Source of the DNA: Aphanothece sp. CMT-3BRIN-NPC111
GTDB lineage: Bacteria > Cyanobacteriota > Cyanobacteriia > Cyanobacteriales > JAHHGU01
Direction of reading: 5' to 3'
Length of the DNA stretch: 64,000 nucleotides
Assembly: GCA_019359765.1 (NCBI GenBank)
Contig: JAHHGU010000009.1
Location: forward strand, 18,776-82,775
In this document: in pieces, positions 1 to 64,000 of the stretch
How the letters are laid out: each line of letters begins with the position of its first letter
Numbering within the stretch: position 1 is the first letter of the stretch
Notes under the pieces: generated by a model
Told to the model about the DNA's origin: nothing
The model's database searches: none
Seen by the model: only the letters and a program-made list of their open reading frames with translations
Position numbers and translations under genes: made by a program

Positions 1-354
1 AGTCAAATGGTGAGAAGCTTCCCCAATGGGCGGTTTAGCGATCGCTTTCCTGATAGAAACGTTGAAACGTAGCTTAGTTGGTAGAAGTCCCTCAGTATAA
101 TGATTTCAGATTTTCCTCTGCTGAAAGTGACAAAAGAGGGATAATTAGACTGTAGCCTCTCTTGTTGCTAAAGCGCTCACGAACTTTTTTTATTAGAAGA
201 TGGCATATTCTTAAGAGCGATCGCGCTTATTCTCCTCTGAGCAATTGCCAACAATTAGATCTGACTACAACATTTCTACTGGCTCTTTGTCAACTGCCTC
301 TCCTGTGATGTCAGCAGTATACGCGTTAACCATAGCCTTAATGGATTCAGGCAG

Positions 355-1056
355 ATGCAGGCAACAATCGATGAACTTTCTCAAATTCTCATCTTTCGAG
401 ATCTAACTAGCTCAGAATTAGAGCCTTTACAACCCTACACCCAAGTGCAGCACTACCGCCAAGGAGAGATTCTCATGCATGAGAGCGATCGCCTCCCGGC
501 GAAGCTATATGCTCTCCTCAGTGGTGCTTTGCAAATAACCAAAACAGCAACAACGGGCAAGGAAACGATTCTGCGTACCTTACCACCTGGAGAAATTTTT
601 GCAGCCCCAGCATTATTAGGTGATGGAATTGCCCCAGCAATGGTGACTGCTGGGTGTGATTCCATAATTCTCACGGTAGAGCGAGATGCTCTTATAGAAG
701 CAATTAGGCAAACCCCAGAAATTGCCTTACGAATGCTGATGGTTTTTAATTCTCGGCTGCAACAACTCCATGAAACAGTGCATGGATTAATTTCTGAACG
801 AGCGATTGTACGCTTGGCGAGGTTAATTCAAGATTCTGCAACTCGATACGGTATTGATACCAGAGCAGAGGGCGAGTGTTTGAAGGCTAAGCTGCCCTAT
901 TATCAAATTGCTCGCAGCATCGGCATTACCTATGAAGAGTGCGTGCGGCTGTTCAAAAGCCTGAAGTTGGTTGTGGCTTACAGTCGCGGTGGCAAGATTA
1001 CAGTGCTGGATGCGGAAAAATTGAATGCGATCGCCTCCGGCATCATAAATTCTTAA
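355..1056 (+). CDS. Crp/Fnr family transcriptional regulator (Dnr-like candidate)
   Basis: cNMP-binding-type N-domain (GKETILRTLPPGEIFA) and a C-terminal HTH (YYQIARSIGITYEECVRLF). Confidence 0.9.
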   Translation: MQATIDELSQILIFRDLTSSELEPLQPYTQVQHYRQGEILMHESDRLPAKLYALLSGALQITKTATTGKETILRTLPPGEIFAAPALLGDGIAPAMVTAGCDSIILTVERDALIEAIRQTPEIALRMLMVFNSRLQQLHETVHGLISERAIVRLARLIQDSATRYGIDTRAEGECLKAKLPYYQIARSIGITYEECVRLFKSLKLVVAYSRGGKITVLDAEKLNAIASGIINS

Positions 1057-1395
1057 CCTTAGCTCACAAAAGGTTAGATGTCCTTCTCAGCACGAGCAGA
1101 GATATTTAGCTAACCAGACTCGCCTATATGCTAGACAGCATAGGGCTTCAGACCATTCAGCACCATATGAGTGTCCCAGCGATAACCACGTACTTGATGT
1201 GAAACTTCGTCAGGAGCACGCTCAGATATATTTCTTAAGGATTACTTAAGGGATATTCCCCTTGACAGAGGCAGTAACGCCGTTTAGCATATATCTAACT
1301 GAAAAATCCAAGTATTTCTACGTACATGTTTTCCGAAACAGGCTTAATGAATTTTGGAAAACACTCAACAACAAATTTAGGAAGGAGGAAATCTC

Positions 1396-1761
1396 ATGAA
1401 TCTCTCTACAAAACTCATGGTAGTTGGGTTAGCTGTTGCTGCGAGCGCCTTAAGTTTTGCTTCAGTAGCTTCTGCTCAAGCAGTATCTGCTGGTCTAGTA
1501 CTTAAACTTGAAGGTCTTTCATCAGAAACTACTGAGACAGGCAGCACCACAGGTCTTGAAAGCTTAGAACTTTCTGCGGCAATAGCAACTGGCGAAAACA
1601 CTATAGCCAATCTACAAGTCACACATAATGGACCAGACATTGATACCTACAAAGCTTTTGCAGCTGCAACCAACGGAAGCGATTTTAACAATAATTTGAC
1701 GGTTTCTAATACCTCAACCACCGCCATAACAGATTCTGTTGTTACCCTTGGTACGCCGTAA
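1396..1761 (+). CDS. Small secreted Ala/Ser/Thr/Asn-rich protein
   Basis: Strong RBS (aggagg), Sec signal peptide ending ASA-Q, and a hairpin downstream. Confidence 0.75.
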   Translation: MNLSTKLMVVGLAVAASALSFASVASAQAVSAGLVLKLEGLSSETTETGSTTGLESLELSAAIATGENTIANLQVTHNGPDIDTYKAFAAATNGSDFNNNLTVSNTSTTAITDSVVTLGTP

Positions 1762-1833
1762 TAACTCTATTCCATTTTTCCATGAACATATATCGCGACA
1801 ACAGCTGAAGTCGCAAATATATAGTAAAAAAAG

Positions 1834-1868
1834 CTCCCCCTCTGGAGGCTCAGTGGGGGAAATTTTTG
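1834..1868 (+). terminator. Probable intrinsic terminator
   Basis: ccccc...ggggg stem followed by aaattttttg. Confidence 0.45.
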
Positions 1869-2159
1869 TATAAACTCACTCGCCTTCAAAGGCGATGTCG
1901 CCACAATAAAAACTACAATAGACCACCCGAATACTGGGTCAAATATCTCCTTCTCTTATCCGATGATACTAAAGCCGCATTTATGTAACGCCTATTACTA
2001 GCACGGATGCCTGTAGTTTGTGTCTGCCACTTTGGATAACGCTGGAACATTGACAATGAAGGTAACCTATCACAGCACAATATTACTAATATACTAAGTC
2101 TACCTTGATATTATCAATTACCCTAAAGCAGCCCTGTACTAGGTTAGCTGTTATATTTT

Positions 2160-4793
2160 ATGAATATGAAAAATACTGCTACAACAAAAAAAACAAATAA
2201 AATTTTATTTTGTAATTACACTATTTACTTAATTTTGGGAAGACGTTTAATTGTGCTTTCCAGCGCTTTTATTATAATCTTTTTCCGCCTTCTTCCAGCG
2301 AAAGCTGTTTTGACTAACTCAGAAGCAGCCTCTAATGAGGCTTCGTCAAAAGAGTTACAACAACCCAGGGAACTCCCCGTATCTATTCAGAATTTAACAG
2401 AAAATATATCTCCAATTTTCCAGCAATCCAATCTGAGGGAAAATCCCTCAATAGTGTCAGAATTGCAGGTGACATCAAAGGAATCTAACTTGCCCTTATC
2501 CTTCCAATTTAATTGGGTAGAGAATTCTCAGATGGCATCAGAGTTAGAGGAGACATCAAGAAAATCTAACTTGCCATTCTCCCTCCAATTTAATCAAGCC
2601 GAAAATTTTCGGCTAGCGTCAGAAGTAGAGGCGGTATCAAATAAATCTAACTTGCCATCCTCAGCTAATACAGAGCAACCTCAATTGACAAATCAATTGA
2701 ATTATTTGCCTAGATCTAATCTGAAACCAGCTGATAATGATAAACGGCTATCCGAAGTCGAGCCTAGCCCGTCTATAGAAAAATTAAATGAAGATCGAAA
2801 TTATATTATTTCTCCACGCATTGTTGATAACAATAAAATTAATCCGATTACAACCGTTTTACCTCTTAATGGAGTACAAATTACCCACTTAACTGAATTT
2901 GAAACTCTTACAGGATATGAGTTTGGCAATAACAGGAGCGATAATCTTCTCTTCAATGGTATTGCTAAACTTAACAGCCAAATTCAGGAAAGCTTAACAA
3001 GAAATAATATTTTGAGGGTAGAGCAGAGAGGAGATTACTTACAGTTACAAACAGTTAGGCAATCCAGAGATATTTTGGTCAATCGAGTAGAGCCTCGGAC
3101 TTTAGTAGGTCTAGAACTCCAGTTTAGCTTAACAGCTTCTTGTTTATTTATTGGGGGAAATCCTAACGAGCAGTGTACCTACACTCCCGGATTAGAAACA
3201 GATAGGAATAGCATCGATCCTAACGCTTTAGTGCCAACTAACTTTATCCTAACTTCTCAGATAGGTGATGTTGTCACGCCCGAATCTCTTGCAGCTATTA
3301 GTTTGCCTGGTTTTCAAAGAGGTGCTAATGGCCAACAAATTGGTCTAGACTTCTATCTTCCTAATGTTGGCTCATTTGCAGGCAATACTCAATCAAATAC
3401 AACCGAAATTACCAGAAGAGAAGAAATTGAGAACACCCCAGCAACGTTTTTTTCTCAAGTTAGGCAAGTTATCAAAGCTAATGATGAAGAAGCCGTAATT
3501 GGACGTACTGTTCGGGGCTTAGGTTTTGTATTAGATGACAAAAATACACTTATTAACTCGGGTTTGCAACTAGGTGCTGAGTTTCTTCCTGATTTAATTC
3601 CAAATCTTAAAGGCTCAAACAATGCCGTTAACAGAAATATTAATAGAAATTTGTTTTTTGCTGCCAACAATACACGACTACCTGTAAATAGTTTTATTAT
3701 TTACCATGCTGGTCTTGGACGAGCATCAAGCCCCAAAACGTCTGTAACAAATATAAGCGAAATTCCATCTGCTACTTTTAATAGTGTTTGGTTTGGGATT
3801 TCTCCAGTTACAGAAAGAACTTTTTCTGCTCGCCAAAGTTTCCAATTAACTGGTGCCGAAAGGCTAATCGCCTCAGGAGGTGCAGAAGGAGGAGCGAATT
3901 CTAACCTAGATTTAGATTTTATTATTATAAATGGTGGCGATATTTTTTCTAATGGAAATTTAGTAAACTTTTATCCTCAGCTTTATGCCTCAGTTTTTAA
4001 TCGAGATATTAATTTAATTACTAGCAGCCGACTAACCGAGAAAACAAGTTATTATCCCCATATTAGTTTTACGGGAGATATTACAAGTGGTAGTGATGTA
4101 TTTCGTTATTATACAGGCTCTATTTTTTCTGATAAAATTAAAGCTTATCTGGGCTTAGATTATGCAAAAACAACGTTAGACGGATGGAGATATAAGGTAG
4201 GAGCTATCGGCTATGTTAATCCAGATCGTGATTACTATAGTCAGCTATTTGGGAATGCTTCTAAAAGAATTGCTTTGGGTCGCAATTCCAATATTGTTTT
4301 TTCAACTGCCTTCGATTACGAGCTGGATAGAGAAACTCGCATCGGTGAGCAAACGCTTATCTCTGCTGGTAGTTTTGTAAGAGTAGGGGCAGCGGTAAAT
4401 TTTGGCTCTACTTCGTTTGAATTAGTAAATTATATTGGCGATATATTACCCAACTCCATTGACAATACTTTATTATTAAACCTGGGAATTACACCTATCA
4501 AAAATTTGCGCTTATCAGCTTATTTCGCTCCAATTAATGAAAATGAGAGCCGAACGCGCTATGGTGCCAGCGCCCAGCTACGCTTGGGGAATGCCTATAA
4601 TAGCCCTACTTTGAGCTTAAACTATACTAACTATGAGTATGACTATGGTAGCGATCCCTTTGGGCGAGAATTACAGACAACTGAGGATGTTTTTAGAATT
4701 CTGTTTAGGTTTGGAGAGCCAGCACAACCTTTTAGCGCTCAACCCACTCAAAGGGTAAGAGACACAGTAGAAGGTACTCCCACTGTCCCGTAG
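2160..4793 (+). CDS. Large exported protein, probably outer-membrane, with a beta-rich C-terminus
   Basis: Hydrophobic N-terminal segment, low-complexity repeat region, and C-terminal alternating aromatic beta-strand patterns (AYLGLDY, YKVGAIGY, LSLNYTNY). Confidence 0.7.
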   Translation: MNMKNTATTKKTNKILFCNYTIYLILGRRLIVLSSAFIIIFFRLLPAKAVLTNSEAASNEASSKELQQPRELPVSIQNLTENISPIFQQSNLRENPSIVSELQVTSKESNLPLSFQFNWVENSQMASELEETSRKSNLPFSLQFNQAENFRLASEVEAVSNKSNLPSSANTEQPQLTNQLNYLPRSNLKPADNDKRLSEVEPSPSIEKLNEDRNYIISPRIVDNNKINPITTVLPLNGVQITHLTEFETLTGYEFGNNRSDNLLFNGIAKLNSQIQESLTRNNILRVEQRGDYLQLQTVRQSRDILVNRVEPRTLVGLELQFSLTASCLFIGGNPNEQCTYTPGLETDRNSIDPNALVPTNFILTSQIGDVVTPESLAAISLPGFQRGANGQQIGLDFYLPNVGSFAGNTQSNTTEITRREEIENTPATFFSQVRQVIKANDEEAVIGRTVRGLGFVLDDKNTLINSGLQLGAEFLPDLIPNLKGSNNAVNRNINRNLFFAANNTRLPVNSFIIYHAGLGRASSPKTSVTNISEIPSATFNSVWFGISPVTERTFSARQSFQLTGAERLIASGGAEGGANSNLDLDFIIINGGDIFSNGNLVNFYPQLYASVFNRDINLITSSRLTEKTSYYPHISFTGDITSGSDVFRYYTGSIFSDKIKAYLGLDYAKTTLDGWRYKVGAIGYVNPDRDYYSQLFGNASKRIALGRNSNIVFSTAFDYELDRETRIGEQTLISAGSFVRVGAAVNFGSTSFELVNYIGDILPNSIDNTLLLNLGITPIKNLRLSAYFAPINENESRTRYGASAQLRLGNAYNSPTLSLNYTNYEYDYGSDPFGRELQTTEDVFRILFRFGEPAQPFSAQPTQRVRDTVEGTPTVP
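2457..2665 (+). repeat. 81-bp (27-aa) intragenic tandem repeat, ~2.5 copies
   Basis: SELQVTSKESNLPLSFQFNWVENSQMA / SELEETSRKSNLPFSLQFNQAENFRLA / SEVEAVSNKSNLPSS, starting at 2457, 2538 and 2619. Confidence 0.85.
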
Positions 4794-4923
4794 CTAGAAC
4801 GCTGATCAGAGGCAGTGCCTACCAATTTCTAAGAGTTTGTATCGACGCGCGATCGCTCCTTACCTACTCAAAAGCTGCTGCCGGGGTAAGCCCATTTCCT
4901 TCCTTCCTAGCTAACAATTGCTT

Positions 4924-5700
4924 CTAGGAGTTAGCAACATTCCCGATACCACTCACATTTGCTTGAGCAACAGAGTTTCTTTTTGCCTCATAAAATCGGC
5001 AGGCAACAGTTCCTAGCGAGTAAAGCAAAGCGGCATTATTGGACGCTCCCGCCACAGCACCGATTACAGGCAAAAGTTCTACAAAGCCCAGACCCACCTT
5101 TAGTACTCCAGAACCTCCCACAGACAAGCCAAAAATTGCCAGAAGTTCGCCTCGTCGAGTGGGGTCTTTTAGGGAAAATCCGTATGCAGCAGCAATGCGA
5201 TAGATCATCTCTGCTTGCAATGCTGTAACCGCAGCTAAATCGACTGCAAACAAAGTTAACGCCAAAGGAGGCACAAAGTTAGTAAGTAATCCAATTCCCC
5301 CTGCTTTTACGGAGGTGTCAACAATAATTCGGTGGGCAAGTTGCTCCGGCGTTTCTAGGGGGTATTGCTGGCGCAGCTTTTCTACCTCATCCTGAGCCTT
5401 CTCCACATCAACCTGACCGAGGGCAGTCATTAGCACGTTAATGCCTGGAACTTTAACGGCATATTTGACCATGGGATTTTCAGCTATGGGGGTAACAAAT
5501 TTCCCCATATTTTCTGTCCCCTCCTCCACAAATCGCATCGTCGCTGCTCCAACAGTTTCTCCTACGGCGGTAGTAGTGCTGGTAATGTTGTTAGTAGCAG
5601 ACTGGAATGCCTCAGAAGCCAACTTAGCAAATTGAACTGCTGTCCCTATCGCTTCACTGACTTGGTCGCTACCTGAACTTTCTGTATTTGGCGCTGCCAT
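4924..5700 (-). CDS. EcsC/DUF697-like protein
   Basis: DLAAVTALQAEMIYRIAAAYG and LPVIGAVAGASNNA motifs. Confidence 0.7.
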   Translation of the reverse strand: MAAPNTESSGSDQVSEAIGTAVQFAKLASEAFQSATNNITSTTTAVGETVGAATMRFVEEGTENMGKFVTPIAENPMVKYAVKVPGINVLMTALGQVDVEKAQDEVEKLRQQYPLETPEQLAHRIIVDTSVKAGGIGLLTNFVPPLALTLFAVDLAAVTALQAEMIYRIAAAYGFSLKDPTRRGELLAIFGLSVGGSGVLKVGLGFVELLPVIGAVAGASNNAALLYSLGTVACRFYEAKRNSVAQANVSGIGNVANS

Positions 5701-5835
5701 AGACGTTGGTTAAGTTTAATACTTTGTGCTGAACTTACATTCACTCTATAAACAGCAAAGACTCAAAATCCTCTATCCACTGGTAGTAATTCGACCATAA
5801 GCTGTTGTGATGGGCAATGCATACTTTATTCACCT

Positions 5836-6798
5836 GTGTGTACCTTGATGAGTGACAAGATCAAGCCAGATTGGGCGGGCGATGACCTGCTCTCCCGATT
5901 CGTCAATGTCCTGATCCAGACCAAGCCCATTTATGCCGTGATGAAACAGCAAGCGAGGCAGGTACTCGTGAAAACGGCTGAGAAAAATGGCATTCCCTGG
6001 CGCAAGAACTACGAAGAACTGGAAGTGTCAGGGGCTAAAGAGCGTCTGGAGTCGATTACAAATCCAAGTATCACCTACCCCGATTACTACCAGGTACCCT
6101 TCCATGCCTACGAAAAAGGCAACCTGTGCTGGCCTGCGGCCTTTGAAGCCGAGTCAGCCACCTATGCTATGGCTTTAAGGGTATGGCCCCAAGAATCTCT
6201 CTCCTGGCAAGAGGCTCAAGCGCGATTGCGGGGGAGCTTCCACCAAGTCCTGGCAACACATGGCCCCAAGCTTGTGCGGGACATTCTAGACATTGGTTGC
6301 TCAGTAGGTATTTCCACATTAACGCTACATCGCTACTACCAAAGCAGCCAAGGCACCCCAGTTCGCACTGTAGGTCTGGATCTGTCCCCCTATATGCTGG
6401 CGGTAGCCCAAACCCAAGATGTAAATGGCGAAATTGCCCAATGGCTCCACGCTAAGGGAGAGGAGACAGGGTTAGGCGATCGCTCTTTTGACTTAGTGAC
6501 GCTCCAATTCTTGATCCATGAACTGCCGCGCCAAGCTACTCAAGCAATTTTTCAGGAAGCTTTAAGGCTGTTGCGCCCCGGTGGGTATTTAGCCATTGTG
6601 GACAACAACCCGAAATCTCCAGTAATTCAAAACCTCCCACCTGTGCTATTTACCCTGATGAAAAGCACAGAACCCTGGGCTGATGACTTTTACACGTTGG
6701 ACGTGGAAGCGACGATGCAAGCGGTAGGATTTGAAAATGTGGTCACAGTAGCTAGCGATCCGCGTCATCGCACGATTATTGGTCGTAAGCCTGAATAG
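5836..6798 (+). CDS. Class I SAM-dependent methyltransferase
   Basis: ILDIGCSVG, GLDLSPYML and LRPGG motifs; true start probably the ATG at 5848. Confidence 0.9.
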   Translation: MCTLMSDKIKPDWAGDDLLSRFVNVLIQTKPIYAVMKQQARQVLVKTAEKNGIPWRKNYEELEVSGAKERLESITNPSITYPDYYQVPFHAYEKGNLCWPAAFEAESATYAMALRVWPQESLSWQEAQARLRGSFHQVLATHGPKLVRDILDIGCSVGISTLTLHRYYQSSQGTPVRTVGLDLSPYMLAVAQTQDVNGEIAQWLHAKGEETGLGDRSFDLVTLQFLIHELPRQATQAIFQEALRLLRPGGYLAIVDNNPKSPVIQNLPPVLFTLMKSTEPWADDFYTLDVEATMQAVGFENVVTVASDPRHRTIIGRKPE

Positions 6799-6826
6799 GG
6801 ATTAAATGCGATCGCTCTTTGTGTGC

Positions 6827-7381
6827 TTAAGCCCGATAGATGCGATCGCTTTTCCACTCAGCAACCGTGAGACGGTAAAAAACATGGGGTAGTCCTACAT
6901 GGATAATGTCCCGCTCATAGCGAAATCCCACTTTCTCCATGACTCGCTGGGAGGCTCGGTTGGTTGTGAGAGTAAAGCACACTAAGTTAGATAAGCCAAG
7001 TTTCTCAAAACCTATGGTCAAAATTGCCTCAGCCATCTCTGTAGCTAACCCTTTGCCCCAGTATTCCGATATCACTGCATAAAGTAATTCCACCTCATCA
7101 TTACCGCCGACATGGGAGTGCTTCAGTCCAGCGCGAGCGACAAATTGCTTGTCTAATTTGTCTCGAAATATCCATACCCCAAAACCGTAGCGGTTCCAAT
7201 GATCTAAAAATTGCTGAAGACGCTGCTGCACCTCCTCTTCGGGAAGGATCTTGCCATCAGCTGAGAGGGTTGCCATCACAGAAGGATCTTGATACAGACG
7301 GCAAAATTCACCGAAATCTTCAGCGCGCAGGCGTGAGCCAATCAAACGGTGAGTATGAACAGTTTCTATCAGCTGTGCCAT
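6827..7381 (-). CDS. GNAT (RimJ/RimL-type) N-acetyltransferase
   Basis: YWGKGLATE and NRASQRVMEKVGF motifs. Confidence 0.9.
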   Translation of the reverse strand: MAQLIETVHTHRLIGSRLRAEDFGEFCRLYQDPSVMATLSADGKILPEEEVQQRLQQFLDHWNRYGFGVWIFRDKLDKQFVARAGLKHSHVGGNDEVELLYAVISEYWGKGLATEMAEAILTIGFEKLGLSNLVCFTLTTNRASQRVMEKVGFRYERDIIHVGLPHVFYRLTVAEWKSDRIYRA

Positions 7382-8235
7382 TAGTCGTCCTGAAGCTTAA
7401 ACGGTGGAGGTTGGGTACCGTCGATATCGGTAAATCCATACTCCTGCGCCAGTTCGCCTACTAATAGAATACTTCCCGACATTTGCATCACATTTGAATC
7501 GGCTGCCAGGGCGACGACGGCTCGCCCGATGTACTCTGGGGACTCGCTGGCGCTCAGTTCCAAGGAATTTTTGGCGCAAGCTGCCAGTACCCGTTCCGTA
7601 CGCATAAATCCGGGAGCGAGTGCCACAGCAGCAATATTTTCTGAACGCAGTTCCCGTGCCATGCCATACGCCATGCGCTTGGCAGCATTCTTCGCCAAAT
7701 CATAGAACAGATTGCCCAGATATACATCCCGATACCAAGCGGTGGTATTGACAATCAATCCCTGTCGATGCGGCAACATCAGCGGCACCGCAAAGCGGCT
7801 AGATACAAGATGCGATCGCACACCCGCCACAAACATTCCCTGCCAGCGTTCAAGGGATTGTTCCCAGAAAGGGGCATCAAAATTCGTACCATCATCAAAC
7901 GTGGTGCCATAGTAGTTGGCGTAGCCCCCCCAGGCGTTGTTCACCAGAATGTCCAGGCAACCCTGCTCCTGCTTAACCTGTGCAAACAAAGCTTCGGTTT
8001 CTGCATCTACCGTATGGTCACATTGCACAGGAATACCCAAACCACCCCGCGCGGTGACGGTTTCTGCCGTTTCGTCAATGGTTCCTGACAGGTTCTCCGT
8101 TGTTGGCTTGCCTTTAACGCTGCGCCCGGTTACATAAACCGTAGCCCCCGCTTCACCCAGCGCCAGGGCAATACCACGACCCCCACCGCGACTTGCTCCT
8201 GTGACAACAGCCACTTTGCCCTTTAAACTTGGCAT
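7381..8235 (-). CDS. SDR oxidoreductase (DHRS1-like)
   Basis: TGASRGGG, LDILVNNA and YDLAK motifs; its stop overlaps the GNAT start. Confidence 0.9.
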   Translation of the reverse strand: MPSLKGKVAVVTGASRGGGRGIALALGEAGATVYVTGRSVKGKPTTENLSGTIDETAETVTARGGLGIPVQCDHTVDAETEALFAQVKQEQGCLDILVNNAWGGYANYYGTTFDDGTNFDAPFWEQSLERWQGMFVAGVRSHLVSSRFAVPLMLPHRQGLIVNTTAWYRDVYLGNLFYDLAKNAAKRMAYGMARELRSENIAAVALAPGFMRTERVLAACAKNSLELSASESPEYIGRAVVALAADSNVMQMSGSILLVGELAQEYGFTDIDGTQPPPFKLQDD

Positions 8236-8423
8236 CGTTCACCTTTATTGCGTTGTACTTTCAGTTAGCGATTCTTATATGTGATAGCTATCAAACGGAT
8301 TCAATATTACAACTAAATTCGAGCGAGAGATTTCCTTCAGTCTTTGGCACTATCACAAAACTTTGACAGTCAGATTGCTAGGTGCAAAATCTGAGCCTAT
8401 AAAAAATGAGCAAGGAAATTTAA

Positions 8424-9707
8424 ATGAAAAGAATTATGCTCCGAAGAAATAATAGCCTGGTTATAACAGCCTTGATTAGTGTTTCATTTATGCTCCTTTG
8501 CTGGCTGATTTCGCCAGTACTTCCAATGGGAGCGCCGCACTCTGAAATTTTTAATAAAGTTTGGCAGACTGTAAACGATAACTTTTACGACCCAAACTTT
8601 AATGGCGTAAATTGGAAAGCCATGCGGTCTAAGTATGCACCTCAAGTAACGTCAGCCCAGTCTAATGTAGAAGCGGCTGCTGTCATCAACCAAATGCTCT
8701 CAGAGTTAAAAACCTCTCATACCCGCTTCTACACGCCGGATGAGCCTGCTTATTATCAGGTTTTGGGGATTTTTGAACCAAGAATCCCTAATTTACGAAA
8801 GCAGCTCCAGAAATTTTTTCCTCAAGGCAAGATTGAATATAGTGGCATTGGCATCTTTACTAAAGACATCAACGGCAAGACCTTTGTGAGCGCCATTCTC
8901 GATGGCTTTCCAGCGGCTTCTTCAGGGCTGATGGTGGGAGATCAATTGCTCGGCGTTGATAATCGCCCGTTTCAGCCGATTCAGTCTTTTGCGGGCAAAG
9001 CTGGACAAAAAGTTAAGCTATTAATTCAGCGATCGCAAGATCCCGCCACTCAGCAAGAAATCGTTGTTACGCCGAAGCTACTGGATGCCAGCACCATGTT
9101 TTTAGATGCCATGAAAGCCAGTACCCAAGTGATTGAACGGCAGGGTAAGAAAATTGGCTATGTCCATATTTGGTCTTATGCTGGTGACCAATACCAGCCG
9201 CAGTTGGAGGAAGACCTGTTTTATGGTCGCCTCAAAAATGCAGATGCGCTAGTTTTGGATCTCAGGGAAGGATGGGGAGGTGCCCCACTCTCTGCCCTGA
9301 ATATCTATACTGCCAGAGGACCAAGCGTCACCAGTATCCGCAGAGATGGTACAAAATTTACGGACATCGCACACTGGAACAAGCCAGTGGTGATGCTGGT
9401 GAATGAGGGAAGTAGGAGTGCCAAAGAAATTCTGGCGTATAGCTTTCAGCAGTATGACATCGGCCCTGTTGTGGGTGCTAAAACGGCTGGTGCAGTGGTT
9501 GCTGGTACTGCGTTTTTGATGCCGGATGGCAGCTTACTTTACCTAGCTGTGGCTGATGTTTATGTTGACGGGAACCAACGGCTGGAAGGAAAGGGTGTGA
9601 TACCAGATGTGATGATTCCATTCTCCCTAGAATACGCCCGGGGAGCAGATCCGCAAAAAGAGCGGGGGCTAGAGGTGGCGCTAGCAGCAGTACAACAACA
9701 GAAATAG
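8424..9707 (+). CDS. S41 family peptidase with PDZ domain
   Basis: LVLDLREGWGG, GSRSAKE and GVIPDV motifs; signal peptide. Confidence 0.88.
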   Translation: MKRIMLRRNNSLVITALISVSFMLLCWLISPVLPMGAPHSEIFNKVWQTVNDNFYDPNFNGVNWKAMRSKYAPQVTSAQSNVEAAAVINQMLSELKTSHTRFYTPDEPAYYQVLGIFEPRIPNLRKQLQKFFPQGKIEYSGIGIFTKDINGKTFVSAILDGFPAASSGLMVGDQLLGVDNRPFQPIQSFAGKAGQKVKLLIQRSQDPATQQEIVVTPKLLDASTMFLDAMKASTQVIERQGKKIGYVHIWSYAGDQYQPQLEEDLFYGRLKNADALVLDLREGWGGAPLSALNIYTARGPSVTSIRRDGTKFTDIAHWNKPVVMLVNEGSRSAKEILAYSFQQYDIGPVVGAKTAGAVVAGTAFLMPDGSLLYLAVADVYVDGNQRLEGKGVIPDVMIPFSLEYARGADPQKERGLEVALAAVQQQK

Positions 9708-9800
9708 TTGGTGATTGCATTCAGAGCGATCGCTATATCTCAAACACTCAGGGCGATCGCAAACTCAGAAGCACGGCATATTAACTAGATAATAGCTAGA

Positions 9801-10925
9801 ATGAACAACTATTTTGCTACGGTGGCCCGTGGTCTAGAACCTATTGCCGCCCAAGAACTGGAACGTCTAGGGGCACAGGAAGTCCGTCCTGAATTCACTG
9901 GGGTACATTTTGCTGGCGATAAAGCTTTACTTTACCGAGTGAATCTGTGGGCGAGGACAATTTTTAGAGTCCTAGTACCGCTCCGAGAATTTTACTGCTC
10001 TAACGCCGATATGCTCTACCGGGAGGTGCAAAAAATCGCTTGGGATGACTACCTGCAACCTGACAACACCCTGGCAGTGGACTGTACAGGAGGCAATCAA
10101 AAGCTTAACCACACCCATTTCACGGCTTTGCAGGTTAAAAATGCGATCGTAGACCAACAGCGTCGCCAATTTGGTCAAAGGTCTAGCGTTGATATTGAAA
10201 ATCCCGATGTGCTGATCAACGTCCACATCCATCAAGACCGTTGCATCTTAAGTCTAGACAGTTCCGGTACAAGCCTCCATCGTCGGGGATATCGACCAGC
10301 AATGGGACTGGCACCCCTTAAGGAAACTCTCGCGGCAGCACTCCTGGACATGGCAGAATGGGATGCTTCTTTACCCTTTTTAGACCCTATGTGTGGATCT
10401 GGAACTTTGCCCATAGAGGCGGGTTTAAAAGCCTTAAATATTGCGCCGGGATTGTTTCGTCAAAGATTTGGCTTTCTCAGTTGGTCAGATTTTGACGAAC
10501 ATCTATGGCAGGAGTTACGGGAGGAAGCCAAAAACAGCCAAAAACTAGATTTGAATGCACCAATTTATGGTAGCGATCGCGATTATGATGTCCTCATCCA
10601 AGCTCGCACTAATGCCGAACGGTGTGGTATTGAAAATAAAATAACCTTTACTCTAACAGAGTTATCCCAGCTTGAAGCTCCTCAAGACTGTGGCGTTATA
10701 ATTTGTAATCCCCCCTACGGAGAGCGCCTAGGGGATGCTAGAGAACTGGGTGATCTCTACAAAATGCTCGGCGATGTCTTCAAGCAAACCTTCAAAGGTT
10801 GGACTGCCTTTATTTTGACAGGGAACAAGGAGTTAGCTAAAAAAGTTGGACTCAAGGCATCCCGTCGCATTCCTGTTTATAACGGCTCCTTAGCTTGCAC
10901 TTTACTTAAGTACGAACTGTATTAG
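9801..10925 (+). CDS. THUMP-domain RNA methyltransferase (RlmL-like)
   Basis: SLHRRGYR, APLKETLAA, DPMCGSGT and NPPYGERL motifs. Confidence 0.92.
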   Translation: MNNYFATVARGLEPIAAQELERLGAQEVRPEFTGVHFAGDKALLYRVNLWARTIFRVLVPLREFYCSNADMLYREVQKIAWDDYLQPDNTLAVDCTGGNQKLNHTHFTALQVKNAIVDQQRRQFGQRSSVDIENPDVLINVHIHQDRCILSLDSSGTSLHRRGYRPAMGLAPLKETLAAALLDMAEWDASLPFLDPMCGSGTLPIEAGLKALNIAPGLFRQRFGFLSWSDFDEHLWQELREEAKNSQKLDLNAPIYGSDRDYDVLIQARTNAERCGIENKITFTLTELSQLEAPQDCGVIICNPPYGERLGDARELGDLYKMLGDVFKQTFKGWTAFILTGNKELAKKVGLKASRRIPVYNGSLACTLLKYELY

Positions 10926-11080
10926 CACTGCAAGTATAAATGAACGTTTGTTTTTCTATGCAAACTAGGGGTAGCTGGATATCTGGATAAAGTGCGATCG
11001 CTCTTATTGTTGTTGAAGAGGTAACGAGAGTACAGGCTGACAACGCTAAAATTACAGATACTGCCTGATTGTGAGAAAGC

Positions 11081-11299
11081 GTGATGGAAGTCACTAAGCG
11101 AGAATTCTACGTCATTATTGAACGGGATGAAGATGGCTATTATGTTGCGGAAGTTCCTCAGATCAAAGCCTGTTATAGCCAAGGAGAAACCATTGATGAG
11201 TTACTCTCCAATATTAAGGAAGTTATTGAACTCTGTTTAGAAGAAGAAGGGGATGAAAATATTCCAGAGTTTGTAGGCATTCAAAAGGTTGTAATTTAA
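11081..11299 (+). CDS. hicB: HicB-family antitoxin
   Basis: VIIERDEDGYYVAEVP...CYSQGETIDE. Confidence 0.88.
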   Translation: MMEVTKREFYVIIERDEDGYYVAEVPQIKACYSQGETIDELLSNIKEVIELCLEEEGDENIPEFVGIQKVVI

Positions 11300-11460
11300 T
11301 GCCAAAACTTCCGGCTTTAACAGGTAATGAAGTTATCAAGGTTCTTGAAAAAGTAGGCTTTCAAGTGATTCGACAAAAGGGTAGTTATGTACGGATGAAG
11401 CATGAGGATGGAGGGGTAGTACTACGTGATGCTGAATTGACACCAGAGGAGTTTATATAA
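11299..11460 (+). pseudogene. hicA: Degenerate HicA toxin (53 aa)
   Basis: My translation: MPKLPALTGNEVIKVLEKVGFQVIRQKGSYVRMKHEDGGVVLRDAELTPEEFI*. GSH is changed to GSY, the central VPxH segment is missing, and the stop is early. Confidence 0.8.
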
Positions 11461-11539
11461 TTGCTCGAATCAGACAGATGAGCGATCGCTCTTTTCGTTG
11501 CAGATGAGGGGAGGTGCGATCGCAAACTCAACCTGTATG

Positions 11540-11678
11540 ATATCAAGTCCGGTTGATCAACCACAATAGGCGTAGGGGCGGGTTTATAGATAAAATCTGC
11601 TACCGACAAATATTTTGGTTAAACCCGCCCCTACAAATCAATCGGTTTTTATTACGGGTAATCAAGCGGACATGATAT
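11540..11678. mobile_element. MITE-like element with nested REP-like palindrome
   Basis: Terminal inverted repeats atatcaagtccggttgat / atcaagcggacatgatat (16 of 18 match); internal gtaggggcgggttt...aaacccgcccctac. Confidence 0.7.
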
Positions 11679-11727
11679 GAGATGTCGGGTGTACAATAAT
11701 TTTACTTTAGCCCAGAGCTTACCTTTT

Positions 11728-11808
11728 ATTTATGCTTTAGCTGCAATGTTATATGTTCTTTTAACCGGAAGAGTTCCACCGTTTGCCACAGATAGAGAGC
11801 GATGCTAA
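11728..11808 (+). pseudogene. Relic of a Ser/Thr protein kinase (subdomain IX)
   Basis: Reads IYALAAMLYVLLTGRVPPFATDR; no start codon or remainder of the gene. Confidence 0.4.
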
Positions 11809-11903
11809 GCAAATATCGGGGAGAGGTCAGGACAAACGTTATTCTTATTCATGGTTATTAAATAAGGTTGATTAGTAGTAACCAGAAGTCAATTAAATAA
11901 ATA

Positions 11904-11941
11904 AAAGCCCCAACACTTCCTTAGCTAGGGATTGGGGCTTT
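11904..11941 (-). terminator. norB terminator
   Basis: aaagccccaa...ttggggcttt inverted repeat immediately after the norB stop. Confidence 0.65.
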
Positions 11942-11960
11942 ATACAGCTACTATTGTTAT

Positions 11961-14276
11961 TTACTGTTCAGCAGGCTTTAACTCTTCTGGCTTAGCTGTT
12001 GGAATCGGAAACCGGAAGACAGCAATAATTGCCCTCACCGTAAACAAGAACATCGTCATAGCACCGATCGCAAATATAATGTCACCCGGAATTCGCAACC
12101 ACACTGTCCAGCGCATCCAGGGGCTACCAATCACTTCAGCACTGCGAGCGAACCAAGTACCGTGATTAATTGACACTGCTAGTTGATGGAAGCCATTCGG
12201 AATTAAGCCGAAAACTAACATCATAACTAAACCACCATTGATTGCCCAGAATGCAAAGCGCAGCATCTTCTCATTCCATGCTTTATCTGGGACAAATTCC
12301 CGCAAGGAAAACAACATCAGCGCCAATGCCAAACAGCCATAGACACCAAACAAGGCTGAATGAGCGTGAATTGGAGTTGTATTTAGCCCCTGAGAGTAGT
12401 AGAGAACAATGGGCGGATTAATTAAAAAGCCGAACACTCCTGCACCTATCAAATTCCAAAAACAGGTAGCAAGGAAAAAGCGTAACGGCCAACGGTAAAA
12501 TCCTTCTGCTTCTTGAGAGAGTTTCAAAGTTTTCAACACCTCGAAACCAATCAGCGTTAGGGGAACCACTTCCAAGGCGGAAAAAACTGATCCTATTGCT
12601 GCAATAAAGGATGGTGTACCAGAAAAGTAGAGATGGTGCAGTGTTCCAATCACACCACTACCCAAATACAAAATAGTGGTGAGGTAAGTTGCACGCAACG
12701 CCGAGGATTTTTTGAGGAAACCTAGTTCGCTACAAAGATAGGCAATAACAACCGTGGCAAATACTTCAAAGAAACCTTCAACCCACAGATGAATTACCCA
12801 CCAGCGCCAATACTCCGCAATGCTCAAAGGTGTGTGATTGGTATACGCCAAACCTATTGAGTAAAACAGGGGAATTGTAATTGCGCTGTAAAGGAAAAAG
12901 TGGCTCAAGCCAGTAGGACTTTTTTCTTTTACCAAAGCAGGCTTGAAAGCCCGGTACATTAGCCATAGCCAAAACGTCATGGCACCAATAAGCAGCAATT
13001 GCCAAACACGGCCTAATTCTATGTACTCATAGCCTTGGTGTCCCCATAGAAAGCTATTTTTAACATCGAGAACTCCAGTCACCGCCTCCCAAGTGCCAAT
13101 CATCGAACCGACGACAATGACGGTTAAGGCGATGAGAAGAATTGTATTACCAAGTCCTTGATATTTGGGTTCGTAATTTCCAAAACGTGGGGCAAAGTAA
13201 AGTCCCGCTGCTAGCCAGCAAGTCGCAATCCAGAAAATGGCTAATTGTAAGTGCCAGGTGCGGGAAGCAGCATAGGGTAGGAATTTACTCAGAGGAATTC
13301 CGTAAAAACCTTCTGCTTCTACGGCATAGTGAGCGGTGAACATTCCCATCAATATTTGCACTAAAAATAGTGCCATTGCTACGCCAAAAAATAAAGAGGT
13401 TACTTTTTGGCTAGGTGTAGGAATTCGCACCGCTGGACGAGCCGGAACTGCTTGGACTTCATCGTCTTCTTCTTGAGTCAGGTAGACAAACAAAAAGATA
13501 CCACTGCCAGCAATGAGAGTGATCACCGACACAATCGACCAAATGATAAACTGCCCTGGCGCTTGGTTGCCTACTAAGTCATCATGAGGCCAATTGGCGG
13601 TGTAAGAAAAGGGTGCATTTGGTCGAGTCGCTACTGCTGCCCAAGCTGTCCACGTAAAGAAGGCGGTGACGTTGTGAATTTGGGTATCGTCTTTAAACCA
13701 GCCATTAGGAATTGAGTGAATAGGAGAGCCGTGGGCTAATAGTTCGTGATAATCTTGGAATACCTTATTTAATCCTTGCGTTTGTGCGTTAGTCAGGATT
13801 AAATCGTGTGTTTGCGGATCGTAACGATTGGTTTTGAACTGTTCGCTAACTTGGGCTTGCAGGCTGGCTCGATCTGGTGCTGGTAAAGCCTCTAAATCGG
13901 CTTGGGAAAAATCAGGCTGACTGTTGTACAAAACCCCAGCAGTTGCTAGTCCCCAGCGGTGGAGAACATCAGCGCTCCAATCGGGCGCTAGATAGCTTCC
14001 GTGTCCCCAAATGCTGCCGATGTGCTGACCGCCGCGAGCCAAATAAGTTTCTTGTCCAGCTTGAATTTCTGCCTTTGTGAGGACAATTTCTTGTTGGGGA
14101 GATAGTACTCTTTCTGGCAGGGGAGGGGCATTCTTCCAGATTACAGCCCCGGCTGCTAGCAAAGCAGTAAAAGTGATAATGCAAATCAGGACTAGCCAAG
14201 CAGGTAAACTAAGCGATCGCCTGCGGGTAACTGTTGCAGTATCGGCATTAACTAACGCAGTATTAGCCATAGCCAA
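11961..14276 (-). CDS. norB: Quinol-dependent nitric oxide reductase (qNor)
   Basis: GSIWGHGSYLAPDW, HLWVEGFFE, GTLHH and HAHSAL motifs; 771-aa single-subunit size. Confidence 0.96.
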   Translation of the reverse strand: MAMANTALVNADTATVTRRRSLSLPAWLVLICIITFTALLAAGAVIWKNAPPLPERVLSPQQEIVLTKAEIQAGQETYLARGGQHIGSIWGHGSYLAPDWSADVLHRWGLATAGVLYNSQPDFSQADLEALPAPDRASLQAQVSEQFKTNRYDPQTHDLILTNAQTQGLNKVFQDYHELLAHGSPIHSIPNGWFKDDTQIHNVTAFFTWTAWAAVATRPNAPFSYTANWPHDDLVGNQAPGQFIIWSIVSVITLIAGSGIFLFVYLTQEEDDEVQAVPARPAVRIPTPSQKVTSLFFGVAMALFLVQILMGMFTAHYAVEAEGFYGIPLSKFLPYAASRTWHLQLAIFWIATCWLAAGLYFAPRFGNYEPKYQGLGNTILLIALTVIVVGSMIGTWEAVTGVLDVKNSFLWGHQGYEYIELGRVWQLLLIGAMTFWLWLMYRAFKPALVKEKSPTGLSHFFLYSAITIPLFYSIGLAYTNHTPLSIAEYWRWWVIHLWVEGFFEVFATVVIAYLCSELGFLKKSSALRATYLTTILYLGSGVIGTLHHLYFSGTPSFIAAIGSVFSALEVVPLTLIGFEVLKTLKLSQEAEGFYRWPLRFFLATCFWNLIGAGVFGFLINPPIVLYYSQGLNTTPIHAHSALFGVYGCLALALMLFSLREFVPDKAWNEKMLRFAFWAINGGLVMMLVFGLIPNGFHQLAVSINHGTWFARSAEVIGSPWMRWTVWLRIPGDIIFAIGAMTMFLFTVRAIIAVFRFPIPTAKPEELKPAEQ

Positions 14277-14444
14277 ACCTCTAAAAATTGTGGCAAATTT
14301 TCTTAGATTCGTTATTTGGATTTAATTCCAAATAAACCCATCACCACAGTGTTTAACTTGGTGATCAGCAAATCGGCATAATTACAAATCACATGTGTCG
14401 CCTAGATGCTTACTTTCAATTTGCCAGTAATGCTCAATTAAGTC

Positions 14445-14460
14445 TCTGAGCTAGCTCATA
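14445..14460. promoter_or_regulatory. Crp/Fnr-type palindrome upstream of norB
   Basis: tctgag-ctag-ctcata. Confidence 0.6.
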
Positions 14461-14566
14461 TTGCTGGCAATGAAAGAGAGGAATGCGGAGAGTGAGAAGA
14501 TACTCTGGAGCGCCGCTGCCTCTCAAGCATCTCCCCGTCCTCTTCATAAAAATGCTGTTTCAGTTA

Positions 14567-15307
14567 CTACGATATTTCTACTGGCTCTTTCTCTGCTTCC
14601 CTTACGATATCAGCAGTCTGTGCGTCAATAGCAGTCTTGATTGATTCAGGTAGAGGTAGTTTATTGAGACTGTGCGGACTTTGAAAAGCTTGTTGGGCTT
14701 CAGGTTGCTGGCAAGCAATCATTGTTTTGACGTGTTCTAATTCGTCATCTCTGATGGCAAGGAATACATCATAGAGATTTTCGATTTTGGGACGACGTTC
14801 TTCGGGAGGACGAGTGGTTTGAAATTCATCAAACATATACAAATCGCCTTCCCGGTAATAATGGATGGCAACTTGAGGTGCTGGCAAAGTTTTGAGTTCC
14901 TCACCATGCTCTTTCAAAAAAGCGTCATAGGTGTGGTAGGCGTGTTCTTCTACCTGCTGCATAAACTTATAAGCAGATCGAGGTGAGACTATATACACCA
15001 AGACAATAATCCAGTAGTAAACAAAGGCTCCCGTATGAGCAACAAAGCGGTCAATCCAATATTTACTACCACCGAGAGACTCGGCAATTAGCAGGTGATG
15101 TAATTCGTTCCAGGATTCGGCAAAGTGGACTTTTAGCCAGTCGGCTTTGCGCCACCACCCCATTGTTTCATACAGGTGCAAAACTGAGGTGTAAGCAAAA
15201 TAGGGGACGCGGGCAACTGTCTCCAGTACAAAAAATCGTGGGTAGAGGCGCGTGCGATAAAAGGTGTTCAGAAGCGCTTCTAAAAAGTTAACGAGGAGTC
15301 GGATCAT
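14567..15307 (-). CDS. ptox: Plastoquinol terminal oxidase / alternative oxidase (PTOX)
   Basis: Di-iron motifs LETVARVP, ESWNELHHL, EEHAYHTY and RDDELEH. Confidence 0.93.
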   Translation of the reverse strand: MIRLLVNFLEALLNTFYRTRLYPRFFVLETVARVPYFAYTSVLHLYETMGWWRKADWLKVHFAESWNELHHLLIAESLGGSKYWIDRFVAHTGAFVYYWIIVLVYIVSPRSAYKFMQQVEEHAYHTYDAFLKEHGEELKTLPAPQVAIHYYREGDLYMFDEFQTTRPPEERRPKIENLYDVFLAIRDDELEHVKTMIACQQPEAQQAFQSPHSLNKLPLPESIKTAIDAQTADIVREAEKEPVEIS

Positions 15308-15437
15308 TTGGGCATTCTCCTAGATCGCTTATTTCATGGAAATACTTCTATGTGGTATCGCCCTCTCCATCAGGAGGTAGACCAACCGATGTACATTGGA
15401 CACACTGAATTAATAAGGTGTCAAATGACACATCTGG

Positions 15438-16286
15438 CTAAAGAGTTGTTAAGCGTGCTGGCAAAACTGAGAGGGCAATAATGATGAGAAAACTACAAGC
15501 AGTCACAGTTTCGAGCATCGCCACAAATTCAATTTTAGCGGTGCGATAGCATTGCTGATTTGAGGCAACGAAGCCAAATTTGAGTAGCGCCACCCCGAAA
15601 GCTAAAGCTGCAACAGGTGGTAGCCAGCCAAACCAGTAGAGGGTAGTGACAATAAGAGTTGCGATCGCGTGGTAAACCATCCCTGGCAACACAGAACTAA
15701 TTTTTGGCTTACGCAGCTTGACGGTGAAAATGGTGCTGGAAAAGTTGAGAGTATTCAGCGCCCATAATCCTATTGTATCGGGTGATATTGTCCCAGTAGT
15801 AGCAGCGTAAGCTAGGGGAGCAGATAAGCAAACGGCAGCAAAGGTAATTAGCTCGTTAGCAATTGATTTTTGTTCGCGGTGGAAAACTGAGATTCCATCC
15901 ACAATCAGTGCAGCAACTGCACCTCCATAAATCCAGAGTAACACCGGGAAGCTGAGGTAGAGCCACAGCGCGATCGCCAAGGACACAATGGCATACAAAC
16001 TACCCCAAATTAGAAACCGAGGTTTGAGACTCCGCCGTTGCTTAATCTGAAGTACCAGAGGATGTTCTGCCTGAAAACCACAGAATGCACACACTAAAGC
16101 CAGCGTCGTTGCCAGTGTCCAGTCTTGAGCCGCTGCTGCTCCCGTCAGGAATGAAACCAGCAGCACCACGTAAATACCATGCTCTGGGGAAAGCGTCGGT
16201 CTGTACCAAGCTTGCAAGTTGTGTGAACAATGCTTTTTAGCTTCTGGTAGCGTGGTTGAGATGCGATCGCTGACTTGCTGAGTCAT
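15438..16286 (-). CDS. YwiC-like membrane protein
   Basis: N-terminal PEHG motif and multiple TM helices. Confidence 0.75.
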   Translation of the reverse strand: MTQQVSDRISTTLPEAKKHCSHNLQAWYRPTLSPEHGIYVVLLVSFLTGAAAAQDWTLATTLALVCAFCGFQAEHPLVLQIKQRRSLKPRFLIWGSLYAIVSLAIALWLYLSFPVLLWIYGGAVAALIVDGISVFHREQKSIANELITFAAVCLSAPLAYAATTGTISPDTIGLWALNTLNFSSTIFTVKLRKPKISSVLPGMVYHAIATLIVTTLYWFGWLPPVAALAFGVALLKFGFVASNQQCYRTAKIEFVAMLETVTACSFLIIIALSVLPARLTTL

Positions 16287-16353
16287 GGTTTTTTCTACTT
16301 ACCGCACTGGAGAATATGAATCCTGAGGAAGGACGACGACAATGCAGCCGCCT

Positions 16354-16848
16354 TCAACAAAATAAAGCAACTGCTTGGCGAGACTGAGCTTGTTCGCGGG
16401 CATCAACCGCAAGTACCAAACACAAAGCAGCGATCGCTTTTTGCCATTCCTGACGCACTTGGGCATCCTCTACAGACTCAAACAACCCCACCAGACGAGG
16501 GATTGAGCGTTCTATTGCTGGACTTGGAACTGGACGATGCAACTCGACCAAGCGCATCAGGCTTTCCTGCTTTTTGAGGAAGTTAACCACCCACTGGGTC
16601 GTATGATTTGGACTATCCGGGACGCGCTCCACTCCCAACTCATTTTGCAGCCAGTCATAAAAGGGCGGTAGCTTATCTGCTAAAACAGTCTTGGCGGTAG
16701 GCAAACTTTGTTGTAACAGATTAATATTTAAGCTATTTAGCTTCTGCTGAATTGCAGGTGAGTTGAGCAAGTCCTGTAAGCTAAATGAAAGTAGCGTTTC
16801 TACTTCAGCAGTCGATAGGTTGAGGTATTGAGTAAAGACATCAAGCAT
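16354..16848 (-). CDS. Hypothetical protein
   Basis: 164-aa ORF with RBS (aagga), co-oriented within the cluster. Confidence 0.7.
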   Translation of the reverse strand: MLDVFTQYLNLSTAEVETLLSFSLQDLLNSPAIQQKLNSLNINLLQQSLPTAKTVLADKLPPFYDWLQNELGVERVPDSPNHTTQWVVNFLKKQESLMRLVELHRPVPSPAIERSIPRLVGLFESVEDAQVRQEWQKAIAALCLVLAVDAREQAQSRQAVALFC

Positions 16849-16900
16849 GGCTAGTTCCTTTGTTACTTAGACTACTATCCCTTTGGAAGGATGAAGAAAC

Positions 16901-16916
16901 TATGAGCTACCTCAGT
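16901..16916. promoter_or_regulatory. Crp/Fnr-type palindrome
   Basis: tatgag-ctac-ctcagt. Confidence 0.55.
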
Positions 16917-16941
16917 TAGCCATCATTTATCTACCTTAATG

Positions 16942-17277
16942 CTAGCGATTATCCGAAAGCGTCAGCAGAAAAGCCAGATTATCCTTTGCTTTCACAGCGT
17001 GAGGAGCATGGGCGGGCATGAAGACAAAAACGCCCGGTTCAAGTGGTATTTCTTGCCCTGCCAACGTTAACAGCCCACTTCCTTCAATTACGTGGACAGT
17101 TGCATTTCGAGCCGAGGTGTGTTCAGAAATATCCGTACCTGCTGCTAGACAAAACAGCGTGTATTGACAGCAGGAATCTTTAATTAACACTTTGCTGAGT
17201 ACTCCCTGCTTGGGATACTCAATTTTTTCTTGCAGTTGGATCGCTAAAGATGGATGAGGAACGAGTGTAGTAGTCAT
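16942..17277 (-). CDS. Cupin domain protein
   Basis: EHTS...HVIEGSG...MPAHAPHAV. Confidence 0.88.
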   Translation of the reverse strand: MTTTLVPHPSLAIQLQEKIEYPKQGVLSKVLIKDSCCQYTLFCLAAGTDISEHTSARNATVHVIEGSGLLTLAGQEIPLEPGVFVFMPAHAPHAVKAKDNLAFLLTLSDNR

Positions 17278-17320
17278 GGTTGATTCACCGCTAGCACGGA
17301 GTTATTTAATTCAAAACTCT

Positions 17321-17389
17321 GTACGGGCGGGTTTAGCAGATGAATCTGGGGTGGAAACAGAACAATCCTCAACAAAACCCGCCCCTACA
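17321..17389. repeat. REP-like dispersed palindrome
   Basis: gtacgggcgggttt...aaacccgcccctac; same family as the one at ~11572. Confidence 0.75.
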
Positions 17390-17408
17390 ACTTAAAACTT
17401 TTAAGACC

Positions 17409-18185
17409 TTAGGCTCGTGTTGCACATAGGACGATGTAACCTAAGTCCTGCTGATATTGCTGAAAGACACGGCGCATTGCCAATATTCTTTCCCGAAGCT
17501 GTGGGCGTGTCAGCACATTCCACAGAATTCGAGCTGTATCTACAACTCCCTCGTCTTGAAGCATCCGGCGCAGATTTAACAAAGCCATTGCTCCGGTTTG
17601 ATGCTGTTGTACTTGCAGTCCCGCAGTTTCACAGGCAGCAATCCAATTTGTCTCCGACAGGGGGGTGGAATTCGCGCGAATTACCTGTGCTAGAGCTTGA
17701 TGAATCTCTGCTTCCTGGTTACGGGCTAGTAATTCATGGGAAAGAAATTTGCCTCCTGGTTTCAGGCGATCGCGCACCCCTGCCAAAATCTTCGCTTTCC
17801 CTGGCGCAGACTGCATGGAGAGAATCGCCTCTGCCAAAACGTAATCAAATTGCTCAGAATTCCCTTCTAGGTGGAATACATCGCCCTCGATCACCTCTAC
17901 CTGACCTGTTAGTCCCGCCGCCTCAATGTTGGCACGCGCACGGGCTACGCTGTCCGGATTTTTCTCTACGCCAACCACTCGCACGCCAAAGCGCTGAGCC
18001 AGTGCGATCGCACTATAGCCAAAACTAGAAGCTAGTTCTAGAACTGTCTCACCTGCTTTGAAGTCTGCCCACTCAAACAACTGTTCTGTGGCAATTCGTC
18101 CGCCTGGTCGCAACATTTTTTTCCCAGCGGCTGCCAGGATTTGGTGCCCAGTCGCGTTTTGGAAGTTGAGGGTAGCATTGGTCAT
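17409..18185 (-). CDS. SAM-dependent methyltransferase
   Basis: LRPGG, VLELASSFG and FDYVLAEA motifs. Confidence 0.85.
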   Translation of the reverse strand: MTNATLNFQNATGHQILAAAGKKMLRPGGRIATEQLFEWADFKAGETVLELASSFGYSAIALAQRFGVRVVGVEKNPDSVARARANIEAAGLTGQVEVIEGDVFHLEGNSEQFDYVLAEAILSMQSAPGKAKILAGVRDRLKPGGKFLSHELLARNQEAEIHQALAQVIRANSTPLSETNWIAACETAGLQVQQHQTGAMALLNLRRMLQDEGVVDTARILWNVLTRPQLRERILAMRRVFQQYQQDLGYIVLCATRA

Positions 18186-18244
18186 AACCTTGTCCCTGAA
18201 ATTCGCTGCTACCTTCTACTTTCCTAGGATTTCTCAATCTTCTC

Positions 18245-18260
18245 TATGAGTTAGCTCATA
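18245..18260. promoter_or_regulatory. Crp/Fnr-type palindrome
   Basis: tatgag-ttag-ctcata, with perfect 6-bp arms. Confidence 0.6.
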
Positions 18261-18661
18261 CTCCGATAAAAAAGTTTGGTTCACGAGGTGCTATTCGGCG
18301 AATCTCCAGGTGTGTGGCTAGTACCTCAGCTTCTCAAGCTCGCCTGGAGATTTTCTTAAGTTGCAAAAGCTTTCTGGGGAATTAAGCGCGATCGCCATGC
18401 ACAGAGTTTGCTTTCGGGTCTCACATACTCAAAACTACATATATAGTTTTTTCAATATTCATAAACTAATTTATTCAAAAACTCCCATTTCTCCTCCACT
18501 TTTTTATAATGAACTTAAGTAAAAAGTTAGAAACGGGAACATCTCGCTTTAGCTTCCCACATTTTCTTGTAAGTAGACATGCTGCTATCTATCTATTCTG
18601 GTAGAAATGTCTCTTACATAAGAGGGATATTTATACTTACTGGGATGCTCCCTTTTAACCT

Positions 18662-19105
18662 GTGGAGATTCCTATGATCAACAACTACGCGAAAAACGGC
18701 TCAAAAGCAACAGAAAATAGCAAGCCGAGAAATGCGGAAGCCTATCGAGCAGTTACTACAAGAAACTTAACAGCAAATCCTGGGGATAGGATTGCTGATG
18801 AACCTCAATCAATTGAGGAAAAAGCAAAGCAACTTGCTGTGGATGCGCCGGACATCACCGGAGACCATATTAAAGTTCCCACTTACTTTATCGTGGAATA
18901 TCCTAATGGTGAGAAAAAGGCATTACATCATGTAAAGGATGCTAAAGAAATATCGGATGTGATTCGGCAAGCGCACTTTTATGAAGAGGGAGAAAAATAC
19001 AAATTAGGGGAAGTAAAACAACAGAATAACTTTAATTTAGCTCCCATAATCTTGATTGTTGCCTTGTGCCTGTTGTCTTTCCCTATTCTTATAGGGATTT
19101 TTTAG
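18662..19105 (+). CDS. Hypothetical protein with C-terminal membrane anchor
   Basis: ORF with a hydrophobic tail; true start probably the ATG at 18674. Confidence 0.65.
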   Translation: MEIPMINNYAKNGSKATENSKPRNAEAYRAVTTRNLTANPGDRIADEPQSIEEKAKQLAVDAPDITGDHIKVPTYFIVEYPNGEKKALHHVKDAKEISDVIRQAHFYEEGEKYKLGEVKQQNNFNLAPIILIVALCLLSFPILIGIF

Positions 19106-19405
19106 GTAGGTTAATAACCTTACCCCATGGCATTGTCAAGTGCGCTGTATGGGAATTGGCATCATCCACCGTTTTGAAACTTTCAGTAATGGCAGTGGAT
19201 GAGGCAATTTTTTGTATGAGTGCGATCGCATTTCCTGAGTTCTGCTACTACATTTGCCTGAGCGTTACAGAATGCGATCGTGTCTTTTTCCTCAATACTC
19301 CACTCTCTAGGGAGGTTGGGCAATAGATTGCTTAAGAATTAGGCAACGATATTCTCTGGAATTTAGTTAATCAACCACACTATTGTTACTGGATTACTCT
19401 TCCGG

Positions 19406-20950
19406 TCACGCTTTCAACCCTAAATCCACCGCAATCCGATGGGCACAGGCAAACCCCGAAAACGCGACTGCATTTAAACCTTGCCCCGGAAACGTACTAT
19501 CTCCCACACAATAAAGCCCCGGTATAGCTGTTCGGTTAAACGGCATCCCCAACAACCCCGGCAACTTGCGACGGGGAATCGGCCCATAGCTGCCATCATC
19601 ACGCCCTAAAAAGCGGCGATGGCTGCGAGGTGTCCCCACTTCCATATAGTCTAGTCCTGCATCTAAGCCGGGAAAAATCTTTTCCAGCCGCTCAATTATA
19701 CGCCCAGCGGCTTCTTCCTTCTTTTGTTCGTACTCATTGGCAGATAATCCTTGCCAATCTTCCATCCAGCTAGGCGTGAAAGAGTGAATGATGTGATAAC
19801 CTTTGGGTGCCAAATCCGGGTCAAGCAATGTGGGAATTGACACAAAGATGGTGCCTTCAGGTGCTTCCATCTTGTCCCAGTCTTCCAGCAAGATGTGGTG
19901 GCACTCTGTACCCGGCGGCAATACATCCGCCTCTACGCCCAAGTGCAAACTGAGAAAGCTAGGTGACTTTTGGTAACGCTGCTGCCACTTCTTCTCAGCC
20001 GTTGGCATTTCTTCCGGTGGCAGTAACTTCTCAAAAGTATCCCAGCGTGTGGCATTAGAAACGACGCGCTTAGCATGATAGATTTTCCCATCAGCTAGCT
20101 GCACTCCCACTGCTCGCCCCTTTTCTGTAACAATCTTAGTTACTCTGGCTTTATACTCGATTTTCCCTCCAGCTTTCTCGAGTCCTTCCACCAGTTTCTG
20201 GGCAATTTGACCCACGCCGCCTTTGGGGTAGTTAATCCCGCCGTAGTGCCTGTCTGAAAATACCATCCCAGCATTAATCATCGGTGTCAGGTCAGCTGGA
20301 ACAACAGACCAGCAATAGCACTCCATATCAATAAACTTCAATAGCATTGGGTCGCTGATGTAGCGCCTAGCAATCTCTCCGGCATTTTGAGGCAGGTACT
20401 TGACTAAACCAAGACAGGCAAAGGGATGCTGGAAAAACGCGCGAGTTAGATACCGGGGTTCTTCCAGTGAGAGCAACTCCATCGCGTTGAGGCAGTTGAA
20501 TACTTTCCAGCATTCATCATAAAACTTGCGGATGCCTTGACGTTCGTGGGGAAAATGATCTATCAGTTCTTGCAAAAATTTCTCATAATTGCGATGAACT
20601 TTTAAATCAAGATGGTTAGGCAGGTGATAGTCAATCTGCACTGAATCTGGGATAGTTTCCAGGCTGGCATTCACAGCATCAAGAGCACGGGTGAGGAGAT
20701 TGGTGGTGCCCTGAGTGCCAAACCCAAAAATCATCGACGCCCCAACATCAAAGCGATAGCCCTCTCGCTCAAAGTATCCGGCACTGCCTCCTGGGATGAG
20801 ATAGCGTTCCAGCACCAGCACTTTGGCTTTCTTGGCGGCTAGCTGAGTTGCCGTTACCAGCCCCCCAATTCCAGAGCCAATCACGATCACATCAAATGTT
20901 TGTGGCTGGAATTGATAGCTGGGTTGGGATGAGGTGGAAGTAGCAGGCAT
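19406..20950 (-). CDS. crtH: Carotenoid isomerase
   Basis: GSGIGG FAD motif, [10 protein letters not shown] and [17 protein letters not shown]. Confidence 0.93.
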
Positions 20951-21213
20951 GGAGTCAAATAATTTTAGATTTTAGATTTACCTGACCCACTTTTGGGGCG
21001 AGGCTTGAATTAAATTTTACGTATTAAACTGTCTCGAAACATTTTTTAACATATCACATTAGGCGGGTATACCCTCCTACCCGTGAGCACGGTGAGGATA
21101 AAAGCCGGGTCTGCGTGATCGCACTTCTAGATTAAAATTGTCCAGAGAACGAACTCATAGATTTATGTCTAGCCTTTACCGGACAGTAGGCCACTGTGAA
21201 GTTCTAGAAGTTT

Positions 21214-21288
21214 AAAAAAAAGTGGGGACAAGCTTGCTGCTGCTAACCCGTCCCACCTGCCGATCCTTAAATTTGAGAGGAGAACACT
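21214..21288 (-). ncRNA. isaR1: IsaR1 iron-stress sRNA homolog
   Basis: Minus strand reads AGTGTTCTCCTCTCAAATTTAAGGATCGGCAG, then a GTGGGAC...GTCCCCAC-T8 terminator. It lies between crtH and upp, matching IsaR1 sequence and synteny as I recall them. Confidence 0.8.
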
Positions 21289-21294
21289 AAAAGC

Positions 21295-21345
21295 AATATA
21301 GCTTTGTTGAAAATATATGTCAACACTAATGCAAATAATTTTCAA
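21295..21345 (-). promoter_or_regulatory. isaR1 promoter with Fur-like boxes
   Basis: TTGACA (21323-21318) N17 TATATT (21300-21295); 7-1-7 boxes TGAAAAT-A-TATGTCA and TGAAAAT-T-ATTTGCA. Confidence 0.7.
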
Positions 21346-21449
21346 CAAGTAGATTTAGGCTTAGGTAGGGAAGCAAACAAGCAGCATCCGAAGAAACGGA
21401 AGGGAGCTATGATAATTCAGGCTTTAAAGCTGGTATCTTCTATACAAAT

Positions 21450-22100
21450 ATGGCTCTGCAACTGCGTGTCTATGTTCCCCCCCATCCACTGATTAAGCAC
21501 TGGCTCGGCGTCGCTCGTGATGCCATGACACCACCAACTTTGTTTCGCAGCGCTATGACGGAACTGGGACGCTGGCTCACTTATGAAGCAATTCGTGACT
21601 GGTTACCTACCGTGGAAACAACAGTGCAAACTCCACTAGCTTCCTGCCCAGCTACGTTTGTGAATCCAGAGGTGCCACTGGTGGTAGTGCCAATTTTGCG
21701 AGCAGGACTGTCGTTGTTGGAAGGGGCGCAGACTTTGCTGCCTTTAGCGTCAATTTACCATCTTGGCTTGGTGCGAAATGAGGAAACACTAGAACCCAGC
21801 TGTTACCTCAACAAATTGCCAATGCAGTTTGACCCTCAAACGCGGGTTTTAATCACTGAGCCGATGCTGGCGACGGGTGGGACAATCATGGCTACAATGG
21901 CAGAATTGACCAAACGAGGCGTCGATCCCGCAATGGTGCGAATTATTTCTGTAGTTGCAGCACCACCAGCTTTACAAAAACTGGGGACTAATTATGCTGG
22001 TTTGAATATCTATACAGCAACTATTGATGAAGGTCTCAATAGTCAGGGATTTATTGTGCCAGGGTTAGGAGATGCGGGCGATCGCACTTTTGGCACTTAA
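21450..22100 (+). CDS. upp: Uracil phosphoribosyltransferase
   Basis: VPILRAGL, PMLATGGT and IVPGLGDAGDRTFGT. Confidence 0.97.
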   Translation: MALQLRVYVPPHPLIKHWLGVARDAMTPPTLFRSAMTELGRWLTYEAIRDWLPTVETTVQTPLASCPATFVNPEVPLVVVPILRAGLSLLEGAQTLLPLASIYHLGLVRNEETLEPSCYLNKLPMQFDPQTRVLITEPMLATGGTIMATMAELTKRGVDPAMVRIISVVAAPPALQKLGTNYAGLNIYTATIDEGLNSQGFIVPGLGDAGDRTFGT

Positions 22101-22263
22101 GACAGCGATCGCTCCTTCATCGCTGGGCACCTAGGTCAACAAGGAGCGTTGTAACTGCTAAGCTGGGACATAAGTAACTAACAACTCTACGGGCGAAGCT
22201 TTCGTGCCCAGGTTTATTGAATGCGAAAGCCCCTAACAACTCACAACTAAAAAGTAACAGCTT

Positions 22264-22608
22264 ATGAGTCAGGGCGATGGTTTTACGGGCGGATTTCTGG
22301 CTGGAGCAATAGTGGGAGGCTTGATCGGTGGAACGATCGGGGCGCTGGTTGCTTCAGGACGCGCAACCGATAGTGGCGATGCGGATGCATCTTTACTTAA
22401 TCGCGGCCTGTCAGAAGCCAAGGCTACCAAAGGTAAAAAACGTCAACTTAAGGACTCAGACAGTATCGAAGCTTCTCGCCGCAGCTTAGAGGATAAAATT
22501 GCCCAATTGAATGCGGCGATTGACGAAGTGCGGTTGTCTCTGGGTAATGTGAATGGCAACGCTATAGAGACTGCTATGGAGCGCCCTATGCAAAGCGAGG
22601 AGCGTTAG
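22264..22608 (+). CDS. Conserved cyanobacterial protein (Gly-rich TM plus coiled coil)
   Basis: GFLAGAIVGGLIG and RRSLEDKIAQLNAAID; position between upp and yggT. Confidence 0.8.
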   Translation: MSQGDGFTGGFLAGAIVGGLIGGTIGALVASGRATDSGDADASLLNRGLSEAKATKGKKRQLKDSDSIEASRRSLEDKIAQLNAAIDEVRLSLGNVNGNAIETAMERPMQSEER

Positions 22609-22630
22609 CGCCGCAGGGCTTCGCTAACGC
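22602..22630. repeat. 21-nt SDR-like palindromic insertion into a HIP1 site
   Basis: gcgttagcgccgcagggcttcgctaacgc is 29 nt, i.e. an 8-nt HIP1 plus 21 nt; it creates the TAG stop of the upstream gene. Confidence 0.6.
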
Positions 22631-22856
22631 TCACCCCTGAAGCCTAAAACTCAGCTTTTTAGTCGCCGTCAGGAAAAGCGTTTAGCTACTAGCTAAAATC
22701 CTACGACTTTTATATCGGGGGTAAGAAATTCTGATGCTTTGCTTTTTTGTTTTCCATAATTAAAATAGGAGCACTGCCATGCTCCTACTGGAAACTCCTT
22801 TAAACTAGCTATCTCAAGGATTGCTAATTGCTTTCTCGATCAACCCTGCTTGACCG

Positions 22857-23207
22857 ATGCAGAAGGCAAGGATATCCGTTAAACTAACTTCAGAAATTAC
22901 AAAGGAAGCGGCACCATCCATGAGTTCCTCAGCTGCGTTGCTGACCAACAGTCTCTACTACTTTCTGCAAATCTATATAATTCTGCTAGTAATTCGCATT
23001 CTCTTGACTTGGTTTCCCACAGTCAACTGGATGAACCAGCTAGCTTCTGCCTTGAGTCCCGTAACCGATCCCTACCTAGACCTATTCCGTTCCTTTATTC
23101 CGCCACTAGGTGGAACTCTAGATATTTCCCCAATATTGGCGCTTTTTTTGCTGCAATTTGTGGCTAGCCTGTTTGATCCTGGCGCACAGTCAAGCATTGG
23201 GTTCTAA
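22857..23207 (+). CDS. ycf19: YggT/Ycf19 family membrane protein
   Basis: RILLTWFP...TDPYLDLFRSFIPPLGG.LDISP; probable start at 22920. Confidence 0.9.
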   Translation: MQKARISVKLTSEITKEAAPSMSSSAALLTNSLYYFLQIYIILLVIRILLTWFPTVNWMNQLASALSPVTDPYLDLFRSFIPPLGGTLDISPILALFLLQFVASLFDPGAQSSIGF

Positions 23208-23249
23208 GTTTCACAGGCTAGGTAATAGTTCTCCTGCACTCATAGGGCG

Positions 23250-23696
23250 TCAGCGGCGAACTCTGCCACTAAAGCCAGACGCCTTGAACTGCTTTAGCTG
23301 AAGGGGTGTCGGTAGAGAAGCAGGCACAGAGATTCTCATCTCGAAATCACTGACTCCCGGTGGCACCTCTTCGATGGAGCCGAGACGAGTGCGGTTTTCC
23401 ATCACTGAATTATTATCAGCATCATAAATGCGACCATAGATATCCGCATCGTAGACAGGCTTACCAGATTTATTTTCTGCCTTGCCAGTAACGATAAAGC
23501 AATTGGCAGCCTGGGTGATACCACCGCTGGTTACAGCCCCTTGAGCTAATTCATCTGGGCAGTTGTGATAGGAAAGGTCTAATAGTTGAATCTGGGTCAA
23601 TGCCAGAGCCGAGGGAGCCAACACCCAGCTCGCACACCATAGCATACAGGAAACAACAACGATAGCTAAGGCTCGAAATCGCATAAACCGCACCAT
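23250..23696 (-). CDS. Conserved exported hypothetical protein
   Basis: Signal peptide (ALA), a Cys pair and a beta-rich mature domain. Confidence 0.75.
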   Translation of the reverse strand: MVRFMRFRALAIVVVSCMLWCASWVLAPSALALTQIQLLDLSYHNCPDELAQGAVTSGGITQAANCFIVTGKAENKSGKPVYDADIYGRIYDADNNSVMENRTRLGSIEEVPPGVSDFEMRISVPASLPTPLQLKQFKASGFSGRVRR

Positions 23697-23975
23697 GAAT
23701 TAATCTGTGCTGTAATTTTAACCTCAGCTGCTCGCTAATTTAGAACCAACTGGCTTGGGTAGTACTTTCAACCCTCTGCTGCGATAATAAAGGATTAAGC
23801 AGATTGGCTCCAAATAAATATAACTGTGGGAGCGTAGCTAGTGATTAGTGGTAAAAATCCTACTAACTTCTAACTACTAACAATTTCCAGCCTAAGTTTA
23901 ATTACAGCCACCTACTTAATTTCTGCTTAAAAATCAAGGACGCAGCACGGTAAGAGTCCAATTTCTCTAGCCGCC

Positions 23976-24638
23976 ATGACCCCAGCTGAGATTGAAGCCG
24001 CAATGCTTGCAGCATTTAACCAATGTGATGCGGCGTTCTGCCCTCTGAGTGAGAGGCAGAAACAAATCCTGCTGGAAGTGGTTACCCAGGAATTTAGTGT
24101 AAACCAGATGGGCGCTCAGGCGACGGGCGATCGCAGTGGTGCGACTATTAATCCTTTAGACGAACTGGCTGCCGAGGAACGCCAAGCCTTATTGCAATTC
24201 GTTAAAGAACAAGAAAGACAAAATCGCTCCTGGAAAATCACATTACTGAACGACTGGCTGCACAATCGGGACTCTGGAGCGATACAATTCATTCGCGATC
24301 GCTACGGGTTCCAATGGCTCAATCGTATTAAGCAGATTCACTTAGCTGAATATTTTGAGCAGGAAACAGATGGAACCTTAAAGCTCAAAGTGGGCGATCG
24401 CATTGAAGTCTCGAATGGCCTCTGGGAGTGGGTACAAGAGACGGGGCCCTATAGCCAGGAATGGTTTCCTTGCACGGTAATTGGGCTGTACGAAACACCA
24501 CAGGGCGAGCGTGAAGCAGCGACCGAAGCCACTCGCTCCCATACCAATTGCATTATCCGCTTCGAGAGCGGCATTGAATACGAGATTCAAGGTATCTATG
24601 AATGGAATCGCTATAAATGGCGCTGGCCGACGGGGTGA
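23976..24638 (+). CDS. Hypothetical protein, possible SH3/Tudor-like C-terminus
   Basis: 220-aa ORF; LKVGDRIEV...WFPCTV. Confidence 0.7.
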   Translation: MTPAEIEAAMLAAFNQCDAAFCPLSERQKQILLEVVTQEFSVNQMGAQATGDRSGATINPLDELAAEERQALLQFVKEQERQNRSWKITLLNDWLHNRDSGAIQFIRDRYGFQWLNRIKQIHLAEYFEQETDGTLKLKVGDRIEVSNGLWEWVQETGPYSQEWFPCTVIGLYETPQGEREAATEATRSHTNCIIRFESGIEYEIQGIYEWNRYKWRWPTG

Positions 24639-24680
24639 GAGCAGGGGGAGCAGGGGGAGCAGGGGGAGCAGGGGGAGCAG
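24639..24680 (+). repeat. 9-bp tandem repeat (gagcagggg)n
   Basis: About 4.5 direct copies between convergent genes. Confidence 0.9.
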
Positions 24681-24695
24681 AGAAAGAAAAATCAA

Positions 24696-25589
24696 TTAGG
24701 TTGATAAGCCTAGATGCTGTCGCAGGGATTGGCGCATGATGTCCACTGGCACTGGCTGCTGCAACCAAATTTGTAGGGCGGCGGCTCCCTGTTGTACTAG
24801 CATTTCCAGCCCATCAATGGCGCTCGCACCTTGGGCTTGAGCTGCCCTGAGAAACTGAGTCGGGTTGGGTGTGTAAATCAAGTCATAAGCGATCGCACCC
24901 ATAGGCATTTTTGCCATTACAGCTTCATCCACTGGCGACTTATCAACATGGGGATACATGCCGATAGGCGTTGTATTCACCAATAAATCTGCCTGAGATA
25001 TTAGACTTGGTAGTTCCTCCCAGTTATGAACGCTGAGTTTAATAGGTAGGGGTGAATTAACCCAGCTATTTAAAAATTGGTTTAACTTCTCTTGGTTACG
25101 CCCAACGACTCGCACTTGGGCGCAACCTAGTTGGGTACAGCCTGCCACTACAGCCCGTGCTGCGCCGCCATTGCCCAAAATCACTGCTACAGTTTGACTC
25201 CAATCTCGGTTTTTCTCCCGTAGTGGCGCAACAAATCCCTCTACATCAGTGTTCGTGCCACTCCAGCCGGAGCTGGTACGCCAAACCGTGTTCACCGCCC
25301 CTACAGACTGGGCGATGGGGGAAATTTCTGTTAACAGCGGCATAATCGCCTGCTTATGGGGAATTGTGACACTAAAGCCCACAACACCGATGGCGGCAAA
25401 GCCTGCGATCGCAACCTCTAGATCCTCTGGTTTAACAGGAAGGGGTACGTAGACATAATCGAGTCCTAAATTTGCCTTTGTGTGGGCTACGCCTATCGCA
25501 GCATTGTGCATCACGGGCGACAGGGAATGCTCAACGGGATAACCAATGACCCCCAGCAGTTTGGTTGTACCTGTAATTACTGACATCAA
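24696..25589 (-). CDS. aroE: Shikimate dehydrogenase
   Basis: HSLSPVMHN, VTIPHK, NTDVEGF, GNGGAARA and DGLEMLVQQG. Confidence 0.96.
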   Translation of the reverse strand: MMSVITGTTKLLGVIGYPVEHSLSPVMHNAAIGVAHTKANLGLDYVYVPLPVKPEDLEVAIAGFAAIGVVGFSVTIPHKQAIMPLLTEISPIAQSVGAVNTVWRTSSGWSGTNTDVEGFVAPLREKNRDWSQTVAVILGNGGAARAVVAGCTQLGCAQVRVVGRNQEKLNQFLNSWVNSPLPIKLSVHNWEELPSLISQADLLVNTTPIGMYPHVDKSPVDEAVMAKMPMGAIAYDLIYTPNPTQFLRAAQAQGASAIDGLEMLVQQGAAALQIWLQQPVPVDIMRQSLRQHLGLST

Positions 25590-26104
25590 TGTTCTTGTTT
25601 TTCCTGTTTCACTGGTGCTTCTTGCTGCGCTGTAAACTTAACTTCCCCTGGAACAGAACTTAGGGCTATATTACCTTCTAGGTTTTTTTCCTGCACTCGA
25701 CCTTCAATATTAACTGAGGGAGAACCTGACGCTTCTGTTTGAGCGGCTGAATTATTACAACTTTTTAAGTGCGGCACTGAACCAGACAAATTCAACTGTT
25801 GATTCTGCCACAGACCAGATAAGGAGGGTTTCTCCTCAGCAGTCGTATGTTTTTGGTCGCCTTTGTCAGCAGGCAATAAATAGCCGCTTAAGTACTGACC
25901 CGATTGCTGAACAGTTAATATTAGTTCGTCGGCTTTGAGGCATCCCGGCAAATTTTGGGCGCTGATTCGGTAGTCTCCATCTATAGCGGGAGGAGCCTTG
26001 AGCTTGCTTTCTCCGTAAGCGGAGACAACATTAAACAAAACCACAACTGAACCAATCGCCACTCCATAAAATGCCAAGGACTTGGGGCTGAAATGACTCA
26101 TCAT
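25586..26104 (-). CDS. Membrane-anchored hypothetical protein
   Basis: N-terminal TM helix; overlaps both neighbours. Confidence 0.7.
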   Translation of the reverse strand: MMSHFSPKSLAFYGVAIGSVVVLFNVVSAYGESKLKAPPAIDGDYRISAQNLPGCLKADELILTVQQSGQYLSGYLLPADKGDQKHTTAEEKPSLSGLWQNQQLNLSGSVPHLKSCNNSAAQTEASGSPSVNIEGRVQEKNLEGNIALSSVPGEVKFTAQQEAPVKQEKQEH

Positions 26105-28311
26105 ACTTCGACTCCAGACTCTTGTGTGTCAACAGGCGCTTCGTTGCTTGTAGGTGAAAGCAGCGAGGAGAGGTGAGAAGTGACCTGACTGTAGCGGCGC
26201 GTAATTAAGAGCGAGGAGCGACACTGAATAGCCAGCTGATCTGTGTAGCGTCCTAGGGTTTGACGCTCGATTCCCCAAGCACGGCTAGTGCCAGCTATAG
26301 TCAAGTCAACCGATCCAGATGCCTCAACTACGGCTTGGATAGGGTTGGGTGCTTCTACAATGGGCAGTTCAATACGCGATCGCAACGTGGCTGGCAATTG
26401 CTCCAACAAAGTCATAAACTCGTAGCTTAATTCACTGGGAGCCTCCCCTTGTTGCACTACTCGTAAAACAGTGAGACGGCGCGTATCGCGATTAACAAGG
26501 AGTCTCATGGCGAGTTCCAGTCCTAACTCATCATGAATATTAGCTGCGTACACCACTAATAACTTTTCGTAGGAGCGGACTTCCGACCCACTACTATCGT
26601 CTGGGTTGACAAACACCGCTACATCTACCGGGGCAGAGCTAAGAATTTGACCGACTCGTCCACCCAAGCGATTCGTACTAAATGCCGGACGGTGCCATCC
26701 CATTAAAATCAAATCGGCTCGATCGAGTTTAGCAACCTCTACTGTTGCCCGCCCCACATCTTTGGTAGTACGGACAATTGGATGTACTAAATGACGAATT
26801 TCTGGGGGTTCAAGAGTTTGAATCAACGCTTCCAAGGCAGCTTTGCGGGTTTGGATCAACCGATCTGCTTCTCCGGGAGTGCTTTGAAATAAATAGTCCT
26901 CTTCTAGTTGAATTAAGCTGAGCGGATGAACAGCAGCGGGTTGCATTTTTGTATCTGCGATCGCTAAGGCGATATGCAGCAGACCTTTCTGCGTATTGGG
27001 ATTAGCAACAGGCACTAAAATCCGATAGGTAGGAGAACCAACTTCTGTGCTTTCCCCGGCAGTTGGATCTGGCTCTACCATATCCAGTTGAATTAGCTTT
27101 TTCGGATAAGTCCACTCTAAAAGTGGAGAGGTCATAAACGTCGTTACCAGCGCCATGATTACCAGCATGGTGAACAGCAAAGGTGAGATTACCCCCAAGC
27201 TGAGACCAATGTTTAGCACAATCAGCTCAGTTAGACCGCGAGTATTCATCAACCAGCCGAGTGCAGAGGCTTCTCTTTTGTCGATACCGCAGACACGAGC
27301 TGCGACATAGGTACCCGCGTACTTACCAACGATCGCCACTCCTAAAACTGCTGCACATAAGAGCCACAATTCAGGCTTGTTGAGTAAGCCAATTTCAGTT
27401 CGCAAACCGCTATAGGCAAAAAATATTGGTAGCAAAAATATGAGAACAAAGTCTTCAGTTTTCTCGGCCAACTCCCGCACTAGGCCAGGGTTCTTGGGCA
27501 TTACTGCTCCCAAGAGGAACGCCCCAAAGATTAAGTGAATGCCAATCAGCTCTGTTATCAAGGCTGAAGCAACCACGGCCATGTATATACCAGCCAAAAC
27601 GAACTGGTTGAGCCGTCCAGCGTGATCGTAGTGTCTGGAAATCCTCTGTAGGAGCCAACGCCCCGCCGTCACCATAAACCCTATGTAGAACAACGACCAC
27701 AGAATAGTTGGTATGGCTCCCACCATGCTGTTGGTACGAGTAACTGCGATCGCCAGCGCCAACAAGCACCAAGCTGTGACATCATCCACTGCGGCACAAG
27801 TCAGCGCCAAAGTTCCCAAGCGCGTACCCTGTAAGTTGTTCTCAGTGATTATCCGAGCCAGTACCGGAAATGCCGTAATCGACATTGCCGCCCCTAAAAA
27901 TAAGGCAAAGGCAGTAAACCCCACGCTGTCATTAGAAACCAGAGGGTAAAGTAGCAGAGCTAGCACGCTTCCCAGCGAAAACGGTACCAAAATACTGACG
28001 TGAGAAGTCAAAATCGCTATGTCCAAGTTTCCCTTGAGATACTTTGGATCTAGCTCCAAGCCAATCAGAAACATGAAAAAGATTAGCCCTACTTGAGATA
28101 GCACATTCAAGAAGGGAACGGCTTCAGCTGGGAACAATGAAGCCGCTAAATCTGGAGCAACCAAACCAAACAAAGATGGCCCTAGCATAATCCCGGCTAC
28201 GATTTCGCCGATTACTAAGGGTTGCTTAATCCAGCGGAATCCCAAGCCCACAAGCCGGGAAAGTCCTATGACAATCAAAACTTCAACGAGAACAAGAATA
28301 ACTGTTTGCAT
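26101..28311 (-). CDS. CPA2 cation/H+ antiporter with USP-like C-terminal domain
   Basis: QPLVIGEIVAGIMLGPS, TAFPVLARI, AAVDD and MNTRGLTEL; C-terminal ILVPVAN...DLILMG. Confidence 0.93.
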   Translation of the reverse strand: MQTVILVLVEVLIVIGLSRLVGLGFRWIKQPLVIGEIVAGIMLGPSLFGLVAPDLAASLFPAEAVPFLNVLSQVGLIFFMFLIGLELDPKYLKGNLDIAILTSHVSILVPFSLGSVLALLLYPLVSNDSVGFTAFALFLGAAMSITAFPVLARIITENNLQGTRLGTLALTCAAVDDVTAWCLLALAIAVTRTNSMVGAIPTILWSLFYIGFMVTAGRWLLQRISRHYDHAGRLNQFVLAGIYMAVVASALITELIGIHLIFGAFLLGAVMPKNPGLVRELAEKTEDFVLIFLLPIFFAYSGLRTEIGLLNKPELWLLCAAVLGVAIVGKYAGTYVAARVCGIDKREASALGWLMNTRGLTELIVLNIGLSLGVISPLLFTMLVIMALVTTFMTSPLLEWTYPKKLIQLDMVEPDPTAGESTEVGSPTYRILVPVANPNTQKGLLHIALAIADTKMQPAAVHPLSLIQLEEDYLFQSTPGEADRLIQTRKAALEALIQTLEPPEIRHLVHPIVRTTKDVGRATVEVAKLDRADLILMGWHRPAFSTNRLGGRVGQILSSAPVDVAVFVNPDDSSGSEVRSYEKLLVVYAANIHDELGLELAMRLLVNRDTRRLTVLRVVQQGEAPSELSYEFMTLLEQLPATLRSRIELPIVEAPNPIQAVVEASGSVDLTIAGTSRAWGIERQTLGRYTDQLAIQCRSSLLITRRYSQVTSHLSSLLSPTSNEAPVDTQESGVEV

Positions 28312-28709
28312 AATTTCCTCAAGAGTCCTCGCGCCTGAAACGTGACGCTAACTTGGGTTGTCCTAACAACCAGGCACGTAACGTGTCAGAGGGTAACCTG
28401 TTGCATCGTAATCTAATGACGAGCAAGGAAAAGCTCCAAAGCGCTATCTGGATGATTAGCTCTAGTATTTAGCCTTAGTTTGCCACCACCAGGCACATTC
28501 CGCATCTATTGAGCAGGATAATTCCATATAGTTAAGTGTAGATGAGCGTTATCGCGAGCAACGCGCTGTGTTTGAGGTTCATCCCAGGAGCTTCTGGGGC
28601 AATACAGTTCAGTTAGCGCCTTCTACCTTTCCTTCTTCTTTGTGTCCTTTGGGCCTTTGTGGTTCACTCCTAGCCTTAGCTGAACCATATTCGCTGATGC
28701 GGCAGAGTA

Positions 28710-30053
28710 TCATAAAGCTATGCCGTTATACCGAAAGGCATTATCCCAAACCTGATCGAGTACTACCATAGCCTCTTCTAAGGGGAGAACATGACAAAAC
28801 CCTTGGCTATCGTAGGTTAATAAAGAGATTTCAGCAGCACTATTGGTTTGTTCAGTATTCCGGCTCACTTCGCCTTTAATATCTTGCAGGTTATTCAACG
28901 GACCGTGGATATCGAAGTTAATCGTGGTGCCCAGCTTCTTCTCCATCCAGGTTTCGATCTTAGAGTCTAGCTGTTCGGGATTGAGTAGTTCTTCACTGAT
29001 CATTAGATGGTAATACACCAAAATAATTTCCTTACATTCCTCTTCCTCAGCAATGTCTATGAGCCGCCCGAAGGCGCTATCATTGTTAGCTAAATTTTTA
29101 AAAAAAAGCGTATCAGTTACATCTTTTTGGAATTTAATTTTTTTATTTTTGTAAGTGGTGTATTGCTTAAATGCAAATCCACCCAAAGTCATTCCTAAGG
29201 AGAGTGTTGCTACTAGAACCGGCATAACATTTCGGAGCTGATCCGGTTCTACATCCAACGCTTCTATTAGGGGAGTTGCGTTTAGTACCAGCAAAATTGC
29301 AGCGATCAGCAGTAATATATTTGGTAAGGCTTTTAACAGAAGTGGAACGGCAGCCCCAATAGCCGGAACTCCAAAGAGCAGCCGATCTTTCCAAGTCATA
29401 CGGGTTGTTACGTTAGGAAAGAGCAAGTCAATATCTAATTGAGGAACATTTTTATAAAAGTAAACATACATCTTACCGGGAGTAAATTTTAGCTGATCTA
29501 TCTTGGCTTTTTTGCTCCGGAAATAAGCAGCTTCTTTAAATTTAATTAGTAAAACAATTCGTTCAAAAATATCAAGAACCTTTTCTTCTTTCCAGAAAAT
29601 GAACTTTTTTAAATAAATTGTTTTGTAGTTATTTCCCTGGTAATAGCATATAAATCTATCGAATTCCTCAAAATTAACCTGGGTTTTTAAATCTATTAAA
29701 GATTTATTTGCCAAAGCTTTTTGTACAGTCGCTTCAGATAAAGGAATATAATTAGCTCTTTCTAAGATATGGTTAAATGCATCAACAACCATTGACTCCA
29801 TCTCTTCATATTGGTCAAGGCTCGGTTGAATTAATGGTTGAACATCTGTGTTGGGATTGAAGGGGACGTAGTTGTCTTTGATTATTTCTAGCGTATGGTG
29901 AAAGCGGAAGTGATAATACGCTGATAGGATTTGGCAGAAATCCTTAAACTTTAAAGCATCAGCAGCAGATAGCTGACCATCTTGCAGGCAAAGTTCAATA
30001 ATATCCCGGCGGCGATAGGGAATGAACGCTTCTCGATTTTTGGAACCTGGCAT
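28710..30053 (-). CDS. TMEM143/DUF3754 family protein
   Basis: REAFIP, YKNVPQLDIDLLFP, FFKNLANN and AEEEECKEIILVY. Confidence 0.75.
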   Translation of the reverse strand: MPGSKNREAFIPYRRRDIIELCLQDGQLSAADALKFKDFCQILSAYYHFRFHHTLEIIKDNYVPFNPNTDVQPLIQPSLDQYEEMESMVVDAFNHILERANYIPLSEATVQKALANKSLIDLKTQVNFEEFDRFICYYQGNNYKTIYLKKFIFWKEEKVLDIFERIVLLIKFKEAAYFRSKKAKIDQLKFTPGKMYVYFYKNVPQLDIDLLFPNVTTRMTWKDRLLFGVPAIGAAVPLLLKALPNILLLIAAILLVLNATPLIEALDVEPDQLRNVMPVLVATLSLGMTLGGFAFKQYTTYKNKKIKFQKDVTDTLFFKNLANNDSAFGRLIDIAEEEECKEIILVYYHLMISEELLNPEQLDSKIETWMEKKLGTTINFDIHGPLNNLQDIKGEVSRNTEQTNSAAEISLLTYDSQGFCHVLPLEEAMVVLDQVWDNAFRYNGIAL

Positions 30054-30179
30054 GAGTTGATATCTAGTTACTTACTAGTATCTTAATTGACACTCCCCCA
30101 GAGTCATGCACGGGTAATTCACACTTTGTCTAAACCAATATCACAGACCAGGCGGTAGAAGTACTCCTGCCGAACCCTC

Positions 30180-30572
30180 TTAGAGCCGTTGAGGCGTGGG
30201 CATTTGCACTGACCACTGTACTGGTGTTGCTCCCCGAAATAGTACTTTTTGGGGGTCGATGGTATAACCGGGTTTTAATTCAATGACTAGGCGAGTGGTT
30301 TGGTCGTCAAGCTGCCCAACCCTTAGATACGCCATAGCTCCATCTAGGGGCTTTTTCACCGTCGGGCTTTTCAGAGCTGTACCGGGCAAATCAATAACCA
30401 AGCGCGTGGGGTTAAAAATCAACATTGCTTTTGGCTGTACCCCAGCGTTCGTCCTGAATTGGAGTCGGTTGGCATTGGCATCAAAATTCCAAAAGACAAG
30501 TTCACCGGCCATAGCAGGCAATGAACACACAAAAATGCTCAAACAGTTAAGTAGTAGCAAGTTTAATCTCAC
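30180..30572 (-). CDS. AMIN domain protein
   Basis: NPTRLVIDLPG and RVGQLDDQTTRLVIEL. Confidence 0.88.
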   Translation of the reverse strand: MRLNLLLLNCLSIFVCSLPAMAGELVFWNFDANANRLQFRTNAGVQPKAMLIFNPTRLVIDLPGTALKSPTVKKPLDGAMAYLRVGQLDDQTTRLVIELKPGYTIDPQKVLFRGATPVQWSVQMPTPQRL

Positions 30573-30909
30573 AAGGCAAGGCTCCTAAAATTTTTTGTTA
30601 GTGTCTAGATGAGACAAGCATCGGGAGATGTTCCAAAATTACCCTTTGGCAATTATCCCAACCCTTGCTACTACGGAAAATTCGCAGTTTCACTTTCATT
30701 GCGCCATAGATATTTTTGGTGTGGAGAAGCACCGTATTTTTGTTAACTCTAATGCCACTTACTGACAGAGAAGGCTCAGATTTCTATATTGTTCTAAGCG
30801 ATAAGAGAGGCTATTTTTTGCCCCTAATAGGCTTTAGGTTTTATAGCCTTACATTTTATAGGGAACGAACCACACTTCAACACTTTTGTTGTATTGCGGG
30901 TTACCTACT

Positions 30910-30943
30910 AAAATCACCGCCCGAATCATTGCTCCGGGCGGTG
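30910..30943 (-). terminator. rpsU terminator
   Basis: tcaccgccc...gggcggtga stem with a T-tract on the minus strand. Confidence 0.65.
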
Positions 30944-30997
30944 AAGTCGAATCTGGCTGCCTAGTTTGCTCTCTTCAACGCCATTAACAGCCTAAAG

Positions 30998-31177
30998 CTA
31001 ATTGAAACGTCTCTTGCGTCGAGCCGCAACTGCCTTGCGTTTGCGCTTTTCCAGGGGAGTTTCAAAGTGCCGATTTTTTTTTACATCTGCTAAAATTCCC
31101 GCTTTAGAGACTTGGCGTTTGAATCGGCGTAGAGCCGAATCAATACCTTCATTTTCGCCTAGTAGCACCTGGGTCAT
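30998..31177 (-). CDS. rpsU: 30S ribosomal protein bS21
   Basis: My translation: [59 protein letters not shown]; not in the ORF track. Confidence 0.96.
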
Positions 31178-31254
31178 CCTTGCTCCTTTCTTCCTAGAGG
31201 TGATTCAGTTCTAAGGCCGTCTTAATTTCTACCGTTTCACAAAGTTATTTACTA

Positions 31255-31359
31255 TAGGACTTACGCAGAGCAACAAGAAATACAGAGGTTTGCTTAGAGG
31301 GCTGATTTTCTGCTCGAGAAACTCTGGCAGATGCCCTGCTGTTTGAAGTGTAAGTCCAT
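31255..31359. mobile_element. Degenerate MITE-like element
   Basis: Ends aggacttacgca ... gtgtaagtcc form a GGACTTAC inverted repeat; a lone similar end lies near 31979. Confidence 0.5.
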
Positions 31360-31441
31360 AATAAACATTATGAATCCAGGTTGCACGAGCGGCCAATCTT
31401 TGCTATTTCAATGCGTGATTTCCAGTTCGCGTGCCAGCAAC

Positions 31442-31768
31442 TTAATAGCGTCCAGGAGAAGAATTTCCGTAGCCACCACCTCTGTTACCTCCGCCCCCAC
31501 TGCGGCCACCACCACCTCTATTATCTTCACGGGGTTTGGCTTTGTTTACCTTAAGGTCACGCCCCATCCACTCGGCTCCATCTAGTGCTTCAATAGCTGC
31601 TGTTTCTTCAGCCTCTGTTGCCATTTCTACAAAAGCAAAGCCCCGCAGACGTCCAGTTTCACGGTCTGTGGGGACATTAACCCGTTTTACGGTTCCGTAT
31701 TCTGCAAAAACAGAGCTGATGTCGTCTTGCGTAACGTCGTAGGAGAGGTTACCTACATAAATCGACAT
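31442..31768 (-). CDS. rbp: RRM RNA-binding protein with Gly-rich tail
   Basis: SIYVGNLSY and RGFAFVEM (RNP2 and RNP1). Confidence 0.96.
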   Translation of the reverse strand: MSIYVGNLSYDVTQDDISSVFAEYGTVKRVNVPTDRETGRLRGFAFVEMATEAEETAAIEALDGAEWMGRDLKVNKAKPREDNRGGGGRSGGGGNRGGGYGNSSPGRY

Positions 31769-31789
31769 GAAATACCTCCAATGTTAAAA

Positions 31790-31885
31790 AGTGTAGAGAT
31801 TCAGTTTCGGAGATATGCCTGCCGATACAGAATAATACATTGTTTGGCAATTCTGTAACAAAGAACAAAACCTACAACCGAATCA
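31790..31885 (-). promoter_or_regulatory. rbp 5'-UTR conserved boxes
   Basis: Minus strand TTCGGTTG...TTTTGTT...TCTCCGAA (31813-31806), resembling the boxes of cold-regulated cyanobacterial rbp leaders. Confidence 0.55.
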
Positions 31886-32085
31886 AATTCAACATTGGTA
31901 CTTTAACATACATCACTTTCACTCTCTAGACCCTTTTTAAGCACTGAGAGATACTCGTCGGGTTGGAGTAATTGGCACAGGACTTACACAACTGGTGGCT
32001 CTGTCCGCTATAGGTAGGGGCGACACCTACGCCGCCCCTAGAGTGGTGTTTGATCTAAGACGCCGCTGAGGCTATCTCCCTGAGT

Positions 32086-32481
32086 TTAGTCCTCTGGAGC
32101 TTCTGATAAACGGGTAATGTCATCCTCTCCAAGGTATTCTCCATTTTGGACTTCAATCATGACCAGTGGAATTACTCCTGGATTTTCGACGCGGTGAGGC
32201 GTACACATTGGAACGTAGGTTGACTGTTTTTGCATCAGCGTTGTCTCGTCACCATTACAGATCACTTTGGCTGTACCAGAGACGACAATCCAGTGTTCGC
32301 TGCGGTGATAGTGCATTTGGGTACTAATGTGATGACCTGGCTTTACCTCTATGCGATTAATTTTGTAGCGTTGGCTTTCTTCTAAAACGGTAACTGTGCC
32401 CCAAGGTCGTATCCGCGTAGTAGTTAGATGCGAAGGTCGCAGATCAATTGGATCTGGCTCATCATTGTGATTTTGAGTCAT
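32086..32481 (-). CDS. Cupin, type II mannose-6-phosphate isomerase C-terminal-like
   Basis: RPWG, QMHYHRSEHWIVVSG and EVQNGEYLGEDDI. Confidence 0.9.
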   Translation of the reverse strand: MTQNHNDEPDPIDLRPSHLTTTRIRPWGTVTVLEESQRYKINRIEVKPGHHISTQMHYHRSEHWIVVSGTAKVICNGDETTLMQKQSTYVPMCTPHRVENPGVIPLVMIEVQNGEYLGEDDITRLSEAPED

Positions 32482-32711
32482 TGCTTGCTTCCCAATTCGG
32501 CTACTTCTAGGGTATTTCCTTCTTAAGCGCTACCAGCAATGGGGGTGGAATGTTAAGGGATACGTTACAAGGAGCAATAGGCTACGGCAAGGGGCAAGCT
32601 GCTCTACAGATGTAGAAGTGATCTTTGTGAGGGACTTTGGGTACTCTAACTTTGACACTATTGTAGTGAACGCTTTAACTAGGACGCGCTCCAAAAAGGG
32701 GATTATTAAAG

Positions 32712-32945
32712 ATGTCTCAAGAGATTGCTAAACAATTTTTAGCAGATGTTGCTCACAATACAGCTTTGCGAGAAAAGTTTTATACAGTAGGGAACCCGGA
32801 TGAGTTCCTCAACACTGCTCAGGAATTAGGCTATATCTTCACAGGTGAGGAGTTCAAGGCGGTCGTCCAAGAACATAGTGAGGGGGTTATGGTGAGAAGA
32901 AAGACTGGCGTTTGGCAATGGCTGCGAAGCGTTAACTGGATCTAG
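32712..32945 (+). CDS. Nif11-like leader domain protein
   Basis: MSQEIAKQFL...LREK...AQELGYIFTGEE. Confidence 0.8.
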   Translation: MSQEIAKQFLADVAHNTALREKFYTVGNPDEFLNTAQELGYIFTGEEFKAVVQEHSEGVMVRRKTGVWQWLRSVNWI

Positions 32946-33269
32946 TGCCTGGTGAGTTGGTAGCGATCGCACCGATTGACCATTCCCATAACCCTGGAAT
33001 AGGACCAGAGAAGTCTCTTGCGCCCCCTTCTCTCCTATGGGCCTCTGTTGGGGGGGTTAGGTTTTGGATGATAGGCTAGGGTGCGATCGCCTATTTCATC
33101 CAAGAAAGGCGATCGCGCCCCCAGTTTTTTCATTAGAACTCTTGCACGGCGTCGAGCAACCTTTTGCTCCAAATCTTGTGTAAATCTAGTGTTCATCTTT
33201 GGGTGAAACTCCAAAAAACATACTTTTGTAATAAGTCTATTCACTTTATCCGCCTTTAAGACAATTCTC

Positions 33270-34472
33270 ATGCCCTACCTAAAAGCGCAACATTTAACTG
33301 CCCAACTGCGGAAGTTTAATGAAAAATCAGAAAAAACTAACCGTAAATTAATATACTTTGGCGGTAAAATACGCTTTCAGTCAGAAACTGATTTAGAAAA
33401 TTATATCGAAACCAATTTTAATGAGATATTTCCTGATTTTGTTTTATTAAAGCGACAACATAGTATTAAAATGCAGCGATGTGATTTATTCGGCTGTGCT
33501 AAATCCAATAAACAGCCAGTGATTATTGAGTTAAAAAATGAAGAAGACAGATATATAGTTTCTCAGCTAATTCGGTATCGTAAAGCTATTTTGACAGATA
33601 AACCTTTTGCCGACGAAATAGATTACTCATTGCCAGTCAAGCTAGTAGCGATCGCACCTAGCTTTCATGAAGATAATTATACAGACAAAGAAGCTTCTAA
33701 GTTTGAGAATGATTTGTGCTTTTGGGCGTTTCGTGTTGAAAATCAAAATAACTCAGGTAAGTTTAAACTATGTGATAATACTTATGATATCCCTTACCCC
33801 ATATTTGGTTTACCCGATGTCCCAGCAAGCTCAGATGTAGCTGGTAATATTTTACCTGCTTTCACTTTGAACTTTGTAGGAAAACTACCAACAGAGTATA
33901 TAAATGATTTTATATATCTGCGTTCCCTGTTTATGTCTCAACCGAAAATCAAGGAAATGGTTAGCCCATCGTATAGTAAAATACTCTACGGTACTGGTCA
34001 AGGTGAAAACCATAAAAAGCTGGCAGAAATAACTAATACTAATAAAAGTGTATGTTTATTTCTTTGGTTGCCAACCCACGTTAAAACAAATATAAAAATA
34101 CCTGTAGCCCGATTCGGGTTTATTTTGGCTAAGGATAACAGTCCTTTGTCTAAAACTTCCATTATTGAATGGATAGTATGTACTAAAGATAATATTGAGC
34201 TTAAAAATAAACCTAGCACTAATATAGGTCTGTCCTCAAACAGGCATGGTATGGTAAAATGGTCTCAGCCTAATTTATACATTGCACAAGCTACATTCGG
34301 CTCGTCAAATACCTTTTGGTTAATCATGTATCTTCTAAAAGGTATTACGCCACCTATTGATGATGCTACTTCTCAATGGTGGGAATCATACAAAATAGAA
34401 AATCATAATGGGCTAGGCTGGTATATCGACTTGGCTATAAAAACTTGGAATTATCGGTTTAAAAAGCCCTGA
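33270..34472 (+). CDS. NucS/DUF91-like PD-(D/E)XK endonuclease domain protein
   Basis: SETDLENYI...RCDL...VIIELK...SQLIRY; AT-rich. Confidence 0.7.
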   Translation: MPYLKAQHLTAQLRKFNEKSEKTNRKLIYFGGKIRFQSETDLENYIETNFNEIFPDFVLLKRQHSIKMQRCDLFGCAKSNKQPVIIELKNEEDRYIVSQLIRYRKAILTDKPFADEIDYSLPVKLVAIAPSFHEDNYTDKEASKFENDLCFWAFRVENQNNSGKFKLCDNTYDIPYPIFGLPDVPASSDVAGNILPAFTLNFVGKLPTEYINDFIYLRSLFMSQPKIKEMVSPSYSKILYGTGQGENHKKLAEITNTNKSVCLFLWLPTHVKTNIKIPVARFGFILAKDNSPLSKTSIIEWIVCTKDNIELKNKPSTNIGLSSNRHGMVKWSQPNLYIAQATFGSSNTFWLIMYLLKGITPPIDDATSQWWESYKIENHNGLGWYIDLAIKTWNYRFKKP

Positions 34473-34580
34473 CTGAAATAAATGATTTACACTGTAGTGA
34501 GAACTTAAGCCCTCACTACAGTAGTAAATTAGGAAAAATCGGAATAGCGATAGTGTTCTAGTTTACCCATTTAAAATCTA

Positions 34581-34820
34581 TTACTGTAAAATACCTTCAA
34601 TTTCTTCATCAGTAAAGCCAAATTGCCTGAAAATACGCAGTACATAAGCCGGTGACATTTCTCCTACTCCCATATCTATAGGAACTACTCGGCGCTGTTC
34701 TTCAAATTCACGTATGTATAAGCAATGGTCTCCTTTTCCTTCTCTATAAAATCTGCATCCGCCTTTCTCCAGCAACTTAATTAGCTCTTTGGGTTTAAGG
34801 GAAGGTATATTTTTAGGCAT
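34581..34820 (-). CDS. hicA: HicA-family toxin
   Basis: KPKELIKLLEK...GKGDH...VVPI; catalytic His intact. Confidence 0.82.
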   Translation of the reverse strand: MPKNIPSLKPKELIKLLEKGGCRFYREGKGDHCLYIREFEEQRRVVPIDMGVGEMSPAYVLRIFRQFGFTDEEIEGILQ

Positions 34821-35088
34821 AAACCTTTCTTAATTCATATATCTCTGACCTTTGCTCTTGCTCCTCAACCATCAAGAACTCATGCAATTCTTCTATTGAA
34901 ATAGGAGCAGTATAAATACCTGATTTTTTTTCATAAACAGTTTGGAAAGAATCAATAGCATCTTTCAGCTTGCTAATTGCATTTTCTTGGGTATTACCTT
35001 GCCCTACTAGCCCATTTTCTAGGCACAAAGCAACCCAATAACCTGCACTTTGTCTTATTACTACTGTGTAAAAATCCATACTGTTCAC
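34813..35088 (-). CDS. hicB: HicB-family antitoxin
   Basis: YWVALCLENGLVGQGNTQENAISKLKDAI; overlaps hicA. Confidence 0.8.
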   Translation of the reverse strand: MNSMDFYTVVIRQSAGYWVALCLENGLVGQGNTQENAISKLKDAIDSFQTVYEKKSGIYTAPISIEELHEFLMVEEQEQRSEIYELRKVYA

Positions 35089-35133
35089 CTCGTATGTGAC
35101 GGTGTAAGGTGGGCATTGCCCACCTTACTTTGA

Positions 35134-37749
35134 TTATCTCCCAGCCGCTGTAGGCATCCCCAAAATATCTTCTATTCGGGGCATTTCTTCCAGTGGAATT
35201 ACGCGACCTTCATCCTCAAAATTAGCAATTTGATCGAAGTTGAGATAGCGATACAAGTTATCAGCAAAAGGATGAATCTTGTGGGCGACAATCTCTAGAT
35301 ATTCCTGCACTGTGGGAATACGACCTAACATTGCACAAACTGCTGCTAATTCAGCGGAACCGAGATAAACTCGCGCATCTTTACCCATGCGGTTATTGAA
35401 ATTGCGGGTGGAAGTAGAAAACACCGTTACCCCATCAGCAACCCGCGCCTGATTACCCATACATAGACTACAACCAGGCATTTCTGTACGCGCACCTGCT
35501 GCATTAAATACTCCGTAGATACCCTCTTCTTTTAATTGATGTTCATCCATGCGGGTTGGGGGACAAATCCACAAGCGGGTTTTAACAGTTGATTCACCTT
35601 CCAACACTTTTGCAGTAGCGCGGTAGTGACCGATATTAGTCATGCAGGAACCGACGAATACTTCTTGGATGGGATCGTTAGCAACCTCAGACAACAGCTT
35701 GACATTATCAGGGTCGTTCGGTGCGGCAACAATGGGTTCTGTGATCTCGTTAAGGTCAATCTCGATAATTTCCGCATACTCCGCATCTGCATCTGCTTCC
35801 ATAAGTACCGGATTCTCTAACCACTGCTCCATCTTGGCAACGCGACGCATAATAGTACGGGCATCTTGATATCCCCGCGCTGCCATATTTTTCAACAGGG
35901 CTACATTCGATCGCAAATACTCTGCTACTGTCTCCACACTCAGCTTAATCGTGCAACCAGCACAAGAACGTTCAGCGCTAGCATCGGTGAGTTCAAAAGC
36001 TTGCTCTACCTTTAAATCTGGCAAACCTTCAATCTCCATAATCCGCCCGGAGAAGACATTTTTCTTATTTTGCTTCTCCACAGTTAGCAAATTTTTTTGC
36101 ATCGCCACATAGGGAATCGCATTCACGATATCCCGCAGCGTGATACCTGGTTGCAACTCGCCTTTGAACCGCACTAAAACAGATTCCGGCATATCTAGCG
36201 GCATCACACCTAAGGCAGCTGCAAAGGCAACTAACCCAGATCCAGCTGGGAAGGAAATCCCCAAGGGGAAGCGGGTGTGGGAGTCGCCGCCAGTTCCCAC
36301 GGTATCTGGTAGTAGCATCCGGTTTAGCCAAGAGTGGATAATGCCATCGCCGGGACGCAAGGCAACGCCTGCGCGAGAGGAAAAGAAGTCTGGCAGTTCC
36401 TGGTGGGTTTTGACATCAACGGGTTTGGGATATGCTGCGGTGTGACAAAAGCTTTGCATCACTAAGTCAGCACTGAAACCTAGGCAGGCAAGTTCTTTTA
36501 GTTCGTCGCGGGTCATCGGCCCTGTGGTATCTTGGGAACCGACTGTAGTCATGATCGGGTCGCAGGAAGTACCGGGGCGAACTCCTTTAAGACCGCAAGC
36601 TTTCCCGACCATTTTTTGAGCCAGGGTGAAGCCTTTCCCTGTATCAATCGGGGGGCGGGGACGGATGAATAGGGGGCTGGGTTCTAATCCCTGTGCTGCA
36701 CGGATTTTATCGGTGAGTGTGCGCCCAATTAGTAAGGGGATGCGTCCACCTGCGCGTACTTCGTCGGTAATGGTATCTGGCTTGAGGGTAAAGGTGGAAA
36801 TGATTTCTCCAGCTTCGTTGGTAATTTCCCCTTTGTAGGGATGGATGGTAATGACCATCCCGGTTTCCATGTTGGTGACATCGCACTCAATAGGCAATGC
36901 CCCAGAGTCTTCGGCAGTGTTAAAGAAGATGGGCGCGATCGCACTTCCTAAAATATATCCCCCCGCCCGCTTATTCGGCACAAAGGGTATATCTTGTCCA
37001 ATATGCCACAGCACGGAGTTAATAGCCGATTTCCGGGATGAACCTGTACCCACCACATCCCCTACATAAGCAACGGGATGCCCTTTTTCCTTTAACTGGG
37101 CGATTGTTTCCAAGCTTCCCGGCTGCCTAGATTCCAGCATAGCTAAGGCGTGCAAGGGAATATCCGGGCGCGTGGTCGCATGGGTGGCGGGTGACAAATC
37201 ATCTGTATTCGTCTCTCCCGGTACTTTAAAGACGGTGACAGTAATGGCTTGTGGCAGGGGAGGGCGACTGGTGAACCACTCGGCCTCATCCCAAGCATCA
37301 ATAACGTGTTTGGCGTAAGGATTGGTTTTGGCTAATTCTTCGACATCGTGGAAGGCATCGTAAACCAGCACAATTTTACCGAGGGCATTTGCCGCTGCCG
37401 ATGCTAGTTTTTCATCAGATGTCTGAAGTAGGTCAATTAAAGATTGCACATTGTAACCGCCTACCATAGTACCTAGTAGTTCTACCGCGTAGGTGGGAGA
37501 AACTAAGGGAGTGGTAATTTCGCCTTTGGCTACAGAGGTGAGAAATGAGGCTTTGACGTAGGCTGCTGGATCGACTCCTGGAGGAATGCGATCGCGCAAA
37601 AGTTCTAACAGCGTCTCTTCTTCTCCCGTTGGGGGATTTTTCAGCAGTTCACACAATTGAGATGTTTGCTGGGCATCTAACGGCAGTGGTGGAATACCCA
37701 ATGCCGCCCGTTCTGCGACGTGTTGACGATAAGATTCAAGCATATTCAA
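35134..37749 (-). CDS. acnB: Aconitate hydratase B
   Basis: [34 protein letters not shown] and [10 protein letters not shown]. Confidence 0.98.
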
Positions 37750-37982
37750 GTCTCCACAAATGACATCAGCTTTCTTTGGCGGTGTTCGCTACGCACGTTC
37801 TCAAACTGGAGCATACAATTGCTGCACCGCCCTTAACAGTTAGAAGTGAACAGAAGGCATCGCCGCTACGAGGGGGCACAGATCAACATTATTAACTATT
37901 GTGAAGTAGTAATTTGTACACGTCACTGCAACTTCCCGCTAGGGGGGAATTTCTCGGTGGCTAAAATGCGCTTGTTATGGGT

Positions 37983-38029
37983 AAAAAATAAAAAAGGGCG
38001 ATCGCTCTAGATCTACCCTACTTTTTTTT
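37983..38029 (-). terminator. Probable terminator downstream of the pirA-like gene
   Basis: aggg...ccct stem flanked by A- and T-tracts. Confidence 0.45.
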
Positions 38030-38091
38030 AATTCCACACTGACAAGCAAATGTGGCTTTATCCCTGAAGCACAAAAGCGAAGCTAATTTAC

Positions 38092-38496
38092 TTAAAAAGC
38101 TATCTGCTTTGACTCCGCCTCCAGCAGGCGAAGCAGGCTTTCATCGCCCTTAGCTCTGGCTATGTTGAGCCTGCGTTCTAGGCTGCGGCGGATATTCGCT
38201 TGGTGAGCTATTGCCGCCTCATCCAGGAAGTTTTCACTACTTTTAGGGATTGGCAATGTCTTACCCGCAATTCTTGCCACAGGTTGATCTGCCACGGTTC
38301 CTTGTGCTGATGGCTGATTATTACCGTGGGCAACGCCACGATACATTAACTTAGGAACTGGTGGGGGTAGCGGAATATGCCTGACATAGCGAAAGCTGAA
38401 ATTTTGTCCCCGGTACTTACCGCAAATCTCGGCTTCCGTCACTTCCAGCGTGGGTGGATGGTTTTCGTAGTTGACACCGCGATAAGAGAGTTCCAT
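38092..38496 (-). CDS. pirA: DUF4278 (YRG-repeat) N-terminus fused to a PirA-like C-terminus
   Basis: Three YRG motifs as in the IF17 N-terminus; C-terminal HQANIRRSLERRLNIARAKGDESLLRLLEAE resembles PirA. Confidence 0.65.
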   Translation of the reverse strand: MELSYRGVNYENHPPTLEVTEAEICGKYRGQNFSFRYVRHIPLPPPVPKLMYRGVAHGNNQPSAQGTVADQPVARIAGKTLPIPKSSENFLDEAAIAHQANIRRSLERRLNIARAKGDESLLRLLEAESKQIAF

Positions 38497-38631
38497 ATGC
38501 TTCGCCTGTGATTCTATTTCCTGAATGTTGATTACAAACTGAGATACCCTCGTTGAGTATCGCGCTCTAGTTTCGCCTCCTCAGGAGATCTGGCTGGAAG
38601 AGCAGCGATTAGGCAAATTCAAAACTATTTC

Positions 38632-38647
38632 TGTATCTATTTTTACA
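38632..38647. promoter_or_regulatory. NtcA binding site
   Basis: TGTA-TCTATTTT-TACA (GTA-N8-TAC), overlapping the predicted -10 downstream of a minus-strand TTGACA (38667-38662). Confidence 0.75.
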
Positions 38648-38740
38648 ATTTTTCTAAGAAGTGTCAAATATTAATAAATGTTAAAAGCATATTCAACATG
38701 ATAGGTAATCTCAAGTTTGTTTAATTGCCATGTCTGGAAT

Positions 38741-40648
38741 TCAAAGCTCCACATTATTAACTAAATCATTAGAAAATTGAGCAGACGCAGGTTTGACAAT
38801 TTCAAGGATCAGCTCGTTTTCTACGACTAACTTCTTTTGGTCAACAAAATCAAAAATTTCCTCTTTGCTTAATCCGTAATCTTTACGAGCACTATAGATA
38901 GACAGAATAGCTAAAAGAGGCTTGATATGTTCAGCCTCCAACGGCACTAATTTTCCACTTAATGGAGGAGATAGCAGTTGAGTTAAATTCTCTTCAGCTT
39001 GAATATCAGCGAAGTTAATTTCTGGGGAACTAACTAAGCAGCCACGAGTCAGGTCAAACTTTTGGTAATCAATTAGTCGCTTTAATCCATTGGCGAATTC
39101 TATACCGTTAGATGACGGAGTTACCGCGACACCAATTTTGACTGTTTGCTCGTCTTCCTTACCAAGGATTTTGAAGTCAATATAACCTTTGTTTGCACCT
39201 TGAGGTTCAACTTTATCAATGCGCTCTACTTCTAATTGGTCTAGGGTTTTTCCTATAACGGTAAAGAAGCACAGCAAAAGAGCAGCAGCAACTGTAGGCT
39301 TATCCTGCAACAAGTTTCCTAGAGATTCTTCAACAGTTGTAAGTTCTTTATTGAATAAAGCTTCAACAGGATGAGCCTCTACTAAGTTCAAGTCATCTTT
39401 CGCTTCATGGACATTTATCGTTGCATCAGGAACTTTAAAATGTTCTGCACACCATTGCAAAACTTGCCGGATAGTGGTTTTTTGTTTCCCAAGTTTTTTA
39501 AGCTGGCTTTCTGTAAACGGGTAAACAGGATCAGGGGGAACTAAATTTAGTGTTTCGTAAAAATTGTTAAGCAATACAGTGACTAGCTCAACAATAGAGT
39601 CTCCATCTATATATTTTAACTCAATCGGATCTTTTGTTGCTGCTGAAACCCGATAGGGAAGACCGCCAGGAAGGGTATTTATTTGCAGTTTCCATGTATC
39701 GGGTAGCATTACTGTTAGAATGATCACCCCATGACTGCGGCTGGAGAGAGTAAGACTGTCAAACAGATTTTTAACTAATTCAGCAACCACCTGTGCTTTG
39801 GTAGCACCAGCATTATTGAGCGTGACACCCTCTAGTTCGTCAAAACACACAAGTAGGGGTCTATACTCATCGATTAAACTCAATATTTGGAGAACAAAAT
39901 CAAAAGCTTGAGCTTCTCGCTCTTCTTGAGAGTGATTGGGTAGCCGCAATTCCGCAGCTTTTGCCTCGGATAGATCGTTCCCAGATAACCATTTAATGGC
40001 GTAAGCTGCATGGTTTTCTGAGAGAGTCAATAAAATAGCCCTAATAATATCTGGATCGATGTTGGGTTTACTTTTACTAATTACTGAAGTTAGGCTATCA
40101 ATAAAGCTATTATTTTTCTCAATAACATATGTAAATTGGTTTGCGACTATATCTTTAGGCGATTGAATAATTTTTTCTACTTGCCCTAATTTATTAACAG
40201 ATGTGTAAGCTTCTATCAAGATATCAACAGCTAGTTCTTGCCACTGGCTGATGCCTTGGCTACCAATTTGATTAAGGCTATGTGATAAAATTTGTAAAAA
40301 TTGGTATTGAATCAGGTTTAATTCACTAAAGTTACTGGCGCTAGCATAGATAAATAGAGCGTTATCCTCATTTAGCAGCAAGTGGCGAATGCGGCTAATG
40401 AGGTGAGTTTTACCAATTCCTTGTTCACCTGTTATGGCAATTGAGGTGACTTTGGCTTGACTAGAGCTAAGTTGTCTAATCGTTTGAAAAATAGCATCAG
40501 AAGCGTGAGCATTCAGAGTAGGGATATCAAAAAATTCTGGCTCCCAAACGTCTTGAATTCTGACAGCGGCACCTCTATCCAGAAAGGGGTTATGGGTTTG
40601 GATGGCAGCGTTGAGTTCTTCAATAGAAGAATTAGAAGATATGCTCAT
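38741..40648 (-). CDS. P-loop (AAA+/STAND-like) ATPase, paralog 2
   Basis: Walker A GEQGIGKT, Walker B LLVCFDE. Confidence 0.85.
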   Translation of the reverse strand: MSISSNSSIEELNAAIQTHNPFLDRGAAVRIQDVWEPEFFDIPTLNAHASDAIFQTIRQLSSSQAKVTSIAITGEQGIGKTHLISRIRHLLLNEDNALFIYASASNFSELNLIQYQFLQILSHSLNQIGSQGISQWQELAVDILIEAYTSVNKLGQVEKIIQSPKDIVANQFTYVIEKNNSFIDSLTSVISKSKPNIDPDIIRAILLTLSENHAAYAIKWLSGNDLSEAKAAELRLPNHSQEEREAQAFDFVLQILSLIDEYRPLLVCFDELEGVTLNNAGATKAQVVAELVKNLFDSLTLSSRSHGVIILTVMLPDTWKLQINTLPGGLPYRVSAATKDPIELKYIDGDSIVELVTVLLNNFYETLNLVPPDPVYPFTESQLKKLGKQKTTIRQVLQWCAEHFKVPDATINVHEAKDDLNLVEAHPVEALFNKELTTVEESLGNLLQDKPTVAAALLLCFFTVIGKTLDQLEVERIDKVEPQGANKGYIDFKILGKEDEQTVKIGVAVTPSSNGIEFANGLKRLIDYQKFDLTRGCLVSSPEINFADIQAEENLTQLLSPPLSGKLVPLEAEHIKPLLAILSIYSARKDYGLSKEEIFDFVDQKKLVVENELILEIVKPASAQFSNDLVNNVEL

Positions 40649-40976
40649 CGGGATCTGTATTAAGGTAGGGAACTAGATAATTTGCTAGAAACGTTCTACC
40701 CCTTTAGGGGTACGGGGTGAAAGGCAAGGCAGAATGAATGTGTCTAGCTAAGTTAATCCTATATTAAGCTGCTGTGCATCTAATACAGGATAGAACTGGC
40801 AGCTTGTGTTGCCTGCGCTATAGGAAGCCTGAAACTTACAGACTTGCAAGTTAAATGCGCGATCGCCTAAAAGCTGACGCTAACCTTAAAAAGGTCAATA
40901 TATCTTACCCGATCCGGGACGATATTCCTCGCGTACCTAAGCCGAAGCACTCTAACGGCCGCTACTCCAGGCAAAT

Positions 40977-42488
40977 CTAGCTGCTTATATGGGGAAGAGG
41001 CGGGGGGTTTTGTTCAATTGGCAAGTCGCGCAGGAAGTAAAAGCGATCGCGCCTCCACTCATCCGCCTTAATTCGCCCCAAGTAACCAGCCAAAGGGGAG
41101 CAAAGCTCGATCAGAATTTCGTGCAGTTCTCGATCTGATAAAGATTTCGGTGGATTAGAGGCATCATAGACACCACAAAGGCGTTCAACTCCCACTGCTT
41201 CTAGTTTTTTCTCTTCTTGATACTTCTTCAAAACTTGGACTAGATGCGATCGCAGTTTGATACCTTGTTGAACCTTATCAATATAGCTGTTAACTTTATC
41301 GTCAACTACGCCAAACGGCTCTTGTTGGAAACATTGTTTCAGTTCTAGCAAATTTATAGAGCCTTCGTGCTTGGCTTTGAGTTCAACTAGCTTTTGCAAA
41401 GTTTCAGGGCGAATGACATTCATTTTGTTTTCAATAGCTGCTTTACGAGCTGGCTCAGTTAAAGGGCCAGCAGCAAAAATTAACTTGATAGAGTGGTCAA
41501 ACTGTACTTGACCGAGATGAGTCACACCCAAATGGATGAGTTGGGCTGTGACGCTGTTCGGCACACTTTCATTTTTACTGGCTTTGCATTCACCAACAAC
41601 TGGATAGGGAGCCTCACAGTAAATATCTATTCCTCCCGCCCCTCCAGTTGCATTAGGATCGAGACTTGCTTTTGAATTGCGATTAGAGTTTGTGAAACCT
41701 AGCTTGATAAAGCTCTTGCGGACTAGCTTTTCAAATGCTTGACCGTCACTGGAGTTCCCTACCTCAGCAATTTTATGAATCCAGGCTAAATCGGGGTTAG
41801 GTTGTGTTACGGGTGAAGATTCAGTCCAACCTAGAAATATTTTGAGTTCGCCGTCTAGCTTTTTAGCGGCTGGGTTGGTAATGGCTAGCTGCGCGATCGT
41901 TCCCTGCAACTCTTCTAATTCAGGATGTGGCGGTGGCAGTCGATGTTCTAGTTGGTGTCGGCGTTGGGCGAAGGTGCGATCGCTCAACACTGGCGATGAT
42001 TCCGAAACCGTCAGAGAATGTTGTAAACCAACAAACTTGCCCAGTTGATTTTGATTTTCAGGACTGACAAGAATTTCAATCGGCTCAGGTATCAGATAAA
42101 CACGCAGGTAAGCGATAAAAATATGCGGTCGTGGCAAAAGTATTTCCTGTAAGGCTTCTCTTCTCCAAACTGTTAATCGTGATAAAGCTTCTAAAGGTTC
42201 TGTCTTATCCCAAATTTGGCAAAACTCACACCTAGCCCAAGCTTTAGTTTTAACTGTTTCAGTATTTTCGTTAATGATAGCAGTCTGGGCAATCGGCAAA
42301 AAACTAGCTCGGTAGCATTCTTCCAGTGGTAGAGCATTAATCGATCTGTCAGACGGATACAGGGCAAATTGCCGTCCCTGCTCAATAGTTACTCTAGGAG
42401 TCGTTGCAATCATCTGCCCCTGAATTAAGGCTTCAACATCAGGGGCAGGTAAACATAAGGCTGTATAAATTGGAACTAAATTACTCAT
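40977..42488 (-). CDS. DUF1802-like N-domain + Mrr-like PD-(D/E)XK nuclease + C-terminal wHTH-like domain
   Basis: N-terminal ALIQGQMI...FALYP...AYLRVY; nuclease motif FEKLV...LGF...GGIDI...GECKAS. Confidence 0.7.
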   Translation of the reverse strand: MSNLVPIYTALCLPAPDVEALIQGQMIATTPRVTIEQGRQFALYPSDRSINALPLEECYRASFLPIAQTAIINENTETVKTKAWARCEFCQIWDKTEPLEALSRLTVWRREALQEILLPRPHIFIAYLRVYLIPEPIEILVSPENQNQLGKFVGLQHSLTVSESSPVLSDRTFAQRRHQLEHRLPPPHPELEELQGTIAQLAITNPAAKKLDGELKIFLGWTESSPVTQPNPDLAWIHKIAEVGNSSDGQAFEKLVRKSFIKLGFTNSNRNSKASLDPNATGGAGGIDIYCEAPYPVVGECKASKNESVPNSVTAQLIHLGVTHLGQVQFDHSIKLIFAAGPLTEPARKAAIENKMNVIRPETLQKLVELKAKHEGSINLLELKQCFQQEPFGVVDDKVNSYIDKVQQGIKLRSHLVQVLKKYQEEKKLEAVGVERLCGVYDASNPPKSLSDRELHEILIELCSPLAGYLGRIKADEWRRDRFYFLRDLPIEQNPPPLPHISS

Positions 42489-44338
42489 TCGTCAACTGCA
42501 TCAGTTGGAATTTGACCAGATGGATCGCTTAAAATTTCTTTCAATAGAGGGTTATTGGCTGTCAGCCCGGTTACGTCAATGAAATCAAAAATTTGCTCTT
42601 CGCTTAATCCATAGTCTTGACGAGCTTCATAAACCGACTGAATGGCAATCAGAGGTTTTACATCTTCTACTTTTAGCATTGCCCACTCCCCACCCAGTTC
42701 TGATATAAGTTTGTCAAGATGAGTTTGGGCATTCCAGCGAGGATTGATTTTTTTAGAGCGAACTAAGCAACCACGAGTTAAACCAAATTTTTTGTATTGA
42801 ACTAGGCGACTTAATCCTGCTGTCACCCCTTTTCCATGTGAGTATTGCAGAATAGAAACTCCGATTTTAACAACTTTATCCTTTTCAGTCCCAAGCACCT
42901 TGAAGTTAATGTAACCAGCGTTATCTCTTTTCGGCTCAACACCTGTGACATCTTGTATTGTCACTCCTTCTACATTTTTATGGATTAAAGTACGAAAACC
43001 AAATTTAAGAGCCTTTTCAAGCAATGAAAAATCTTCTAGATACTCTCCTAAGCCTTCTTCAAGCTCTTTATTAAAAGCAAGTTCAACGGGAGGCTTTATT
43101 GGTTCAATTATTGGCGGAGCTGGGTCAACTATAATACGCGGCTTAAAGTTATCTGCACACCATCTCAAAATCTGTCTAACAGTTAGTTTCTGCCTGCCTA
43201 GTTCCACAAGTTCTTCTTTCTCAAAAGGATAAGTAGCAGTGGGAGGGACTAAATTTTTGTCTTTGTAAAAGTTCTCTAGCCACAGAGTAACTAACTTAAC
43301 AATGGAACTACCGTCCATGTAATTTAGATCGATGGGGTTGGGCTGTGCTGCTGAAACTCTTGCTGGTATTCCAGAAGCATTGGAAAATTGCTTGATTTTG
43401 TTTTTCCATGTATCGGGTAGCATTACTGTGACAATGACACCCCGGTTTATATTATCAAAAAGATCCTTTACTAAACTAGCAATAACCTGTGCTCTTGTTA
43501 AACCAGCATCATCAACTTCATTAGCATCCAATTCGTCAAAACAAACAATCAATGTGTTATAATCACTGATTAAGTTTAGTAGTTGGCAAACGGTTTCAAA
43601 AGCTTCTGCTTCTTTATCACTATCTTCATAGTCAGGATTAGGCAATTCCAGTGCGTTAGATTTTGCCTCAGAGAGGGATTTTCCCGATAACCACTTAATT
43701 GCGTGTGGTGCATAGTCTTCTGAAAGTGTTAACAAAATAGCGCGTATAATATCCGGATCTACACGTTTCAAGCGGCGAAAGTCTGCGGCTAGTTTGTCTA
43801 CCCAGTCTATGTTTTTTGCGGCTGCACTATTAGGGTTACTAAATGTTTCGACTAGCTGTTTTGCAGAAAAAAGTTGGGCATTGGGGTTCATAGCTCTCCA
43901 TGCTTTATTAGCCATATCCGCAGCTAGTTCCTGCCACTGCATGACCCCTTGACTACCAATTTGACTGAGGCTATCTGCCAATATTTGCTGAAACTGGTAC
44001 TTAATTAGGTTCAAGTTGCCATACTTACGTGCATAAACAAATAAAGCCCCCCCCTCAGCCTGAAGACGATGCCGAATGCGGCTAATGATGTGACTTTTGC
44101 CAACTCCTGGTTCAGCAGTCATGGCAATTGAAGTCACTTTACATTGACCACTACGAACCTGCTCAATTGCTCGGAAAATCGCATCTGAAGCTTCAGCGTT
44201 TAGAGTTTCAACATCAGGGAAACCCTTGTCCCATACATCTTGATTCGTGACAATCGCAGGTTTGTCAAATAGGTTGTAGCTTTGGATAGCAGCGCTGAGG
44301 GCTTCAATGGAGGATACAGGAGAGCTAGTCATAATCAT
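42485..44338 (-). CDS. P-loop (AAA+/STAND-like) ATPase, paralog 1
   Basis: Walker A AEPGVGKS, Walker B LIVCFDE; ATGA overlap with the nuclease gene. Confidence 0.85.
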   Translation of the reverse strand: MIMTSSPVSSIEALSAAIQSYNLFDKPAIVTNQDVWDKGFPDVETLNAEASDAIFRAIEQVRSGQCKVTSIAMTAEPGVGKSHIISRIRHRLQAEGGALFVYARKYGNLNLIKYQFQQILADSLSQIGSQGVMQWQELAADMANKAWRAMNPNAQLFSAKQLVETFSNPNSAAAKNIDWVDKLAADFRRLKRVDPDIIRAILLTLSEDYAPHAIKWLSGKSLSEAKSNALELPNPDYEDSDKEAEAFETVCQLLNLISDYNTLIVCFDELDANEVDDAGLTRAQVIASLVKDLFDNINRGVIVTVMLPDTWKNKIKQFSNASGIPARVSAAQPNPIDLNYMDGSSIVKLVTLWLENFYKDKNLVPPTATYPFEKEELVELGRQKLTVRQILRWCADNFKPRIIVDPAPPIIEPIKPPVELAFNKELEEGLGEYLEDFSLLEKALKFGFRTLIHKNVEGVTIQDVTGVEPKRDNAGYINFKVLGTEKDKVVKIGVSILQYSHGKGVTAGLSRLVQYKKFGLTRGCLVRSKKINPRWNAQTHLDKLISELGGEWAMLKVEDVKPLIAIQSVYEARQDYGLSEEQIFDFIDVTGLTANNPLLKEILSDPSGQIPTDAVDE

Positions 44339-44373
44339 TCGTGTGAGTTAAGGAAGCTACAAGCAGATGAAAA

Positions 44374-45042
44374 TCAATTGTTAGAGCTTATTCGTTTAGC
44401 GTAGTAGCGCAATCCAGCTAACTGAGTCGTAATCGAGTCTTCAGCTTTATCAGGTGTGATATCTGACATCTCTCCCGCCATCAGCTGCAAAATATCGTTA
44501 GCTTGCATTTCCAGCATCCACTCGTTGAACTGAGAACGGCTAACGCGATCGCCCACCTCTCTTCTAATCCGGTAAATCGGCACCAGATTATCCAGGTTAT
44601 AGTCGCGGTTAAGTTGGTCATAGACATCCAAAGCCACTTGCTTAAACTCGTCGTAAGATGCAACTGCATCCTCTGACTTCTTAGTTGCACCATCAGCTAG
44701 TGTTCCCATCTCCCCGATCCACTTCAACAAAGCATTGGCTGTTCTGGCTCCAATTTGGCTGTCAAACTTAAATTCAGGGCTTTTCAGTCCTTCGCCTAGC
44801 ATCTGGACACCTTTATCAAACAGAGAGACTTTATTTTTGACGATCGCGATCGCGCCCTCTTTCTCCAATTGTTCAAAAACGCCCTTATAGTCCCCAGCCG
44901 TCTCATTAGTCCGTGTAATTCGTTTGGTTAATTCACCTTTCTTAACTTCTGTTGTCGCTCCTCCCATGTCCCACAACGCCAGAAGGATGCGGGTTTTAGC
45001 TTGAGCTTCAGAACCATGTAAACCTTTAGTTTTTGGTGCCAT
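44374..45042 (-). CDS. Putative double winged-helix DNA-binding protein
   Basis: RILLALW...FEQLEKEGAI and LVPIYRIRREVG...SRSQFNEWMLEM patterns. Confidence 0.65.
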   Translation of the reverse strand: MAPKTKGLHGSEAQAKTRILLALWDMGGATTEVKKGELTKRITRTNETAGDYKGVFEQLEKEGAIAIVKNKVSLFDKGVQMLGEGLKSPEFKFDSQIGARTANALLKWIGEMGTLADGATKKSEDAVASYDEFKQVALDVYDQLNRDYNLDNLVPIYRIRREVGDRVSRSQFNEWMLEMQANDILQLMAGEMSDITPDKAEDSITTQLAGLRYYAKRISSNN

Positions 45043-45215
45043 ATTAGGTATATTCCCAAGTTTTTGAGAGATAAAATTAGAGTTTCAGGTAAAAATACTT
45101 AGCAATACCCTACCCTTACATCTCAAGCAAATTGCCAGTCGATGCTGTATAGAATGATGGTGCAGATTGACAGAAAAATTACACCTGATTAAAAAAAGTT
45201 AGTATCCAATTACTC

Positions 45216-46475
45216 GTGGAAATCGACTCTATCCTTAAACCTTTTCAACGCTTTGGCGTCCATCTTGGACTAGAGCGAATTCAGCGACTATTGGCAGATT
45301 TGGGCAACCCACACCACTCAGTCCCAGTCATCCATGTAGCTGGAACCAACGGCAAAGGCTCGGTTTGTGCCTACCTCTCCGCAGTCCTGACAGAGGCAGG
45401 CTATCGCGTGGGACGCTACACCTCTCCCCATCTAATTGATTGGACTGAACGCATCTGTATTAACGAACAGCCGATTTCATCTGAGACGCTAGGAGAATTA
45501 CTCCTTGCAGTCCAGGATGCTATCCGCACCGATACAGAAACTCCAACTCAGTTTGAAGTCATCACAGCAGCGGCGTGGTTGTATTTTGCCCAACAGCAGG
45601 TAGATGTCGCTGTGGTGGAAGTGGGGCTGGGAGGACGCTTGGATGCGACTAATGTATGTGATCGCCCCCTGGTAAGCATCATCACCTCCATTAGTCGGGA
45701 ACACTGGCAGCAACTAGGGCCAACCTTAGCTGACATTGCCACAGAAAAAGCCGGTATCCTCAAACCAGGATGCCCAGCTGTAGTGGGATTATTGCCCCCA
45801 GAAGCAAAAGCTGTAATAGCGCAAAAGATTGCCCAGTTGGGATGCCCAGCAGTTTGGCCTCAACCAGCACGACAGATAGGAGAGGGTTGGGCTGAATACC
45901 AGGGCATCAAGTATCCTTTGCCGCTACTAGGAGACATCCAGCTAATTAACTCAGCATTAGCGATCGCCGCCTTACAAATTCTCTGTTCACAAGGCTGGAA
46001 GATTTCTGAACAAGCGATCGCCGCAGGTATGGCAAAAACCAACTGGCCTGGACGCCTTCAGTGGACAACCTGGAAAAATCACCGATTACTAATTGACGGT
46101 GCCCACAATCCAGCTGCCGCCCAAGCACTTCGCCAGTATGTCGATACTTGTGGCGTCTCCGTGACTTGGGTAATGGGGATGCTATCTACAAAAGATCATG
46201 CCGAGATTTTTAAGGCATTACTGCAATCGGGCGATCGCTTGTACTTAGTACCAGTCCCGGATCATAGTTCAGCAGATCCAGAACATTTAGCCACCCTAGC
46301 GGGAAACATCTGCCCACAGCTAGGCGATCGCCGAACCTTCCCAAATCTCACCAAAGGGCTAGAGGCGGCAACCTCAACCGCCACCGCCAAGAATTTATTA
46401 GTCCTATGTGGCTCACTTTATCTAGTTGGCTATTTCCTGAAACAGGTAATGGCTCATGATAGCTATGAGTTATGA
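45216..46475 (+). CDS. folC: Folylpolyglutamate/dihydrofolate synthase
   Basis: HVAGTNGKGS, EVGLGGRLDATN, WPGR and DGAHN. Confidence 0.97.
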   Translation: MEIDSILKPFQRFGVHLGLERIQRLLADLGNPHHSVPVIHVAGTNGKGSVCAYLSAVLTEAGYRVGRYTSPHLIDWTERICINEQPISSETLGELLLAVQDAIRTDTETPTQFEVITAAAWLYFAQQQVDVAVVEVGLGGRLDATNVCDRPLVSIITSISREHWQQLGPTLADIATEKAGILKPGCPAVVGLLPPEAKAVIAQKIAQLGCPAVWPQPARQIGEGWAEYQGIKYPLPLLGDIQLINSALAIAALQILCSQGWKISEQAIAAGMAKTNWPGRLQWTTWKNHRLLIDGAHNPAAAQALRQYVDTCGVSVTWVMGMLSTKDHAEIFKALLQSGDRLYLVPVPDHSSADPEHLATLAGNICPQLGDRRTFPNLTKGLEAATSTATAKNLLVLCGSLYLVGYFLKQVMAHDSYEL

Positions 46476-46502
46476 GCCTTGAATGTTGAGTTAGTAATTA
46501 TT

Positions 46503-46534
46503 AACTCAAAACTCAAAACTCAAAACTCAAAACT
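46503..46534 (+). repeat. Heptamer STRR (aaactca)n
   Basis: aactcaaaactcaaaactcaaaactcaaaact between convergent genes. Confidence 0.9.
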
Positions 46535-46535
46535 T

Positions 46536-47816
46536 TTATTTTTGATCCCACGCTTGGGCTGCATCCGCAACTGCCTTATCTACCGTTTTTTCCCCTAACA
46601 TTGCCGCTTGGATATTTTCATAAATCGCCTTTTGCAACACATTGAGATTCTTCATCGCTGGGACTAAAACCTCTGCCTGTGACAATTGGCTGGCACTAAT
46701 GCTGCGACCCTGTTCTACCGAGGATACATTCTTATCACTTGCCAGAGCGCGTTTATACTCTTCCACCGCCTTAGCAGTAGAGGGCAGAACGTTTGCAGTC
46801 TTGGCAAAAGCCAGCTGATTTTGTGTGTTGGTGACAAATAGGGCAAACTTGAGAGCCTCATCCGGCTTATCCGTGTTGCGGGGAATGACCAAGTTCATCA
46901 CTGCTACATTTTTCTTACCAGTCTCCCCAGTAATCTGCGGTGCGACAGCTGAAGCTTTGGCAATTCCTGGTGCATTTTTGGCAATTGTCTCGATAAACTC
47001 AGCCCCAGAACCCAACATTGCCGTCTCCCCAGCTTGGTAAAGTTCAATCGCGTGCTGGTGACCTTGGGTAAGCACTTCCCTTGGCAGTAGCCCCTTCTTG
47101 TAAAGGTCTACCCAATACTGGAACGCTGCTTTACCTGCCGGGGTATTAAAAGCCGCTTTACCCTGAGCATCTACTAGCTGGACGCCCATCTGCACGAAGG
47201 ACTCTAAGACTTGGGCTGAATCTTCGGGAACCAGGGTAATAAAAAAGGCATACTTGCCAGTTTTATCCTTAATTTGCTGGGCTATCTGCCCCAATTCTGC
47301 ATAAGTAGCTGGTGGCTTGCTGATACCTGCTTGCTTCAACAAATCCTTGTTGTAAATAGTGACGCTACTGCTGAGATACCAGGGAAGGCCAAAGCTTTTG
47401 CCGTTGAGGGTGCTGGCATTCCATATATTAGGTAAATACTCTTGGCGCACAGTTTGGGGCACTTTAGCATCTAGATCCAACCAAGCATTGCGTGACGCCA
47501 GCTGAGAGGCAAAATCAGGGTTGAGGTTCACGACATCCGGTGCCGTTTTTGCCGAAACCGCTGTCAGGATTTTACTCTCCATCGCTGACCAAGGGACGTC
47601 TACCCAGCGCACCTTGACGCCGGGGTTTTGCGATTCAAAAGTGGCAATCAGCTCGTTGAAATAGTTTGTGAACTTCGGCTGTAACTGCATTGTCCAGAAC
47701 TCAATTTCTGGATTTTTTGATTGGGAAGGACCGGTGCTACAGCTGACTACCCAGCTAAGAAGCAACCCCAACAGGGCAAATACGCCCAGACGTCTCCAGG
47801 TTCTCATCCGGCTCAT
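46536..47816 (-). CDS. Sugar ABC transporter substrate-binding lipoprotein
   Basis: Lipobox VVSC; APDVV, GLPWY and IYNKDLLKQAG. Confidence 0.9.
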   Translation of the reverse strand: MSRMRTWRRLGVFALLGLLLSWVVSCSTGPSQSKNPEIEFWTMQLQPKFTNYFNELIATFESQNPGVKVRWVDVPWSAMESKILTAVSAKTAPDVVNLNPDFASQLASRNAWLDLDAKVPQTVRQEYLPNIWNASTLNGKSFGLPWYLSSSVTIYNKDLLKQAGISKPPATYAELGQIAQQIKDKTGKYAFFITLVPEDSAQVLESFVQMGVQLVDAQGKAAFNTPAGKAAFQYWVDLYKKGLLPREVLTQGHQHAIELYQAGETAMLGSGAEFIETIAKNAPGIAKASAVAPQITGETGKKNVAVMNLVIPRNTDKPDEALKFALFVTNTQNQLAFAKTANVLPSTAKAVEEYKRALASDKNVSSVEQGRSISASQLSQAEVLVPAMKNLNVLQKAIYENIQAAMLGEKTVDKAVADAAQAWDQK

Positions 47817-48505
47817 TGGCTTTTGATTCTTCTTTCGGCGCTAGCAGTAACCCATCCTACAGGATAAATCCTGCGAGTACAAGAAACGAATCTAAGAAAC
47901 CGCAAAGATGCAAAGAGTGCTAAGGAAGAAGCCCAAGATAAAGTTTGCCAATGATTTAGGATTACTATATATCGACGGATGCACTAGGGTTTTCAGACTG
48001 TTGTTTATAACAATAAGCTTTTATGCTTTCGTAAATTTAATATTAATCTTAAGTGATTTGCTTTACAAAAATCATTAACTTCTAGGTATCAATATAGTAC
48101 TATCAAAATATATCGCTAAATGTTAGATTATTTTAATAATTATTAATACTTGTTAAAATTGTTAAATTAGCTTTAAATGCTATATTGCTTTTTACTAAAC
48201 TAGCTATATGTAACATAAAATAGATAATGTAATACAAAAACGTCCGCTCTTCAGTAGGTACATTAAATATATGGGAACATGGCGGTACTTTGGGCAAAAC
48301 TACCGTTTGGCAGGGGTGTGGTTGATGTATAAAGCCGCAAATTATCGCCTAAAAGCATGGATATGAGTTAATTAAACGTATGGTAAAGGATGGGGCTTTT
48401 GGGCGATCGCAGTACAAGCGCTAGTACATATCGCTCCACGCCCAGCTGACCATGCCTATGGCAGGGAATTAGGTACTAGGTGACCATTGGGGATTATAAG
48501 CTACA

Positions 48506-49687
48506 TTGATTACCAAGCAGAGCGATCGCGCCTGTGCCCTATCCCCACTTCTAAACTTCAAGACATTAGCCCAAAAAGATATGTTTAGCCGTTTAAAAGG
48601 TCTGATTTCCAAACGCACGAAAGGCATAGGTATAGAACTGGCTCCGGAACGGATTAACATTGCTCAACTACGGAAGCAAGGTAATGGCTTCAAGCTGGCA
48701 ACACTATCTTCTGTCGAGGTTCCAGAAGGTATCTTTCAAGAAGGAAAGATTGCTGACTCCCCGGCCCTGGCGGAATTGCTCCAGTCAGCACTGGCAGAAA
48801 GTAAGATCAAAGTCGATCGCGTCGCCACAGCGGTGCCAATGCGGGAAGCGGTTATCCGTATCATTCCAGTTCCCGCAGAACTAGACGATCGAGAACTACG
48901 AGAGATGGTTCTTAACCATGAAGCGGGTCTCTATTTGCCTTATCCGCGAGAAGAAGTCAATGTCGATTATCAGAAGCTGGACATAATTTTAGATGAAGAT
49001 GGTATTGAGAAGGTGCAAGTGCTGCTGGTAGCAACCCGCAAAGAAGTAACAGACACCTATATTGATACATTTCAGCAAGCTGGGTTACGCATAGATGTGC
49101 TAGAGATTAACAGCTTTGCTTTAATTCGGACAATTAGAGAGCAGTTGCGGCAATTTACGCCGCAAGAAGCCGCAGTCTTGGTAGATATTGAGTTCGATAG
49201 TACCGAAATTGCCATTATTGTCAATGGGGTGCCTCAATTTAATCGCACAGTTCCCATCGGGACTTACCAACTTCAGAGCGCACTTAGTCGCGCCATGAAT
49301 TTACCAAATTCGAGAAATACCGAACTGCTGCAAGGAATGACGATTCCCACCAATATGCCAGCCGATAATTTACGCACCGGAGCCACTGGTATCAATCCCG
49401 GCATGGGCGCTTTATTGAGAGTATTAGGAGAGCTAGCCGATGAACTGCGACGCTCTATAGATTTTTATCTAAATCAAAGCGAAAATCTAGAAGTGGCACA
49501 GCTTCTACTGGCAGGACCTGGAGCAGGAATGGGACAACTAGATGAATTTTTCACACAAAGGTTAAGCTTGCCCACTACTCAGGTAGACCCAGTGGCAGCT
49601 CTTTCCTTACAAGTGGATCAGGAAATTCCCCCAGTGCAACGGCCAGGATTGGGAACTGTATTAGGCTTAGGGCTGCGAGAGGTTTGA
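48506..49687 (+). CDS. pilM: Type IV pilus assembly protein PilM
   Basis: IGIELAP, ELRRSIDFY and LGLGLREV; likely start at 48581. Confidence 0.95.
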   Translation: MITKQSDRACALSPLLNFKTLAQKDMFSRLKGLISKRTKGIGIELAPERINIAQLRKQGNGFKLATLSSVEVPEGIFQEGKIADSPALAELLQSALAESKIKVDRVATAVPMREAVIRIIPVPAELDDRELREMVLNHEAGLYLPYPREEVNVDYQKLDIILDEDGIEKVQVLLVATRKEVTDTYIDTFQQAGLRIDVLEINSFALIRTIREQLRQFTPQEAAVLVDIEFDSTEIAIIVNGVPQFNRTVPIGTYQLQSALSRAMNLPNSRNTELLQGMTIPTNMPADNLRTGATGINPGMGALLRVLGELADELRRSIDFYLNQSENLEVAQLLLAGPGAGMGQLDEFFTQRLSLPTTQVDPVAALSLQVDQEIPPVQRPGLGTVLGLGLREV

Positions 49688-49691
49688 AGCA

Positions 49692-50603
49692 ATGTATAGC
49701 CTGGATATTAATTTTCTCAAAGACCGTCCAGATTATGTAGCCAATGGTAGGGGCGCTACGAAATCGGAAAAAAAATCGGTGTCCATGGAAACAATGCTGC
49801 CACTGTTTTTGGGGGTAGCGGTGGGCATCATATTGCCCGTAGCGGTTGGCGGCTTGTGGTTTTTCCTGCAACAGCAAATAGCCGGGTTAGAGCAGCAACA
49901 AGCTGAGCTTGATAGGCAGCTGGGCGCTCTTAAAGGAATAGACGAACAAGTTAACAAAATCAACCAAGAAGTCAACCAAGTTAATGGGGAAACCCAGGCG
50001 CTAGCAAGTGTTTTCAATCAAATCAAGCCTTGGTCAGCTATGCTGCAAGATATTCGCGAACGCATTCCTCCTGGCGTCCGCATTAGGACTATCCAACAGA
50101 CCCAAATAGCTGCGGCTCCACCTAGTCCCGGCGCTACGCCTAGTCCCAGCGCTACGCCTAGTCCCAGCGCTACACCTAGTCCCGGCGCTACACCTAGTCC
50201 CGGTGCTACACCAAGCCCCAATGCCCAAGCTGCGCCAGCCTTTACAAGCCAACTAACGATTTCAGGAACTGCTCGTTCATTCAACGAGGTGAATGACTTT
50301 CTACTAACGCTACAACGGTCTAACTTATTGAAAAAAGACGAAACTCAGTTAGTGAGTGCAAAACTGATCGATGACCCCACGCCGGTGGAATTCCCTAAGG
50401 TAGCCTCGACACCTGGTGTGACGACAGCATCAGCAACACCGGAAGTGAAGGTACAACTGCCAAAAGTGGTGGACTACACAATTCAAACTAACCTTAATAA
50501 TGTTCCTGCTTCTGAGTTACTTCGAGAGTTAGATCGCAAAGGTGCTGTGGGACTGGTAACTCGGATCAGAAGCCTTCAAGAGAAAGGAGTGATTCAACCA
50601 TGA
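49692..50603 (+). CDS. pilN: Type IV pilus assembly protein PilN
   Basis: LDINFL, PWSAMLQDIR and ISGTARSFNEVNDFLLTL. Confidence 0.92.
   Translation: MYSLDINFLKDRPDYVANGRGATKSEKKSVSMETMLPLFLGVAVGIILPVAVGGLWFFLQQQIAGLEQQQAELDRQLGALKGIDEQVNKINQEVNQVNGETQALASVFNQIKPWSAMLQDIRERIPPGVRIRTIQQTQIAAAPPSPGATPSPSATPSPSATPSPGATPSPGATPSPNAQAAPAFTSQLTISGTARSFNEVNDFLLTLQRSNLLKKDETQLVSAKLIDDPTPVEFPKVASTPGVTTASATPEVKVQLPKVVDYTIQTNLNNVPASELLRELDRKGAVGLVTRIRSLQEKGVIQP
50121..50219 (+). repeat. 18-bp tandem repeat (PSPGAT, ~5.5 copies) inside pilN
   Basis: cctagtccc(g/a)g(c/t)gctac(g/a) repeated five times. Confidence 0.95.
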
Positions 50604-51361
50604 CCTATACTGAGGAATTTATACCAACTGAGTCAGACGAGGAGTTAAACGAGACAGCTGATTATCCCACTGCCTTTGGTATTACCTTCACTCCCGTAAT
50701 TAGTGGCGCTCTAATTGGGGTTTTAGGTTTGTTGGGAGCAGCCTATCTTGTAGTCAACCAGGTGCTTCCCACTTGGGAAAAATATCAAGAGGTGCAAACA
50801 AAAGTTGAAGACACGCAGGCTCAAATTCAACAAAAACAAGGCAGCCAGCAAAAAATTAATGCCGCGCAGGCAAAACTAGAAGCTGCTAAACAGCAAAGAA
50901 AACAGGTGCTAGCCTTATTTTCTAATGAAAAAACGCTAGATACCTTGTTGCTAGATCTGAACCGCTTCATTGCTTCTAGGCAGGGCCAATTGCAAAGTTT
51001 TGTGCCGGATCAACAAGCTGCCACTGTAATTACTGATAATTCTTTTGGTCCAGGCGTGAACGGTAAACTCAAATCAAAGAGTGCCACAATTCAGCTAGAG
51101 GGCAGCTTCGACCAAATTCAGTCCATCATGCGTAGTATTGAGCGACTACAGCCCCTGCTGATCTTCAGAGACTTTCAAACTCAGGTCGGTACGACGAATC
51201 CTCAAAAAATTGTGGTTGACCGACAGGGCAAAGCGGTTTCTATTGGTCAACCGACGTTGGCAACGACTTTTAAGCTACAGGCGCTGGTGCCATTGACACC
51301 AGAGGAACAGCAGCAAGCAGCGGCAGCAGCGGCAGCGGCTGCCCCACCCCCTGCAAAGTAA
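50600..51361 (+). CDS. pilO: Type IV pilus assembly protein PilO
   Basis: TM plus coiled coil, LDTLLLDLN and GSFDQIQSIMRSIERLQPL; operon position. Confidence 0.88.
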   Translation: MTYTEEFIPTESDEELNETADYPTAFGITFTPVISGALIGVLGLLGAAYLVVNQVLPTWEKYQEVQTKVEDTQAQIQQKQGSQQKINAAQAKLEAAKQQRKQVLALFSNEKTLDTLLLDLNRFIASRQGQLQSFVPDQQAATVITDNSFGPGVNGKLKSKSATIQLEGSFDQIQSIMRSIERLQPLLIFRDFQTQVGTTNPQKIVVDRQGKAVSIGQPTLATTFKLQALVPLTPEEQQQAAAAAAAAAPPPAK

Positions 51362-51441
51362 GCAATAGGGGCGGGGGAAGAAACGCGGCCCTATTGCCAG
51401 TTACCAGGCTTCATGCCAGTAGTTAAATTAAATGGCTTTGT

Positions 51442-53703
51442 TTGCTTTTTTGTGAGGAGAGAACGGTGAGACAGCCTCAAGAATTACATGGAATCTGGGT
51501 TGGAGGAGCGGCGATCGCACTTTTTGCTCAGCCAGTCTGGGCGGCGGCAACTCCAGTGACATCAGTGCGACTCAATCCTACCCAGAGTAGCCTTGAGGTC
51601 ATCCTGGAGACTCAAGCAGGCGAGGCCAAAGGCTCGGACTCTGCTGTACGCCCTGAAGCTTTCACGGTTAGCCGTGGCAATGAATTGATCGCAGATCTGA
51701 GCGACACGCAGCTGCGGTTGAACAAGGGGAACAGTTTCCGTCAAGAAAACCCCATGCCGGGAATCGCTGCCGTTGCTGTAACTCAGCTGGATGACAACAA
51801 AATTCGGGTGAGCGTCAGTGGCGCAAATAGCCCACCAACTGGGCAGGTTCTCCGCACAGAAGGTAAGGCGATCGCCTTCAGCTTTAGCCCAGGAGCGGCA
51901 GATCAGCCAGCACTAGGTGATAAAGCTTCGCCAACAAGTGCGATCGCACCGGCTTTGGCTCCTATACGTACAGCCCAACTACCACAGGTGCCACCACAAA
52001 ATTCTCCGATACCGCCGCCTCAAACAACCCCAGCATCTCCAGGCGTTCTCGTTCCCAACCCTGACATCAGGATTGATGGCAATCCCATTCCCCCAGCTGG
52101 TGCGGTTCAACCTGGTGCAGCGGCACCTCCCTTCTTGCCAAGGGCGGTGGCACCGCCAGTAGGTGATATTTCCGTTTCCAATATTAATGCCTCTGCGGGC
52201 AGCATCGATCTAGGTAGCACCACGCGCATACCCAGGCTGGTATTAAAAAATGCTCCTAGCAGAGAAGTTTTGGAGGTGCTTGCCCGTGCGGCTGGTCTCA
52301 ACGTGGTGTTTTTTAGCGGCAGCGGAACCGGTGACCAAGGTGCTCCTGTAGACCCAAATGCTCCGGGAGGCCAAACTACTCAGGGAGGACCGCTAATTTC
52401 TCTGAATGTAGAAGACGAATCTGTTCAAGATGTCTTTAACAACGTCATCCAGCTTTCTGGGCTACAGGCAAATCGAATTGGGCGCACGATTTTCGTAGGT
52501 TCCCAGCTGCCGGAAAGCGCCCGCAATATCATCTCTCGTAGCTTCCGCCTCAACCAAGTTCCAGCTGGGCAAGCAGTTGGTTTTCTGGTTAGTCAGGGAG
52601 CAGAGCGACAGCAGGTTACAACTCAGACGACTCTCACCGTTGTCGGCGAGGGACCTGCGGCTCAAAGAATTACCAACACGACAACAGCGGTTTCCAGAAT
52701 CGCCGCAGCGGATATTACGCCGCCAGTACAAGCGCCAGGGCTGCCACCAGGACAGCCAAGAATAGCACCCCTATTACTCAGGGGGTTATTAGTAAGTCCT
52801 GATGAGCGTCTCAACGCCGTCACCTTGGTTGGCGAACCTCGTCAGGTTGAGGTTGCTTCAGCTTTATTGACTCAGTTAGACTTGCGGCGTCGCCAAGTGG
52901 CAATCAACGTCAAGATCCTTGATGTCAATCTATCGAACACCGATCAATTTAACAGCAGCTTATCCTTTGGCATCGGGAACAGCTTCTTTAACTTTACCCC
53001 AGCAACTCCCGGAGGAATTAGCGGTATAAATTTGGGCGGTGGAATTCCAGCCGGCTCTAGCTCCGCATTTCAACTCCAATTGCAGGCTGCCATTACCAAT
53101 GGCAACGCCAAAATTTTGACTGACCCAACTCTAGTGGTACAAGAGAGTCAAACGGCTACAGTCAACCTCACTCAGGATGTCTTTGGAGGGTTTACTACCA
53201 GGACAGTAACTGATCCCACTACTAACCTAACGAGTCAAGTTGTGGAACCGATCATTAATGAGGCAGGCTTAACCCTGAATGTCCAGGTAAATCAAATTGA
53301 CGACAACGGCTTTGTGACGCTAGCTGTGAATCCGACTATCTCTTCACCTTCAGGTTCTGTAAGCACTGCCCAAGGTGCTATTGGGCTTATACAACGGCGG
53401 GAACTGGCATCTGGACAAATTCGCCTCCGAGACGGTCAGACGCTAATCATCTCAGGCATAATTCAGGAATCAGACCAGTCAACCGTAACTAAGGTTCCCA
53501 TTTTAGGTGATATTCCCCTACTAGGTGCTCTCTTTAGACGCACTAACCGGTCGAATCAGCGTAATGAGGTGGTTGTATTACTGACACCTCAGATTATTGA
53601 TGACTCCGCTCCTTCCTCCTTTGGCTACACCTACACGCCAGGGTCAGATGCGCGCCAACTCCTGCAAAGGCAAGGATTTCCTACTCAAGGTGGGAACAGG
53701 TAG
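51442..53703 (+). CDS. pilQ: Type IV pilus secretin with AMIN domain
   Basis: DERLNAV, LDLRRRQV and KVPILGDIPLLGALFR; likely start at GTG 51466. Confidence 0.93.
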   Translation: MLFCEERTVRQPQELHGIWVGGAAIALFAQPVWAAATPVTSVRLNPTQSSLEVILETQAGEAKGSDSAVRPEAFTVSRGNELIADLSDTQLRLNKGNSFRQENPMPGIAAVAVTQLDDNKIRVSVSGANSPPTGQVLRTEGKAIAFSFSPGAADQPALGDKASPTSAIAPALAPIRTAQLPQVPPQNSPIPPPQTTPASPGVLVPNPDIRIDGNPIPPAGAVQPGAAAPPFLPRAVAPPVGDISVSNINASAGSIDLGSTTRIPRLVLKNAPSREVLEVLARAAGLNVVFFSGSGTGDQGAPVDPNAPGGQTTQGGPLISLNVEDESVQDVFNNVIQLSGLQANRIGRTIFVGSQLPESARNIISRSFRLNQVPAGQAVGFLVSQGAERQQVTTQTTLTVVGEGPAAQRITNTTTAVSRIAAADITPPVQAPGLPPGQPRIAPLLLRGLLVSPDERLNAVTLVGEPRQVEVASALLTQLDLRRRQVAINVKILDVNLSNTDQFNSSLSFGIGNSFFNFTPATPGGISGINLGGGIPAGSSSAFQLQLQAAITNGNAKILTDPTLVVQESQTATVNLTQDVFGGFTTRTVTDPTTNLTSQVVEPIINEAGLTLNVQVNQIDDNGFVTLAVNPTISSPSGSVSTAQGAIGLIQRRELASGQIRLRDGQTLIISGIIQESDQSTVTKVPILGDIPLLGALFRRTNRSNQRNEVVVLLTPQIIDDSAPSSFGYTYTPGSDARQLLQRQGFPTQGGNR

Positions 53704-54062
53704 CACAGTAGAGACGTTCCGCCGGAACGTCTCTATGATATTGGGGTGAGTTGGCGCGTCAACTCTACTTATATCTGGGTTCTAGTTGCTCGCCAGCCCA
53801 AAATATGACCTCTCGATAACGAGATTATGCTGTTGCAGACAAACGCCAAAATACCCAAAAAGACTGAAATCCACATAAATTAAAGGTTTCACCGATCCAT
53901 ATCCGGCAAGCACACCTTAGAATATTGCAGTGAAAGTTCGATCCGGCGAGAGTTTCAGCTATTTTTAGTTGAAATTACTTTTGTTGGGTCACGGCTAGAT
54001 CTCTACGCGGAGATCGAGAAACCAATTTTTCACTTGTTGTGTAAACGATAAGGAGATTCTCA

Positions 54063-54344
54063 ATGAACAAGGGCGAATTAGTTGATAAGGTTGCTGAAAA
54101 GGCGAGTGTGACGAAGAAGCAGGCAGATGCGGTGTTAACTGCTGCTTTGGAATCGATCATGGAAGCTGTTTCCGGTGGCGACAAAGTTACTTTGGTGGGC
54201 TTCGGTTCCTTTGAATCACGGGAACGCAAAGCCCGTGAGGGTCGCAATCCTAAAACTGGTGACAAGATGGAAATTCCAGCAACCAAAGTTCCGGCTTTTT
54301 CTGCTGGTAAGTTGTTCAAAGATAAAGTCGCGCCGGAAGAATAA
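54063..54344 (+). CDS. hup: DNA-binding protein HU
   Basis: MNKGELV...VGFGSF...GRNPKTG. Confidence 0.98.
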   Translation: MNKGELVDKVAEKASVTKKQADAVLTAALESIMEAVSGGDKVTLVGFGSFESRERKAREGRNPKTGDKMEIPATKVPAFSAGKLFKDKVAPEE

Positions 54345-54370
54345 AGGTTTATCTTAGGCGGAATTAATCC

Positions 54371-55447
54371 TTGAATCGGCCTGTACATGGGGGAAATTTA
54401 GTTTGGGCAGCTGCACTGGCAGGCTGTCCCGCTTCCCTCATTCTTGACTTTTCTGCGAGTATCAATCCGTTGGGGCCTCCCCCTACGGCTCTAGCAGCTA
54501 TTCAAGCTCATCTAACGGCACTAGGAAGCTACCCTGACCCACATTACCAGCAGCTAAGAGCGGCTCTGGGTCAGGTACACCAACTTTCGCCGGAGTGGAT
54601 TCTGCCCGGAAACGGCTCTGCGGAGTTGTTAACTTGGGCAGGCTGGGATTTGTCCGAGCTAGAGGTAACGTGGCTGATTACCCCAGCTTTTGGCGATTAT
54701 TGGCGGGCACTCAGGGCATTTGGTGCCAATGTGCTTGAGTGTCCCCTTTCTGATTTAAAGTTTGGGATTTGGGATTTGGGATTGGTAATTGGAAGTCTAA
54801 AATCCTCGACTCCAAGTAGTCGTGGTCTCCTGCTGAATAATCCCCACAATCCAACGGGTCAAATCTTTTCCAGGGAGACGATTGTGCCTCTGTTGGAGCA
54901 ATTTGCTCTAGTCGTCGTGGATGAAGCCTTTATGGACTTTATAACGCCCGATGAGGAGCAAAGTTTGATACGGTTGGTAACCCAATTTCCCAATTTGGTG
55001 ATTTTGCGATCGCTCACCAAGTTCTACAGCTTGCCGGGGCTACGACTCGGTTATGCGATCGCGCATCCAGATCGACTGCGACGCTGGCAAAAGTGGCGCG
55101 ATCCCTGGCCGGTTAACACTTTAGCCGCTGCCGCCGGTGAGGCGGTGGTAAAGGATAAAGACTTTCAACAGCAAACTTGGAATTGGCTGGAACCAGCGAA
55201 GTCACAGCTGTTTGAGGGTTTGGCGCAGAAACCAGGGTTGCAACCATTACCCGGTGCCGCTAACTTTTTATTGGTTGAGTCAAAACAACCGAGTTCACAG
55301 GTACAAGAAAGACTTCTCCAGCATAGTCAGATTCTCATCCGCGACTGCCTGAGTTTTCCTCAACTGGGCGATCGCTATTTCCGGGTTGCAGTACGTTCTC
55401 ATGCGGATAACCAGCGCCTACTGCAAGGTCTAGCCGAAATTCTCTAG
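54371..55447 (+). CDS. cobD: Threonine-phosphate decarboxylase
   Basis: HGGN, DFSASINPLG, NPHNPTG, DEAFMDF and SLTKFYSLPGLRLG. Confidence 0.9.
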   Translation: MNRPVHGGNLVWAAALAGCPASLILDFSASINPLGPPPTALAAIQAHLTALGSYPDPHYQQLRAALGQVHQLSPEWILPGNGSAELLTWAGWDLSELEVTWLITPAFGDYWRALRAFGANVLECPLSDLKFGIWDLGLVIGSLKSSTPSSRGLLLNNPHNPTGQIFSRETIVPLLEQFALVVVDEAFMDFITPDEEQSLIRLVTQFPNLVILRSLTKFYSLPGLRLGYAIAHPDRLRRWQKWRDPWPVNTLAAAAGEAVVKDKDFQQQTWNWLEPAKSQLFEGLAQKPGLQPLPGAANFLLVESKQPSSQVQERLLQHSQILIRDCLSFPQLGDRYFRVAVRSHADNQRLLQGLAEIL

Positions 55448-55467
55448 TCAGCACCAAAACAAGGAAT

Positions 55468-56946
55468 ATGGCAGTTGAATACGACCTCGTCGTCATTGGG
55501 GGCAGCACTGCTGGTATTTATGCCGCAGTTACCGCCGCTCGCCTCCAAGCCCGTGTCGCCCTAGTAGAACCACAACCGCAGCAGAAAAATTGGTTGGAGG
55601 CTGGGTTAATTCACGGCAACACTTTCGCCCAGCAATTTGGTGTTCCCTGGGAAACAGGGGAGCTGGGGGAGCAGAGGGATTTAAAACCTGCATCAACTAC
55701 TTATGACCACACCCATCAACAAGTAGCATCAATTCAATTTGCACAAGCCTGGGAGTGGGCAAGTGAAGTCGTCTCTACCCTGGAAGAACAGCATTCCCCA
55801 GCTGTATTAGCGTCTTTGGGCGTCGATGTGATTGCCGGGGAGGGTGAATTTTGCCGCCGCCCCCATCTAGCCTTTGTCGTCAAAAACCGACATTTACGCG
55901 CTCGCGCCTACCTAATTGCTACTGGCTCTCGTCAAGCGGTGACGGACATTGAAGGACTGCAAACCACCGGCTATCTCACGCCAAGAGATATTTGGCAGCA
56001 ACCACACTGTGAAAACCTGCCCAGCAACTGCGTGGTGATTGGCGGTAATGCTGTTGGCACCGAACTGGCTCAGGCTCTGGCACGGCTAGGAGCCACTGTA
56101 ACGCTCGTAGTTAGGGGTTCCCATATCCTGCCTTTAGAAGACCCGGAGGCAGCGCATCTTGTTCAGGCTCAGCTGGAAGCCGAGGGCGTTTGCGTCCTTA
56201 CCCAAACGGAAGTAACGCAAGTAAAATCAATTGAAGGCAAGAAGTGGGTTTTGGCTGGCAACAAAGCCATTGAAGCGGATGAAATAATGGTTGCAGCTGG
56301 GCAGCAGCCGAATCTAGAAGCATTAAATTTGGAAGGCGTCGGGGTGAAGTGGAATCGGCGTGGTATTCAGGTGAACAAGAAACTGCAAACCACAAACCCC
56401 CGCATCTATGCTTGCGGGGACGTAATCGGTGGGTATCAGTTTCCCCACATTGCCAATTACGAGGCTAGAATTGCTCTGAAGAATGCGTTATTTTTGCCTG
56501 TATTTAAAGTCAATTATCGGGGGATTCCCTGGGCAATATTCTCCAATCCTATACTCACAAGGGTGGGGCTGACAGAAGCTCAAGCAAGACGCCGTTATGG
56601 TAAAGAGATATTGGTATTGCGGCAATATTTTAAGACGGTGGGCAAAGCTTTGCTGCTTGGAGAAACAACTGGTTTGTGTAAAATTATTGTGCGTGGCAAC
56701 GGGGAAATTTTAGGAGCAACAATAGTAGGGCCGGAAGCTGATGAGTTGATTCATGCGATCGCACTGGCTATACGGCAGAAGTTAAAGGTGGGCGCGATCG
56801 CAGATCTGCCTCATATTTCCCCCACCCTCTCAGAAATTACCCACCAAGCCGCCGCTGAGTGGCATCACCAACGCCTCAGCAGCAATACCCGACTCAAAGA
56901 CTTACTGGAAGGCTTCTTTAACCTGCGGCGATCGTGGTGTTCTTAA
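55468..56946 (+). CDS. Pyridine nucleotide-disulfide oxidoreductase-like flavoprotein (MerA/LpdA-like) lacking CxxxxC
   Basis: YDLVVIGG, IATGS, TTNPRIYACGD and VGLTEAQA; no redox Cys motif. Confidence 0.85.
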   Translation: MAVEYDLVVIGGSTAGIYAAVTAARLQARVALVEPQPQQKNWLEAGLIHGNTFAQQFGVPWETGELGEQRDLKPASTTYDHTHQQVASIQFAQAWEWASEVVSTLEEQHSPAVLASLGVDVIAGEGEFCRRPHLAFVVKNRHLRARAYLIATGSRQAVTDIEGLQTTGYLTPRDIWQQPHCENLPSNCVVIGGNAVGTELAQALARLGATVTLVVRGSHILPLEDPEAAHLVQAQLEAEGVCVLTQTEVTQVKSIEGKKWVLAGNKAIEADEIMVAAGQQPNLEALNLEGVGVKWNRRGIQVNKKLQTTNPRIYACGDVIGGYQFPHIANYEARIALKNALFLPVFKVNYRGIPWAIFSNPILTRVGLTEAQARRRYGKEILVLRQYFKTVGKALLLGETTGLCKIIVRGNGEILGATIVGPEADELIHAIALAIRQKLKVGAIADLPHISPTLSEITHQAAAEWHHQRLSSNTRLKDLLEGFFNLRRSWCS

Positions 56947-57142
56947 GATAAACGCGAAAGGCTTATTTATAGCCAATTGCTCCAGTCATATTTTGACAAC
57001 ACCTGCCAGTATCTATTGCTACTCAGGCGCGTGTTAGTAGTGCAGTCTGGCTGGGTAATTTAATAGTAGGCACTGCTAATAACGAGAATGGCTCTCAGTT
57101 GGCACTGATGGCAAGCGATCGCCTTTTATTTGGTATGGCATT

Positions 57143-59758
57143 ATGATTAACCCCGCGTCCATCATTCCCCCGGATGAAGTAGAACGGCTAAAAGTCTTAC
57201 GCCGCTATGAAATTCTCGATACCCCCCATGATGGAGCTTTTGACCGGATCACAGCCTTAGCTTCCCGATTTTTCAACGTCCCGATCGCAATTGTTAGCCT
57301 TGTTGACGAGGACAGGATTTGGTTTAAGTCTCATCACGGGTTAGAGGTACAACAGATTGGACGCGAGCCAGGATTATGCGCCAGTGCCATTTTGCAAGAC
57401 GAAGTTTACACCGTTTTGGATGCCAAAGTAGACCCTCGCACATTAGCTAATCCTTTGGTAGCGGGAGACTTTGGACTGCGTTTCTATGCCGCCGCTCCAT
57501 TGATTACAAAAGATAATTTCAAATTGGGAACTGTCTGTGTAATTGATAGCCAACCGCGTGAGATTACAGAAGCCGAAAAGGCAACATTGAGAGACTTCGC
57601 AGCAATTGTTATCAACGAACTAGATTTGCGACTTGCCGCTAAAAAAGCTGTAGAGACAGAAGCAGCACTAAAAATGGCGGCAGAAGAAGCAAGCCGTGCC
57701 AAAAGTGAATTTCTAGCAGCAATGAGCCATGAGATTCGTACTCCTATGAATGGGGTAATAGGCATTACAGGACCATTGCTCAATACAGAGTTGACTTTCC
57801 AGCAGCGCAATTTTGTCGAAATAATTCGTAGCAGTGGCGAAACCTTACTTACCCTCATTAACGACATTCTCGACTTCTCCAAAATTGAGTCCAAAATGAT
57901 CGAGATGGAAGAACAACCCTTTAGCCTGCTAGCTTGCCTAGAGAGTGCCCTAGATGCGATCGCACTGACGGCGGCAGAAAAAGGCTTAGAGTTGGCTTAC
58001 TTGCTAGAACCAGAAACCCCCAGCACGATCGTAGGGGATGTTACCAGGCTGCGCCAAATTCTCGTGAATTTATTGAGTAACGCCGTCAAATTTACAGCAG
58101 AGGGCGAAGTTGTCGTATCGGTAACAGCCCAGAAATTGGCAGATGGAAAAGAATTTACTTCCTCATCTCTCTCTAGTCCCTGTGCCAGTTACGAGATCCA
58201 CTTTGCTGTCAAAGATACAGGAATTGGTATTCCCTCTGATCGAATGGATCGCTTGTTTAAGTCCTTTAGCCAGGTTGATTCTTATATCACTCGTCAATAT
58301 GGCGGTACTGGATTGGGACTAGCTATCAGCCAGCAACTGAGTGAATTAATGGGTGGTAAGATGTGGGTTGATAGTGTTGTTGGAGTTGGCTCTACATTTC
58401 ATTTCACTATAGTTGTCCCAGCTGTTATCGAAACCTCTCCGCTTGAACTTAATCTTGCCCAGAGCGACTTGACTAGAAAACAACTTTTAATTGTAGATGA
58501 TAATGCTACCAATCGCCAGATTTTGGCTTGGCAAGCCCAGTCTTGGGGAATGTATACGCACAGTTGTGCATCGGGTACTGAAGCTTTAAATCGGCTGCGT
58601 CAGGATCGGGGTTTTGACATAGCTATTCTAGATATGCAAATGCCAGGAATGGATGGATTGAATCTGGCTAAAAAAATCCGCGCCTTACCTGGCTACCAGA
58701 AATTACCATTAGTAATGTTAACCTCCCTAGACAGCCTAGACTTTGGCAAAGAAGTAGAGGATATAAAATTTGCAGCTTGCCTGAACAAACCTGTTAAACA
58801 ATCCCAAATATATAATGCCTTGAGCGGTATGTTGACTAGACAGCCAATTAAGGTGCAAGTAATTAGCAACCTAGTCTCTAGCCGAACCAACTCCACCCCA
58901 ACTACACTTGCTCCCCATTTTGCACAACAGCACCCCTTGCGAATTTTGGTAGCCGAGGATGATAGAGTGAATCAGCTAGTTGCCATGTCCCTACTGCAAC
59001 AGCTTGGGTATCAAGCTAATGTGGCTGGCAATGGTGTGGAAGTGCTGGAAGCTCTGCACCGTCACCCCTATGATGTGGTGTTCATGGATGTGCATATGCC
59101 TATCATGGATGGATTGTCAGCCACTAAGCGCATTATTATTGAATCTTCTGGTAATTCACGTCCTCGAATTATTGCTATGACAGCTAATGCCATGCAAGGT
59201 GACAAAGAAAAGTGTCTCGAAGCGGGCATGGACGACTATATCAGCAAGCCCGTCAGAGAAGAAGAGCTAGTTAAAGCTTTGCTTAAATGTCAGCCGCAGA
59301 ATGAGAACCATATCCCCCAAGAGCCTACTTTTTTAAGAGCAGAAGAGCCAGTAAAAAGAGAATATAATTCTACTTTATTCACGAACAACTCAAAAACTAG
59401 CAGTGCAATTGATTTTACAATACTGCAATCATTTTCTAAAACCGTAGGAAAAAATGCCTCTTCTATCGTGGCTCAGTTAATTACTTGCTATCTAGAAGAT
59501 TCTCCTCAACTTTTACAAGAAATCAAGAAGGGGCTAATGCACAATGAGCTTACAGTTGTTAAACAGGCATCCCACAGCCTAAAATCAACTAGCGCTGCAA
59601 TAGGTGCTACAAATCTTGCTCAACTATCCAAAGAACTAGAAGCGCTTATTATTGCTGGAACAGTTCAAGATGCATTGGAAAAAGTGCAGCGAATTGAAGC
59701 CGAGTATGAAATGGTTAAAAGTGCTTTGCATAAGGAAAACCAATGGACTCAGGTATAA
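57143..59758 (+). CDS. Hybrid histidine kinase GAF-HisKA-HATPase-REC-REC-Hpt
   Basis: MSHEIRTPMNG, NAVKFT, GGTGLGL, two receiver domains and an Hpt (HSLKSTS). Confidence 0.95.
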   Translation: MINPASIIPPDEVERLKVLRRYEILDTPHDGAFDRITALASRFFNVPIAIVSLVDEDRIWFKSHHGLEVQQIGREPGLCASAILQDEVYTVLDAKVDPRTLANPLVAGDFGLRFYAAAPLITKDNFKLGTVCVIDSQPREITEAEKATLRDFAAIVINELDLRLAAKKAVETEAALKMAAEEASRAKSEFLAAMSHEIRTPMNGVIGITGPLLNTELTFQQRNFVEIIRSSGETLLTLINDILDFSKIESKMIEMEEQPFSLLACLESALDAIALTAAEKGLELAYLLEPETPSTIVGDVTRLRQILVNLLSNAVKFTAEGEVVVSVTAQKLADGKEFTSSSLSSPCASYEIHFAVKDTGIGIPSDRMDRLFKSFSQVDSYITRQYGGTGLGLAISQQLSELMGGKMWVDSVVGVGSTFHFTIVVPAVIETSPLELNLAQSDLTRKQLLIVDDNATNRQILAWQAQSWGMYTHSCASGTEALNRLRQDRGFDIAILDMQMPGMDGLNLAKKIRALPGYQKLPLVMLTSLDSLDFGKEVEDIKFAACLNKPVKQSQIYNALSGMLTRQPIKVQVISNLVSSRTNSTPTTLAPHFAQQHPLRILVAEDDRVNQLVAMSLLQQLGYQANVAGNGVEVLEALHRHPYDVVFMDVHMPIMDGLSATKRIIIESSGNSRPRIIAMTANAMQGDKEKCLEAGMDDYISKPVREEELVKALLKCQPQNENHIPQEPTFLRAEEPVKREYNSTLFTNNSKTSSAIDFTILQSFSKTVGKNASSIVAQLITCYLEDSPQLLQEIKKGLMHNELTVVKQASHSLKSTSAAIGATNLAQLSKELEALIIAGTVQDALEKVQRIEAEYEMVKSALHKENQWTQV

Positions 59759-60924
59759 ATATAGTTTCAACCCAAAAATATTCTGCCTTAGTTCTGGTAG
59801 TCGATGATGACAGGTTATTGCGGATGCAGCTAAGCTGCTTTATGAAAGAAGAAGGATACCAGGTAGTAGAAGCGGCTGACGGAGAGCAGGCACTAGCCGC
59901 TTACGCTCGCTTTAATCCAGATGTTATCCTGTTGGATGGTCTAATGCCAGTGATGGATGGCTTTACTTGCTGTGCCAAATTGCAAACACTGCCTGGAGGC
60001 TCAAATACGCCCATATTAATGATTACGGCTCTTGACGATGCTGAATCCGTCGCCCAAGCTTTTTCTACTGGTGCCACAGATTACATAACTAAGCCGATTC
60101 ACTGGGAAGTACTACGTCAACGGGTGCGCCGTATCTTACAAGCTAGCTGGGCAATGGAAGAATTACGGCAGCAATCTTTGAAACAGCGGGAGGCCCTCGC
60201 CAAAGAAAGAGAACTCAGTGAACTTAAATCTCGCTTCATTTCTGTAGCCTCCCACGAGTTTCGCACCCCACTGACCACAATTATGAGTGCTGCTGAATGT
60301 TTAGAACATTACAGAAATAAATGGGCTGAAGATAAACAAATTGCTTATTTGCATCGTATCCAGTACAGCGTCAAACACATGACCGAATTGTTAAATGATG
60401 TGCTAACTTGTGCTAAAGCTAATGCGGAAAAAATCGAGTTTAATCCCGCCCCCATTGAGTTAGTAGAATTCTGCCATCAATTAACTGAGGAGATGCAACT
60501 AGGCGCTCATAATCAGCACCAAATTTTGTATATATGTTGCAGTGACTGTAGTGGGCAGCCGCTAGATTATGCTCATGCCTGTATGGACGAAAAGTTGCTT
60601 CGACACATTTTAAATAATTTACTTTCTAATGCAATTAAATATTCTCCTAAAGGTAGTACAATTTACTTTAAACTTGCTTGTGAAGAGGGAAAGGCTATTT
60701 TTTATATTCAAGACCAAGGTATAGGTATTCCCCCGGAAGACATTCCCCGACTATTTGAGAACTTTCACCGCAGCCAAAATGTTGGTACTATCCCAGGTAC
60801 AGGTTTGGGGCTAGCAATTGTCAAAAACTCTGTGGATATTCACGGAGGACGTATCACCGTTTGTAGTGCAGTCGGAATGGGCACAACATTTAAAGTTGAA
60901 CTGCCGTTAAATTACCAACTTTAA
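59743..60924 (+). CDS. Hybrid REC-histidine kinase
   Basis: VLVVDDD, LDGLMP, SHEFRTPL, NAIKYS and GTGLGL. Confidence 0.95.
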   Translation: MDSGINIVSTQKYSALVLVVDDDRLLRMQLSCFMKEEGYQVVEAADGEQALAAYARFNPDVILLDGLMPVMDGFTCCAKLQTLPGGSNTPILMITALDDAESVAQAFSTGATDYITKPIHWEVLRQRVRRILQASWAMEELRQQSLKQREALAKERELSELKSRFISVASHEFRTPLTTIMSAAECLEHYRNKWAEDKQIAYLHRIQYSVKHMTELLNDVLTCAKANAEKIEFNPAPIELVEFCHQLTEEMQLGAHNQHQILYICCSDCSGQPLDYAHACMDEKLLRHILNNLLSNAIKYSPKGSTIYFKLACEEGKAIFYIQDQGIGIPPEDIPRLFENFHRSQNVGTIPGTGLGLAIVKNSVDIHGGRITVCSAVGMGTTFKVELPLNYQL

Positions 60925-61088
60925 TAAAAATAGATGTAGGCTGTGAGAATAGATTTGCAAACGCTAGGAACACCAATAATATTAAAAAAATTACTAGGAA
61001 AATTCGTATAAAATTACTTCCACCTTAAGTGTGAATTGAAGCCTTACTTTAGTACAATAAAAACATTTCCAGCAAAGTTAGACGTAAA

Positions 61089-62795
61089 ATGTTTAAAAAT
61101 GTCACCGAGGCTTTTCAAAAAGGGCTAAGGGCAATATTGCAAGAAGGAGAGGTCGTTTTAGTGCGATCGCATGAAGCGAGGGAAGTGCGATCGCATCTAA
61201 TTAAGATTGCATCACCCTTAGAGCGGGTGTACGTTATTCCTCATGTATATAATAACATCTTCGCTCAAATTGCGGAAACGCTCTGGATGATTTCCGGACG
61301 CAATGACACAGCTTTATTGTCACATTACCTGCCGCCTACTGAAGATTTTGCCGATGATAGCAACATAAGGAGAAGCGCTTACAGCAATTGGTTAAGAAAC
61401 TGGCAAGGTATAGATCAGATTAAAGAAGTAGCTAGAATTCTGCGCCAAGACTGTAACAAGAGCAATGCTGTAATAGTAAAGTTTGACCTTGCACAAGATT
61501 ATATAGAAGGTCAAGACATTTCTGGCAATAGTTGGCTTCATTTTCTGATTAGAAATGGACGCTTGCACTTAAACGTATCTATTTGCTCTAATGATATCTG
61601 GTCGGATTTTTCAGGAATTACTACATTTGAATTGAGTGTCCTGCATGAGATGATGGCTTATTGGACAGGAACTCAAGTGGGAGAGTATAGTCACTTCGCT
61701 AGTTCTTTTTACTTATATGAACGCCATTATCAGCAGGCTAAAAAGATAATTGCTAGCTCCCAAGATAAAAGCTTGTATGACTTCGGATTTACGAACCCTC
61801 CCTTTAGCACCCCGTTAGAAGAGTTTGATGGGGCAATGGGATGTTGGTTTGCCATAGAAGATAAAATGCGGCATGGTGAGATAAATCTTTCCCAGGAAAT
61901 CAATAGCCTTAACGATAGCTTTCTCAGAAATAGCTTAGAAATGCTCTATATTTATAATCGACATCTGCATGGTGCTGAGCAAAATGAGATTGCCCAGCTT
62001 ATAGAATATTTACCGACTAATGATTTTAAGATTGGGGCGATAGAGTATTTTTCGCGTGAATTAAATAATCAAAACTTTGTGAAGCTTCAGGATAAAGAGC
62101 GAGAATATTTTCAGTATTTATGGGGAGGGAGGACAGCAGATAATGATTATGTTGGTATAGAAGATAGCTTAGCCTCTAAACATCCTACCCTCAACGTTGC
62201 TAAATTTGTATCTATTTTTGACCAATTAAGCATACTTCACACGAAGAAAAGCCTTGTTTATAAGGATAGTTGGAAAAAACATGGGGAATTGTTGGGAGTT
62301 TTCGGGAGTATTGCCCGAAAGTACGATCGCATAGAAGTGCTGATGACAGAAGAAGTTAAACCAACCTCTGATGAGTCTCTCTTCGATACTGTTGCCGATA
62401 TGGCTGTTTATGCAACTAAATATCTTACTTATTTAGCAGAACATTACCAATTAATTTTTCAGGATTTCATTTTACAATATCCGCCTATAGAGGCAATTGA
62501 AAATTACTGCTATAATGAAGGATTCGATTCCGTAACTAAAATTTTGAGCAGGCGATATGAAAGTTCTGCAAAATGGGAGCAAATATCTAGCTACGGTGAT
62601 TGTTTTTTAGCTATTAAAGAGAACTACAAAGGGCTTGAGAATTTACTACTGAAGGGAGATTGGCGTAGAAGCGATCCTCAGAAATGTTCGCTGACGGCTG
62701 ATTTAGCCATTAGTTCAATCCACTATCTTGTGTTGGCATCAACAAAGGAACCAGAAAATTTCCATAAACTCCTCAGGTATATAGAAATCCTCTAG
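61089..62795 (+). CDS. Thymidylate-synthase-like domain (degenerate active site) fused to a DUF1599/Nmad1-like domain
   Basis: AETLWMISGRND, IDQIKEV, CSND and GEYSHFASSFYLY; C-terminal KKSLVYKDSW...KYDRI...ESLFDTVADMAVY. Confidence 0.7.
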   Translation: MFKNVTEAFQKGLRAILQEGEVVLVRSHEAREVRSHLIKIASPLERVYVIPHVYNNIFAQIAETLWMISGRNDTALLSHYLPPTEDFADDSNIRRSAYSNWLRNWQGIDQIKEVARILRQDCNKSNAVIVKFDLAQDYIEGQDISGNSWLHFLIRNGRLHLNVSICSNDIWSDFSGITTFELSVLHEMMAYWTGTQVGEYSHFASSFYLYERHYQQAKKIIASSQDKSLYDFGFTNPPFSTPLEEFDGAMGCWFAIEDKMRHGEINLSQEINSLNDSFLRNSLEMLYIYNRHLHGAEQNEIAQLIEYLPTNDFKIGAIEYFSRELNNQNFVKLQDKEREYFQYLWGGRTADNDYVGIEDSLASKHPTLNVAKFVSIFDQLSILHTKKSLVYKDSWKKHGELLGVFGSIARKYDRIEVLMTEEVKPTSDESLFDTVADMAVYATKYLTYLAEHYQLIFQDFILQYPPIEAIENYCYNEGFDSVTKILSRRYESSAKWEQISSYGDCFLAIKENYKGLENLLLKGDWRRSDPQKCSLTADLAISSIHYLVLASTKEPENFHKLLRYIEIL

Positions 62796-62836
62796 GTTCT
62801 TCTTGCCATAAAAGCTTTATTAATATATAGAGTATG

Positions 62837-62992
62837 GTTAAAGGTGAGCGCGATCGCGGATATCTCCCACCCCCTCAGAATTTACCTACCAAACCACTGC
62901 CGAGTAGCTCGATTCAACGCCTCAGCAGCAATCATCGCCTGAAAGACTTACTGGAAGCCTGTTTTAACCTGCGGCACTCGCGGTCTTCATAA
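62837..62992 (+). pseudogene. Degenerate duplicate of the 3' end (56781-56946) of the flavoprotein gene
   Basis: Shared blocks gttaaaggtg.gcgcgatcgc, caacgcctcagcagcaat, aaagacttactggaag and tttaacctgcggc, with indels. Confidence 0.88.
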
Positions 62993-63061
62993 ATTTTCAA
63001 TAGAAGTGTTCACAGAGTCTGTTATGGTACGGTTGGACTTTTTTTTGACTTCTAGCCAACC

Positions 63062-64000
63062 ATGACAGCAACGGGTCAGGTAACTCAATTCCAGTACAAG
63101 CCACTGCATAAGCCAAACCAGCTGATTTATGGAACTGGGCAAACGGCGGTAGTGACAGGGTGGACTGTTAAGCAAGCGATCGCTAAACAGCTACAACCCT
63201 ATGAATATGCTGTTATTGGTCAACTTTACTCTCCAACTAGAGGTATTAGCTTCTTACTCAGAAATCTACTAGCTAATCCTCATGTTCGCTTCTTAGTCGT
63301 CCTGAATGCGACTAGGGAAGACCGCAACGCTGGTGGAAGTCAATGTTTACTAGATTTTTTCCGCAACGGCTTTACAGAAGGTAAGAGCGATACAGGGCGT
63401 CCTTGCTGGGTAATTTGTTCTCAAGTCGCTGGATACATTGATATTGAGATTGACGCTAGTGCTTTAGAACAGCTGCGGCAATCTGTGGAATGGCAAGAAG
63501 CAAAATCAATAGAAAATGCAATTCATCAAGTTAAGGATTATGCACAAAAAACTGCAAGCGATCCTTGGGGTTCCCCATTAGAATTTCCTACTACTGAAAC
63601 TGTCCCAACTGTCTTACCAGGTTCACGCTATGGTCATCGCATTGAAGGAAAAACAATAGCCGAAACTTGGGTAAAAATTATTCATAGAATTAAGACAACC
63701 GGAACAATTCGACCGACTGGCTATGATGGGCAATGGCAAGAGTTAATTGATTTAATGGCTGTTGTCACGGATGAGCCAGCTAATTTTTATTTTCCAGAAC
63801 CTAATTATTTACCGTGCGATCGCGCTTTCATTGAAGAGTATATATCCCAAATCTTAGACGATGCTCCTTACCAGGAAGGCGTTAAGTATACATACGGCCA
63901 ACGAATGCGTTCTTGGTTCGGACGGGATCAGATTGAGCAAGTTATCCAAAAGTTAATAGGAGAAATTGACGCAGCTAGTGCTGTCATGTCACTGTGGGAT
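63062..64000 (+). CDS. thyA: Long-form cyanobacterial thymidylate synthase, truncated by the window end
   Basis: My translation MTATGQVTQF...GQLYSPTRGISFLLRNLLANP...YTYGQRMR...DQIEQVIQKL...AVMSLWD is open to the end; the catalytic Cys would lie beyond the window. Confidence 0.75.
   Translation, partial: MTATGQVTQFQYKPLHKPNQLIYGTGQTAVVTGWTVKQAIAKQLQPYEYAVIGQLYSPTRGISFLLRNLLANPHVRFLVVLNATREDRNAGGSQCLLDFFRNGFTEGKSDTGRPCWVICSQVAGYIDIEIDASALEQLRQSVEWQEAKSIENAIHQVKDYAQKTASDPWGSPLEFPTTETVPTVLPGSRYGHRIEGKTIAETWVKIIHRIKTTGTIRPTGYDGQWQELIDLMAVVTDEPANFYFPEPNYLPCDRAFIEEYISQILDDAPYQEGVKYTYGQRMRSWFGRDQIEQVIQKLIGEIDAASAVMSLWD

Follow-up and report, generated by a model that had tools for sequence, protein, structure and literature searches.

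A three-gene wHTH-ATPase-nuclease cassette of filamentous cyanobacteria with a likely role in defence

Results

Gene content of the locus

The window, by which we mean the whole 64,000-nt stretch of Aphanothece sp. DNA analyzed here, contains between pirA and folC four co-oriented minus-strand genes with products of 222, 617, 503 and 635 aa (ORF list). The first cassette gene encodes a wHTH protein (44374..45042, minus strand, 222 aa). It is followed by the gene of a 617-aa ATPase (42485..44338, minus strand), assigned to the ORC/Cdc6-clade AAA+ proteins by AAA_16 and fold, and by that of a three-domain, 503-aa nuclease (40977..42488, minus strand). These two genes overlap at ATGA (GACGAATGAGTAAT), the ATPase stop codon TGA and the nuclease start ATG having bases in common. 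The fourth gene, for an extra 635-aa ATPase paralogue outside the universal core (38741..40648, minus strand), is separated from the nuclease gene by a 328-bp spacer (40649..40976), in which tblastn searches of the window, with all four proteins as queries and an E limit of 10, revealed no wHTH or nuclease remnant. The gene sizes, sequence motifs and ATGA overlap reported in a first-pass annotation of this DNA are exact in the ORF list and sequence, and the pirA-like and folC flanks named there stand as well: pirA matched NF050139 with 58.2 bits (cut-off 50), and both acnB (TIGR00117) and folC (TIGR01499) scored above their cut-offs. Also in agreement with it, no methyltransferase domain was detected by Pfam in any of the four proteins. 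The G+C content of the cassette (0.38-0.46) is lower than that of the flanks (0.47-0.52), and the only repeats within positions 37700-45300 are the two paralogous ATPases.

Alignment of five syntenic upstream regions indicated that the divergent intergenic region between folC and the cassette (45043..45215) is a probable promoter region. The same alignment defined an AGGT-N6-ACCT-like inverted repeat, AGT-ATTTTT-ACCT, which precedes the wHTH start by approximately 57 nt. As this motif was found in only 5/83 upstream regions, the same five that defined it, the repeat is lineage-specific and weak evidence.

The recurring unit

Relatives of the cassette are abundant and syntenic, and its ORFs are genes far beyond chance. 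The locus had been proposed to be a four-gene system; instead, the recurring unit consists of three genes. The order wHTH > ATPase > nuclease on one strand was observed in 16/19 loci of relatives, 68/80 genome_contigs loci and 7/14 metagenome loci, and the loci that depart from it are mostly interrupted at contig ends. In 91/113 fetched loci, the gene immediately preceding the ATPase encodes a wHTH homologue. Clustering of the flanking ORFs of 100 loci gave three ubiquitous families (98, 90 and 88 loci); no other family was present in more than 31. Among 41 genomes of the same order (G000 and 40 others) all three genes were present in 17, fragments or partial sets in five and none in 19. The 635-aa ATPase, in which both Walker A (GEQGIGKT) and Walker B (CFDE) are intact and which shares 49% identity with the 617-aa protein (626 columns), is an additional paralogue and not part of the universal core: apart from the window, extra ATPases occur in only 4/99 loci L011-L109 (L011, L018, L021 and L034), and those of L011 and L018 form a clade with it (support 1.0).

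ATPase-nuclease fusions were seen on several contigs. In P0194 (895 aa) a full ATPase (hhalign probability 100, residues 1-620) is followed by a Pro-rich linker and by a nuclease plus winged-helix (WH) module that is 65% identical to residues 230-491 of the nuclease and lacks DUF1802. Of the natural fusions, P0194 is the one closest to the 635-aa ATPase (60% identity), and P0248 (897 aa) and P0250 (892 aa) resemble it. Elsewhere, the nuclease plus WH module carries ParB_N (P0239) or TPR (P0196) in place of the DUF1802 N-terminus. Because gene order is conserved, co-occurrence tight and fusions occur naturally, the ATPase and the nuclease are functionally tied, which bears out the NTPase-nuclease pairing suggested earlier. 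Diverged tandem cassettes were found in four loci (three copies in L033; two each in L043, L068 and L074), and about 6/113 loci hold decayed copies (L029, L014, L036, L075, L085 and L093).

Distribution and genomic context

The cassette was found in 73/401 genomes of the phylum. It is near-universal in some lineages (family f32, 22/25; genus g32, 19/19 species; family f7, 35/45; genus g50, 8/8), was not found in families f9 (0/20) and f44 (0/29), and was found in 1/225 across twelve other families. Its position between pirA and folC is shared across several GTDB families, and the recurrent flanks are housekeeping genes, i.e., PGI, Fpg (in 24 loci), ABC transporter, fibrillin and rhodanese. PADLOC matches among 148 flank-family representatives were sporadic (PDC-S03, four; PycC, two; single Cas12k and MTase_II). 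A tblastn search of 72,556 plasmids with the nuclease as query did not detect the cassette, nor was it found in IMG/VR viral contigs. The genomic context is unlike that of a typical defence system. In filamentous cyanobacteria, the cassette has the behaviour of a fixed chromosomal trait passed on vertically, not of a mobile defence island. Thus, of the co-occurrence and defence-island enrichment that the first-pass annotation had proposed to survey, the former was found for the three core genes, whereas the latter was not: the recurrent flanks have housekeeping functions, and several lineages conserve the cassette vertically.

The wHTH protein

In the 222-aa protein, an N-terminal wHTH (residues ~5-111) precedes a C-terminal domain (~125-222) of high conservation. 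Residues 5-111 resemble the HTH_45 wHTH in an Atlas structure (TM 0.76 by row, which is below the bar of the tool), and profile matches to MarR/TubR were weak (E ~0.6). No Pfam, NCBIfam, PADLOC or PHROG family was found for this protein. Its mean column identity in an alignment of 17 sequences (A3) is 53%, and it is better conserved than either of the other two cassette proteins. It may be either a DNA-recognition subunit or a regulator.

The ATPase

Pfam searches matched the two ATPases to AAA_16, NPHP3_N, NACHT, KAP_NTPase and AAA_22; AAA_16 was found in both alike (E 4.5e-8 for the 617-aa protein). [quoted passage not shown] CED-4 and plant NLRs were also aligned, with ranges reaching residues 575-579. 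Walker A (AEPGVGKS, residues 75-82; 44093..44116, minus strand) and Walker B (CFDE, residues 266-269; 43532..43543, minus strand) are separated by a helical insert of ~150 aa. Walker A residues G78, G80 and K81 and Walker B D268 show no variation across 21 ATPases, and across 93 their conservation is at least 95%; the residue after D268 is E, Q or D in the 21 sequences. Beyond Walker B come a lid, a C-terminal alpha/beta domain (~437-547) and a terminal helical/wH region. The alpha/beta domain is possibly an inactive REase, as judged from the model, and the EcoT38I REase was the Foldseek match of rank 44 for this ATPase (E 1.5e-3). A SeqA-C-like domain, a putative second reader of DNA modification, terminates 2/100 ATPases (L015, E 1.1e-5, 26.0 bits; L023, 23.4 bits, under the cut-off of 25.5 that L015 passes). 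The ATPase evolves fastest of the three proteins, with identities of 42-51% where the nuclease shows 60-67% and the wHTH protein 56-71%.

The nuclease

The 503-aa nuclease (model pLDDT 81.3) carries the motifs FEKLV, GGAGGIDI and GECKAS and begins with a DUF1802 domain (residues 10-179; 41952..42461, minus strand; PF08819, E 1.5e-33). Foldseek related this domain to ZmASCH and TRIP4-ASCH (E 3e-3 to 3e-2, probability 0.96-1.0, TM 0.46-0.54 by target), and VIA to CXorf40A (Z 10.0; 141 aligned, rmsd 3.5) and ZmASCH (Z 8.8). Since the predicted fold is ASCH/PUA-like, the reader role that had been assumed for DUF1802 is plausible, with modified bases or nucleic acid as candidate targets of the domain; the likeness is at the level of fold only, and any ligand is our inference. 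A reader of DNA modification is not the sole option, because ASCH proteins are described as also including RNases and amidohydrolases.

Residues 228-408 form a PD-(D/E)XK domain of the FokI-cleavage-domain type (41265..41807, minus strand). The predicted catalytic residues E253, D288, E300 and K302 do not vary among 16 sequences, and among 101 their conservation is at least 95%. VIA aligned this region with FokI (2fok_A, Z 14.3; 150 aligned, rmsd 3.3) and N.BspD6I (13.8), and further with the R.BspD6I small subunit (12.5), HindIII (10.6) and AF1548 (10.2), and no PDB chain matched the nuclease at the sequence level. The earlier description of the nuclease as Mrr-like was in part retained: Mrr_cat is borderline (E 7.9e-4, 20.0 bits, just below the 21-bit Pfam cut-off) and matches 16/16 aligned nucleases weakly (best E 2.2e-4), but the best folds are the cleavage domains of FokI and N.BspD6I, and the Mrr_N domain is absent. 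The protein ends with a winged helix (residues 409-495; 41004..41264, minus strand) similar in VIA to the Cdc6/ORC WH (Z 11.4 and 10.8), the ScpA C-WH (9.0) and MarR (9.0). Winged helix and catalytic core are the most conserved parts; the 20-residue window 461-480 scores 0.82.

Discussion

Comparison with known systems

No PADLOC model matches the cassette proteins, and in this respect the cassette indeed corresponds to no named system, as first proposed. Its architecture is, however, not wholly undescribed, having been predicted once in print, without a name: section 22 of Krishnan, Burroughs, Iyer and Aravind (NAR 2024, PMC10853773) mentions unnamed operons of Orc/Cdc6, ASCH-REase and DndG-like triple-wHTH proteins, predicting in one sentence that such multi-wHTH operons serve in immunity or against selfish elements. 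Compared by description only, both have an Orc/Cdc6-clade ATPase, an ASCH-fused REase and a separate small wHTH protein, and the alpha/beta domain of our ATPase, between AAA+ lid and helical/WH end, takes the position of the inactive REase of that paper. The published neighbourhoods are described as mobile, whereas our cassette is chromosomal, keeps its synteny and extends across whole lineages. The multi-wHTH protein of PMC10853773 is described as rapidly evolving; the wHTH protein found here, better conserved than the ATPase and the nuclease, is a poor fit to such a specificity subunit.

The type IIS enzymes FokI and N.BspD6I/R.BspD6I give the best folds for residues 228-408 and likewise tether a non-specific cleavage domain to separate DNA-recognition modules; PMC10853773 links multi-wHTH proteins to the FokI DNA-binding domain. 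In the cassette, recognition would instead be divided among ASCH, WH and a separate protein, and there is an obligatorily linked AAA+ ATPase and no cognate methyltransferase. Type IV fusions of Mrr and PUA-superfamily nucleases share the PUA/ASCH reader fused to a PD-(D/E)XK nuclease without a methyltransferase, and a passage of Lutz et al. 2019 (PMC6765204) describes PUA fusions with Mrr-like catalytic domains and McrB GTPase. Besides the sub-threshold Mrr_cat and missing Mrr_N of our nuclease, the characterized enzymes differ in using SRA/EVE/YTH-type readers, alone or with an McrB-type GTPase, where the cassette has an ORC-like ATPase and a wHTH protein. McrBC also combines an AAA+ NTPase and a PD-(D/E)XK nuclease in a single, translationally coupled operon, yet the cassette ATPase matches AAA_16, KAP and AAA_22 rather than the McrB-type AAA_5, the nuclease matches no McrC family, and the reader domain is on the nuclease and not on the NTPase. 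Finally, BrxC/DUF499 of BREX and BREX-related systems, in the part of PMC12839542 that describes them, are ORC/Cdc6-clade AAA+ proteins followed by wHTH and alpha+beta domains, and BrxC matched the ATPase fold strongly and over the greatest length (290 aligned residues). At 1200-1300 aa it is twice the size of the cassette ATPase, and PglZ, the PglX methyltransferase and BrxA/B of BREX are missing from the cassette.

Proposed function and alternatives

Sequence and predicted folds suggest that a defence role of the cassette is likely, with restriction of invading DNA as the most likely biological role. We favor, if only modestly, an NTP-dependent restriction-type system acting on DNA that carries, or lacks, a particular base modification. 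We consider it unlikely that the ATPase is a small STAND/NLR-type switch for abortive infection, with variable regions sensing a phage protein or aberrant nucleic acid; it would then oligomerize and unleash the FokI-like nuclease on all DNA, and the infected cell would be killed or arrested. The AAA_16, NPHP3_N, NACHT and KAP_NTPase matches, the alignments with Avs3, CED-4 and plant NLRs, the fast evolution of the ATPase and the TPR N-terminus of P0196 are all consistent with such a switch, as is the cleavage domain, FokI-type domains being sequence-non-specific. Yet the best ATPase folds are those of the DNA-binding ORC/Cdc6, TnsC and MuB and not of STAND proteins, albeit within ~2 Z units, and a repeat-type sensor domain is missing from the ATPase, while the nuclease's own ASCH reader and WH, together with the SeqA-C-like ATPase domains, point to sensing of DNA state rather than of protein.

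Another reading is a housekeeping module for genome maintenance in filamentous cyanobacteria, whose ORC-like ATPase, wHTH protein and nuclease would monitor how the polyploid chromosomes of the cell itself are methylated or replicated and would, e.g., process hemimethylated or aberrant DNA. Near-universal presence in f32, g32, f7 and g50, the conserved pirA/folC position, the housekeeping flanks, the scarcity of decayed copies and the plasmids and viral contigs in which no cassette was detected all agree with this, and SeqA, whose C-terminal domain two ATPases resemble, reads hemimethylated GATC at replication origins. We nevertheless judge such a non-antiviral role improbable. The cassette was found neither in most of the phylum nor in 19 of the 41 same-order genomes, and is therefore dispensable, while diverged tandem copies, swapped N-terminal sensors and fast ATPase evolution are traits of conflict systems, and the lower G+C of the cassette also sets it apart from its flanks. 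Very unlikely, in our view, is a remnant or domesticated derivative of a Tn7/Mu-like element that kept a TnsC/MuB-like regulator and a TnsA-like nuclease and lost its transposase. TnsC and MuB do rank among the top ATPase folds, and the nuclease has the TnsA arrangement of a PD-(D/E)XK domain followed by a WH. A passage of PMC10853773 places Tn7 and Mu ATPases inside the Orc/Cdc6 radiation. The locus, however, has no transposase, integrase or terminal repeats, only three families recur in the 100 loci, the position is stable across families, and Pfam TnsA was unmatched in 16/16 nucleases at E up to 1.

For the restriction-type system that we favor, the fold and intact Walker motifs suggest that the ATPase in its ATP state would bind duplex DNA and oligomerize on it, like ORC/Cdc6, TnsC, MuB and BrxC. 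The small wHTH protein would give DNA recognition or else autoregulate the operon. The ATPase would recruit and license the functionally coupled nuclease, their physical binding being our proposal, and the ASCH-like DUF1802 would read a base modification or other nucleic-acid feature. The non-specific FokI-like cleavage domains would then pair and cut both strands, an activity suggested by the fold and the conserved E/D/ExK residues. As the cassette lacks a methyltransferase, discrimination would be type-IV-like, with cutting of modified foreign DNA, or would lean on orphan methylation of the host; two ATPase variants bear a SeqA-C-like domain, a hint towards GATC methylation state.

The recurring unit is a cassette of three genes

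The four open reading frames of the locus are all located on the minus strand and encode a 222-aa wHTH-like protein (44374-45042), a 617-aa ATPase (42485-44338), a 503-aa nuclease (40977-42488) and a second, 635-aa ATPase (38741-40648; hereafter ATPase635). The first-pass annotation had reported them at these positions and its observation was confirmed as a whole: all the motifs that it quoted are readable in the ORF translations, and at the ATGA overlap the stop of the ATPase gene shares bases with the start of the nuclease gene. Pfam detected AAA_16 in both ATPases. The flanks of the cassette are formed by pirA (NF050139 over the cut-off, plus DUF4278), acnB and folC, and its G+C content is 0.38-0.46 vs. 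0.47-0.52 in acnB and folC. A promoter and terminator scan was uninformative (5 promoter-like sites vs. 13.4 expected, 0 terminators).

The pirA-like gene (38092-38496, minus strand) encodes 134 aa, with DUF4278 at the N-terminus (E 2.9e-20) and the PirA motif NF050139 at residues 90-130; a short DUF4278-only gene stands additionally beside it in three fetched loci (L014, L022, L024; L-numbers denote loci from relatives and metagenomes). Just past acnB, at 33000-35100, a dip in G+C to 0.35-0.38 was seen. It contains a 400-aa ORF (33270-34472, plus strand) and a 91-aa ORF (34813-35088, minus strand), the start of which we take to resemble a HicB-type antitoxin.

Searches with the nuclease against 40 genomes of the same order revealed full-length relatives in 17, and 19 loci were fetched. 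Among contigs of one genome per species, 497 stretches encode a nuclease relative; the best 80 of the 497 were fetched and are cyanobacterial throughout, and metagenomes added 14 further loci. The order wHTH > ATPase > nuclease on one strand was observed in 16/19 loci of relatives, 68/80 loci of genome contigs and 7/14 metagenomic loci. The 22 failures comprise loci truncated at the end of a contig (L017, L045, L052, L067, L078, L080, L086, L090, L095, L124, L126, L127, L131-L133), copies that have decayed or single genes (L014, L029, L036, L075, L085, L093) and one ATPase635-like gene standing alone (L120). When flanking ORFs of 100 loci were clustered, the nuclease was found in 98, the ATPase in 90 and the wHTH protein in 88, with the next family in 31, so that these three families alone are ubiquitous. 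All three genes are present in 17 of the 41 genomes (this one and its 40 relatives), none in 19, and fragments or partial sets in 5. Because of this gene order, the flank clustering and the genome co-occurrence, the functional unit is the strictly linked three-gene cassette and not the four-gene system originally proposed; ATPase635 is an accessory.

ATPase635 and the cassette ATPase are paralogues with 49% identity over 626 columns. ATPase635 forms a clade (support 1.0) with the extra ATPases that precede the cassette in L011 and L018, and in the metagenome locus L120 its relative, beside folC, follows a 32-residue wHTH remnant. These two observations suggest that ATPase635 probably descended from a second, partly lost cassette. 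As its Walker A and B motifs are intact and its orthologues are 58-62% identical, it is probably functional. Whole cassettes also occur in tandem, with three in L033 (Oscillatoria sp. PCC 10802) and two each in L043, L068 and L074, and the copies have diverged. In genomes that share the synteny, the cassette proteins have diverged more quickly than the products of the adjacent genes; the identities of L012 to the window are 89% for AcnB, 73% for FolC, 71% for the wHTH protein, 63% for the nuclease and 49% for the ATPase. The second copies of L068 and L074 show just 35-37% identity to the window nuclease, and two nuclease genes lie side by side in L031, L087 and L106.

The nuclease carries an ASCH-like domain and a FokI-like fold

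The model of the nuclease (pLDDT 81.3) displays three domains. The N-terminal one corresponds to DUF1802 (Pfam E 1.5e-33) and is ASCH/PUA-like at residues ~5-165, with Foldseek matches to the ZmASCH and TRIP4 ASCH-dsDNA complexes (E 3e-3 to 3e-2) and VIA fold-comparison scores of Z 10.0 to CXorf40A and Z 8.8 to ZmASCH. The PD-(D/E)XK domain (228-408) has as its closest VIA matches the cleavage domain of FokI (Z 14.3, rmsd 3.3 over 150 residues) and N.BspD6I (13.8), followed by the R.BspD6I small subunit (12.5), HindIII (10.6) and Mrr-like AF1548 (10.2). The C-terminal winged helix (WH; 409-495) matches the Cdc6/ORC WH (Z 11.4 and 10.8). Residues E253, D288, E300 and K302 do not vary among 16 aligned nucleases, and their conservation among 101 is 95% or higher. 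A PDB sequence search with the nuclease profile returned nothing meaningful, its one match (E 0.73) being due to chance.

The ATPase resembles ORC/Cdc6 proteins

Fold comparison by VIA of ATPase residues 15-402 (model pLDDT 87.3) gave the highest scores for ORC/Cdc6 (Z 14.6; 7jgr_G, 2qby_A), followed by TnsC (13.9), MuB (13.1), BrxC (12.8, 290 aligned) and Avs3 (12.6). On the basis of these matches to the predicted structure, we assign the ATPase to the DNA-binding AAA+ switches of the ORC/Cdc6 radiation. The Walker A residues G78, G80 and K81 and the Walker B residue D268 are invariant in 21 ATPases and are separated by a helical insert of ~150 residues; R327, nearly invariant, and R388, invariant, may serve as arginine finger and sensor 2. 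In the helical insert a YTH-family match from the PDB profile search (E 0.0085) was weak and was taken as chance.

Beyond the lid, the model contains an alpha/beta domain (~437-547) and then a helical end. Foldseek places the EcoT38I REase at rank 44 (E 1.5e-3), and the alignment of ~437-547 reveals no conserved acidic/Lys catalytic motif; given this match and the missing catalytic residues, the modelled domain would fit an inactive REase-like domain. It cannot be recognised as a copy of the cassette nuclease, since hhalign found no relation between the ATPase and nuclease profiles, and an Atlas search with residues 415-617 gave no named family.

The wHTH protein and its upstream region

Of the three cassette proteins, the wHTH protein shows the highest conservation, and its C-terminal half is its most conserved segment. 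No family was found for it in the Pfam, PADLOC, NCBIfam or PHROGs libraries. Its wHTH resemblance is limited to the N-terminal half (Atlas model, TM 0.76 by row, under the threshold of the tool), a PDB profile search gave MarR/TubR at a non-meaningful E of about 0.6, and no PDB sequence match to DndG-type proteins was seen at E up to 5.

At 38-57 nt upstream of the wHTH start, an AGGT-N6-ACCT-like motif, [AG]GT-N2-TTT-N1-2-ACCT, occurs in the window (45043-45215) and in L011, L012, L022 and L024. As it is restricted to these 5/83 upstream regions (background 0.0016 per 200 nt), we rejected it as a general operator; it may act as an operator or a promoter element specific to this lineage.

Natural fusions and exchangeable domains

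A profile search of 1.84 billion representatives gave 470 matches at E up to 1e-3 and 177 at E up to 1e-30. Three proteins from this search (P0194, P0248 and P0250; 892-897 aa) consist of the whole ATPase fused to the nuclease + WH module and lack DUF1802. In P0194, residues 1-620 match the ATPase profile (hhalign probability 100) and are followed by a proline-rich linker, after which the protein is 65% identical to nuclease residues 230-491, with intact catalytic motifs. P0248 also matches the ATPase profile with an hhalign probability of 100, and P0250 is a similar fusion by Pfam. Such fusions are present on several independent contigs. Two metagenome scans for the neighbourhoods of P0194 and P0248 gave no match in the first and only unfused cassettes in the second. 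Two other candidate fusions, G274:C94 (L118) and G360:C32 (L119) (open frames 1118 and 1156), were rejected as separate genes with in-frame stops between them. Complex prediction for the ATPase (A2 alignment) with nuclease residues 230-503 (A1 alignment) gave no answer (score 0.00) and is neutral on binding. The earlier proposal that the NTPase and the nuclease work together is supported by gene order, co-occurrence and natural fusions.

The nuclease + WH module was also found behind ParB_N in P0239 and behind TPR repeats in P0196 (Phormidium nigroviride, WP_449419612.1). These arrangements mark the module as a portable effector whose heads for sensing or recognition can be exchanged.

Among 100 ATPases, two have a C-terminal extension of ~100 aa that resembles the SeqA C-terminal domain (SeqA-C). 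The ATPase of L015 (5396-7567, plus strand; 723 aa) scores 26.0 bits (E 1.1e-5), over the cut-off of 25.5, and that of L023 (4237-6690, minus strand; 817 aa) scores 23.4 bits, under the same cut-off; the extensions share 42% identity. Since SeqA-C reads hemimethylated GATC, its presence on the ATPase would represent a second, independent fusion of the system to a DNA-modification reader.

Distribution and genomic neighbourhood

In an even sample of the phylum, the nuclease (E up to 1e-30) was detected in 73/401 genomes, very unevenly. It is present in 22/25 genomes of family f32 and 35/45 of family f7, and in all members of genera g32 (19/19) and g50 (8/8), vs. 0/20 in family f9, 0/29 in family f44 and 1/225 in twelve further families. 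Carriers include Nostoc, Calothrix, Microcoleus, Oscillatoria and Coleofasciculus; L106 derives from Calothrix sp. PCC 7716 and L075 from Calothrix parasitica NIES-267. The cassette is real, compact, widespread and prevalent in filamentous cyanobacteria, and public annotation of the relatives reads 'DUF1802 family protein' or 'hypothetical protein'.

The pirA/folC position of the window is shared by L011, L012, L018, L022 and L024; the cassette adjoins folC in L071, L087 and L120 and pirA in L021, L033, L043 and L052, these loci coming from several GTDB families. At other positions, housekeeping genes (PGI, Fpg, ABC transporter, fibrillin, rhodanese) recur as neighbours, together with Uma2. 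The PADLOC scan of 148 flank-family representatives (loci L011-L109) gave sporadic matches only. Among the representatives, four matched PDC-S03 and one Cas12k/Cas12j models (E 1e-163 to 1e-170); a further one matched models of type II cytosine methyltransferases (E 1e-73).

A tblastn search with the nuclease against 72,556 plasmids gave no match, IMG/VR viral contigs contained no nuclease relative, and a PHROGs search of the cassette proteins returned noise only. The enrichment in defence islands that had been anticipated was not observed: synteny, near-universality in genera, housekeeping flanks and the lack of plasmid and viral-contig matches all oppose a simple defence-island picture.

Comparison with described systems

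Full-text literature searches on DUF1802, and on Mrr_cat with AAA_16, gave nothing relevant. Further literature searches yielded one relevant sentence, in PMC10853773 (Krishnan et al. 2024). That paper describes operons of Orc/Cdc6, ASCH-REase and multi-wHTH proteins, for which it infers immunity against selfish elements; in this Orc/Cdc6 version an inactive REase separates the AAA+ core from the C-terminal wHTH. As judged from that description, the cassette appears to have the same parts list. Its ATPase is an Orc/Cdc6-clade AAA+ protein with intact Walker motifs, its nuclease fuses an ASCH-like DUF1802 to a PD-(D/E)XK domain with conserved E/D/ExK residues, and the alpha/beta domain of the ATPase is a candidate counterpart of the inactive REase. 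Unlike the operons, it does not lie in a mobile neighbourhood. A similar layout is described in a companion paper, PMC12839542, for BrxC/DUF499 ATPases, in which the ORC/Cdc6 AAA+ is followed by wHTH, alpha+beta and wHTH domains, and the layout of the cassette ATPase parallels it.

PADLOC-DB v2.0 gave two noise matches only with the four proteins (E up to 0.1; E 0.02, 12-13 bits). Like Mrr type IV enzymes, the nuclease possesses a D...(E/Q)xK motif (D288, E300 and K302, with E253). Mrr_cat scores 20.0 bits in it, vs. the Pfam cut-off of 21 bits, and is a weak match in 16/16 aligned homologues (E up to 1; best 2.2e-4), with E 1.3e-7 in P0121. Mrr proteins, however, carry an N-terminal Mrr_N and act alone, whereas the cassette nuclease begins with DUF1802 and its gene is linked to those of the ATPase and wHTH protein. 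McrBC systems differ in their AAA_5 GTPase and McrC: at E up to 0.1, Pfam gave no AAA_5 or McrBC match in the four proteins, and the ATPases match AAA_16, NPHP3_N, AAA_22 and KAP, among others. BREX systems have PglZ and PglX/BrxX beside BrxC, but the four proteins lack such domains and the flanks are pirA, acnB and folC. In Avs/STAND proteins effector, NTPase and TPR-like sensor form one polypeptide, while the cassette effector is a separate gene and neither Pfam nor the model reveals a repeat domain in the cassette ATPases; Avs3 is one among numerous AAA+ fold matches of the ATPase. The architecture has been noted once in silico, and we found no name, PADLOC v2.0 model or published experiment for it. 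The ATPase-nuclease fusions, SeqA-C variants, tandem arrays and FokI-like fold are new here.

Possible mode of action

The original interpretation, a four-gene NTPase-powered restriction or abortive-infection system, is upheld in part: the NTPase-nuclease partnership stands, and the four-gene composition and the defence-island setting do not. We give a somewhat better than even chance that the cassette is an ATP-dependent, restriction-type system, and we infer a role in defence. In such a system, the ORC-like ATPase would assemble on DNA in an ATP-dependent manner, the wHTH protein would serve in recognition or as a regulator, the modification state would be read by the ASCH domain (in some variants also by SeqA-C), and paired FokI-like domains would cut the DNA. 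Fusions of PUA/ASCH-superfamily readers to nucleases are described as modification-dependent restriction enzymes by Lutz et al. 2019 (PMC6765204) and Bell et al. 2020 (PMC7641849).

The same components could serve other ends. An abortive-infection switch, with the fast-evolving ATPase as the sensor of infection, appears unlikely to us, and we hold housekeeping surveillance of the cell's own DNA to be just as unlikely. Slightly more doubtful is a reading in which the cassette would be a lineage-fixed machine for surveillance of the 'self-DNA state' in multicellular polyploid cyanobacteria and not a phage-defence island gene set: the ORC-like ATPase would load on the chromosome, ASCH and, in some variants, SeqA-C-like readers would check host methylation, and the FokI-like nuclease would remove DNA un- or hemimethylated at the wrong time. 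Epigenetic marking would then be tied to replication or copy-number control, and exclusion of foreign DNA would be only secondary. We consider descent from a Tn7/Mu-like element, domesticated as a remnant, to be very improbable. TnsC is indeed a good fold match for the cassette ATPase, but the 100 loci have no recurrent fourth gene, no flanking repeats were seen, and TnsA gave no Pfam match in 16/16 nucleases and is absent among the 50 VIA matches listed for the nuclease; the absence of TnsA means that it lends the transposon reading no support, and nothing more.

If the cassette restricts DNA, cyanobacteria of the Nostoc, Microcoleus and Oscillatoria types would very commonly possess a barrier against phage and genetic manipulation. 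The cassette would also be a compact and tractable example of ORC/Cdc6-type ATPases driving nucleases in conflict systems, a theme that has so far been argued mostly from comparative genomics (PMC10853773, PMC12839542). With its unusual population biology, which is vertical and syntenic with no match on plasmids, the cassette offers a way of asking whether architectures of a 'defence-like' kind can turn into fixed functions of the host. A function would at the same time be assigned to DUF1802.

The genome of this strain also encodes a stand-alone 200-aa DUF1802 protein (L110:1438-2040, minus strand, contig C7), the gene of which lies between genes for a ComEC-like membrane protein and a split transporter-like protein. 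Its DUF1802 score is 247 bits vs. 119 bits in the fused copy. Because PF08819 also matches in the control genomes of Synechococcus elongatus and Deinococcus radiodurans, the canonical DUF1802 family is the free-standing protein.
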